This document shows, piece by piece, positions 1 to 64,000 of a DNA stretch of 64,000 bases. Position 1 is the first letter of the stretch. The number at the start of each line of letters is the position of its first letter. The stretch comes from Chlamydiota bacterium (GTDB taxonomy: Bacteria; Chlamydiota; Chlamydiia; Chlamydiales; SM23-39), in assembly GCA_039179045.1 (NCBI GenBank), contig JBCDEZ010000001.1, positions 2,967-66,966 on the forward strand, given 5' to 3'. A model generated the notes under the pieces. That model saw only the letters and a list, made by a program, of their open reading frames with translations. It did no database searches and was not told the origin of the DNA. Made by a program: the position numbers and the translations under genes.

Positions 1-78
1 GTGATCTCCATTTTCCTTGATCACACGTACTTTTTCCGAGCGAATTTCCCGGTTGATTCTTAAATTTTCTTTTAAAAT
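1..78 (-). CDS. infC: translation initiation factor IF-3, first 26 codons (gene continues past the left edge)
   Basis: The minus-strand frame reads (I)LKENLRINREIRSEKVRVIKENGDH, matching the conserved IF-3 N-terminus (RIN.EIR..EVRLI...G). There is no in-frame ATG or GTG. AGGAGA lies 6-7 nt upstream of an ATT codon at 78..76. An in-frame TTG at 111..109 has no Shine-Dalgarno sequence. Confidence 0.75.
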   Translation of the reverse strand, partial: MLKENLRINREIRSEKVRVIKENGDH

Positions 79-193
79 TGCAATTCTCCTAAAGCGATGA
101 GTACAACACAAATGACTAAAAAAGTAGAGTATACATAAGGACGAAGGAGAGAATCAAGCAGAATCCATAAGAGGAAAGTTTTTCCGATGAGTA

Positions 194-267
194 TGGGATA
201 TAGCTGACTCGAACAGCTGACCTCCACGATGTCAACGTGGCGCTCTAACCAACTGAGCTAATACCCC
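194..267 (-). tRNA. tRNA-Val (anticodon GAC)
   Basis: 74-nt cloverleaf on the minus strand. Acceptor GGGGTAT/ATATCCC (one G-U pair). D-arm GCTC-AGTTGGTTA-GAGC. Anticodon stem CCACG/CGTGG with loop TTGACAT. Variable loop AGGTC. T-arm AGCTG-TTCGAGT-CAGCT. Discriminator A. CCA is not encoded. Confidence 0.95.
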
Positions 268-314
268 ACTATTCACCAAATGTTGTAAACTATCCTAACT
301 TAAGGAAAAGTAAA

Positions 315-893
315 ATGCAAAACCCCTCTGAATTTGTTCCCGTTTGTCCCTCTTTTTGGGAAAGTGTGCGCCTTTTCGCAAGAGCCCTTTGGGTCACATT
401 TTTGCGGGAAGACAGTCATGTAATCGATGCAACGTGTGGCAAGGGGCGCGATACACTTTTCTTAGCAAAGTGCGTGCCTCAAGGACACGTCTATAGTTAC
501 GATATCCAATCCACAGCGCTTGCAGAGGCCAAGCGTCTGATCGATGGAGAGGGTAAAAGCAAGCAGGTCACCTTCTTCCACCAGTCCCACACCTCCTTCG
601 AGCAGAACGCCGATCTTGTGGTCTACAATTTGGGTTATCTTCCCGGATCCGATAAAACGATCTGCACGCAGCCGAAAGATGTACTCGAAAGCGTTGAGCA
701 CGCGCAATCGTTCGCTCAAGCGATTTGTATTACGTGCTATCCAGGTCATCTTTCGGGACGCAAAGAGGAAGAGCTCTTGCATGCTTACTCTAAAACGCTC
801 GATGCGAAATTGTGGACTGCATCGCACCACAGATGGGTCAACCGCCACCTTTGCCCCTCGCTCATTTGGCTAACAAAAATAAACCGGAGATGA
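315..893 (+). CDS. class I SAM-dependent methyltransferase, YtqB/MnmM-like
   Basis: 192-aa ORF. VIDATCGKGRDTLFLA, HVYSYDIQ, NLGYLPGSDK and CYPGH align with B. subtilis YtqB/MnmM (DATMGNGHDT, HVYAFDIQ, NLGYLPGGDK, VYHGH). Confidence 0.85.
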   Translation: MQNPSEFVPVCPSFWESVRLFARALWVTFLREDSHVIDATCGKGRDTLFLAKCVPQGHVYSYDIQSTALAEAKRLIDGEGKSKQVTFFHQSHTSFEQNADLVVYNLGYLPGSDKTICTQPKDVLESVEHAQSFAQAICITCYPGHLSGRKEEELLHAYSKTLDAKLWTASHHRWVNRHLCPSLIWLTKINRR

Positions 894-929
894 GGAGCAA
901 GCAAGGCAAGCCGCGCTTGACCAGTGTGC

Positions 930-2090
930 CTATTTGCAAGAGCCTTGTTGTAAGAAGAGTCGATTCTCTTCGATCCATTGCTTTGTTGCTCCCATAGCGT
1001 AAGAAGATCCTGTAACCACAAGCACCTCCTCATAAGCCAGTGCACTTTTTGCCGCTTGCGGCAGCGCCTCGTCTAAATGGGGCGTGTAATGGTGGGGTCC
1101 TTTGAGATGGAGGCATTTTTTGAGCTCTTCTACTGAGCTGATCTGAGTGTGGGAGATCGCGGTTATTTCTACAAAAGAGCCTTCGGGAAATACTTGAGGG
1201 ATCTCTTTGCCTTTGGTCAAACAGACGACAAAACGGTAACGTCTATTTGGAAAGTGGGTATTTAACGCGGCAAAAAGGGCGAAAAAACCGGGCGCGTTGT
1301 GTGCAATATCTAGAACGATCCAACCCTCTACAATTTCGAAACGGCAGGGGGGGCGTACATTCTCGATACTTGAGGTGTCTATCTTCAAGTGGCGCAGCGC
1401 TGCTTGTGCGATGAGGGTGTTTTCCTCATCGTACCACCGGCAAGGTGTAGAGGGGGCCAGGATAATGGGTGCATTTTTTTTCTCAGCTTCTAAAAAAAGC
1501 GGTTTTAAGCGCGCCTTTGGCCCGAGAACCACGGGTGTATTTTCCCGGATGATGCCCGCTTTTTCCCAAGCAATTTGCTCTAAGGTATCTCCCAAAAGGT
1601 CCATGTGGTCGTATCCGATGCTTGTGATAATGCTCAGCTCGGCAGGAAAAAGATTGGTTGCATCAAAACGCCCTCCGATACCCGTCTCCAAAATTGCGAT
1701 ATCTACATTTTTCTCAGAAAAATACTGGATACTCATAAAAAATAGAATAGTGAAAAAAGAAAGGGTAAAGGGGGATTTTGCCGCTATTTTTTCTACGAGC
1801 AGGTAGAGCTGTCGGAAATGATCTTCTCCGATCATGTTTCTAGCGACCTGCATGCGCTCTTGGAAGTTGTGGAGGTGAGGAGAGGTGAATAGACCTGTTC
1901 GGTAGCCAGCTTTCTCGCAAGCGTAGCGCAATTTCTCACTCACAGAACCCTTTCCATTGGTGCCTGCGATATGAACCATAGGAAACGTGGGAGCGGAGAA
2001 ATAGCGGAGATAAAAGGCCCGCAAAAGCTCCGGTGCAATTTTTGGAGTTTTCTTTTTTTTGAGCTCTTCTAGTGCGTGGATTGCGTTCAT
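930..2090 (-). CDS. folC: bifunctional folylpolyglutamate synthase / dihydrofolate synthase
   Basis: Mur-ligase P-loop HIAGTNGKGS and downstream FolC-like central and C-terminal domains. The ATG at 2090 overlaps the stop of the upstream PHP gene as ATGA. The longest ORF extends to 2129. Confidence 0.9.
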   Translation of the reverse strand: MNAIHALEELKKKKTPKIAPELLRAFYLRYFSAPTFPMVHIAGTNGKGSVSEKLRYACEKAGYRTGLFTSPHLHNFQERMQVARNMIGEDHFRQLYLLVEKIAAKSPFTLSFFTILFFMSIQYFSEKNVDIAILETGIGGRFDATNLFPAELSIITSIGYDHMDLLGDTLEQIAWEKAGIIRENTPVVLGPKARLKPLFLEAEKKNAPIILAPSTPCRWYDEENTLIAQAALRHLKIDTSSIENVRPPCRFEIVEGWIVLDIAHNAPGFFALFAALNTHFPNRRYRFVVCLTKGKEIPQVFPEGSFVEITAISHTQISSVEELKKCLHLKGPHHYTPHLDEALPQAAKSALAYEEVLVVTGSSYAMGATKQWIEENRLFLQQGSCK

Positions 2091-2908
2091 GTGTAGAAAA
2101 GAGCCTGTATGGTTGTTTCGGGAGACCAAGAAGCTCCCAGTGAGACTTCAGGCTTGACTTCTCCGTGGAAGTCAGATCCTCCTGTGATGATCCAGCTTTT
2201 CTTTTGCCCTAGTTTTTGCCAACGCTTTTCTACTTTTGCAGGAATATTAGCGTACCGAGCTTCAATCCCATCGAAATCCATCCCGAGTAGCTCTTGCAAC
2301 GTTAGTCCCTCTTTTAAGAAAAAAGGGTGCGCTAAGACTGCTTTCCCCCCCGCTTGGTGAATCGCTTCAATCACCTCGTTTGCAGCGAATTTTGGGCTTT
2401 TTTCCCAAGGCCTTGCTCGGTCATCGAGATAGCGTAAAAATGCCTCTTGCAAAGAAGAGACGTATTTTTTTTCCCGCAACACCTCTGCAATATGCAAGCG
2501 ACCAATCACAGAAGAGCTAGCGAGGCCTTTTTTCTCAAAATCCTGCATTGTGATTGATACGCCACGCGTTTGTAGATAGGCAAAAATTTGCTCATTTCTC
2601 GCGGCTCGTTTCTCGCGAACACTACTCAAAAACTCTTGGAAAGATCGGTCTTTGACATCAAAGCCGTAAGCTAGTATATGCACGTTCAAACAGCGGTGGT
2701 GTGCTGTGATCTCCACTCCCGTAAATAGCTTGAGTCTCAGCTTTTCTGCTAGCAGGAATAGATCTTTTGTGTACGCATCTGTAGTATCGTGGTCAGTAAT
2801 TGAAATACCTTGCAACCCCGATTCCTTGGCCAGATAAAGCAATTCTTGCGGCGTATGTGTGCCGTCAGATTTTTTCGTGTGGGTATGCAAGTCGTAACGA
2901 TTGTCCAT
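2087..2908 (-). CDS. PHP-domain metal-dependent phosphoesterase (TrpH/YciV-like)
   Basis: N-terminal DLHTHTKKSDG, central ISITDHDT, and C-terminal GGSDFHG, which are PHP metal-ligand motifs. Confidence 0.85.
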   Translation of the reverse strand: MDNRYDLHTHTKKSDGTHTPQELLYLAKESGLQGISITDHDTTDAYTKDLFLLAEKLRLKLFTGVEITAHHRCLNVHILAYGFDVKDRSFQEFLSSVREKRAARNEQIFAYLQTRGVSITMQDFEKKGLASSSVIGRLHIAEVLREKKYVSSLQEAFLRYLDDRARPWEKSPKFAANEVIEAIHQAGGKAVLAHPFFLKEGLTLQELLGMDFDGIEARYANIPAKVEKRWQKLGQKKSWIITGGSDFHGEVKPEVSLGASWSPETTIQALFYT

Positions 2909-3080
2909 GGAAAAAGCGTACTGTTTTCAATTCATCGAACACCTAGTTTGAAGCAGTCGGTTTTTTACTTCATCTAATTAATCAAATCCTTGCCGGGCGC
3001 AGGGCTTGATTCTTTTTGCTCTGGGAAATTTTGGCTTTTTGTTCCCTGCACAAGCGCCATTGAGTAGCGAAAAATTGCCC

Positions 3081-3500
3081 TCACGAAGCGTGCTTTTCCA
3101 ATTCTTTATAAACTCCGTCCAATACAGCATTCACAAATTTTGCCCCCTCCACAGAGCCAAATTTGCAACAAACACGGATTGCTTCTGCAATCGCTACTTC
3201 CGGAGGAAGGTCCGTTTCGTAGAAAAGGGCATACAGACCAAGGCGGAGGACATTTTTCTCAATCCGAGAGATCTCTTCTAAGGAATAGTGTTCTAGATGT
3301 TTGGTGAGTTTCGCATCGATTTGCGGCAAGCAGGCCTCTACCTCGGCTACCTTATCCCGGACCAACCGGGCCGTTTTTTTACTCACTTTCATAGTTTGCA
3401 CAGCGAGAAGGATCAAAAAATCGTCGCAAACAGCATTGTGGTCCCGCGCGTAAATCATCTGGAAGAGGACTTCCCGAAATTTTTTCTTTGAAATTGCCAT
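3081..3500 (-). CDS. nusB: transcription antitermination factor NusB
   Basis: 139-aa ORF with NusB-like signature segments (VLRLGLYALFYETDLPPEVAIAEAIRVCCKF....FVNAVLDGV). Confidence 0.85.
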   Translation of the reverse strand: MAISKKKFREVLFQMIYARDHNAVCDDFLILLAVQTMKVSKKTARLVRDKVAEVEACLPQIDAKLTKHLEHYSLEEISRIEKNVLRLGLYALFYETDLPPEVAIAEAIRVCCKFGSVEGAKFVNAVLDGVYKELEKHAS

Positions 3501-4267
3501 AAGAGTGTATCCAAGGAAATTGTAGCAAAGACCTTCCTTTTATGGGAAATTCGCATTCGATTTGATAGAAGATTGTGGAATGGCCGCCTTTTTTCGAAGG
3601 GGCAATTTTTGTGTCCATTAGAACGATTGTACTCGGCTCCTACTTGGCTCGCTAGCTAACGATTCTCGAGCGTTCTAGCGTTAGGTGGATCGTTTCCTTA
3701 TCAACTTGAGTGACAGAATCCGCTGTCCTTACGGGATATGGGGGAATGGTTTTTTAGGCTGGTAGGTGTATGCAGGGTATCTTTTTTCGATACTTCTCTT
3801 CTAAGGATGGCTTACATCGACTATTTTTTGATCTTTCCTAAAGTGAGCTTTGGGTTTGAAGATAAATATTTTATACCAGCTGGAAAGCTTTTTGCAGTAA
3901 GTTTTTTTATCTCACTCTTGTTTCATTGCATCCGAAGATCAGATCATCAATAGAAATTTTGAATGAGCATGCATGGGCAGGCGATGTTGTAGATTGGAGC
4001 GCTCTTGACTATTTTTTCGGTAAATTTTCTTGGCTGACCAGTCTGTTGGCTAAATGCAGCGCGTTTGTAAGAGGGTTCTCCATAGTTAAGTAAGCTCGCT
4101 TTGTCTATTTCTCTCTTTTCTTTGACTGCTAGAGGTAAGAGGAGGGTAGGTAACAGGGGGGGTGCTTGTTTCGCATTCTAGCTACTCGCCCGCTTTGGAC
4201 GCTTTTGCGTATTTTCCCGTAGTTAAGAACTCATTTCTTTATTGGAAACGGCGTTGCTGTCCTATCG

Positions 4268-4735
4268 TTAGCTTTCTTGTAGATGACTCCTTAGGAGATA
4301 CGCCGCTTTCTCGTGCGTAGCAATTCTTTGAATTATTAGATCTCCAGTTGGTGCATCGTGGTTCTCTTCTGCGAATGCGATCGCGGGGCGGTGTCTTTTT
4401 GCGATTGCCTCGTGATCTTTTGTGAGCTGTTGCACCATGTCTTTCGATGTTGTCCAATGTTTCTCGCCCGCAATACAGGTATCAGCAGAAAAACGGGCAA
4501 AATGCGCCTCTACGTATTGCCCTAGCGCGCGAATTCTTTCTGCGAGCTCATCAATGGCTTCTGCTAGCTCTTCGTAGAGTTTCTGCAATAGAAGGTGCAA
4601 AGAGTAGAAATGCTCTCCCTTGAGGTTCCAATGAAAATTTTGTGTTTTGAGATAGATGCTGTAGGTGTCAGCCAAAAGTAATAAAAGTTTTTTTCCCACT
4701 GCCACTCTTTCTTCTGAGCTCATCCCTGTATCCAT
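4268..4735 (-). CDS. dps: Dps-family DNA starvation/stationary-phase protection protein
   Basis: Ferritin-like four-helix pattern with the Dps signature NFHWNLKGEHFYSLH....ELAERIRALG. Confidence 0.9.
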   Translation of the reverse strand: MDTGMSSEERVAVGKKLLLLLADTYSIYLKTQNFHWNLKGEHFYSLHLLLQKLYEELAEAIDELAERIRALGQYVEAHFARFSADTCIAGEKHWTTSKDMVQQLTKDHEAIAKRHRPAIAFAEENHDAPTGDLIIQRIATHEKAAYLLRSHLQES

Positions 4736-4831
4736 ACCATGTACTCCTCAACTGCACTTGATTTTTGTACTTAATAAACTATTTACCTGAAAATTTTATT
4801 CTATGTAAACAATTTTCTCACGCAGTTTTTC

Positions 4832-4860
4832 TTGCTCTTTCCTTATGCTTTGTGTAAAAT
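4832..4860 (+). promoter_or_regulatory. sigma-70/66-type promoter candidate (TTGCTC-N17-TAAAAT)
   Basis: -35 TTGCTC at 4832-4837, a 17-nt spacer, and -10 TAAAAT at 4855-4860. The same architecture is conserved in the duplicate at 5334-5362. Confidence 0.45.
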
Positions 4861-4903
4861 TTCTTTTTTCTGATTCAGAAATTTTCAATTAAGTGAAGGT
4901 ATT

Positions 4904-5359
4904 ATGTTGGAATTGAATCAAGCAAGCTTGGATCCAGTTTTTTACGGGCCAGGAGCTATTAGTGTAGTAGGAACTGTATCTGCGCTATACTTTGCTTGGC
5001 AAGGTTACGCCATCACGGCCCTAGCTCTTGGTGCGCTCAGTGCGATTTCCCTGATTGTGACCAGTGCGCTGAGAGATACAGACACACTGATCCAACGCCG
5101 CGCAGGAAAAGGAGAATCCGAATCGGATAGTTCGAGTCTTATTCGTATTACTGATGCAACACTTTCGGACAATATTCATCGAGCTGTTTATGCGGTTATT
5201 CAGAATTCCTTTGGTTTGATAGCTGAGTATATTATTTTTAAACCTTGTGAATTTTTGACAAGAGCGACTATTAGGCTTATGGAGTCGATTTCTAACACAA
5301 AAGTGGCAGGTAAGGACGAATTGTTAGTTTCTCTTGCTCTTTTCCTGCACTTTGTGTAA
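4904..5359 (+). CDS. Inc-like membrane protein with bilobed hydrophobic domain (paralog 1)
   Basis: Residues about 15-56, GPGAISVVGTVSALYFAW-QGY-AITALALGALSAISLIVTSAL, form two hydrophobic lobes separated by a 3-residue turn. The rest of the protein is hydrophilic. It is a paralog of the next gene. Confidence 0.7.
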   Translation: MLELNQASLDPVFYGPGAISVVGTVSALYFAWQGYAITALALGALSAISLIVTSALRDTDTLIQRRAGKGESESDSSSLIRITDATLSDNIHRAVYAVIQNSFGLIAEYIIFKPCEFLTRATIRLMESISNTKVAGKDELLVSLALFLHFV

Positions 5360-5362
5360 AAT
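5334..5362 (+). promoter_or_regulatory. sigma-70/66-type promoter candidate (TTGCTC-N17-TAAAAT), duplicate copy
   Basis: -35 TTGCTC at 5334-5339, a 17-nt spacer, and -10 TAAAAT at 5357-5362. The -10 box overlaps the stop codon of the upstream paralog. Confidence 0.45.
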
Positions 5363-5408
5363 ATCCTTTTTCATGACTTAGAAATTCTTAAATCAAAGGA
5401 GAAATATT

Positions 5409-5840
5409 ATGTCGGTTGAATTGGATTCAAAAAAATTAACTCCGCTTTCTTATTGCTCAGGAACTGCCAGTGCAGCAGGGATTGCAGCTGCAACGTACTT
5501 TGCCTGGCAAGCTTACACCATAACGGCAGTGGCTCTCGGTGTGCTCAGTGCGGTTTCGTTGATTGTGACCGTTGCGCTGAGAGATACAAATGGACTTACT
5601 CAAGGATCTAAAGCAGCTGATCTAGATACTTCGGGCAAGATTCAAATTACTACTGAAAGACTTAATCGTAATGTTAATAAAACTATTTATAACGTTATTG
5701 ACAATTCCTTGGGTTTCATATTTGAGCTGATAGCTGATTGTGCTATTTTTAAACCTTGTGAACTTTTGACAAGAGCGACTATTAATCTTATCACTTCAAC
5801 TCCTAAAGCGGTAGTGGACCTTGATGGGAAGAGCTCGTAG
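5409..5840 (+). CDS. Inc-like membrane protein with bilobed hydrophobic domain (paralog 2)
   Basis: GTASAAGIAAATYFAW-QAY-TITAVALGVLSAVSLIVTVAL. The C-terminal IFKPCE(F/L)LTRATI block is shared with paralog 1. AAGGAG lies 8 nt upstream of the ATG. Confidence 0.7.
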   Translation: MSVELDSKKLTPLSYCSGTASAAGIAAATYFAWQAYTITAVALGVLSAVSLIVTVALRDTNGLTQGSKAADLDTSGKIQITTERLNRNVNKTIYNVIDNSLGFIFELIADCAIFKPCELLTRATINLITSTPKAVVDLDGKSS

Positions 5841-5847
5841 GAATTAA

Positions 5848-5884
5848 TGCCTTTTCAGCTTGCCGCGCAAGGCAGACTTTTTTT
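5848..5884 (+). terminator. rho-independent terminator candidate
   Basis: TGCCTT (5848-5853) pairs with AAGGCA (5869-5874), with an inner CTTGC/GCAAG stem. A T7 run follows at 5878-5884, 8 nt after the stop of the 5409 gene. Confidence 0.45.
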
Positions 5885-5984
5885 GGGAGCGCCTAACCCG
5901 GCTCCCGCTTCATTAGCAAGCTATTACTGGTTTCTAATGTCAAATGTAAAAAATTCATACTATTCAAAATTATAAGGTGGTATT

Positions 5985-6515
5985 ATGTCAGCAAATTCTG
6001 AGGTAAATCCTTTGGGATCGGATAGATCGACTCAATATAAACCTGTGCGAGTCTACAAGTCGAATTCGACTGCAGTAAGAGATGATAAAAACTCAGGTCG
6101 ACTTTTGGGTCGGATGGTCTTTGCTTTGGAAAACGGCAGCTCAGATCAAGTAGACAAGTTTGTGGAAACTGTTTGGCTATCTCTTGCTCCTCTTGTGGAG
6201 GAGCGTATACAAACTGTACTAGCAACAGAGGGTGCTTCACACAAACCCGCTTTTGAGAGTCTTCGCCAAGAGTCAGGCAATAACATCTTATTAAATCCTT
6301 TAGATTTAGCGGATGCTCTTCCTCCCCCTAATGATAATGGGAAAAATAATTCGGAGGTTTCTGCAAAAAATCCAGAAGCTTCCAAGATACCATCAGAAGA
6401 GCCTGGTTATTTTTCCAGATTTTGCAAGCTAACTGGCATATCTTGGCTTACTGAAAAAGTCTGGGGAGTTTTGTGTTTTATTCTTTCCCTCGGTGGCCTA
6501 ATTAGCTTCCGGTGA
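5985..6515 (+). CDS. hypothetical tail-anchored protein
   Basis: 176-aa ORF, hydrophilic except for the extreme C-terminus VWGVLCFILSLGGLISF. Its start context GGTGGTATTATG resembles that of the two upstream genes. Confidence 0.6.
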   Translation: MSANSEVNPLGSDRSTQYKPVRVYKSNSTAVRDDKNSGRLLGRMVFALENGSSDQVDKFVETVWLSLAPLVEERIQTVLATEGASHKPAFESLRQESGNNILLNPLDLADALPPPNDNGKNNSEVSAKNPEASKIPSEEPGYFSRFCKLTGISWLTEKVWGVLCFILSLGGLISFR

Positions 6516-6560
6516 TTAAGAGATCAGCCTTCAGAGGAAGATAGAAGGTTTATTTGTGTG

Positions 6561-6588
6561 AGGGGTGCTTATAAGCACCCCTTTTTTT
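6561..6588 (+). terminator. rho-independent terminator
   Basis: Stem GGGGTGCTT/AAGCACCCC with a short apical loop, followed directly by T7. It lies in the convergent gap after the 5985 gene. Confidence 0.7.
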
Positions 6589-8491
6589 ATGCACCTTTCT
6601 TTGTGGGTTTCTTTGGTGCGGAGGATTTTTGGCGCGTGGTATGACAGTCGATCCATATAGGAGAGCTCCATGCCATTTCCCCATCTTTTTGGAAGGCGCG
6701 CAGGTAGTAGTAGAGAAACGGGTAGGGCTCTCCTGGAAGCACAATTTTTTGCAGATTTTCTGTGTCGTCGTGGGCGAATTCGAGAAAATCGCTTTCTGGA
6801 TAAAAGGTATGGAAAATTTCGCTATTGCGGATGATTTCCACCTTAGCAAGTTCATCGACCCCAATTACGTAGCCCGTTATGTGTCGGTTTAAAGCGAAAC
6901 CGGGCTTTTGGCTATTGGAAAGCTCAGATCCCATTTTTTCTCCACCGATGTAAAAACCGAGAATGATCTTGGCGCCTGTGGTTGCATAGCAGGACTTTTT
7001 CTGGAGTGCTTCAAAAAGGGAGGTGCGCGAATGGTCTTTTGCAAGGATTGCAGTCAAACCGGGGGAGTACTGTTCTTGATTGGTGTCGAATAGATCAGCA
7101 TATAGACAACGATCATCGAGACCTCCTGCTACGAAACCAAAACGGCAATTGTGGGTAAGTGCTTTGCGGACTGAACCCTCGGGGTATTCTTGCAAAGTCT
7201 TAGGTCCTGTTCCCTTGATGGGGCGTGGGTTTCCCTCTTTTTCCAAGCACTCTGAAGAGCCCCAGGAGTTGTAAATCTCCACTACCCGTTCAAATTGAGG
7301 ATCGAAGTTTTCAAAGCAATACGGTTTTTTGCTATTCATCGTAAAGGAGGGAATGGAGAGAAAATCCTTGGTTTGATGAGTTTTGTAGATTTTTTTGAGA
7401 GAGTTGGTTTTGGTATCTTTTTTCCTGAGAAGCGGTTTTGCATCTTTCGTGTAGACAAATTGCCGGATCCCCTCTTCTTTTGGATCCCCGTTCCATTGGA
7501 ATCCTAAGAATGTTGCGAAGCGATCCTCTTCGTTGAATTCGGCGACTTGGTTGCTGATGAGTTTCCAGATGTCTGAAGAGGTCTCTTGTTCCGATTCGAA
7601 CGAAGAGATTCCGTAAAAATGGAGCGCCTGTTCATCCCGGAAGTAGCGGAGGCACGACTCAATATGCGCTGTGGCATCGGAACGGTCTGATTCTCCGTGG
7701 AATACACCCCAAAAGAGATTGAGGGGATACTCTTGATAACACTTGATCGGAGGAGAAAAAAATGTTTCGCCGGTTTGGAGGTTTTTCAGACGCAATTTGT
7801 AGATGCCCGGTTCGTTGAAATAGAGGTTGGGAAGGGTGATGAAGCCCGTCTCGGGAACGAATAGCTTCCAGTTGAGGTTCTCTCGCAAGTGTTGGTAGCT
7901 CAAGTCAATCAAGGTTCCCTCGGGCGCATTGGAGGTAAGGTTCCCAAAAGCATCTTCGAAGCGGACGATCACATCAAATCGCTTGTTCCTAGTTACGATC
8001 GAGGGAGCAATTGTTCTCAAAGAGTGGAGGGCGCCGCCTCGTACATCCATCTGGAATACTTCGGGGTCCTTGTAGTCTCCCTTGCCCTTAGGGTCGACAT
8101 ACATATGGAAGGCCCTTCTTCTTTGTATGATTTTTTGCGCGTGATTTTCCTTGTGGATTTTCGGATTGAGCTGGCCGATACAAATAGTAAAGCTCTCTCC
8201 TGCTTTGATCTCTTTCGGAAGATTGGTTTCAAACTGTGCGAGGTGCTCGTTTTCTGTTGGATGGAAGGCGTGGGATTTTTCCTTTTCTAGTTCCAACCAG
8301 ATTACGCTACTTTTCTTTTTGAGATCAGCGCTTGGAACTTCCCAATCAATCGGACGCATGGTGTTGAGAAGGTCGAATTTCAAGCGCGTTCCTTTAGGAA
8401 GGGACTGTGAAGGCGTGTATACAAACCGCCACGTACCTTTTTCTCCTGCCTGAGCATGGGCAGGTTTGGTAAAACAAATTGACCTTCTCAT
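6587..8491 (-). CDS. DUF3604-like (PHP-fold) protein with an extra N-terminal domain
   Basis: The C-terminal two-thirds resemble the DUF3604 pattern recalled from memory: FWGVFHGESDRSD (family: YWGDLHvHT.yS.D), LGFQWNG, SLFEALQKKSCYATTGAKI, YYYLRAFQKDGEMAWSSPIWID (family: yYvRv.q.dG..AWSSPIWv). Confidence 0.6.
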   Translation of the reverse strand: MRRSICFTKPAHAQAGEKGTWRFVYTPSQSLPKGTRLKFDLLNTMRPIDWEVPSADLKKKSSVIWLELEKEKSHAFHPTENEHLAQFETNLPKEIKAGESFTICIGQLNPKIHKENHAQKIIQRRRAFHMYVDPKGKGDYKDPEVFQMDVRGGALHSLRTIAPSIVTRNKRFDVIVRFEDAFGNLTSNAPEGTLIDLSYQHLRENLNWKLFVPETGFITLPNLYFNEPGIYKLRLKNLQTGETFFSPPIKCYQEYPLNLFWGVFHGESDRSDATAHIESCLRYFRDEQALHFYGISSFESEQETSSDIWKLISNQVAEFNEEDRFATFLGFQWNGDPKEEGIRQFVYTKDAKPLLRKKDTKTNSLKKIYKTHQTKDFLSIPSFTMNSKKPYCFENFDPQFERVVEIYNSWGSSECLEKEGNPRPIKGTGPKTLQEYPEGSVRKALTHNCRFGFVAGGLDDRCLYADLFDTNQEQYSPGLTAILAKDHSRTSLFEALQKKSCYATTGAKIILGFYIGGEKMGSELSNSQKPGFALNRHITGYVIGVDELAKVEIIRNSEIFHTFYPESDFLEFAHDDTENLQKIVLPGEPYPFLYYYLRAFQKDGEMAWSSPIWIDCHTTRQKSSAPKKPTKKGA

Positions 8492-8557
8492 GATGTGTCA
8501 TCCCTCCTGTAGAATTCAAAACTAGTATAGGGCAAATGCCTTTGTTGCGCAAATGCC

Positions 8558-9850
8558 TCATCTCTTGCTTTTTGAGGTTACATTCGGCTTTTTGGGTGTG
8601 ATGCGAATTTTTTCTACAGCTCGTTCTGAGGACTCGAGCACCTCCAAACTGAAAGTATCGTGATGTAGGGACCAGCCCTTCAAAGGAATTGTCCCTGCGC
8701 GGTCAAAAATATATCCTCCCAAAGTTTCATATTCACTGCTTTGCGGGATCTCAATACCTATCTTTCCTGCGACATCGATTGTGCTCATTTTTGCATCCAC
8801 AACCCAAGATCCGTTCGGAAGTTTCCAGAATATTGCTTTTTCAGGCGCGTCGTACTCATCTTCGATTTCTCCTACGAGTTCTTCCAAGATGTCCTCAATG
8901 GTTACGATCCCCTCAGTGCCTCCATATTCGTTCACGATCACAGCGAAATGCAGCTGTTTGCTCCGAAACTCCTGCAAAAGAGACGAGATCTTTTTGCTCT
9001 CAGGAGCGTAGATCACAGGTTTCACTAAAGATTTTACAGGTTGGTTCAAGTTCTTTTTGGTGATATAGAGGTGGAATAGATCTTTGTAGAGCAGCACTCC
9101 GGTTACTTCATCGAGATTCTGTGCATAGACGGGTATCCGGCTGTAGCGCTCTTCTAGAAATAGTTCGGCTGCCTCTTGCAAAGATGTCGACTCATCGATG
9201 GCTGTAATGTCGATTCTAGGAATCATGATCTCTTTAGCTATCCGCTTTTTGAATGTAAAAAAAGCCAAAATCCATTTCTGATCGTTCGCCTCGAAGTGCG
9301 CACGATCGTCCGTTAATACCTTGTGAAAAAAAGTTTCCGTCTCAGGAGGGATGAAGGGGCTCGAGCGCCACTTTTCGATTCTTTGCTGCAAAAATACAAA
9401 AAATGCAATCAAAGGAGAGGCGATCCAAAGGAAAAAAAGGAGAAAAAAAAGAGCGCACTTACCCACTTTTTTGGGACTAGTAGTAGCGAGTGTGAGAGCC
9501 AAAAGATCGGCAAAAAAAAGGGAGAAAATCAGAATGCCGATGGCGAGCGCTCCCTGAAGAGCAAAACCTATTGGTAGGGTTGCAATGAGCCTTTTGCCAT
9601 ACTCGCAGGCAAAGATCGCGTAAAGGCATGTGAGGGTTTGTTGGAAAAAGCGGAGCATCTGAAAGAAGGACTCGTGCATCTTCTGAAAGAAAGATGGGGG
9701 TACAGTGAAGCGCAATACATGCATTTTTTTCCGGAATAGCTCTCGAGCATATTCATATCCCGCATAACGCAACGCACGCTGTAGCGCGCGTACAGCAAAC
9801 AGGAGCAATAGAAAAAAAAGACTACAAAAAAGGGGGTAAGAGATAGTCAT
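8558..9850 (-). CDS. CNNM/TlyC-family protein (DUF21 TM domain, CBS pair, CorC_HlyC domain)
   Basis: Multi-TM N-terminus, a central CBS-pair region (IMIPRIDITAI....RIPVY), and a C-terminal transporter-associated domain (GGYIFDRAGTIPLKG....VEKIRI). Confidence 0.85.
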   Translation of the reverse strand: MTISYPLFCSLFFLLLLFAVRALQRALRYAGYEYARELFRKKMHVLRFTVPPSFFQKMHESFFQMLRFFQQTLTCLYAIFACEYGKRLIATLPIGFALQGALAIGILIFSLFFADLLALTLATTSPKKVGKCALFFLLFFLWIASPLIAFFVFLQQRIEKWRSSPFIPPETETFFHKVLTDDRAHFEANDQKWILAFFTFKKRIAKEIMIPRIDITAIDESTSLQEAAELFLEERYSRIPVYAQNLDEVTGVLLYKDLFHLYITKKNLNQPVKSLVKPVIYAPESKKISSLLQEFRSKQLHFAVIVNEYGGTEGIVTIEDILEELVGEIEDEYDAPEKAIFWKLPNGSWVVDAKMSTIDVAGKIGIEIPQSSEYETLGGYIFDRAGTIPLKGWSLHHDTFSLEVLESSERAVEKIRITPKKPNVTSKSKR

Positions 9851-9904
9851 GTGGAGTAAAAAACGGCGCTAGAGAGATCTAGAATAGAAAGATCTGCGAT
9901 CATG

Positions 9905-10360
9905 TTACGGGTGCAGGCCAATGTTTTCTTGATGCAATTTATCTATACACACTTTTTCCTTTTCGCGCATCTTTTTGCGATCTTCTTGCTCAATATCATC
10001 GTAGCCTAGAAGATGCAAAAAAGCGTGCACCAGATACAAAAGGGCCTCTTCATACGGATCGATTTCGTGCTCTTTTGCGTAGCGCTTGGCAGTTTCTGTA
10101 GAAAGGAAAATTTCCCCTAAAAAACAGATGCCATCATCTCTTTGACCAGGAGCATCCAAAGGAAAGGAGATGCAATCGGTAGGGGAGGGATCTTGGAAAT
10201 AGAATTCGTGCATGAGAGAAATTTTACGATCATCGATCAGATGCACGGAGATCTCGTCGCAGTCGACAGACTCTGTTTCAATCAGGAAAGCAAGAGTTTG
10301 TTTTATCGATTCGTGCGCAATGGGTAGATGGGACTGCTCGTCCGCTATCAGGACATTCAT
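9905..10360 (-). CDS. ybeY: rRNA maturation endoribonuclease YbeY
   Basis: Conserved zinc motif HAFLHLLGYDD (H..LHL.GYDH) in a 151-aa ORF. Confidence 0.9.
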   Translation of the reverse strand: MNVLIADEQSHLPIAHESIKQTLAFLIETESVDCDEISVHLIDDRKISLMHEFYFQDPSPTDCISFPLDAPGQRDDGICFLGEIFLSTETAKRYAKEHEIDPYEEALLYLVHAFLHLLGYDDIEQEDRKKMREKEKVCIDKLHQENIGLHP

Positions 10361-10366
10361 CCAATC

Positions 10367-10525
10367 TTAGAGATGCGGAGTCTTCGGGAGGCCTGTTACC
10401 TTGGTATTTTTCCCTTCGGTCCATTTCCCAAGTTTTTTAAGAACATCGATCCGCTCAAATCTTTTGAGGACATTTCTTTTTTTGCCACCCTTGTTGGAGG
10501 CTCCGTAACTACGGTGTCTTGACAT
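10367..10525 (-). CDS. small basic protein (52 aa)
   Basis: An internal ATG at 10525 gives MSRHRSYGASNKGGKKRNVLKRFERIDVLKKLGKWTEGKNTKVTGLPKTPHL. From memory this resembles the conserved 'small basic protein' family (..RNVLKRFERi..Lkk.g.W......GLPKt). The longest ORF extends to 10591. Confidence 0.6.
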   Translation of the reverse strand: MSRHRSYGASNKGGKKRNVLKRFERIDVLKKLGKWTEGKNTKVTGLPKTPHL

Positions 10526-11156
10526 GGTATTCCTTAAGATTTTACTTGATTCTTGGAATGAAAGCAGCAGCGCCAGACTGCGATATCCCATTGATGTGCT
10601 CTTTAAAGCCTAGATCTAAAGCGTCTTTTTTGGGGCCCGTCTTCACATTCAAACAAATCTTTCTTTTTCTGGGAGACTGCGCTCTTCTTTCTTTCTGTTT
10701 GCTAAGTCTTGTCATAATCCAATCCAATTTCTCCCATTTTACGCAAGAATTGGGAAATAGCGCAAGAGCTTTCAAGATCTATGGATTCTCGAGCACTGCT
10801 GGAAAAAATATTGGTAGATCGAAAAGAATAAGATCTATATCCACCTCTCCAAATAAGGCTTTTCTTTTGGAAAAGGGCTATCGCCCTCTTAAGGGGATCG
10901 CCCCTGATCTCGACCCGTTCCAAGTCTGCGAGCTCTGCTGCAGTCAGGGCTTTGATGACGTTGATTGCAACTTAGCAATAGTTTCAAATGAGATAAATTG
11001 TTGAGGCCTTCCCAAAAGATCAAAATATCCTCTTAAGGTACACATTCTCGCTCTGGTTATTTGCGAGTAGTGCTGGGAATTCATAAGAAAATGCGAGAGT
11101 TAGTTCCTGAACATAAAGAATATTTTGAAAAACGCTGCTGTCTCGATCTTGGAGCA

Positions 11157-11570
11157 TTATGGTAGACCCATTTCTACTTCGTATCGTTGGCTGTGGTAGA
11201 CAGCGAATCGTTCTTTTGCGAGAGTTTCTGCTTTAGGACAAGTCGCATCTTCCAACTCGTAAATCACCTGGCAAGGAGCTTGCAAAGGGCAAGGTTGAGG
11301 ACAAAGGTTGACGACAAACCGCGCACCGTTTAGATTTTGCGCTTTTTGGGTGATGGCGATGCATTCTGTCGTTTCTTTGTGGACGACGGCATGAGGTAAA
11401 AATCCTTCAGAGGGCGCCTTCCAAAAAAGACCATCGAGAAAAAGAGCACTCTTTTCACTAGAAACATGGAGGAGAATGGACTCTTTTTTCTCGAAGTGTT
11501 TTCTTACAAGGTGCAAGACACAGTCGACTTTCTCTTTCGGGGAAGTAACGCGGAAAAATACCACACGCAT
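11157..11570 (-). CDS. holC: DNA polymerase III subunit chi
   Basis: LDGLFWKAPSEGFLPH and AKERFAVYHSQRYEV align with E. coli HolC LDEALWARPAESFVPH and ARERYKAYRVAGFNL. Size (137 aa) fits. Confidence 0.8.
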   Translation of the reverse strand: MRVVFFRVTSPKEKVDCVLHLVRKHFEKKESILLHVSSEKSALFLDGLFWKAPSEGFLPHAVVHKETTECIAITQKAQNLNGARFVVNLCPQPCPLQAPCQVIYELEDATCPKAETLAKERFAVYHSQRYEVEMGLP

Positions 11571-11573
11571 CTG

Positions 11574-12218
11574 TTACGATCTTTTTGAAGCATCAAATAC
11601 GTGAATGATACCACAAGAGACGGTAAACTTGACAGCGTCTTCGTTACTCATATGAACACGGGTTACCGAGGCTTTGGGCACCATCATCATGTATCCAGAA
11701 ATAGGGTGAGGTGCTGTAGGCACAAATACCGGAACGAGATCGGGGATTCTCCGAGCACACTCTTCGGGGATTGTGCCTGATAGAAAGCCGATGCAACCAC
11801 TTTTTTCTGAAGGAAAGGGCACCATAACGGGATACTGGAAGGCTGTTTTTTTCTTCCCCTCCTGCTCGAAAAGAGCCTTGGCGATCTCGGTTGCTACCTT
11901 GAAAACGGTTCGGAGGAAGGGGATTTTCGAGACGATTTTCTGCGCAATACTGATCAAAGAACGGAAGAAAAACTTCCGCGCTGCTGCTCCAATCAAGCAG
12001 GTGGCAGCTACGAGCCCTACAAGAATCACCAAGCGAGTCAAGAAAAGCGCGAAACCTTTGGGAACAGTAGGAGCATTGACTTCCACAAAAGAGAGCACCT
12101 GTGTTTGCAAAAGGTAAAGGAAGGGAGTAGTGAGAAAGTCGATAGCAAAGAGAAAAACGAGAATCGTCAAGATGAGGGGTAGCAGGGTGATGAGCCCTGT
12201 AAAGAACGTTTTTTTCAT
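11574..12218 (-). CDS. DUF502 membrane protein (paralog 1)
   Basis: Two N-terminal TM helices plus the DUF502 motif VFVPTAPHPISGYMMMVP. The ATG at 12218 overlaps the stop of the upstream paralog as ATGA. The longest ORF extends to 12260. Confidence 0.8.
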   Translation of the reverse strand: MKKTFFTGLITLLPLILTILVFLFAIDFLTTPFLYLLQTQVLSFVEVNAPTVPKGFALFLTRLVILVGLVAATCLIGAAARKFFFRSLISIAQKIVSKIPFLRTVFKVATEIAKALFEQEGKKKTAFQYPVMVPFPSEKSGCIGFLSGTIPEECARRIPDLVPVFVPTAPHPISGYMMMVPKASVTRVHMSNEDAVKFTVSCGIIHVFDASKRS

Positions 12219-12865
12219 AGGCTTTTCGCTCTTTGATCTTCGGGTATGATCACCCCGCACGATACAATGTATTTAATGGCCTCTTCTGTTGTCATGTCGA
12301 GAAAGATCAGGTCTTCTTTTTTGTACATGAGCAAAAAACCTGTGGTAGGGTTAGGCGTTGTGGGAACAAAGACAGAAATGAGGTGCGTGTTTTTTGCATC
12401 TTGGCAGGTCTTTGGAGAGTCTCTTGAGACAAGAGCAAGTGAATAGATATTGTCCGTTGGAAAAGGAGCCATCACTACTTGCTTGAACGAGTTTTTCTCA
12501 GAGGAGAAGAGAGTCTGGATGATATCTTGACTTGTTTTGTATACCTTGTTCACAAGGGGGATTTTGTGGAGCAGCTTGTCTGAATAGAGGAAAAAGAGAC
12601 GAAACACGAGGGAGCGTGCGATTAGGCCGAGCGCGAATGTGAGAAGAAATAAGGAGAAGAGGATCAGAATCTGGCTGCTATAGAGAAGGACTCGCTCTGA
12701 TTTGAGAAAAGCGATCTCTGAGCGATCAACACCTAAATAAGCGAACAGATCCTGAGTTAGCCCTATGAAAGGAGTTGTGAGGAAATTGACTGCAAAGCTA
12801 AAAACTGCAATCGTCACTGCGAGAGGAAGCAAGATAGCTAAGCCCGCTAGAAAATACCTTTTCAC
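12215..12865 (-). CDS. DUF502 membrane protein (paralog 2)
   Basis: VFVPTTPNPTTGFLLMY motif. A GTG at 12865 (VKRYFLAGL, preceded by AGGA) matches the MKKTFFTGL start of paralog 1. The longest ORF (TTG start) extends to 13024. Confidence 0.75.
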   Translation of the reverse strand: MKRYFLAGLAILLPLAVTIAVFSFAVNFLTTPFIGLTQDLFAYLGVDRSEIAFLKSERVLLYSSQILILFSLFLLTFALGLIARSLVFRLFFLYSDKLLHKIPLVNKVYKTSQDIIQTLFSSEKNSFKQVVMAPFPTDNIYSLALVSRDSPKTCQDAKNTHLISVFVPTTPNPTTGFLLMYKKEDLIFLDMTTEEAIKYIVSCGVIIPEDQRAKSL

Positions 12866-13273
12866 TCGATATCCTAAACCTACTAATTCGTATTGTGGCT
12901 TGCGGAGAAGATATTTATCAAGCAGTCTCTCTGGGGTTTGGTGAAAAGTGCGGGGAACTAGCTGCTCTACAACTTCTCCACTGGTCCGGCCATAAACGAT
13001 TGGCTCTACATACTCTAAGAGCAATCATACTCTTGGTTTCTTGCAGGGTCTACCAGGCACCTGCACGGTTGGGTCACGATGAGCGTGCCGGTGGACGCTT
13101 TCAATTTCTCTGGAATCAATTGGCAATTCTTTGTCCTGGGCGCCTTCGTAATCTAGTTGATCTGGGCGATTTTTCGGTATCGGTGGCAAGCTCCGACAGA
13201 TACGCGTTATTGATCTCAGGAGGTTCGAGATGCTAAGACAAGCTCTCGAGCATCTCTTCGTGCCGGTTTCGCT

Positions 13274-14078
13274 TCAAACATGCTTTTTGTTTTTTGATCC
13301 AGGCAGGCTATTTCCTTCTAGTATAGGCGGAAGCGATCTCCCCCAAGACACGCACACCGGTAGTAGATCTTCTTCTCGCCCGTTGCGCGTTCTCAAATAG
13401 CTATTTTCCGGCAACCTCCGTTGAATCGAACGCGCCTGCAAAATACCCCTCTTCTTTCTCTTGAGTGCGTGTTTTGCTACGGGTGGCATTCTTTCCAAAA
13501 TAGCTTTTTCATTTTGCGTTTGCCAGGGACATCATAAGCACTTTCCAAGATCGGCAACCTCATCACTGTTTTGAGCAATCACAATGTCTACTGCTTGTCT
13601 AAGAGCTCGTGGTTGCTGTTTGGCGATTTCTGCCTCGTACCTTTCCGTAATTTGTCGGATAGCACTCACCGGGACAACTAGGCCGTAGTGCTCTTGTAGT
13701 TTTCCCGCTACTTTCTGAAAGGTAATGTCTGTACCAAAATCGCTAATGGCTCCTTGCAACGCTCCTGAGCACCCATACGCTTGCAGATCGGCGCTTTCGC
13801 TGAACGGAAGAACTCGCATATCACCCTTTTCGGGTCGGTCCGCCTGTTCCGTTATGCTGATGTCTCCAAAGGCAATGCCAGCGGAGTTTTTCTACTATCC
13901 TTATATACCTGGGAGTGTGCATTTTCCAATTGAGCTTCTTGCTTCTGATTTTCCACCCAAGACTTTAGCGCTTCTCGATTCAAAGAGCGCCCCGTTTCGA
14001 TCAAGCAACCCTCTCGATACTCCTTAGTACAAACTCCAGAGATTTTTGCCTCGCTCCGGTACTTTTGACAAGAATCGT
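13274..14078 (-). pseudogene. frame-disrupted remnant, possibly of a transposase (ISKra4-like?)
   Basis: Three or more consecutive minus-strand open stretches lie in different frames: ..CTKEYREGCLIETGRSLNREALKSWVENQKQEAQ..ETSA*, then ..DITFQKVAGKLQEHYGLVVPVSAIRQITERYEAEIAKQQ..*, then a 74-aa stub. The middle piece resembles the N-terminal region of ISKra4-type transposases as I recall them. Confidence 0.35.
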
Positions 14079-14258
14079 TCTATTTCTCCCCGCACTTTTC
14101 ATTGCACCTGAATTGGTAGTGGAATATTTTTCTTGCGCCCGAACGCACAAGAGAAGAAGATTGCGAGTTGGTGTATTTTTACAATGCGCAGAGACGCTCC
14201 TCTATTTTGAGAAAAGATTTGCAATCTCTTTGCCAGATCTTCTATATCGGAGTGAGTT

Positions 14259-15464
14259 ATGGACCGAAACACTCTACACAAATTTTTTATAGAGGTGTTT
14301 TCCAAAGAGCGCCTCTCAAAAAAAGAGGCTTCGCGCCTTTTGCGTTGCTCTGAGGTAGGAACCCTTTCTTTTTGGCGAGGTTTATCGCAAGAGAAGCCAC
14401 AAAAAGAGTATCTCTATCTTCTTGTTGAGGGTAGTTTGAGCGAGAACCGGAAAGAGGACTATTCCTCTTTGGGGGAACCTGTTTGGAAAAAGGGCGAGTT
14501 CTTAGCAGATCCTACTGAGGTATTTGCAAGTCTTGAGGGGAACGAGCTGTTTGAAAAAGAGCCCGTACAGATTGCGGAGATCGATCTCACTGCTTTGCAA
14601 GCCTCAGAAGAAGACTTGAGGCTCTATGGTAAGGTGTGGTGCCATGTTGCGGGAGCTTTCCGCGGAGATCTTCATTCTACCCGCTCTTTGCTGCAAGAGC
14701 TTTCCCAGGAAAAACTCGACGCGAAGCAAGCCTCTCAACACATCAGCACTGTAATTGTGCAGATTTTCGTACTCATGAGCATCTGGTTTGCAATTGCCAA
14801 CTTCATTGTGGAGGTGGGAGGTGCGCACTATTACCGGATATTTTTCAACCTGTTTACTCCGATAATGCTCTCTGCTTTTTCCGTAGCCGTTATTCTTTTG
14901 ATTGCGCGCTCTCACTACCCGCTAGAGTTTTACGGACTGACTTGGAAGCATGGGGGCAGGTGTGCTCTAGAGGGGATACTCTACTCCATTCCCGCTATCT
15001 TGTTTTTGACATTCTGCAAATGGCTGTTTGTGCGCTACAGCACGCTTTTTGCAGGTATGCCTCTTTTTCGAGTCGAGGTCGATGTGCGCAGAACTCTCCT
15101 TTGGGGTATCATCTACGCTTTTTTCACTCCCTTACAAGAGATCATCATCCGAGGAACAATCCAGAGCAGCTTTCGCAATTTCTTCCGAGGTAAATACCGC
15201 TCGGGGAAAGCCATTTTGGTTTCGAATTTGGTATTTCAGATGGTGCACGCGGTAAGAGGGTTTTACCTATCTCTTGCAAGTTTCCTTTTAGGTTTGTATT
15301 GGGGTCTACTCTTCGATCGGCAAAAATCGATCATTGGGGTGTCTGTTTCCCATTTTCTCTTGGGGCTTTGGGGCTTTTTCGTTCTGGAATTTGATACCAT
15401 TTTGCATCTGATCGATTTCGAGGAATACCAGCAATGTTTGCGCAACCAGGTCTACCCTTTTTGA
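14259..15464 (+). CDS. CPBP-family intramembrane glutamic protease (CAAX/Abi-like) with an N-terminal soluble domain of about 150 aa
   Basis: Multi-TM C-terminal half with CPBP-like motifs TPLQEIIIRG (EExxxR-like), FQMVHAVRG (FxxxH) and SHFLLGLWGF (Hxxx-type). Confidence 0.75.
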   Translation: MDRNTLHKFFIEVFSKERLSKKEASRLLRCSEVGTLSFWRGLSQEKPQKEYLYLLVEGSLSENRKEDYSSLGEPVWKKGEFLADPTEVFASLEGNELFEKEPVQIAEIDLTALQASEEDLRLYGKVWCHVAGAFRGDLHSTRSLLQELSQEKLDAKQASQHISTVIVQIFVLMSIWFAIANFIVEVGGAHYYRIFFNLFTPIMLSAFSVAVILLIARSHYPLEFYGLTWKHGGRCALEGILYSIPAILFLTFCKWLFVRYSTLFAGMPLFRVEVDVRRTLLWGIIYAFFTPLQEIIIRGTIQSSFRNFFRGKYRSGKAILVSNLVFQMVHAVRGFYLSLASFLLGLYWGLLFDRQKSIIGVSVSHFLLGLWGFFVLEFDTILHLIDFEEYQQCLRNQVYPF

Positions 15465-15615
15465 GAAGCTATAGTCATTTAAATTGGAAGTTCCTCGTAT
15501 TGCAGCGCCTCGAAGAAAGACGAAATCGACCATAGGCTTTCCGAAACATCAATCAAACGAGAAAATTTACAATAAACCAATGTAGAGAATCCTCCTTATA
15601 GGGAAAATAGCGCTT

Positions 15616-17544
15616 CTAAGGAGCTAGCGAAAACCGGATCTGCTCAAAAATGAGATCGATCTCTGCAATGCGGACTGCAATTTTCCCTCCCAGTGCGTAA
15701 AAGCACCCTGTTCTTTGGCCTAAAAGCCTCTCTGTTTTTGGATCGAATATGAAGTAATCTTTGTGCATTTGGGATACGTGCAAAGAGCCTTCTATAGCGT
15801 AACCTTCTACTTCAAAGAAGATCATATAAGGTCTGATACTGGTCAAAGTAGCAGAGTAAGAAGCTCGGGGATTCTGTTCGTATCTCTTCTGCAACAATCG
15901 GAGCTTTTTGAGGAAAAGCACCTGGTTTTCTGCTTTCATCGAGCGCCTTTCTTGGTCCGACAGGTGCTCTGCAATTTTCCCAAGAGCAGAGGGCGTGCTT
16001 TCTTGAAACAACATCCGTTGCACCAAAAGGTCCGCATACCTGCGGATGGGGCTTGTAAAGTGGGTATACTCTTCGAGGTGGAGTCCGTAGTGCCCAATAT
16101 TTTCCTCTGCGTAGTGCGCAAAGTTCATCGCTCTTATGAAGTGCAGCGAGAGTTGCGTTAAGTGTGGAGAGTTGGATGCCTCTTGAAATAGTGATTGCAA
16201 ATCTTGCCCCTCGGGAGAGTCGGGTAGGGAAAAACCGAAGCTCTGGGCAGTATGAGCGAAAGACCGAAGTGAATCTTCTTGGGGTTCTTGATGAATTCGG
16301 TAGAGGGCGGGATCACCCCTTTGAGAGAGCTCTTCTGCTACCAATTCGTTGGCTTTGAGCATGAACTCCTCGACCAGTTGGTGCGCGCTATCGTAGGGTT
16401 CCTGGACAATACCGGTAGGCTCTCCTTGGGCATCAACGAGGATGCTCGTCTCTTGTAAAGAAAAGTCGAGGCATCCCCTTGCAGCTCTTTGCTCTTTCAA
16501 AAGGCGCGCTAATCGAGCAAGGGCTCTTACATCTTCTTCTAAAGGGCCTGGATGATTTTCCTCGATACAAGAGAGGGCCTCTTGATAGGTCCAGCGCTTT
16601 TTGCTTTGAATGACACTGCGTACAATCTGTTTTTTCTCCAACACCCCTTTTTGATTGAACTCCATCAATACGGAGACGCTTAGACGCTCTACATCAGGTT
16701 GCAAACTACAAAGTCCGTTGGATAAAAACTCAGGCAGCATAGGAATGCAAATCCCGGGAAAGTAGGTCGAGTTGGCCCGCTTTTTCGCTTCTGCATCCAA
16801 TGCGGAATCTGGCTTGACGTAGTGAGCGGCATCTGCGATATGCACGCCTAAGTGGATATTCCCTCGTTCATCTATTTCAATCGATAGCGCGTCATCGAAA
16901 TCTTTGGCGGTAGGAGGGTCAATGGTCATGGCCTTCAGGTGAGTCAGATTGATCCGGTTCCGTTTTTCCTGTTCCGTTACGAAGGGGACTCGCTTTTCTA
17001 CTTCGTTGAGGCATTCTTTGGGAAAGACGCGCGCAATATTCTGCTGGAAGCAGGCGAATAAAGTGTCTGAGTTTGCTTCTTGCACGTGTCCGATTTTTTC
17101 TAGGAATGTGGCTGTGAATCCCCCTTTCTTTTTTCTCAAAGATACCAGGATCCTAGCTCCCAGAGAGAGGGGAGGCGCTCCTTTTTTTGCGAGGGTAACA
17201 AGAGCATCGCTGCCCAATGTGGGAAGATACAGATCGTAGTGCGTCTTTTCTACTTGTGTGACCAGACCAGGGAGATGGTTCTTTGTGCGTTCGACCACTT
17301 CCAAGACTTTTCCTTCGGGCCCCTTTGGGCTCTCTACTCGAGAAATTTCGATGGCGACAATATCTTCATCAATTGCATCCATGAGATGTTTTTTGGGAAT
17401 GAATACGTCTTTGCAAGCAGTCTCTTGGCTCTCGACACGTACAAACCCAAAGCCCTTAGGATGCACAAAGATCTTTCCCAATACCTTTTTCGGGGCAACT
17501 TCTGAACTAGTGATACGCTTTTTTCTGACCAAAGAACTCTTCAT
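15616..17544 (-). CDS. rnr: ribonuclease R
   Basis: N-terminal OB/cold-shock region (FVHPKGFGFV), RNB catalytic domain (TIDPPTAKDFDDALSI; HFTSPIRRYADLLVQR), and a C-terminal S1-like domain. Confidence 0.92.
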   Translation of the reverse strand: MKSSLVRKKRITSSEVAPKKVLGKIFVHPKGFGFVRVESQETACKDVFIPKKHLMDAIDEDIVAIEISRVESPKGPEGKVLEVVERTKNHLPGLVTQVEKTHYDLYLPTLGSDALVTLAKKGAPPLSLGARILVSLRKKKGGFTATFLEKIGHVQEANSDTLFACFQQNIARVFPKECLNEVEKRVPFVTEQEKRNRINLTHLKAMTIDPPTAKDFDDALSIEIDERGNIHLGVHIADAAHYVKPDSALDAEAKKRANSTYFPGICIPMLPEFLSNGLCSLQPDVERLSVSVLMEFNQKGVLEKKQIVRSVIQSKKRWTYQEALSCIEENHPGPLEEDVRALARLARLLKEQRAARGCLDFSLQETSILVDAQGEPTGIVQEPYDSAHQLVEEFMLKANELVAEELSQRGDPALYRIHQEPQEDSLRSFAHTAQSFGFSLPDSPEGQDLQSLFQEASNSPHLTQLSLHFIRAMNFAHYAEENIGHYGLHLEEYTHFTSPIRRYADLLVQRMLFQESTPSALGKIAEHLSDQERRSMKAENQVLFLKKLRLLQKRYEQNPRASYSATLTSIRPYMIFFEVEGYAIEGSLHVSQMHKDYFIFDPKTERLLGQRTGCFYALGGKIAVRIAEIDLIFEQIRFSLAP

Positions 17545-17775
17545 TTAAGCAAACAGGCGGACAACCTTGTGACCATTGTACCACAATTTCTTAGCAAAGC
17601 AACTACAGTTGCGATCTTCTTGGAAAAAGATAAGGAGAAGCGTTGCACTAGCATGTACGGGAATGCATCCGGTAGGGGAGCATAAGGTTGGGATGGCCTT
17701 CCTAGAAAATCGTTACTAGCTTTTAAAAGATTCTTCTGATTAAAATTTCTAGAAAAATTTTTATTTGAGCAACCT

Positions 17776-18570
17776 ATGACTACATTGCACATTTCGACGG
17801 AAAGAGATCCAGATCCCCGAAAAGAATTGAATGGGTATCTTCAATCTTTGCAAACTGCTACGATCGATACCACGAGTTCTTGGTGGGGACGAGATATTCA
17901 TGTTAAAAAAAGCACGCTTTCTTTAGACACAGTTATCGCGCAATTTTCGAATGTTGTTTTGACAAAAGAATTTTTCCGGCGCTTGCACAGCGATACTACT
18001 CCTATTGAGGAGGGTCTCGATGCGCGCTCTGTTGGATTGCAAATTTTGCAGCGATTCAAAGCTCTGCATCAAAATACCGAGACAAGCCGAGATATTGGTA
18101 TTTTTCAACACATCTTTCTCATATTTGCGAAGTTCTTTGTTAGCCTTTTCTATCCATCGGTAGATAGTCAAATTCAATATGCAGAAAAATTTTTCCGTAC
18201 TTTCCCTCCACACGCTTTCAATGCTTTCCCAAAAGATAACGCTGAGGGGCAAGCCCTGCTAGCTGAGTTGCAAATATGCAAAAGCTCCACAAGGACAGGC
18301 ACGCATTGTTATGTTTTGAGTAAGGAGCTTTTTGAGAAATGTTTAGAATATACAAAAAAGGAAAAAGCTCGCGATTCTGGCGATTCTACCTCTACCGTGG
18401 TTGAAGGGGAGACGGTTGGTGCAAGTATAACCAAGGGAAGTTTAGGGGATTCTCAGGATGATGATGATGCAGTACGCGGCCTGATGCCAGCTGTTGATCG
18501 TAAAGGAACGCGTAATTGTATGTTATACCCTAACAAGGAGACTTCAGCTGGGAGTAATTCTGACAGCTAG
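17776..18570 (+). CDS. hypothetical protein (no TM segment, acidic C-terminus)
   Basis: 264-aa ORF in an otherwise empty interval. No recognisable motif. Confidence 0.5.
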   Translation: MTTLHISTERDPDPRKELNGYLQSLQTATIDTTSSWWGRDIHVKKSTLSLDTVIAQFSNVVLTKEFFRRLHSDTTPIEEGLDARSVGLQILQRFKALHQNTETSRDIGIFQHIFLIFAKFFVSLFYPSVDSQIQYAEKFFRTFPPHAFNAFPKDNAEGQALLAELQICKSSTRTGTHCYVLSKELFEKCLEYTKKEKARDSGDSTSTVVEGETVGASITKGSLGDSQDDDDAVRGLMPAVDRKGTRNCMLYPNKETSAGSNSDS

Positions 18571-19418
18571 AGCTGCCGCTCGGCGCAAAGTAGGGTGTTT
18601 TTGAGTAACATGGCCACTGTCATAGGGCCTACTCCTCCGGGAACCGGGGTGATGTATGAGGCGCGTTCTTGTACCGCTGCAAAAGAGACGTCTCCTACGA
18701 GGCGATTGTTCTTTTCATCTCGGGAGATGCCTACATCGATTACGATTGCTCCTTCTTTCACCATTTCTTTTCCGATCAGGTGCGCTACTCCTGAGGCGGC
18801 GATAAGAAGTTCCGCTCTCTTTGTGATGGTGCCAAGATTGTGAGTTTTACTGTGTGTGATAGTAACACTGGAAGGAGCGACGCCCGTTTTTGCCAAAAGC
18901 ATGGCCGCCAGTGGTTTGCCTACGATCGAGCTCCTGCCCACGATCACAGCCTCTTTTTCCGCAAAAGAGACGGGCAGTGTCTCCAAAAGAGTACAGATAC
19001 CAAGAGGAGTGCAAGGATAGATGCCTCCTGTCTGTCCTAGGAGGGTTTTTCCCATATTGAGAGGATGAAACCCATCCACATCTTTTTCAGGGGCAATTGC
19101 AGACTGCACTGCTTGTGCGCAGATGTGGGGAGGTAGAGGCATTTGGACTAAGATCGCATGCGTCTTTTTTTCCTGATTTGCGTTCTGAATTCTTTCGAGA
19201 AGGGAACATTGAGAAAGGCTCGAAGGAAGTTCGTAGACAGTCGATTGAATGCCTACGCGCGCGCAGGCAGCGCGCTTGTTTGCTACATAGGTTTTCGAAG
19301 GAGCGTGTTCGCCGATGAGGAATACGACGAGATGAGGCCTTATTCCCAATTTTTCGATACTAGATCGAAGAGAGACCTCGATCGATCTTGCGATGTTTTT
19401 TCCTGAAATCAGATGCAT
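18567..19418 (-). CDS. folD: bifunctional methylenetetrahydrofolate dehydrogenase / methenyl-THF cyclohydrolase
   Basis: FolD-like length and motifs (PSKTYV..K, ILVQMPLP, VIVGRSSIVGKP, TPVPGGVGPMTVAML). Confidence 0.92.
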   Translation of the reverse strand: MHLISGKNIARSIEVSLRSSIEKLGIRPHLVVFLIGEHAPSKTYVANKRAACARVGIQSTVYELPSSLSQCSLLERIQNANQEKKTHAILVQMPLPPHICAQAVQSAIAPEKDVDGFHPLNMGKTLLGQTGGIYPCTPLGICTLLETLPVSFAEKEAVIVGRSSIVGKPLAAMLLAKTGVAPSSVTITHSKTHNLGTITKRAELLIAASGVAHLIGKEMVKEGAIVIDVGISRDEKNNRLVGDVSFAAVQERASYITPVPGGVGPMTVAMLLKNTLLCAERQL

Positions 19419-19422
19419 GTTA

Positions 19423-20220
19423 CTAGGTCAGTATCTTCTGGAGCTCTGCGTGAATCTTTCCATTCGAGACCAAGACAGGCTGGTGCGCGTCGATGTTCAA
19501 AGGAGCGCCCTGCCAATCTGTGACTTTGCCTCCTGCCTCTTCTACGATAAGAGCTCCTGCCGCGAGATCCCAAGGCTGCAATACCACTTCAAAAAAAGCA
19601 TCGAATCTGCCATCTGCGACGTAGGCAAGATCGATGGATGCAGCTCCCAATCTCCGGATTGGAATCCCTTGCTTGAGGACTCTTGAGAACTTTTCGATGC
19701 AATGCAAAGGGTCTTCTGCTAGGTTGTAGGGAAATCCCGTCCCGACAATCGCTTCCCTAAGGGATCCTGTTTTTGTGACTTGGAGCCTTTTCCCATTAAG
19801 AAAAGCTCCTTTCCCCTTTTGTGCGGTGAAAATCTCTTGTGTGATCGGCTGGTAGATGACTCCAAGCGAGAGCTCTCCTTCATGTCTGCACCCGATCGAT
19901 ACAGCAAATACGGGAACCGTGTGCGCGAAATTGACGGTCCCGTCGAGAGGATCGATCACCCACTCGAACTCTCCTGTAGCGGAAGCAAACGAGCCTCGCT
20001 CTTCGGCTAAGAAGCGATCATGTGGAAAGGCTTTTTGTAGAGAGGATAGGATCATCTCCTCAGAGAGGTGGTCGTAATCGGTAACCAGGTTGTGACGTCC
20101 CTCTTTTTCCCGTATGGAAAAAGAAGAACCGAAGCCTGTCCGCAGCAAAGCGCCCGCTTTGAGAGCGATCTGCAAAGCGAGATAGGCTCTTTCTTGGATG
20201 GCGTCTGCAATTTGGCTCAT
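19423..20220 (-). CDS. suhB: inositol monophosphatase family protein
   Basis: IMPase motifs FLAEE, WVIDPLDGTVNF and WDLAAGALIVEEAGG. Confidence 0.88.
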   Translation of the reverse strand: MSQIADAIQERAYLALQIALKAGALLRTGFGSSFSIREKEGRHNLVTDYDHLSEEMILSSLQKAFPHDRFLAEERGSFASATGEFEWVIDPLDGTVNFAHTVPVFAVSIGCRHEGELSLGVIYQPITQEIFTAQKGKGAFLNGKRLQVTKTGSLREAIVGTGFPYNLAEDPLHCIEKFSRVLKQGIPIRRLGAASIDLAYVADGRFDAFFEVVLQPWDLAAGALIVEEAGGKVTDWQGAPLNIDAHQPVLVSNGKIHAELQKILT

Positions 20221-20339
20221 AGGCTATTCTCTTGTTTGGTGGTGAGATGGGGAAAGGCAAGTGCGCCTGGCATACACGGTTGTTGCAGAGGCTTTACTTG
20301 GAAAGTAAGGGAACTTAGTTGGGTAGTAGAGCGCATCGA

Positions 20340-20987
20340 TCACAATCCCTTACCAAGAAATACTGAGGGGAGGGTGCGGACAATTAGCCAAAGATCGAAA
20401 AGAAAGGATCTTTTTGCAACATACTCTTTTTCAAGCTTCCACCGTTCCTCCAGTCTGAGGGTATGTCTCCCCGATACTTGCCAAAGACCTGTAATTCCTG
20501 GTTTGATTGAGAGGATCTGCTCGGCTGTCGCATCTTGACACTCTTGGAGTTCAGCCTGGAGCATGGCTCTTGGTCCCACAACGCTCAGATCACCGAGGAG
20601 TACATTCCAAAACTGGGGGAGCTCATCCAACGATGTTTTGCGCAAAAATCGGCCGAAGGGGGTAACGCGCGGATCGTTCCTCAGCTTGCGAAAGGTGTTC
20701 CACTCTTTTTCTCTCTCTAAGCTTCTTTCCAAAAGCGTTGTTAAAAGATGCTCTGCATTTTCTTGCATGGTGCGAAATTTGTACATCCGAAAGGGTTTTC
20801 CTCCTTTGCCGATACGCAGCTGCGAGTAGAAAATTGGTCCAGGCGAGGTGCAGTAAATACTCCAACCAATCAGAAGAAAAAGGGGGGAGCCACCAATGAG
20901 AAGAAGCAGACTAAACAGGAGATCGAACGCGCGCCTCGCGCATTCCGCCAGGCTACTATTTCGAAGGGAGGTTGTGTCAGCCATCAA
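20340..20987 (-). CDS. small monotopic phosphoglycosyl transferase (bacterial sugar transferase, PglC/WbaP C-terminal type)
   Basis: One N-terminal hydrophobic helix, then SPGPIFYSQLRIGKGGKPFRMYKFRTM and DELPQFWNVLLGDLSVVGPR, the hallmark of the PF02397-type family. Confidence 0.88.
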   Translation of the reverse strand: MMADTTSLRNSSLAECARRAFDLLFSLLLLIGGSPLFLLIGWSIYCTSPGPIFYSQLRIGKGGKPFRMYKFRTMQENAEHLLTTLLERSLEREKEWNTFRKLRNDPRVTPFGRFLRKTSLDELPQFWNVLLGDLSVVGPRAMLQAELQECQDATAEQILSIKPGITGLWQVSGRHTLRLEERWKLEKEYVAKRSFLFDLWLIVRTLPSVFLGKGL

Positions 20988-21904
20988 AACTTCCTATCGA
21001 TCAGACTGGTTGCAAAGGTGGCCAGTGTATTTGTATCGCGATCTAAGCGATCCAAGGCGTTTAGCGACTGGTTGTACCAAACCGCAGCGCGCCGTTTTGT
21101 CTCCTTGAAGTCATAAAGAGAAAGGCTTGTTGCTTTTTGATTTCTAGAGTCAGAGCCAATGGGCTTACCTAAAAGAGCGACCTCTCCTGTTGCGTCGAGA
21201 AGATCATCTCGGATTTGGTAGGCGATTCCTAAAGAGAGTGCGAAGTGTTGGATCGAAGAACGTTCTTGGTCAGCGCTCCGCCCAACTAGGGCCCCAAAGT
21301 CTGCAGATGCCTCGAAAAGAGCTCCTGTTTTGTGCGCATGCATGAAAAGAAGGTCTTTTTCCTCAAGAGTCTGTCCCGTAAGAGCAAGGTCGCAAGATTG
21401 CCCGCCGATCATTCCCGATGCGCCCGCTTTGGCAGCAAGTACACCTGTGAGCGCCACTTTTTTCTCTGCAGAGAGGTGGGGAGCTAGGGCAAGAATTTCG
21501 AAAGCAAGGGTCAAAAAAAAGTCGCCTGTTAGGAGAGCTGTCGCCTCATCGAATGCTCTATGCACCGTGGGCATGCCTCTGCGGTAATCGTCGTTGTCCA
21601 TGCAGGGAAGATCGTCGTGGATACACGAGTAGATATGGACACACTCAAGAGCAAGGGCCGGGTCCAAAAGTACTGTCTCTTCTACCCCGAATACTTTGCC
21701 GCAAAGGAGAGTCAATAAGGGGCGTATCCGCTTTCCTCCTCCTTCCAGACAGTAAAGAGCTGCACTTTGTAGACGGTTTGTGTGAGGACTTTGAAGAAAA
21801 GCGCGCTCGGTCAGTTCAATCAAACGCTTTTGTAGGTCTGCCAATTCCAATGTATGCAAATCCCTTGCTGAGCAAATCATTTTCATTGTACTGGTTTCTT
21901 CCAT
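20984..21904 (-). CDS. polyprenyl diphosphate synthase (FPP/GGPP synthase type)
   Basis: GGKRIRP, first Asp-rich motif DDLPCMDNDDYRRG, second Asp-rich motif IRDDLLD. The start is uncertain: the longest ORF overlaps the ugd 3' end by 89 nt, and in-frame ATG and TTG codons lie further in. Confidence 0.85.
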   Translation of the reverse strand: MEETSTMKMICSARDLHTLELADLQKRLIELTERAFLQSPHTNRLQSAALYCLEGGGKRIRPLLTLLCGKVFGVEETVLLDPALALECVHIYSCIHDDLPCMDNDDYRRGMPTVHRAFDEATALLTGDFFLTLAFEILALAPHLSAEKKVALTGVLAAKAGASGMIGGQSCDLALTGQTLEEKDLLFMHAHKTGALFEASADFGALVGRSADQERSSIQHFALSLGIAYQIRDDLLDATGEVALLGKPIGSDSRNQKATSLSLYDFKETKRRAAVWYNQSLNALDRLDRDTNTLATFATSLIDRKF

Positions 21905-23144
21905 CTAGAATCAATACCGACTTTTCTCCTTGTGCGATCTTGGAAAAATCAATTGATCGGAACTGTTTCCATTCTGTGATGAGGCAGATCGCATCGGCTC
22001 CTTGTGCTGCTGTAAGAGGACTAGTACAAAAGGAGATATTTTCGAGGGTAGGCAGATGTTTGCGCATTTTCTCCATAGCAGCGGGATCAAATAGCTGCAG
22101 TTTTGCACCTCTTTTTTGTAGTTCTTGGATGATGGCAATAGAGGGGGCTTCTCGGATGTCATCCGTATCAGGTTTGAACGAGAGCCCCCAAAGAGCGATC
22201 ACCTTCCCCGCAAGCCCCCCTTGGGCAAAGTAGCGCTCGAGCAGTCTTGTCGCGCGCGTTTTTTGCTTTTCGTTGACCTGGGTAATCGCCTTCAAAAGGG
22301 GGACATCTATGTTCGCCTCTTGAGCCATATGTTGCAAAGCTTCGAGATCCTTCGGAAAGCAAGAGCCCCCATAGCCCAAACCTGGATAGAGAAAGTCGTA
22401 CCCAATCCGTGGGTCGGAGCCGATGCCGTGGCGCACGTCTTGGATATCAGCACCGAGGCACTCTGCAATCGTGGCCATCTCGTTCATGAAAGAGATGCGC
22501 GCGCTGAGCATCGCATTGGCAGCGTATTTCGTGAGCTCTGCAGAGGCAGGTGTCATGAAGAGCATCCGGTTGTGGTTGAGCATGAAAGGTGCATAGAGCC
22601 TTGAGAGCCGCTCTTTTGCAGCGGGATCCTCTGTTCCGATGATGATTCTGTCGGGTTTCATGCAGTCTTGAACCGCCGCGCCTTGTTTCAAAAACTCGGG
22701 GTTGACAGCGAAAGCAAAAGAGGACTCGGGAGGAGAGGTGCGTGCCAGAATCTGGCAGATCTTTGAGGATGTGCCTACAGGTGCGGTCGATTTATTCACC
22801 ACTAGGGTGTGTCCTAGAAGTTTTCCTCCCAACGTCTCTGCAGCGGAAAAAAGATGGGAGGTATCGCAAGCGCCCATCCTGTTTTGAGGCGTGCAGACGC
22901 AGAGAAACGCGATATCGATCTCTTCAAGTGAGGGGTAAGCAGTCGAAAAGCGCAACAGTCCCTCGGCGCTACTAGCGGCTACAATTTCTGCAAGTCCCGG
23001 CTCATAAATGGGAATCTTCCCCTGTTGCAAAAGAGCCACTTTCTCTTTTTGCTGATCGATGCAAGTTACAGAGTAGCCCATTTTTGCCAAGCAAGCGCCT
23101 GTTACTAGACCCACGTAACCACATCCGATGATGAGTATATTCAT
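21816..23144 (-). CDS. ugd: UDP-glucose 6-dehydrogenase
   Basis: Rossmann start MNILIIGCGYVGLVTG and catalytic-Cys motif GYGGSCFPKD. The start is set at ATG 23144, because the 503-aa longest ORF runs into lolD. Confidence 0.9.
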   Translation of the reverse strand: MNILIIGCGYVGLVTGACLAKMGYSVTCIDQQKEKVALLQQGKIPIYEPGLAEIVAASSAEGLLRFSTAYPSLEEIDIAFLCVCTPQNRMGACDTSHLFSAAETLGGKLLGHTLVVNKSTAPVGTSSKICQILARTSPPESSFAFAVNPEFLKQGAAVQDCMKPDRIIIGTEDPAAKERLSRLYAPFMLNHNRMLFMTPASAELTKYAANAMLSARISFMNEMATIAECLGADIQDVRHGIGSDPRIGYDFLYPGLGYGGSCFPKDLEALQHMAQEANIDVPLLKAITQVNEKQKTRATRLLERYFAQGGLAGKVIALWGLSFKPDTDDIREAPSIAIIQELQKRGAKLQLFDPAAMEKMRKHLPTLENISFCTSPLTAAQGADAICLITEWKQFRSIDFSKIAQGEKSVLILDGRNQYNENDLLSKGFAYIGIGRPTKAFD

Positions 23145-23154
23145 GAGAATTACC

Positions 23155-23802
23155 TTAGTGGAGAATGCCGCTTCGAAGCAACCGTTTTTGCTGGCAGAGG
23201 CTCGCGAGCATCTCATCGTGCGTCGCGATGACAAGGCTCTTTCGATAGCGCTTTGCTCCTTCGAAAAGTAGTTCGTGGACCTGTTCTGCATTGTCGCTAT
23301 CCAAACTTCCTGTTGGTTCGTCAGCAAATAGGAGGGGAGGAGAGTTCAAAAGAGCTCTTCCGATGGCAACTCGTTGCTTTTCTCCTCCAGAAAGGATACG
23401 CGCTTTTTCTTTTTTTTTGTCTTGCAGACCGAGAAAAGCTAGGAGCTCGTCCGCCCTTTTCAACGCCTCTTTATGGGGCATCATCTGGGCAATAAAATGG
23501 GGCATCAATAGATTATCGAGTACAGAAAATTCGTCTAGTAGCTGGCGCGCTTGGAATACAAATCCGATCCATTTCCTCCGGATCGATAGAGGGTCTTTAG
23601 CAACGTCTATTCCGTTGATGGTGAGAGAGCCGCTCTCAAAGCTTTCGTATCCTGCAAGGACGTGGAGTAAGGTAGTTTTTCCCTCTCCAGAGCGCCCTTG
23701 GATTGCCAAGGATTCTCCCTGGTTTAGCGAAAGAGATACGTTTCGTAAGATCTGAGACTTTCCAAAAGATTTACAAAGTTTGTTTGCCAGGAGAAGAGTC
23801 AT
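23155..23802 (-). CDS. lolD: lipoprotein-releasing ABC transporter ATP-binding protein
   Basis: Walker A GRSGEGKTT, signature LSGGEKQRVAIGRAL, Walker B LLFADEPTGSLD. Overlaps the upstream permease gene by 4 nt. Confidence 0.85.
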   Translation of the reverse strand: MTLLLANKLCKSFGKSQILRNVSLSLNQGESLAIQGRSGEGKTTLLHVLAGYESFESGSLTINGIDVAKDPLSIRRKWIGFVFQARQLLDEFSVLDNLLMPHFIAQMMPHKEALKRADELLAFLGLQDKKKEKARILSGGEKQRVAIGRALLNSPPLLFADEPTGSLDSDNAEQVHELLFEGAKRYRKSLVIATHDEMLASLCQQKRLLRSGILH

Positions 23803-25682
23803 GAACGTAGGGTTTTTGTGAGGTTGATCTTGCTAGCGGTATACGCAGGAATCAATCCTGCGATCAGGGAGCAAATGGGAGTGGTGATGAGCACAAACCA
23901 AAGCGCTTGGTAACTCAAAGCGTTTGGAAGAGACGTCCCAAAAAAGGCTTCTTGAAAAGCGGCATGCCCCTGCATCCAGCTCAAAAAAGCGACAAGCTGG
24001 GAGAGGTGTTCCAAAGTCCATACCGCAAGAAGGCTACCTAGCAAGCTGCCCACCATTCCAAGAAGCAAGCCGATGCTTCCAAAAATCACCAAGATACTTT
24101 TTGCAGAGGCTCCTAAAGAGACCAAAATGGCAATTTCCCTTCTTTTTTCTTTTACTAAGACGACCAACATGGAAACGATGTTGGAGCAGGCTACAAAGAT
24201 CATGATCAGAGCAACGAGAAGAAAAAGGGTCCGATCGCTTTGGAATTGCGCCATCAATTCCTGTGCAAAGGGATAATCGCGGAAGGTTTCTAACCGGAAG
24301 TAGATTCCAAGACCTTCTTTTTCCAAAGAGGACTCCAAGTGGCGTTTCACCGGTTCGATTTCCCGAAACGTAGGCCAGAGAAAGATCCCATTTTGGGTTT
24401 CTTGATCTAGGCAAACGCTCCTTGAGGTATCAAGGAGCGTTTGCGTGATCTCTCGACTCGTATAAATGCACCGGTTGCCTGTTGGGATCATGCCTGGATC
24501 GTAGAATCCAGCGACTCGGAATCCGATCTGCATCTCCTGGGTTGCGCTAAGAGCAGAGGCCAAAAAAGCGAAGTGCCCCCGATCGCCGAGGCGCGCTCCT
24601 GCTTTTTGGTAGTTTTTGGGTAGCAGAACCGCTTGCTCGCTTCCTTCGGGAAGGTGCCATTGATTGCCCACCGCATAGGCCCAAAGTGGTGGGATGCTTG
24701 GAGGGGTGGAAAAGTGGGTTGTAGCCTGCAAATCGGGAGAAAGCAAATGAGAGAGGGGAACGGATGTGGTGAGTGTTTTTCCACAGAAAGTCCCCTCCAA
24801 GTTGCAAAAAACATTCTCTTTACCAGCCTCTTCTGCAGCAAAACAAGAGCCGCTTTGTGCTCGCCACCCAGTAGTAGGAAGGTAGACAGATCTTTCTTGT
24901 TCCAGAGGGTAGCTCTGATCGCCTACCAGAAGGAAAGCCTGTTCTTGAGAAAGGGATAAAACGGCAGTATGCTCCCCTTTTTCTGGGACTAAGAAAAGGT
25001 TCCCTTCCTCTTCACAGCAAAAAAATGTGCCCAAAGGGAGATCTTGTATTGAGGTGAGGGGGCGCACTCTCAAAGAGGCGCTTTCAAGAGAGATATGGGA
25101 CCAAAAACGGCGATGCTCTTCTTGCGTTTGCAATCTTGTTTGAAGGTGCAATAAGTCGCTAGATGAGGGGGTAAGCAGCAACTGGGGTAATTGCGGATTT
25201 TCCTTTGCAAACGAGAGAAGGTACGCCATTTGAGAAAGGCGCATTTTCTTTCCGCCCGATTCGAGCGTCAAGGACATCAAAGAGGGGGCGCATTCGTATT
25301 CCTCGTAGGGAAAGGGTACCTGGTTTTGTGCCTCTTGCAAAGAGCGGTCTAAAGCCTTTGCTAGGTTTCGTTCTCCTCCATGCTCCCATTGCCCGGTTGC
25401 GCTTTGCATCTGCTCTTGGAGCGTGGTGAACCCAAAGGAGTAGGGCTCTTTTGCGGCCATTTCTTGATGGTAGCGCTCTTTGGGGACGATGCGCATTGGC
25501 GCGTGCACAGATGTGAGCTTTTCGAGCCACATGGTCTCAATACCCGAAGTGACAGAAAGGAAGAGCAGAGTGAGCCAAACGACGGTCGTGATCACAAATA
25601 AGGAAATAAGAGCAATCAAAGAGGTGCTAAAGTATTTTTTCGTAGGTACGAGATACCGGAGAATGATTCTCTTTTCGAACAA
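23799..25682 (-). CDS. LolC/LolE-type (FtsX-fold) ABC transporter permease with a large periplasmic domain
   Basis: N-terminal TM helix, a soluble region of about 430 aa, and a C-terminal FtsX-type three-helix bundle. Coupled to lolD. Confidence 0.8.
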   Translation of the reverse strand: MFEKRIILRYLVPTKKYFSTSLIALISLFVITTVVWLTLLFLSVTSGIETMWLEKLTSVHAPMRIVPKERYHQEMAAKEPYSFGFTTLQEQMQSATGQWEHGGERNLAKALDRSLQEAQNQVPFPYEEYECAPSLMSLTLESGGKKMRLSQMAYLLSFAKENPQLPQLLLTPSSSDLLHLQTRLQTQEEHRRFWSHISLESASLRVRPLTSIQDLPLGTFFCCEEEGNLFLVPEKGEHTAVLSLSQEQAFLLVGDQSYPLEQERSVYLPTTGWRAQSGSCFAAEEAGKENVFCNLEGTFCGKTLTTSVPLSHLLSPDLQATTHFSTPPSIPPLWAYAVGNQWHLPEGSEQAVLLPKNYQKAGARLGDRGHFAFLASALSATQEMQIGFRVAGFYDPGMIPTGNRCIYTSREITQTLLDTSRSVCLDQETQNGIFLWPTFREIEPVKRHLESSLEKEGLGIYFRLETFRDYPFAQELMAQFQSDRTLFLLVALIMIFVACSNIVSMLVVLVKEKRREIAILVSLGASAKSILVIFGSIGLLLGMVGSLLGSLLAVWTLEHLSQLVAFLSWMQGHAAFQEAFFGTSLPNALSYQALWFVLITTPICSLIAGLIPAYTASKINLTKTLRS

Positions 25683-25691
25683 ACCGACCTG

Positions 25692-25856
25692 CTATTTTGC
25701 CTCTCGGAAGACGACTTTCTTTCGCAACGTCTTGTCATATTTTTTCAGTTCGAGGCGCTCTGTAGTATTGCGTTTATTTTTTTGGGTCGAGTAGCACTCT
25801 GCGCTCTCTGTACTCTTGAGTTTGATGGTTTCTCTTGCACCTTTTTTCTTAGCCAT
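25692..25856 (-). CDS. rpmG: 50S ribosomal protein L33 (54 aa; below the ORF-track size cutoff)
   Basis: My own translation is [54 protein letters not shown], which matches the L33 signature (Y.T.KNKRNT.E.LELKKYDP..RKHV.F.E.K). Confidence 0.9.
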
Positions 25857-25907
25857 AGAATGATAGTCCTTAGAATAATTGTCCCTATTTTACGAAAAAA
25901 CGCGCAA

Positions 25908-26951
25908 TCAAACAAGGAAAAAAGGGAGGCGCGAGGCAGCGGGGATATCGAGAGGATCTGCTCCCGTAGTCTGCCATTTTTCGTAGGCCGCCATTCCGAT
26001 CATGGCTGCATTGTCAGAGGATAGAGCTGGGGGAGGGAAAAAACAGGGAGAAGAGAGCTGTTCATGGCAAAGCTTTTGGAGGGTTTTGTTTTGCACCACA
26101 CCTCCTCCAAAAAGGAAAGATTGGGGGGCGTAGTGTATCTCTGCTTTTTGCATCTTTTGTATAACATCTTGAAAAAGAGCATTTTGGAAGGAAGCTGCTA
26201 AATCCGCTTTGGTCTTTTCATCGATCATTCCTGGGGGCAATCGGTACAAAAAAGCGGTTTTCGGGCCACTAAACGAGAAGGCAAGAGGGTTGCCTCGTAC
26301 TTGTCCTCCACGGAAGGGGTAGGCGTTTTTGTCACCGACAAGGGCCTGTTTCTCGATCTCTCTTCCACCAGGATAGGGGTAACCGAGAAGGTGGGCAACC
26401 TTATCAAGAGCCTCTCCAATAGCATCATCTACCGTGGAGCCGATGTGGGTGTATTGCCCCTCTTCGATGAGCACCATGGTGGTATGCCCTCCTGATAGGA
26501 TCACACCTATTGCAGGCAGAGGAGGGCTTGCAAAAAGTGTGGGATACAGGTGCGCTTCGATGTGATTGACGGCAACAAAGGGCTTTTCCAATGCGTAGGC
26601 GAGCGTTTTTCCCGCTGTAAGACAGACTAGCAAAGAATTGGTGAGACCAGGCCCTCTTGTCGCTGCGATGAGATCGAGCTGATCTAGCGTCACGTTCGCA
26701 GTAAGAAGGGCCTCTTCGATTACAGGAAGGAAGTTTTCTACGTGCTTTCTTGCGGCAACTTCGGGAAAAATGCCTCCGAAAGTGGCATGTATCTCCTCTT
26801 GCGAGGAGATGATATTGGATAAGATGCGCGCTTTTCTTCTTCTCTTTTTACCAGTTTCTGGAGCGTTCTTATTGCTACTAGGCTCCGATTTGCATGCAAC
26901 AACCGCCGCGCATGTGTCGTCACAGCTCGACTCCAATCCTAAAATGAGCAT
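25908..26951 (-). CDS. tsaD: tRNA N6-adenosine threonylcarbamoyltransferase TsaD
   Basis: ILGLESSCDDT, GGIFPEVAARKH, VNHIEAH and ILSGGHT motifs. It carries a basic insertion of about 20 aa (KSEPSSNKNAPETGKKRRRKA) after the first strand. Confidence 0.9.
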   Translation of the reverse strand: MLILGLESSCDDTCAAVVACKSEPSSNKNAPETGKKRRRKARILSNIISSQEEIHATFGGIFPEVAARKHVENFLPVIEEALLTANVTLDQLDLIAATRGPGLTNSLLVCLTAGKTLAYALEKPFVAVNHIEAHLYPTLFASPPLPAIGVILSGGHTTMVLIEEGQYTHIGSTVDDAIGEALDKVAHLLGYPYPGGREIEKQALVGDKNAYPFRGGQVRGNPLAFSFSGPKTAFLYRLPPGMIDEKTKADLAASFQNALFQDVIQKMQKAEIHYAPQSFLFGGGVVQNKTLQKLCHEQLSSPCFFPPPALSSDNAAMIGMAAYEKWQTTGADPLDIPAASRLPFFLV

Positions 26952-26956
26952 GTCTT

Positions 26957-27694
26957 TTAGAGTAGCATGGCTGCGTTGTTATCGACAATCCAAAGAGCCT
27001 TTTTTTCCGAGGAGCCGATTTGGCTAGCGGGAAGAGCGATGCTAGGATTTTCCAGGATTTTTGATACGATAGGTGCTTTCTTTTTGCCGAGAGCGAGGAA
27101 TACGGCGCGCTGGCTTTTTGCGATGCAGGGAAAGGTGAGCGTCATGCGCCACATTTTTTTCGCAGGAACAAAATGAGCTTTGACCCACTTTTCCCTCTCG
27201 CAGAGCACCTCTGTTCCGGGAAAAAGGGAGGCTGTATGCCCATCTTCTCCTACTCCAAGTAGAACAAGATCGAAGAGGGAATCGCCCAGTTTATCTCGCA
27301 AAATCGAGGTATACTCTTCCGCTTGCTGTACGGGATTTCCTCCCACATGCATGGGAAAAATGTGCTCTTTTCGTAAGGGCAAGGTGCCGAGCTCCCCTTC
27401 GATTATGGCTAGGTAGTGATTGCTTTCGGGGTGGTTCAAAGGACGCTCCCGCTCGTCTCCCCAGAAAAGAAGCAATCGATCCCAGGCAATCTTTTCGCAG
27501 TAAGGAGGGTGTGCAATGGCTCGGTAGAAACTGCGCGGCGTCGATCCTCCTGCAAGGGCTACCGAAAAAGTAGCCTTCGTTTGCAGCACACGCTCGGAGA
27601 GGTCGACAAACTTTTTACAGGCGTATTCAATCGTCTCCGCCTCATTGCCTGGCATGCAGACTATCTGTTTTGGGTACTCTTTTTTCCATGCCAT
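26957..27694 (-). CDS. pgl: 6-phosphogluconolactonase
   Basis: VALAGGSTP and LLGVGEDGHTASLFPG motifs. Lies downstream of zwf. Confidence 0.9.
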   Translation of the reverse strand: MAWKKEYPKQIVCMPGNEAETIEYACKKFVDLSERVLQTKATFSVALAGGSTPRSFYRAIAHPPYCEKIAWDRLLLFWGDERERPLNHPESNHYLAIIEGELGTLPLRKEHIFPMHVGGNPVQQAEEYTSILRDKLGDSLFDLVLLGVGEDGHTASLFPGTEVLCEREKWVKAHFVPAKKMWRMTLTFPCIAKSQRAVFLALGKKKAPIVSKILENPSIALPASQIGSSEKKALWIVDNNAAMLL

Positions 27695-28755
27695 AGGCTC
27701 TGTAACGACTCCATAGTAGCTAAATATTGAGGATTTGTCTGCTTTTTGACCATCTCTGCAGATAAAGAGGCGCCTCTTGCGCTCTGGTGCAAAAAGAGCT
27801 TTCGGGGGAGATCACATTTGGCCTTTGAGATCCTCTTGACCACGATTTCTTCTTGCTTGTGCAAAGCCCGTTCCAATGAATAGAGGGTATCTTGCGCGGT
27901 GATTTTTATAGACAAGATCGCTCCTGGCCGTATGCCCTGTCCTTGTGTTTCGAGAAGGGCTACGGTAAGGGAGGAAAAGGTGAGAAGATCGCCCGTTTGC
28001 TTTTGGAAAGTCCACCCAAACAGAGCAGCAAGCCAAAAGATCCAGTAGAGAGTCTCCGTTTCTGGGTGGGGTATATACGAGTTTTTCTCTCCGTTATAAG
28101 TTACCTCAATACGGTCTGCTTTTTGCAAGAGCTGCCTTGCTTGCAAGCTGGAAAATTCCGCTTCGATCAGCTCGCGCCAAGGCGCGATTCTTGTCCAGTT
28201 TACATCGGAGATATGTGCCTTTTTTCGAGGCAAATATAGAGAAAGATCCCGGAGAAATCTCTCCAGAGTGCTCGCTGATCCCGAATCGACAATCACCCTT
28301 TCGCAAAGAGACTCGAGAGGGAGAAAAAAAGGGATTTCAGAAGAGGGGGTATCTAGCCAAAGGACGTTGAGTGGCAGATCGGGGACAATGTGGGGAAGAA
28401 GCAGAGGAAAAACATGGTTGGTGTGATCTTTTGTAAAGACGATATCGAGCCGATCGCAAGCGGTATCGGAGCCATTTTTGAGATCTAAAACCGATACGGC
28501 AGCCTTGAGATAAGAACGCATTGTATCGAGATCTTCCCAGAGAAAAATGACCCGGCAAGGGTAGTTTTCAACCACTTTACGCACCACTTCGCTCAAGTGC
28601 TCCGATCTTTGATCGCACTTGGTATAGACAACGAGATTGAACAGGCAGGCACGCACTTTGTTCTCGCAGGCTAAAGACTCCCAAATGGTTTGTAGTCTGT
28701 TTTCAATCTCTTCTGTTGCGACCCAATGTTTTTCTTCATCTAAAGGAGGCGCCAC
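27661..28755 (-). CDS. opcA: OpcA-like glucose-6-phosphate dehydrogenase assembly protein
   Basis: 364-aa ORF wedged between zwf and pgl with overlaps on both sides. The N-terminal VRACLFNLVVYT resembles the OpcA (r..vlnLVv) segment. The zwf-opcA-pgl order is the actinobacterial and cyanobacterial arrangement. Confidence 0.6.
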   Translation of the reverse strand: MAPPLDEEKHWVATEEIENRLQTIWESLACENKVRACLFNLVVYTKCDQRSEHLSEVVRKVVENYPCRVIFLWEDLDTMRSYLKAAVSVLDLKNGSDTACDRLDIVFTKDHTNHVFPLLLPHIVPDLPLNVLWLDTPSSEIPFFLPLESLCERVIVDSGSASTLERFLRDLSLYLPRKKAHISDVNWTRIAPWRELIEAEFSSLQARQLLQKADRIEVTYNGEKNSYIPHPETETLYWIFWLAALFGWTFQKQTGDLLTFSSLTVALLETQGQGIRPGAILSIKITAQDTLYSLERALHKQEEIVVKRISKAKCDLPRKLFLHQSARGASLSAEMVKKQTNPQYLATMESLQSLWHGKKSTQNR

Positions 28756-30269
28756 GATCTTCCTCCTTGCAAAAGCGCATCTGCTTGGGCAGGACCCCAG
28801 GATCCTGAATCGTAGAGAAAAAATTGCTCGCTTGGCTGTTCTTCAAAATGATCCAAGATAGGTGTGAAAAATTTCCACGAGTGCTCTTCTTCATTCGTAC
28901 CAGCAAAAAGGGTGCTATCGCCTACCATGCAATCCCAAATGAGCCTTTCGTATGCTTCTGGAGGCGCTTTGCCAAAGTAGCTACCGTAGCGAAAATCCAT
29001 TTTTACTGGTTGGATTGGACTTTCTGGACCGGGGACTTTGCAATTGATGCGCATTGAGATCCCCTCATCTGGCTGGATCCGAATCGCTAGAACATTCGAG
29101 GGGTTGCTTCCTTGCTCTTTGAAAAGGATCCCAGGAGCATCTTTGAATACAACCGCGATCTCTGTACCTCGTTTCGGAAGCCGCTTTCCCGCTCTGAGGT
29201 AGAAAGGAACTCCTGCCCATCTCCAGTTATCAATGAAGATGCGAAGTGAGCAAAATGTTTCCATGGTGGAATGGGGAGAGACGTCTGCTTCTTCTCGGTA
29301 TCCAGGCACACTTTTCCCATCGATGAATCCAGGTGCATATTGCCCTCGGATGAGGCATTCAGATAGATCTTTCCCCTCCAAAGGGCGTAAGCATTCCAAC
29401 ACTTTGACTTTCTCTCCCCGTATTGCGATGGGCGAGAGGTTGGCGGGAGGCTCCATAGCAGTAAGAGACAAAAGCTGGATCATATGGTTTTGGATCACAT
29501 CACGCACGATGCCTTGCTCTTCAAAGAACTTACCCCTTGTGCCGATGCCGATACTCTCAGCAACCGTAATCTGTACATGGTCGATGTGCCGATTGTTCCA
29601 AAGAGATTCAAAGATTGCATTGGCAAAGCGGAACACTAAAATATTTTGGACTGTCTCTTTTCCTAGGTAGTGGTCGATCCGGTAGATTTGTTCCTCATGG
29701 AGGGATTGCTCGAGGTGTTTTTGCAGTTCGTGCGCAGACGAACTATCCCGTCCAAAGGGTTTTTCGATAATTACGCGGGAAAAAGGTAGGCTATCTCGTC
29801 GGAAGTCTACAATCATCCCGTGTTCTTTGAGTTTGCTTGTGATCAGAGGGAAGAACTTGGGTTGCACAGAGAGGTAGAAAATGCGACTTCCCTCTGTTCC
29901 CCGCTCTCTGTCGAGTTTTGTTAGGAGCGCTTTTAAAGATCGATAACCCTCATCGTCATCAAATTGGGAAGTGTGGTAGAAAAGTGATTGGGAAAAATGC
30001 TCCCAAAAAGAGGAGTCAAGAGGCTGCGTCTGGGCATGCTTTTCGACAGAGCAACGCATCTCTTTGCGGAATTGTTCATCCGTTTTTGTTCTTCTTGCAA
30101 AACCTACGCAGGCAAAGTGGGGAGGCAAAAGACCATCTCTTCCTAGATGGTAAATTGCAGGCATCAGCTTCCTGCCTGTCAAGTCTCCTGTAGCTCCGAA
30201 GATAACAAGCGAGCAGGAGCCGGCGCGTTTGTTGTTCTCCTCAAAGTGAGGAGGAGCGCTTCCTTCCAT
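28740..30269 (-). CDS. zwf: glucose-6-phosphate 1-dehydrogenase
   Basis: NADP site IFGATGDLTGRKL and active-site RIDHYLGKE. Confidence 0.95.
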   Translation of the reverse strand: MEGSAPPHFEENNKRAGSCSLVIFGATGDLTGRKLMPAIYHLGRDGLLPPHFACVGFARRTKTDEQFRKEMRCSVEKHAQTQPLDSSFWEHFSQSLFYHTSQFDDDEGYRSLKALLTKLDRERGTEGSRIFYLSVQPKFFPLITSKLKEHGMIVDFRRDSLPFSRVIIEKPFGRDSSSAHELQKHLEQSLHEEQIYRIDHYLGKETVQNILVFRFANAIFESLWNNRHIDHVQITVAESIGIGTRGKFFEEQGIVRDVIQNHMIQLLSLTAMEPPANLSPIAIRGEKVKVLECLRPLEGKDLSECLIRGQYAPGFIDGKSVPGYREEADVSPHSTMETFCSLRIFIDNWRWAGVPFYLRAGKRLPKRGTEIAVVFKDAPGILFKEQGSNPSNVLAIRIQPDEGISMRINCKVPGPESPIQPVKMDFRYGSYFGKAPPEAYERLIWDCMVGDSTLFAGTNEEEHSWKFFTPILDHFEEQPSEQFFLYDSGSWGPAQADALLQGGRSWRLL

Positions 30270-30457
30270 AAACTCTCACGTCGTTAAAACGCACATTGAA
30301 AGATTTTGGAAATATCTGCAAGGAGTTTCCCCTCCAAGTACAGGGGGATTGTATGGAAATTTCCCTGCAAAAAATTTCTTCCCGGTTGTTTCCCTTCCTG
30401 GGCGTTGTTGAAAAAATCTCTAGTAAAAAACTTGATAAAAAGCCCATAAAAAACCAA

Positions 30458-30886
30458 GACCCTTCGCTGTAAAAAATCTAAGGAGCTTCTGATGCAAAAA
30501 TGCCATTGGAAAAGGGTTAACCGAGAATTGGTAAAAAAGGAAGTCTCACTTTTTTATAGACAAAGCCTGCTTCTCTCAGCCAGTAAAGGGGAAGAAAATG
30601 CGAGGTAGGTTTAAGCTCTACCACGCACCCTCTTATTCAAATCCTGCTCCTTCTTAAAATCCAGTATCGACTCACCTACCTTGCGGAGGGGGTGCGGAAT
30701 GTGGGTACTATCCTTTGGTAGGGGTATCGGCCATGGATACCCTACATCTACCAGGATAAAAAACCATCACCCAATATTTTGCCTGAAAAGAGCCAATTCT
30801 TGATGATTGAAAACCCAAAATTCAGGCAAGTAGATTCCTTCTTTATTCTTCTGTCTAACCCAATTCTTCTAATTGAAGTGAGATAT
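30458..30886 (+). mobile_element. internally deleted, frame-broken IS5-family-like element, the apparent parent type of the MITEs at 35513 and 36710
   Basis: Left end gaccc..ctgtaaaaaatctaaggagcttctgATG aligns with the MITE left arm. Pseudo-ORF pieces in three frames read MQKCHWKRVNRELVKKEVSLFY, RGRFKLY, IQILLLLKIQYRLTYLAEGV, YPTSTRIK and FLMIENPKFR. These parallel the IS903-type motifs NW..YN..L.kRGsl..W, RGr...YSd.AIq..L.LK.vf.LplR.tEG, PDy(s/t)TlSRR and vvDSTGlK. The last roughly 45 bp (ttattcttctgtctaacccaattcttctaattgaagtgagata) match the MITE right arm. Confidence 0.6.
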
Positions 30887-30887
30887 G

Positions 30888-31298
30888 TTATTTGTGGTAG
30901 GCGCTCCCCTTTCGAATCTCTGAGGCGCGGTAGATCTGCTCTACTAGTAAAAAGCGTGCAATATGTTGGGGAAAGGTAAAACTCGATAGACAAAGTCTAG
31001 TGTTCACTTGTTCCAAAAAGCCGGGGGAAAAGCCGGCCGCATTTCCTAAATAAAAGTAGAACTCTTTTTCCTCTCCTTTGAACAGTTGCTTTGCAAACTG
31101 CTCGCTGGTAGGGGCACTACCACAGAGATCGAGAGCGATATGCCTGCCTGGTTTTAGAAGGAGGGGAGACAATTTCTTAGGAGATAGTTCTTTAATGAGG
31201 ATCGCGTGGCGCATCCTTTTCTTGTATGCCTCAATCTGAGGCTCTAAGGACAGATTTTTGGATTTCTCTTCTGTGACAATAGCAATTTTTACAGGCAT
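30888..31298 (-). CDS. rlmH: 23S rRNA (pseudouridine1915-N3)-methyltransferase RlmH
   Basis: 136-aa SPOUT-type ORF with RlmH-like layout (ALDLCG, FYLGNAAGF, LCLSSFTFPHQ-like, C-terminal ..AYHK). Confidence 0.8.
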   Translation of the reverse strand: MPVKIAIVTEEKSKNLSLEPQIEAYKKRMRHAILIKELSPKKLSPLLLKPGRHIALDLCGSAPTSEQFAKQLFKGEEKEFYFYLGNAAGFSPGFLEQVNTRLCLSSFTFPQHIARFLLVEQIYRASEIRKGSAYHK

Positions 31299-31316
31299 TT
31301 GGTACTATAGGATTCT

Positions 31317-32450
31317 ATGTTTACTTGGGATCCTCCAAGGGAAGTCTTTTACCTTCCCTACTTCGATTTTCCGATTCTTTGGTATGGTCTTTTCTTCGCA
31401 ATCAGCTTTTATTTAGGGTACTACATCTTCTTGTGGGTTGTCTCGAGATACTTCCGTGCGTTTCCCGAGGTATTGCCTGAAGAGATGGTAGGCAGCGCCC
31501 ACCTTTTAGAGAGGTTGGCCGAGGAAGAAGGCTCCTATCTTGGCGCTCTTTTGACTCGGGGAGAAAAAGTGCAGTCTGTTTCGAGACTGCGCGTTTTGAT
31601 GAATCGCTTTATCTGGGACAAGAGCAACTGGTACGAGTTGGCGCGCTCTACAAAGAAGGGAAAAAAAGAGCCTTGCAAAGGCTTTTTCCGGTTGCCCAAG
31701 AGTCTCACTCTTCGCCTAACCCTTGAATCCGCTTTTTCTGGTCTTTTGTTGCGTATCGAACAGAGGGGAGCCTATTGCGCCGACCGTCTTCTCACGGTAG
31801 TGATGGTTTGCACGGTTGTAGGGGCAAGAATGGGACATCTTCTTTTCTATCAGTCCCCTTCATTTTATTTGCAAGACCCTATGCGCATCTTCCGGATTTG
31901 GGAGGGAGGCCTCGCAAGCCATGGAGCTGCTACGGCAATTTTAATCGGCGTCTATCTCTTTGCGCGCTTTTTCCAACCCCAAAAACCCATACTTACCTTT
32001 TTCACGATCGTTGATATGCTGGCCGTTCCCGCAGCCTTCATCGGAGGAGCGATTCGCGTGGGGAATTTTTTCAATCAGGAGCTTTTGGGTAGGCCAACAA
32101 ATCTTCCTTGGGGAGTAGCCTTCGGCCATCCTATGGACGGTTCGCTTCCATGGATCGTGCGGCATCCCGTGCAGCTCTATGAGGCAGGCTTTTACTTCCT
32201 TTTGTTCGTAGTTTTATCGATTCTTGTACGGAGAACCTCCCTTTTGTTCTCTTCGGGCAAACTCTCAGGGGTTTTTTTCGCGGGAGTCTTTTTATTCCGC
32301 TTTTTCATCGAATTTTTTAAAGAAAAGCAGAGCGTTTTTACAGCAGATTGGACTTTGACAATGGGGCAGATGCTGAGCATCCCATTCTGTTTTTTAGGAA
32401 TTTTTTGCCTGCTCAAGACGCAGATTCCTTCCTCTAGAACGAAGCTTTAA
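31317..32450 (+). CDS. lgt: prolipoprotein diacylglyceryl transferase (with an extra loop of about 90 aa)
   Basis: FPILWYGLFF, RIWEGGLASHG, GNFFNQELLGRPT..PWGVAF and HPVQLYE motifs. Confidence 0.88.
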   Translation: MFTWDPPREVFYLPYFDFPILWYGLFFAISFYLGYYIFLWVVSRYFRAFPEVLPEEMVGSAHLLERLAEEEGSYLGALLTRGEKVQSVSRLRVLMNRFIWDKSNWYELARSTKKGKKEPCKGFFRLPKSLTLRLTLESAFSGLLLRIEQRGAYCADRLLTVVMVCTVVGARMGHLLFYQSPSFYLQDPMRIFRIWEGGLASHGAATAILIGVYLFARFFQPQKPILTFFTIVDMLAVPAAFIGGAIRVGNFFNQELLGRPTNLPWGVAFGHPMDGSLPWIVRHPVQLYEAGFYFLLFVVLSILVRRTSLLFSSGKLSGVFFAGVFLFRFFIEFFKEKQSVFTADWTLTMGQMLSIPFCFLGIFCLLKTQIPSSRTKL

Positions 32451-32508
32451 CCTTGCATCTATCTTTTTTCTACGAGATAATCAAGGTACTAGATTTAGGA
32501 GGCGATTC

Positions 32509-32922
32509 ATGAATTTTATGCAAATTGCAGGCCATCTGGGAGCCGATCCCGAGGTACGGTTCACTTCAACAGGAAAGAAAGTGACCGTTTTACGAGTTGC
32601 TGCCAAGTCCCGCAAGGGAGGCAAAGACCAAACTATCTGGTGGCGCGTGACCATCTGGGGAGAGCAGTATGATGCGATGATGCCCCACTTAAAAAAGGGG
32701 AGTGCTGTGATCGTATTCGGTAACCTTGAAGCTCCTGAAATTTACAACAACCGAGAAGGGACTCCTCAAATTTCTCTCAATATTACTGCAACCTACTTAC
32801 AGTTCAGTCCTTTCGGAAGAACAGAAAGAGAAACTACATCCGAACCTGCCTTCGCTGCTGCATCTGCGTCTGCAAGTTCTCCTACACCACAGGATTCTTT
32901 TGAAGATGAGGTGCCTTTCTGA
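32509..32922 (+). CDS. ssb: single-stranded DNA-binding protein
   Basis: OB-fold N-terminus (LGADPEVRFT..G..V..LRVA), a flexible tail, and the acidic C-terminal tip FEDEVPF. Confidence 0.92.
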   Translation: MNFMQIAGHLGADPEVRFTSTGKKVTVLRVAAKSRKGGKDQTIWWRVTIWGEQYDAMMPHLKKGSAVIVFGNLEAPEIYNNREGTPQISLNITATYLQFSPFGRTERETTSEPAFAAASASASSPTPQDSFEDEVPF

Positions 32923-34433
32923 TGAGCGTATACACCCTTGTTGAAGAGCGCCAAGAGGCCGACCTATTGTTCATTCCCTGTATCGAGGGAAAAACCATTG
33001 AAGAGTCGTGTGAGGGAGCAAGTGCTCTTCTTGCCCACTTTTCTACTTTGCAAAAACTAGCAGAATTCGAACCTAAGCTGGGAAAAACTTTGCTCCTCTA
33101 TCCTCAAAAGGAAAAAGAGCCGAGAATCTGTCTATTGGGCTTAGGTAAAAAACCCTCTACAGAAGCTGTTCGAGAAGGATACGCATCGGCTCTACGCGCT
33201 TGCCTCAAGTTCTCTTGCAAAAAGGTAAATGTCCTTTTCCCAGACTGCTCTCCTGCGGAGGAGGTTTTGGAGGCGGCCTTCGAGGGGCTTTTGCTCGCAA
33301 ACTACACCTTCGGAAAATACAAGTCGGGTAAGGTGCCTCATAAATTAGGCTCTCCAGTAGATCACTTCTTTTTGATCAGTCGGACGCGCTCGTCTCGTTT
33401 AGATGCATTAGTCGAAATAGCGCATTCTGTCTACCTAACTCGCGACTTGATCAATACGAATGCCGATGAGATGACTCCTGAGAAGCTTGCCCAAGTTGCG
33501 ATCGAGATGGCGAAAAACCGGAAAGGTCTACGTGTTGAGATTTTGGAAAAAAAAGAGCTCGAGTCATTGGGTATGGGGCTTTTCCTCGCTGTCAACAAAG
33601 GATCTTCAATTGAACCCAAACTGATCGTTCTTCACTATGAGGGAGATCCCTCTTCTGCAAAAAAAGTTGCCTGCGTTGGAAAAGGCGTCACCTTCGATAC
33701 GGGAGGTTTGAGCTTGAAACCCACCCAGTTCATGCAGGGGATGAAAGCTGATATGGGAGGAGCGGGTACTGTTTTTGGCCTCATCGATGCCCTTTCCCGA
33801 TTGCAGGTGAAAAAAAATGTGATCGGTGTCATCCCGTCTACGGAAAATGCGATCGATGGGAATAGTTACAAAGTGGGCGATATTTACACTTCCTATTCGG
33901 GAAAAACGGTAGAGATCGACAATACCGATGCGGAAGGAAGGCTCATTTTAGCAGATGCCCTCAGCTACACAGCGGACAAATACTCCCCCGATTTGATGAT
34001 CGATCTTGCAACACTTACGGGAGCGATTGTGGTCTCTCTTGGAGAGGATTATGCGGGCCTTTTCTCGAACAATCTCCCTTTGCAACGAGCTTTAGAACAT
34101 GCATCGCAAGCAGTAGGAGAGCGGTTTTGGCCTATGCCTTTGCACCGTCCCTATTTTTCGCTTCTTCGCTCCGACTTTGCCGATACAAAGAACTCAGGAT
34201 CTAGGGAAGCTGGATCGATCACGGCGGCCCTTTTCTTAAGAGAATTCATTCGTGATCTTCCTTGGGCGCATCTCGATATCGCAGGGTGTGCCTTCCGTTC
34301 AAGGGAATCGGGGTGTTTTCCAAAGAACGCCTCCGGAGAGGTGGTCCGCTCCTTGGTCGAGTTCATCTCTTCTTTAGATGAGGCTACCTTGCAAAAGATC
34401 CAAGAGTATGAAGTGGATTGTTCATCCTCGTAA
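32922..34433 (+). CDS. pepA: leucyl aminopeptidase (M17)
   Basis: VGKGVTFDTGG and NTDAEGRLILADAL signature. The start overlaps the ssb stop (TGATG). Confidence 0.92.
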   Translation: MSVYTLVEERQEADLLFIPCIEGKTIEESCEGASALLAHFSTLQKLAEFEPKLGKTLLLYPQKEKEPRICLLGLGKKPSTEAVREGYASALRACLKFSCKKVNVLFPDCSPAEEVLEAAFEGLLLANYTFGKYKSGKVPHKLGSPVDHFFLISRTRSSRLDALVEIAHSVYLTRDLINTNADEMTPEKLAQVAIEMAKNRKGLRVEILEKKELESLGMGLFLAVNKGSSIEPKLIVLHYEGDPSSAKKVACVGKGVTFDTGGLSLKPTQFMQGMKADMGGAGTVFGLIDALSRLQVKKNVIGVIPSTENAIDGNSYKVGDIYTSYSGKTVEIDNTDAEGRLILADALSYTADKYSPDLMIDLATLTGAIVVSLGEDYAGLFSNNLPLQRALEHASQAVGERFWPMPLHRPYFSLLRSDFADTKNSGSREAGSITAALFLREFIRDLPWAHLDIAGCAFRSRESGCFPKNASGEVVRSLVEFISSLDEATLQKIQEYEVDCSSS

Positions 34434-35223
34434 AGATCCACACCGCTTGCCTCAATTCCTTGAGAAAAAAACGGGGAGGGGACTCTCCTTTAAGAGATGG
34501 AAACGCCTTTTAGAGTCCCACCTCGTGCGGGTCAATGGGAAAGTAGAACGCTTTTCTTCTATTTTGCTTTGTCCTGGGGATGTGGTAGAGTTATTGGACT
34601 CTACCCTATCTCTTCTTACCCCAACTCTTCTTTACGAAGACGCAGACTTGTCTATTTGGAATAAGCCAGCCGGTATTCTATCGGAAAGGGTGTGTCCGAG
34701 CGGGTTCCTGGCTCACCGGTTGGATAAACCAACAAGTGGAGCTCTTCTTTTAGCGAAAAATGCCTCTTTTCTCCCCGCTTTGGAGGATTTATTCCGTTCG
34801 CGCTCGATCCAGAAGGAGTATATTGCACTTGTCGATGGAATGATCGAGAAAAAAATAGGATATGTCCAAAGTCGCATACGCAAAGTGAACGAGGGAGTTT
34901 TTGCCTCATCTTCTAAAGGCAGGTTGGCACGGACGCACTACCAGGTCTTGTCCCTCCGCTTGAAAGAGTCGTTGGTGCTGTTAAGGCCTCTAACGGGAAA
35001 AACGCATCAACTCCGCCTCCACATGCAAGATTTGGGACATCCCATCTTGGGCGACTACCATTATGTCCGCAAGTACCGCTCATCCCTTCGCGTGCAACGG
35101 CTTTGTTTGCATGCAAAAAAGCTCTCTTTTCTCCACCCAAGAACAGGCGAGCACATTGCCATTGAGGCGCCTCTCCTCCAGGAGTTTTCTTCGGGATGGC
35201 AAAAAATCTTTCCCTTTCCTTGA
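34408..35223 (+). CDS. RluA-family pseudouridine synthase
   Basis: S4-like N-terminus and catalytic motif HRLDKPTSGALLLAK, plus HQLRLHM. The longest ORF begins at 34378. Confidence 0.85.
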   Translation: MKWIVHPRKDPHRLPQFLEKKTGRGLSFKRWKRLLESHLVRVNGKVERFSSILLCPGDVVELLDSTLSLLTPTLLYEDADLSIWNKPAGILSERVCPSGFLAHRLDKPTSGALLLAKNASFLPALEDLFRSRSIQKEYIALVDGMIEKKIGYVQSRIRKVNEGVFASSSKGRLARTHYQVLSLRLKESLVLLRPLTGKTHQLRLHMQDLGHPILGDYHYVRKYRSSLRVQRLCLHAKKLSFLHPRTGEHIAIEAPLLQEFSSGWQKIFPFP

Positions 35224-35267
35224 GAAAAATGCTCTATTTTTTTAAACGGAGAAGAAAGGGAGGTTCT

Positions 35268-35417
35268 ATGAAAAAGAGTGTGGTAATCCTCATATTTTTT
35301 ACAGGGTTTTTCTTTCTCTCCTCTTGTGAAGAGCCAGCTGCGCAATGTTTCGATCCCGCTTTTTGCCCAGAAAACATGCAAAAACAGGAAGTCGAAAAGC
35401 AACCTAGGAGATGGTAA
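35268..35417 (+). CDS. small putative lipoprotein (49 aa)
   Basis: AGGGAGG lies 5 nt upstream of the ATG. MKKSVVILIFFTGFFFLSSC is a signal peptide with an L-S-S-C lipobox. Confidence 0.5.
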   Translation: MKKSVVILIFFTGFFFLSSCEEPAAQCFDPAFCPENMQKQEVEKQPRRW

Positions 35418-35512
35418 GCTCGGGCAGGTGGCTTTTTATTCTCAGATCAGGCGTGGTTCAACATGCTATTGCAAGTTCTTTGCTAGGAAAAATTTTATAA
35501 AATATTGTGATC

Positions 35513-35668
35513 TATACCCACCTTGACTGAAGAATTGTGTAAGGAAATTCTCCAGAAACACAAAGGAGGGGTTTTGGGAGAGTTTATCCCACCCAATTCC
35601 AAGGTTTTCCACTCGCTTTTTATCTCTATTCTGCTGTCTAGCCCAATTCTTCAACTGAAATGGGTATA
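35513..35668 (+). mobile_element. MITE copy 1 (about 152 bp plus flanking TA)
   Basis: Bounded by TA|TACCCA...TGGGTA|TA inside the palindromic target GATC-TA-GATC. It aligns over its length with the reverse complement of 36710-36888, with one internal indel of about 20 bp. Confidence 0.8.
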
Positions 35669-35776
35669 GATCTCTTGTATACCTGTTTTCCATAGCGATC
35701 GCATATAAAAATTTGACTTAAGGTAGGTCCAAGTGGCGATGATTTTTTCTCTAATGTTTGATGAGGAGAGAAAACA

Positions 35777-37077
35777 ATGGCACTAATAGAGGAATGGAAG
35801 AAAATTTGCGGAAGAATTGAAGATCCAAGAATCGCACGCAAGTAAGAAGCATCCCCTAATGTCGGTTTTGTTTGTGATACTTTGTTCTTGCTTAGCAGGA
35901 ATCGACAATTGGGTGGGTATGGAAGATTATTGCAGAACAAACTTTGCTTTTTTCTGTAAGTATTTCGATCTATCTTCAGGAGTACCTTCTCATGACACGC
36001 TAGCTCGCGTATATGAGACTCATTCATCCTGAGCGTTTTCTCGAGTGTTTTTGCGAGTTCACACATCTCCTATCGAAACAGTTACGAGGAGTAGTAGCTA
36101 TTGATGGGAAAACAGCGAGAAAAAGTAACTCACTAGATCAATCTAAAAATCCTCTTCACCTTGTATCTGCCTGGTCTAGCGCCCATCACTTGGTGCTAGC
36201 CCAGGTAAAAACAGAAGACAAATCCAATGAAATCAAAGCGATTCCTAAGCTACTGGAAATGCTTGATCTCTCAGGGGAAGTAGTCACAATCGACGCCATG
36301 GGGTGCCAGCGTGAAATTGCGGAAAAAATCTTAGAAAAAGATGCAGACTACGTACTCTCTTTGAAAGGCAATCAAAGATCTTTGCACAAAGATCTTCACT
36401 ACTTGTTTCAAGGGTTTGAAGAAAAGAGCTGGGAAGATTTTATCGGTACAAGATACGAATCTTGTGAAAAAGACCATGGCCGGATTGTTACCCGCAAGGT
36501 GTGGGCAACAGAGTGTCTAGGAGATCTTACGCAGCAACATCAGTGGCCTGGTTTACATTCTGCAATTTTTCTTGAATCTACTCGAGAAATCAAAGGGAAG
36601 AAAACCACAGAAAGACGGCTTTACATTTCTTCTCTACCCCCAGATGCAGAGCAGGCGTGCGGGTGTATCCGGTCTGACTGGGGTATAGAAAACCAATTGC
36701 ATTGGGTATTATACCCAATCCAATTGAAGGATTGGGTTAGACAGAAGAATAGAGACGAAATAGATTCGTAATCCGTTTCTTCAGTTCGTGGAAAAGCTAT
36801 GGGCTAGGTGGGGGTAAACTCTCCGAAAACTCCACCTTTTTGTTTCTGGAAAATTTCCTTACACAACTCTTCAGTCAAGATGGGTATAGATACCATCTTC
36901 AATGAAGACAGATCACAGATTTCCAAAGACCACTCTCCTGAAAACATGTCTCTAGCTAGAAAATGGGCCTTGAATATTCTTCGCGCAGTACAGGGCAAGA
37001 AAAGTCTAAAACGGATTCAAAACTATTTTTATATGAACGGAAACAACCTAGAAGAAGTTTTTTGCAAGGAAATGTAA
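35777..37077 (+). pseudogene. ISAs1-family (H-repeat-associated type) DDE transposase, disrupted
   Basis: Pieces read MALIEEWKKICGRIEDPRIARK*, then a frame shift to KKHPLMSVLFVILCSCLAGIDNW..GVPSHDTLARVY, then a frame shift to VAIDGKTARKS..KSNEIKAIPKLLEMLDLSGEVVTIDAMGCQREIAEKI..DYVLSLKGNQ..DWGIENQLHWVL. A MITE follows, then DTIFNEDRSQISKDHSPENMSLARKWALNIL. All match E. coli YhhI-type motifs. Confidence 0.9.
36710..36888 (-). mobile_element. MITE copy 2 (about 175 bp plus flanking TA), inserted in the ISAs1 transposase gene
   Basis: TA|TACCCAATCC...GATGGGTA|TA. Deleting 36712-36888 joins tgg gta tta | gat acc atc, restoring LHWVLDTIFNED. Confidence 0.9.
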
Positions 37078-37167
37078 ATGCGATCCCCCTGTTTCTCTAC
37101 CTCTTATGCGTTGAAAAATAACGTTTTTTCTTTGATAATGTGGGATAAGATCTGTTGGAGGTTACAG

Positions 37168-38139
37168 ATGAGGTTCCCCAAAATTTTCTTATTAGGCACC
37201 GGCCTACTTTTCCTATCCATTCTTGTTTTGTCTCTTGGTAAAAAAAAGAAACAAGGAAATTTTGAAAATGTAACCAAGCTGCACAGGCCTCTTATCGAGA
37301 TCTCTCTTCCAGAAGATAGGAGTTCGAGTGCCTGTAGAGAAACGGAAGAAAACCTGCTTATTGAAAATGATCTACCCGAAGCAAACTTAGTAGACCGGCT
37401 TTTCAAAACAGACAACTCGAAACTCCCTATTGTCGAGACGATTACCTACACAAGCCAAGTACCTTGGCTCGTAGGGCGCTGCGCTTGGATTGCCGATTAT
37501 GCGTCTTACTACGAGACATCCCGCTACTTCATAGCACGTAGCTTACAGCAGCAAGATTGCTACTCGTGGCATGGGGTAGCACCTGGAGATCAGTTCAATG
37601 TACTTTCCCTGAAAAAAGCGATCGAATTTCATCTCATTTTGGATCTTTCCCGCTCTAGGATCTGGTTTTACTATTTAGACCTCGAAAAGAACGCGCGCAC
37701 TTTGCTCAAAACCTACCAAGCAGGAATAAGACCTACGGCGCAACAAGAAAGAGCCGAGTGCCTGATTGAACCGGGCATATACCGCGTAGGAGAGGAGGTC
37801 GCTGTGTATCAGCCAGGTATTATGGGTTATGCCCTTGAAGAAAAAGTGGAAATGGTGCGCGTATTTGGCACCAGAAGGCTCCCTTGCAAACCTGTAGAAC
37901 AACGGGGAGAGCAAGCAGGGCATGCTTTTGCTATACAAGGTCTACCCCAACTAGAAGGCTCTCAAAGAGACTGTGGTGAAGACGCGAATATGCTCGCAAA
38001 AGGGCGTTCAGGTAAAGCGGTACAAATGGCACGCCAAGACATAGAAGAACTATTTGCAATTGTCATCACAAAGCCTACTTTTGTACACGTTGTGTCTGAT
38101 TTTTACGAGGCAAAACTACCCGGCACGGAGGATCTTTAG
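37168..38139 (+). CDS. YkuD (L,D-transpeptidase)-fold protein with an N-terminal membrane anchor; catalytic residues apparently substituted
   Basis: GGAGG lies 7 nt upstream of ATG 37168. MRFPKIFLLGTGLLFLSILVLSL forms the anchor. The C-terminal HLILDLSRSRIWFYY..IEPGIYRV..HAFAIQG..GRSGKAVQMARQDIEELF..PTFVHVV parallels the YkuD consensus i.vdls.q.l.vy..TP.G.f.i..giaiHG..ShGCiRm...d..eLy...t.V.i. Confidence 0.55.
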   Translation: MRFPKIFLLGTGLLFLSILVLSLGKKKKQGNFENVTKLHRPLIEISLPEDRSSSACRETEENLLIENDLPEANLVDRLFKTDNSKLPIVETITYTSQVPWLVGRCAWIADYASYYETSRYFIARSLQQQDCYSWHGVAPGDQFNVLSLKKAIEFHLILDLSRSRIWFYYLDLEKNARTLLKTYQAGIRPTAQQERAECLIEPGIYRVGEEVAVYQPGIMGYALEEKVEMVRVFGTRRLPCKPVEQRGEQAGHAFAIQGLPQLEGSQRDCGEDANMLAKGRSGKAVQMARQDIEELFAIVITKPTFVHVVSDFYEAKLPGTEDL

Positions 38140-39087
38140 ATGCCCCTTCTCCCTCACGAAAGGCAGATCCATGAGTACGAAAAGACCTTAGAAAAGCTCA
38201 GGGCGCAAAAAGAGGTGTGGGCAGAGAGCGAGATTGCTTCTTTGGAAAAAAAACTCGAGGACCTGAAAGAAAAGGTCTACAGCTCTCTCACTTCTTGGGA
38301 CCGCATTCAGATATGCCGCCATCCGAAAAGACCACACACTTCCGATTATATTGAGCACGTTTTTACCAAGTTCTTTGAAATTCACGGGGATCGTTACTAC
38401 GCAGATGACGCGGCCATCATCATGGGATGTGCCTATCTAGAGGAGCAAAGATATTTTGTAATTGGACAGGAAAAGGGTAAAAATCTCGAGACCCGACTCG
38501 AGCGCAACTTTGGGATGCCTCATCCCGAGGGGTACCGGAAGGCGCTCCGCGGTATGCGCCTTGCAGAGAAGTTTTCCATTCCGATTGTTTGTCTCATCGA
38601 CACACCAGGTGCCTACCCTGGACTGAGCGCTGAAGAGCGAGGACAGGGGTGGGCGATTGCCAATAACCTCTTTGAAATGGCCGATCTGCGTGTGCCGATC
38701 ATTGTCCTTTTGATCGGAGAGGGCTGTTCTGGGGGCGCTCTCGGGATCGGTGTAGGCGATGTGATAGCTATGCTGGAACATTCTTATTATTCGGTCATCT
38801 GTCCTGAAGGGTGCGCCTCGATTCTCTGGAAAGATCCCGCGAAAAGGGCGGAGGCCGCAGCCACCCTTAAGCTGCATGCAGAAGATCTACAAGAGCACAA
38901 AGTGATCGATCAGGTTATTGCAGAGCCTATGGGAGGTGCGCATCAAGATCCTCATGCAACCTACGCAAAGGTCAAAGAGTTCCTGATCCGCTCGGAGAAA
39001 GAATTGAGCCTGCTCGATACAGATGCTCTTGTTGAGGCGAGGTACCAAAAATTCCGGAGCATCGGGGCGTTCCATGAAAACTCTTGA
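38140..39087 (+). CDS. accA: acetyl-CoA carboxylase carboxyltransferase subunit alpha
   Basis: AccA-like sequence throughout (RHPKRPHTSDYI, GQEKG...RNFGMPHPEGYRKALR, IDTPGAYPG..AEERGQ). Confidence 0.93.
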   Translation: MPLLPHERQIHEYEKTLEKLRAQKEVWAESEIASLEKKLEDLKEKVYSSLTSWDRIQICRHPKRPHTSDYIEHVFTKFFEIHGDRYYADDAAIIMGCAYLEEQRYFVIGQEKGKNLETRLERNFGMPHPEGYRKALRGMRLAEKFSIPIVCLIDTPGAYPGLSAEERGQGWAIANNLFEMADLRVPIIVLLIGEGCSGGALGIGVGDVIAMLEHSYYSVICPEGCASILWKDPAKRAEAAATLKLHAEDLQEHKVIDQVIAEPMGGAHQDPHATYAKVKEFLIRSEKELSLLDTDALVEARYQKFRSIGAFHENS

Positions 39088-39111
39088 ACAGCTCTTACTA
39101 AGAGCGAGCCC

Positions 39112-41043
39112 ATGAGAGTTTTACTGCGACTCGCTTTTCATCAAGCCCGCCATACTTTTTTGACTTTGCTGACCTTGTGCAACCTGTTGCTGCTCACATT
39201 GGCCAATCAAGCAGAGATGATCGCTTTAGGCCTTCTTGCCAACACGGGCCAAGACTGTTTTACCCTATTCGGAAAAGAAGAGGGGAGGTATCTTTATCCG
39301 GTTGAAGAGATCAGCGAGCAACACCTGTTTCAGGCATGGCAAGCGATTCCGAAAGAGCGCCCTGGGATCCTTTCGAAAAAGGATGCGAAAAACTACCTTG
39401 CTGCGAAAAAAAAATCCTCGATTTTTAGCCGGATTGTCCGCTTTTTATCCCGAACGCTCGATATAGAAAAAGGGTTTCACCTCTTCATACTAGTGCTCGT
39501 AAGCATCGCTTTTTTTAAAGCAGTGATGCTCTTTTCCTCCCGTTTCACAACGCAGCTTTTGTCAATTCGGATCACAAAAGATTTACGGATGCGCTACTTC
39601 CAGCACATCCAATCGTTGCCCTTCCAGTTCTACCAAGAGTACAATGTAGGGGCCCTCAGTTCTCGAGCAGTGGGTGATGCGGGGCAGATCGCACACTCGA
39701 TCAACTCTTGCTTGACCAATTACCTGCAGACACCATTTACGATTTTCTCAACACTCATCGCCTGCTTTTGCTTTAGCTGGAAGCTTTCTTTGATCATCTT
39801 CGTCGGCCTGCCTTTGATTATTCTACCTGTGTTGATTCTCACAAGGAAAGTAAAGCGGGTTGCTCGGGAAATCCACCAAAATCAAGAGAACTTTACTTCC
39901 GTGCTCCTCGATTTTTTGTCAGGAATCCAGACAGTGAAGATCTTTTCGATGGAGCCGTTTGCCCTGAAGAAGTACCAAGAGCAAAACCAACACATGGCTT
40001 ACCTGGAGAGCAAAAGTGCGAAGTATAGCCTGATGACGCGCCCTTTTTTGCACACGGTAACGACGACCTGCCTTGCCACAGTTGCCCTGTTTGGTCTGCA
40101 CATCTTGGGGATGAGCGTTGCGGAACTGATCGTGTTTTGCGGCTTTTTGCATATGTTCTACGAGCCTGTAAAAAAGTTCTCGGAAGAAAATGCGAACATC
40201 CAAAGAGGCGTTGTTGCTGCAGAGAGGATGCTCGACGTTCTGGAAAAAAAACCCGATATTGCGGATAAGCAGGGGGCTAAGGTGCTTACAACTTTCGAAG
40301 ACGAGCTCGCATTCGAAAAGGTCTTTTTTTCTTATCAGGATAAACCCGCTCTGCACGAGATCAGCTTTCGCGTGAAAAAGGGGCAAACCGTTGCCATTGT
40401 AGGCTCTACTGGGGCAGGTAAATCGACTATTGCTCAGCTCATTCCTCGCCTCTACGATGTCTCTCAAGGAAGAATTTTGATCGATGGTGCGAACATCACC
40501 GATTTTACTCAGAAGTCTTTGCGTAGCCTGATCGCTTTTGTCCCACAAAAGCCCTTTTTATTTTACGATACCGTATACAACAACATTGCGATTGGAAGAG
40601 AAGCCTCTGAAGAGGGGGTGATCGAGGCGGCAAAGATGGCCTCGGCGCATGATTTCATCCAAGCCCTACCCCAAGGCTACCATACACTCCTTGCTGAAAC
40701 GGGAAAAAATCTTTCGGGAGGAGAGCAGCAACGCATTGCTATTGCGCGAGCGCTCCTTGGAAAAGCGCCCATCCTCGTTCTCGATGAGGCTACATCATCA
40801 CTCGACTCTTTGAGTGAAAATAGCATCAAACAAGCGCTCTCATCTCTACAGGGGGCGGTAACGCAGATCATCATTGCACACAGACTTTCCACCATCGAAC
40901 ACGCAGACCGCATTCTCTATGTGCAAAGAGGGAAAATCCTTGCAGAAGGAACAAAAGAAGAGCTCTTAGAACGCTGCGCTCCATTTCGTCTTATGTGGAT
41001 GACTTACCACCCTTCGTACGAACGGGAGTCCCCTGTATCGTAA
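39112..41043 (+). CDS. msbA: ABC exporter, fused permease/ATPase (MsbA-like lipid A flippase type)
   Basis: Six-TM exporter domain plus a nucleotide-binding domain with Walker A GSTGAGKST, signature LSGGEQQRIAIARAL and Walker B ILVLDEATSSLD. Confidence 0.8.
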   Translation: MRVLLRLAFHQARHTFLTLLTLCNLLLLTLANQAEMIALGLLANTGQDCFTLFGKEEGRYLYPVEEISEQHLFQAWQAIPKERPGILSKKDAKNYLAAKKKSSIFSRIVRFLSRTLDIEKGFHLFILVLVSIAFFKAVMLFSSRFTTQLLSIRITKDLRMRYFQHIQSLPFQFYQEYNVGALSSRAVGDAGQIAHSINSCLTNYLQTPFTIFSTLIACFCFSWKLSLIIFVGLPLIILPVLILTRKVKRVAREIHQNQENFTSVLLDFLSGIQTVKIFSMEPFALKKYQEQNQHMAYLESKSAKYSLMTRPFLHTVTTTCLATVALFGLHILGMSVAELIVFCGFLHMFYEPVKKFSEENANIQRGVVAAERMLDVLEKKPDIADKQGAKVLTTFEDELAFEKVFFSYQDKPALHEISFRVKKGQTVAIVGSTGAGKSTIAQLIPRLYDVSQGRILIDGANITDFTQKSLRSLIAFVPQKPFLFYDTVYNNIAIGREASEEGVIEAAKMASAHDFIQALPQGYHTLLAETGKNLSGGEQQRIAIARALLGKAPILVLDEATSSLDSLSENSIKQALSSLQGAVTQIIIAHRLSTIEHADRILYVQRGKILAEGTKEELLERCAPFRLMWMTYHPSYERESPVS

Positions 41044-41082
41044 AAAAGAGAAGCTCTTTTCTCAAATAGAACAAAAAATAAT

Positions 41083-41111
41083 TTGACAATCATCTATCAA
41101 TTTCGTATGAG
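41083..41111 (+). promoter_or_regulatory. sigma-70/66-type promoter candidate (TTGACA-N17-TATGAG)
   Basis: Perfect -35 TTGACA at 41083-41088, a 17-nt spacer, and TATGAG at 41106-41111. AGGGGGG then lies 5 nt before ATG 41141. Confidence 0.4.
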
Positions 41112-41140
41112 TGAGCCTCGCCGATTCTAGGGGGGCGTAT

Positions 41141-42721
41141 ATGCTAGAAAATCCAGGTTTGTCGTTGGAAGAAGAGAGTCTCTTTTCTTCTATCCTTCCT
41201 ACTCGGAATCTTCCTTTGGAGATACGTCTATTGAGAGCATTGGACTGGAACGATTTTCCCTCTTTAGACCTGCCCCCTTGCACCTACCCGAAAATGTTGC
41301 GGGGGCTATCTGGGCGCGCTTCCTCTAGCAGAGAAGATGTAGCGAACAACTTCTCCCAGTTTTTGCCTCTGAAAAAGCTTTTGCATGAAAAAGCCAAACT
41401 CTACCTCTATCACGCGGTCTTGGTGGAACGCCCTTTGCGATTCGGAGTGATGGCACAATTGAAAAGCGAGGGGGATCTGCTCTCTTTAGAAGATCTAGTC
41501 CAGTTACTCGAGCGCGCTCTTCCCTTCTCGGAAAAAGAACTCTTTTTTTCTCGACCAAACGAAGCACAAGCAGACTCCCACCAAGAGATGCTCTTTTCAA
41601 GTCGCCAACGGTGTGCCATGGCGCGGGTAGACTTTCTGTTGCAGTATCCCCACTACTTCCCTGCAACAGACGCTCTTCTCAAAAGTCTGTATGCGCAAGG
41701 GTTTCGAGGGCAGCATGCCCTTGTGGGTCGCAATGGCGCACTCCAAGAGCGCTCTTTCCCGCTTTGGGGATGTTCTCTAGGGCTGCATTTTCTGGAGAAG
41801 GGGATCGTAGCTCATGATCGGCCCAAAACAAAACTCACCGATTGGTTGCATTTACCCGTTGCACGCATGTTGCTAGGGCCTGGCTTTTGCTCACTCGATG
41901 AGGTAGAGCTCTACAAGAAGCGCGTTTCTCTCAACTATTTGGATGCGCGCTCTAAGAATGTTTTCTTACAGGCTTTTGCCTACATTCTTGCAACGAGTTC
42001 TCTTCGAAAAGTGGATATCTGCGCCCCTGCTTCTCTCTACCAGGCAGAGCTTTTGCAAGAGGTGTGCGATCTTGCCCTCGAGAAGAGATGCAAGATGCTA
42101 CAGATCTACTACAAAGGTCGACACAGTTTGCATACGTTCTTCGATCAAGGCAAGACAGCGCGTCTATTTTTCCTGGATCCCTTGCTAGAAAAAGAGCGCT
42201 GGCTCCTTTTTGATGCGACGAGGGATCTTTTGGTGGTCCAAAACACCTGGGGATTTTCTCAGGCTCTTTTTCTACGGGTTCCCTATTTTTACGAGGTGCA
42301 TCCCTTTGATCGATATTTTCTCCAAGATTTGCTCGCCCTCGGAGAGTACTACTTTTCTCACCTGCCCGATCTAACTGGGTACTTGCGCCACTTTGCAGTG
42401 AGCCTTCCACAGCAAGAGAGGGTTCCTCGGGGAAATTCTTCGATGCAGGAAGAAAGGATATTTCCCGAAGAGGGGTTTGGTACGAAAACAATCGAGGCGC
42501 TCCACTCTTTCAACCGCACACTTCTTCGGTATTTTTCTGCCAATCTATTGCTAGTTGGCTTAGTGAAAAGAGCTCTTTTGCAGCAGCGGGCTCCTCGCGT
42601 TTACCTAGCAGAGAAAAAGTGGGAGAATCTGTATCTCCAGGGGAAGATTTCCTTTGTGCGGTTCATCCAGGAGATACAAAAAGAGATTGCTCCTTATACG
42701 ATCGAGCAAAGGAGATCTTAG
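41141..42721 (+). CDS. hypothetical protein (526 aa, soluble, no recognised domain)
   Basis: Long uninterrupted ORF. The start is placed at the ATG with a Shine-Dalgarno sequence. The longest ORF (GTG start) begins at 41111, inside the putative -10 box. Confidence 0.65.
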   Translation: MLENPGLSLEEESLFSSILPTRNLPLEIRLLRALDWNDFPSLDLPPCTYPKMLRGLSGRASSSREDVANNFSQFLPLKKLLHEKAKLYLYHAVLVERPLRFGVMAQLKSEGDLLSLEDLVQLLERALPFSEKELFFSRPNEAQADSHQEMLFSSRQRCAMARVDFLLQYPHYFPATDALLKSLYAQGFRGQHALVGRNGALQERSFPLWGCSLGLHFLEKGIVAHDRPKTKLTDWLHLPVARMLLGPGFCSLDEVELYKKRVSLNYLDARSKNVFLQAFAYILATSSLRKVDICAPASLYQAELLQEVCDLALEKRCKMLQIYYKGRHSLHTFFDQGKTARLFFLDPLLEKERWLLFDATRDLLVVQNTWGFSQALFLRVPYFYEVHPFDRYFLQDLLALGEYYFSHLPDLTGYLRHFAVSLPQQERVPRGNSSMQEERIFPEEGFGTKTIEALHSFNRTLLRYFSANLLLVGLVKRALLQQRAPRVYLAEKKWENLYLQGKISFVRFIQEIQKEIAPYTIEQRRS

Positions 42722-42734
42722 AAAAAATGAGGAG

Positions 42735-42754
42735 GGTCCTGCCGTTGCAGGATC
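42735..42754. terminator. hairpin in a convergent intergenic gap (possible terminator)
   Basis: Stem GGTCCTGC/GCAGGATC with loop CGTT, between the stops at 42721 (+) and 42763 (-). On the minus strand a T6 run follows 9 nt later. There is no T-run on the plus strand. Confidence 0.35.
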
Positions 42755-42762
42755 AAATAGGA

Positions 42763-43584
42763 TCAATTTCGCTTGGGCATTTGCAGTGTGTAGCCGGCGC
42801 TTTTAATTTTTCTATTCGATACCCGCTTGCTTCCTCGAAAGAGCCGCTCTTCTTTTTGATCGAAGAAAACCTCTGGATATCCGTACTGTTTTGCGAGTTT
42901 TTGGTAGAGATGCGCCCGTGTCTGGTGATCATCATCTGCTAGATTGTAAATCCCTTCGAGCCCATGTTCCTTTGCGTAGAGGATCGCTCCGACAATGTCG
43001 CTGAGATCCACCATATTTGTATAAGCTGTTCCAGAGCCTGCAAGCGTTGCACCTCCCATCTTGGCAATTTTCTGTTCGAGAGTTCTGCCTGGTCCATAGA
43101 TTTCTGCTAGGCGCAAGAGAGTCACCTTCCAAGGAGCTTTGAGAGCAGAGTAGACGCCTTCTGTCTGGATCAAGATCTTCGCCTGCTCGCTACTGCCCAA
43201 AAGAGGGGAGGCCTCATCGACCCATTTCCCTCCTTGATCTCCATACACGGAAGTAGAGCTAGTATAGATCAGGTGCTTTGGTTGGGAGGGAGAGCATTTG
43301 TGGAATAGCTCTGCCGTCTCGAGGTAGGTAGTGAAGTAATCATCTCGAGTTTTGGGAGCCACAGTAACGATAACGAGATTGTTTTCTTCCACAAGCGTTC
43401 CGAAAAGTGCAGGATTGATCTCTGAGGAGCAGTAGACTTTTTGGCAAAAGCCTTCAAGATCTCGGATGCGCGCTTGGGTACGCACGACAGCCGTGATGGG
43501 GATGCCCGCGTTTTTGAGAGATCTTCCCACGGCCTGTCCTACGTAGCCACATCCTAGGATGAGCGCGCGCTCTTCTCCTTTCAT
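42763..43584 (-). CDS. NAD(P)-dependent epimerase/dehydratase-family (SDR) protein
   Basis: N-terminal Rossmann motif ILGCGYVGQAVG and extended-SDR layout. Confidence 0.75.
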   Translation of the reverse strand: MKGEERALILGCGYVGQAVGRSLKNAGIPITAVVRTQARIRDLEGFCQKVYCSSEINPALFGTLVEENNLVIVTVAPKTRDDYFTTYLETAELFHKCSPSQPKHLIYTSSTSVYGDQGGKWVDEASPLLGSSEQAKILIQTEGVYSALKAPWKVTLLRLAEIYGPGRTLEQKIAKMGGATLAGSGTAYTNMVDLSDIVGAILYAKEHGLEGIYNLADDDHQTRAHLYQKLAKQYGYPEVFFDQKEERLFRGSKRVSNRKIKSAGYTLQMPKRN

Positions 43585-44273
43585 AGAAGGCCTGCGAGCT
43601 CAAAGCTCTTTTGCAAATCGTGGTTTTCCTTCTTCTCGAAAGCTCCCGAGTCTTTGAGCCAAGAGACGTATCCTTTGGGAACATCTTTGAGAGCTTTTCC
43701 TTGGTGCTTGCCGAAGGGCATTCTCCGTACGACTTGTGGTTTGTCGAGCAACTTTTTGACCATTTCGATGGGAAGATCATCGATCATGAGGGAAAAAACC
43801 TTGTGCAACACGACGACGTCATCAAGAGCTCTATGCGCATTGTTGGCAGGTATTCCGTAAATCTCGCGCAAAAACTGCAGGCTGTGGCGAGGAAGATCAG
43901 GTCGAAAGCGGCGCGCCCAAGGAAGAGAGTCGACATGTTGCCAGGGAGGTAGATCGAGACCTGCCCGTTTGTATTCCTCTTCTAGAAAAGGGCGGTCGAA
44001 GGCGTAGTTGTTGTGGGCAACGAGATAGACATCTCCCGAGCAAAACGTGGCAAACTCTTGTCCCACCTCGTGAAAGCTGGGAGCATTTTCTACCATAGAG
44101 TCGGTGATATTGTGGATGTTTGAAGCCTCTTTAGGAATCGGCATGCCTGGGTTGATCAACCGGGTAAAGCTCTCCGCAGAATCGGGATCATAAGCAGCAA
44201 TCTCGATGATTCTGTCTTGATTTGGATGGATACCAGTCGTTTCTGTATCGTAGTAGATAGTGCGCTTTTTCAT
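43581..44273 (-). CDS. DEDDh 3'-5' exonuclease (DnaQ-like) fused to a DUF3820-like C-terminal module
   Basis: Exo motifs YYDTETTG, AHNNYAFD and HRALDD. The C-terminal MPFGKHQGKALKDVPKGYVSWL resembles DUF3820. Confidence 0.85.
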   Translation of the reverse strand: MKKRTIYYDTETTGIHPNQDRIIEIAAYDPDSAESFTRLINPGMPIPKEASNIHNITDSMVENAPSFHEVGQEFATFCSGDVYLVAHNNYAFDRPFLEEEYKRAGLDLPPWQHVDSLPWARRFRPDLPRHSLQFLREIYGIPANNAHRALDDVVVLHKVFSLMIDDLPIEMVKKLLDKPQVVRRMPFGKHQGKALKDVPKGYVSWLKDSGAFEKKENHDLQKSFELAGLL

Positions 44274-44391
44274 GACCTTTAGATTACGGGAAGGAAGAAA
44301 TTATATCTACCTTCAGCTGTCTTGACGAGAAAAGATCAAAAGGCGCAAGCAAAATAGCTACTTTCCTAAAGCACGCTCTCTAGAACTCTAT

Positions 44392-64000: not shown

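Follow-up and report, generated by a model that had tools for sequence, protein, structure and literature searches.

A probable TA-inserted MITE within the transposase gene of a decayed ISAs1-family insertion sequence in a Chlamydiota bacterium

RUP of S. pneumoniae is a 107-bp element with terminal inverted repeats (TIRs), TA termini and no open reading frame (ORF), which inserts at TA and is mobilised in trans, an activity attributed to IS630-Spn1 (PMC2229807). RUP has been found inside the transposase genes of more than six families of insertion sequence (IS), which it inactivates (PMC2229807). A later study on the genome scale gave no support to a link between RUP and IS elements and put the individual cases down to non-functional DNA tolerating insertions (PMC3049150). 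The Correia (NEMIS) elements of Neisseria are 107–155 bp long, have TIRs of ~24 bp and TA termini, duplicate TA and occur as long and short variants; Correia insertions in transposase genes have been recorded, and the alignment of filled against empty sites defines these elements (PMC2229807). IS30 inserts either into near-palindromic hot spots or beside its own inverted repeats (IRs), producing tip-to-tip junctions and a 2-bp duplication (PMC9333248).

The locus described here lies in a window of 64 kb, by which we mean the whole stretch of Chlamydiota DNA that was analysed. It has the architecture of the RUP cases: a small TIR element at a TA target, with no ORF, sits in an IS transposase gene. 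RUP differs in having a known parent IS; the repeats in the window are 152–175 bp long and come from a Chlamydiota MAG. The likeness is architectural only. The same applies to the Correia elements, which belong to a different host phylum but whose length variants also differ by an internal segment, as the two full copies in the window do by 23 nt. The host IS is related to the ISAs1/H-repeat elements of E. coli (YhhI, YbfD, YdcC); its transposase shares the LHW.LD...NED motif with YhhI and matches NF033564, but the window copy is a pseudogene, and members of its subfamily have come to light in metagenomes and a Chlamydiota MAG only. The parts of the locus are as follows.

35691–37091, plus strand: degenerate ISAs1-family IS, 1401 bp filled and 1224 bp minus the MITE
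35778–37077, plus strand: ISAs1 transposase pseudogene in three frames, interrupted by the MITE; P0125 and P0126 represent its intact form (373 aa)
36710–36711, unstranded: left TA of the target-site duplication; empty sites read GGGT(A/G)T-TA-GATAC, with one TA
36712–36886, plus strand: MITE copy B, 175 bp, TACCC...GGGTA, 41% GC, stops in six of six frames
36712–36737, plus strand: left TIR of MITE copy B, ~26 nt, containing an 8-bp hairpin (CCCAATCC/GGATTGGG)
36861–36886, plus strand: right TIR of MITE copy B, ~26 nt
36887–36888, unstranded: right TA of the target-site duplication, from the same filled/empty comparison

The transposase gene is split between ORFs in different frames. ORF 36013–36771 proceeds to ...IENQLHWVL and then continues as YPIQLKDWVRQKNRDEIDS to a stop codon; ORF 36808–37077 carries DTIFNEDRSQISKDHSPEN. 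The span 36710–36888 comprises copy B and both TAs (179 bp), and the sequence across it reads cat tgg gta tta / TACCCAATCC...GATGGGTA / TA gat acc atc ttc aat gaa gac or, over a longer stretch, CAA TTG CAT TGG GTA TTA / TACCCAATCCAATTGAAGG ... CTCTTCAGTCAAGATGGGTA / TA GAT ACC ATC TTC AAT GAA GAC. The first-pass annotation had claimed that excision of the element together with one TA joins the two frames, and its coordinates and arithmetic are correct: removing 36712–36888 (177 bp, i.e. 175 bp plus one TA) fuses them into IENQLHWVLDTIFNEDRSQISKDHSPEN and GIENQLHWVLDTIFNEDRSQ, with the joint LHWVL/DTIFNEDRS.

Conceptual repair of the gene yielded a 373-aa protein, which we used for family searches. 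The repaired protein matches the NCBIfam model NF033564 ('ISAs1 family transposase') in one stretch covering positions 1–314 of 314 (E = 1.3e-113), and the Pfam domains DDE_Tnp_1_assoc and DDE_Tnp_1 (E = 8.7e-25 and 4.3e-18, respectively). Judged by its predicted product, the interrupted gene is that of an ISAs1-family transposase. His308, Leu311, Asp312, Glu317 and Asp318 are invariant in an alignment with 12 homologues (43–96% identity), and the MITE junction falls exactly between Leu311 and Asp312, so that excision rejoins two invariant residues and restores the ISAs1 motif, as had been proposed. The insertion point is seven codons past the IEN glutamate, in the LHW.LD..F.ED motif, and the last 62 residues of the protein are severed. 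The motif that the first-pass annotation had given for E. coli YhhI, LHWRLDVVMNEDD, proved accurate on MG1655 b3484: the sequence there is ENKLHWRLDVVMNEDDCKI, and over 364 residues YhhI has 37% identity with the intact relative P0126. P0125 and P0126, both 373 aa long, are in the same 90% protein cluster, and one of the intact transposases of this cluster is from a sister sequencing run. An alternative raised at the outset was that intact homologues naturally contain about 59 extra residues at this position. None was found: the match to the family model is continuous, no extra segment is present in the best 120 of thousands of homologues (292–402 aa), and 0 of the 12 aligned homologues have extra residues at the junction.

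Direct evidence for an insertion comes from DNA. A search for ISAs1 copies without the insertion, which the first-pass annotation had suggested, returned six uninterrupted copies in metagenome, ENA and Logan DNA with 93–97% nucleotide identity to the window IS: L001 (TARA metagenome), L011 (ENA) and L012 (from SRR22824333, a Logan run that is sister to the one reproducing the organism of the window) at ~97%, and L007, L008 and L009 at 93%. All six read CATTGGGT(A/G)T-TA-GATAC(C/T), with one TA at the predicted joint. The window reads TA-[175 bp]-TA at the same point and is the filled allele. Because the uninterrupted copies hold a single TA exactly where it was predicted, copy B is identified as a discrete insertion, and the comparison of filled and empty sites further shows that 2 bp (TA) were duplicated and that the ISAs1 element arrived first and the MITE later. 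Both the 2-bp duplication and this order of events had been deduced in the first pass from the window itself, and both stand. The neighbourhood is also represented in a Logan assembly of the same organism, which is 99.98% identical to the window up to 45 nt into the other full MITE copy (position 35557; see below) and matches again from 37063, where a second contig starts in the right end of the IS; copy B and its junctions are not spanned. A contig break 45 nt inside a MITE copy is as expected of a repeat.

By structural definition, the 175-bp element is a MITE, as the first-pass annotation had called it; the label is based on its TIRs, its small size, the stops in all six frames, a predicted hairpin fold and the two further copies, one full and one partial, that the window contains. 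The TIRs are imperfect: in an end-to-end alignment, the left end reads TACCCAATCCAATTGAAGGATTG and the reverse-complemented right end TACCCATCTTGACTGAAGAGTTG. The right TIR and the outer end of the other full copy agree in 14 of 15 positions. The predicted fold of copy B, in which the left-end hairpin is visible, is more stable than that of shuffled sequences (z = -3.4), and the GC content of the element (41%) compares with 47% for the window. Coding capacity is absent from the two full copies (175 and 152 bp), and no homologues of their translated frames were found. Rfam, run on the whole window, reported a tRNA at 194–267 only and no match in the MITE, and a scan for promoters and terminators between 35300 and 37300 gave a signal no higher than that of shuffled sequences.

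Searches of the 64-kb window with blastn and an nhmmer profile yielded two full copies and one partial copy, the two in addition to copy B being:

35515–35666, minus strand: MITE copy A, 152 bp, in the opposite orientation to copy B and flanked by TA (35513–35514 and 35667–35668)
30828–30882, minus strand: partial third MITE copy (C), left-end portion only, nhmmer E = 4.9e-7

Across aligned columns, copies A and B are 83.6% identical, and they differ by a 23-nt indel. Copy A has imperfect, ~26-nt TIRs, a predicted fold that is more stable than shuffled sequences (z = -2.9) and a perfectly palindromic target, GATC-TA-GATC. Its position is 22 bp beyond the left end of the IS and hence outside it, an observation that goes beyond the first-pass annotation. 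The left-end hairpin of copy B (36712–36737) recurs in copy A (35641–35666), with one compensatory change from C-G to T-A and one mismatch. Together, copies A and B form a 99-nt inverted repeat that brackets the 5' 1 kb of the IS. Partial copy C directly follows, on the 3' side, a gene for an rlmH-like SPOUT methyltransferase. A further break in the Logan contig of this organism is at 30676, beside a GC-rich palindrome, TAGGGGTATCGGCCATGGATACCCTAC (30676–30760), which may represent another repeat family. The genes nearby are housekeeping genes: lgt, ssb, pepA, a pseudouridine synthase gene, accA, an ABC transporter gene, tsaD, fabH and fabD. A mechanically called ORF of 353 aa (37078–38139) begins within the right end of the IS; an independent call places its start at ~37138 (333 aa), and the product has no Pfam match.

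Further copies of the MITE were sought beyond the window, in DNA collections that lack the source genome. Scans of genome, metagenome and viral contigs for patterns from the MITE core and ends gave chance matches only, and the sequences L003–L006 obtained in this way have no further similarity. A blastn search against plasmids returned nothing. Copies miscalled as protein were also looked for: the open frame of copy A gave no match, another open frame produced a single spurious match to a 1613-aa protein in an exhaustive HMMER search, and a query of concatenated stop-free segments from both copies returned nothing.

ISAs1 elements are ~1.2–1.3 kb long, have short terminal inverted repeats and duplicate 8–10 bp of target as direct repeats. 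We set the ends of the host IS where its similarity to the six uninterrupted copies starts and stops; the flanks diverge outside these points. With 1224 bp after subtraction of the MITE and with terminal IRs, the window copy has typical ISAs1 size and ends. Its left IR is mutated, reading CATAGCGATCGCAT as against CAGGGCGATCGCAT in intact copies, its right IR reads ATGCGATCCCCCTG, and the two are complementary at 14 of 19 positions. The flanking sequences, ACCTGTTTTC and TTTCTCTACC, contain a degenerate CCTGTTT(T)C-like repeat alone, and a clean duplication is absent. Near-invariant residues have been changed in the window copy, one example being RSDWGIEN in place of the RSHWGIEN found elsewhere. 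The reading frame is also broken twice upstream of the MITE, which, like the position of copy A, had escaped the first-pass annotation.

35840–35843, plus strand: frameshift 1, one extra base, IARK* in place of IARNKKHPL; shared with L001 only
36008–36012, plus strand: frameshift 2, one extra base, CGCGTATATGAG in place of CGTGT-CATGAG; shared with L011 only

Given the two upstream frameshifts (~35840 and ~36010), excision of the MITE brings the motif back without making the gene functional. The host IS is a dead element that was already decaying, and the MITE is one lesion among several; its insertion has no demonstrable role for the host. The frameshifts are distributed as a mosaic across the copies, L001 having the first only, L011 the second only, and L012 and L007 neither, which suggests either gene conversion between IS copies or chimeric consensus contigs in the metagenomes. 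The intact ISAs1 element L012 is carried on a circular unitig whose ends overlap by 30 nt (k-1), and there a 19-bp spacer separates the right IR from the left IR that comes next. This arrangement could represent IS copies in tandem or an IS circle produced by excision.

Another feature that the first-pass annotation had not described is the similarity of the target flanks to the ends of the MITE itself.

36694–36708, plus strand: left pseudo-end in ISAs1 coding DNA (Q L H W V), CAATTGCATTGGGTA, 14/15 matches to the reverse-complemented left end of the MITE
36893–36908, plus strand: right pseudo-end in ISAs1 coding DNA (T I F N E D), CCATCTTCAATGAAGA, 14/16 matches to the reverse-complemented right end of the MITE

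The two pseudo-ends are arranged tip-to-tip around the target TA, 5 bp apart. When both strands of the 64 kb were compared with four variants of the MITE end, the left pseudo-end was the sole 15-mer outside the MITE copies with more than 12 of 15 matches. Gapped local scoring of the flanks of 2,663 TA sites gave a summed score of 25 at the copy B target and a maximum of 18 elsewhere. Nothing comparable is seen at copy A, whose flanks score 4–5, and the mimicry thus concerns one of the two full copies. The pseudo-ends are also present in the ~97% identical empty copies L001, L011 and L012; since these carry the same coding sequence, the mimicry belongs to the target and did not arise through the insertion. 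Conversion of the left end of copy B toward the flank was considered and judged unlikely, as the CAATT variant is found in partial copy C too and the A-type end already fits the flank at 12 of 15 positions.

Taken as a whole, our account is that a transposase acting in trans inserted a 175-bp non-autonomous cut-and-paste MITE into a TA within the transposase gene of a resident, otherwise decayed ISAs1-family IS; the TA was duplicated, and the element landed between the invariant Leu and Asp of the C-terminal LHW.LD..F.ED motif. The mobiliser was presumably of the IS630/Tc1-mariner type, and the likeness of the flanks to the ends may have aided recruitment. We consider this account very probably correct. 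Members of the IS630 family insert at NTAN, ideally CTAG, and duplicate the TA. Two sites are available here, GATC-TA-GATC for copy A (C-TA-G) and GTAT-TA-GATA for copy B (T-TA-G), and it is the TA duplication together with the CTAG and TTAG targets that suggests an IS630/Tc1-mariner-type enzyme as the most likely mobiliser, with an IS30-type enzyme as the rival. A transposase able to move the MITE was not seen in a Pfam scan of 10 of the ~60 window ORFs of at least 150 aa, which returned housekeeping functions only. Because no cognate transposase was found, the assignment to a family (IS630, IS30 or the IS5/IS427 group) rests on the two targets. The ISAs1 element itself was rejected as mobiliser: its IRs (CAGGGCGATCGCAT) are unrelated to the TIRs of the MITE, and its family duplicates 8–10 bp.

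The MITE could instead have been derived from, and moved by, an IS30-family transposase, whose targeting of IRs would explain why the copy B target looks like two abutted ends. The duplication of 2 bp fits this proposal, as do the tip-to-tip flanks, with 14/15 and 14/16 matches at the top-scoring site in the window; targeting of IRs with 2-bp duplications is documented for IS30 (PMC9333248). Both duplications in the window are TA within YTAG, which is the signature of IS630, copy A lacks any end mimicry, and no IS30-like gene was found among the 10 window ORFs scanned. IS30 duplications are not confined to TA. There is also a difference in the nature of the target, which for IS30 is a genuine IS30 end and at this locus is coding DNA of an unrelated IS, at one site. 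An IS30-type parent is a real rival, because the dual specificity of IS30 is the closest documented behaviour to the end mimicry, but on balance we think it unlikely. Much less probable is a PATE of the IS200/IS605 type that moved as single-stranded DNA without duplication and for which the left subterminal hairpin would be the recognition structure. The conserved 8-bp hairpin, with its compensatory change from C-G to T-A between copies A and B, would suit such an element. PATEs have no TIRs, make no duplication and insert on the 3' side of one short motif and in one orientation; the ends of the present element are mutually inverted over ~26 nt, TA is found on each side of both copies and once in the empty site, and the two orientations occur within 1.2 kb.

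Two further possibilities concern the extent and the reality of the insertion rather than its mechanism. The near-identical outer ends of copies A and B and their 99-nt inverted repeat (84% complementary) raise the question of whether both copies and the intervening DNA (35515–36886) moved as one unit. This is ruled out by the alignment with the empty sites, in which only copy B need be removed: its deletion alone gives a continuous IS that is colinear with the six empty copies, the segment between the copies consists of the left part of the IS and 22 bp of flank, and the copies are just 84% identical. We regard such a composite move as extremely improbable. The chance that the transposase of this lineage naturally has such an insertion or domain, or that the extra sequence is an assembly artefact, seems negligible; no support for either was found. 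Stops in the transposase frame within the segment, the continuity of the family model and of all homologues at this point, and the second copy at an unrelated site refute it, and the independent Logan assembly reproduces the neighbourhood at 99.98% identity, albeit without spanning copy B or its junctions.

Returning to the trans-mobilised MITE, its arrival in an ISAs1 element has a neutral explanation, namely the tolerance of non-functional DNA for insertions proposed for RUP (PMC3049150), which fits a decayed IS such as the window copy. A more specific idea is that the MITE or its transposase was guided by end mimicry to the ISAs1 pseudo-ends around the TA, which fall in the best-conserved part of the transposase gene, much as IS30 is guided to its own IRs, which would make the MITE a sequence-directed hyperparasite. 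The IS30 analogy consists of an element-end-like target and a 2-bp duplication. As the mimicry is positive at one site out of two, we keep end-mimic targeting as a hypothesis, and a rather doubtful one.

With RUP and Correia as precedents for MITEs landing in IS genes, the case in the window is clean but ordinary. Its main value is for annotation: ORFs 36013–36771 and 36808–37077 should be read as the halves of one ISAs1 pseudogene and not as genes. The locus is also a textbook demonstration of filled and empty sites, from which the relative order of mobile-element events can be read. No paper on MITEs in Chlamydiae came up in a full-text search, and the 152–175-bp repeats appear to be a MITE family not described before, in an uncultured Chlamydiota lineage. 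If end-mimic targeting is true, this MITE would be a hyperparasite of ISAs1 elements, taking them as safe haven and vehicle while inactivating them. Should the mimicry recur at other copies, the targeting of IRs known from IS30 and IS911 would be extended to a TA-duplicating MITE, and the old and disputed idea that MITEs prefer IS elements would gain a mechanistic basis.
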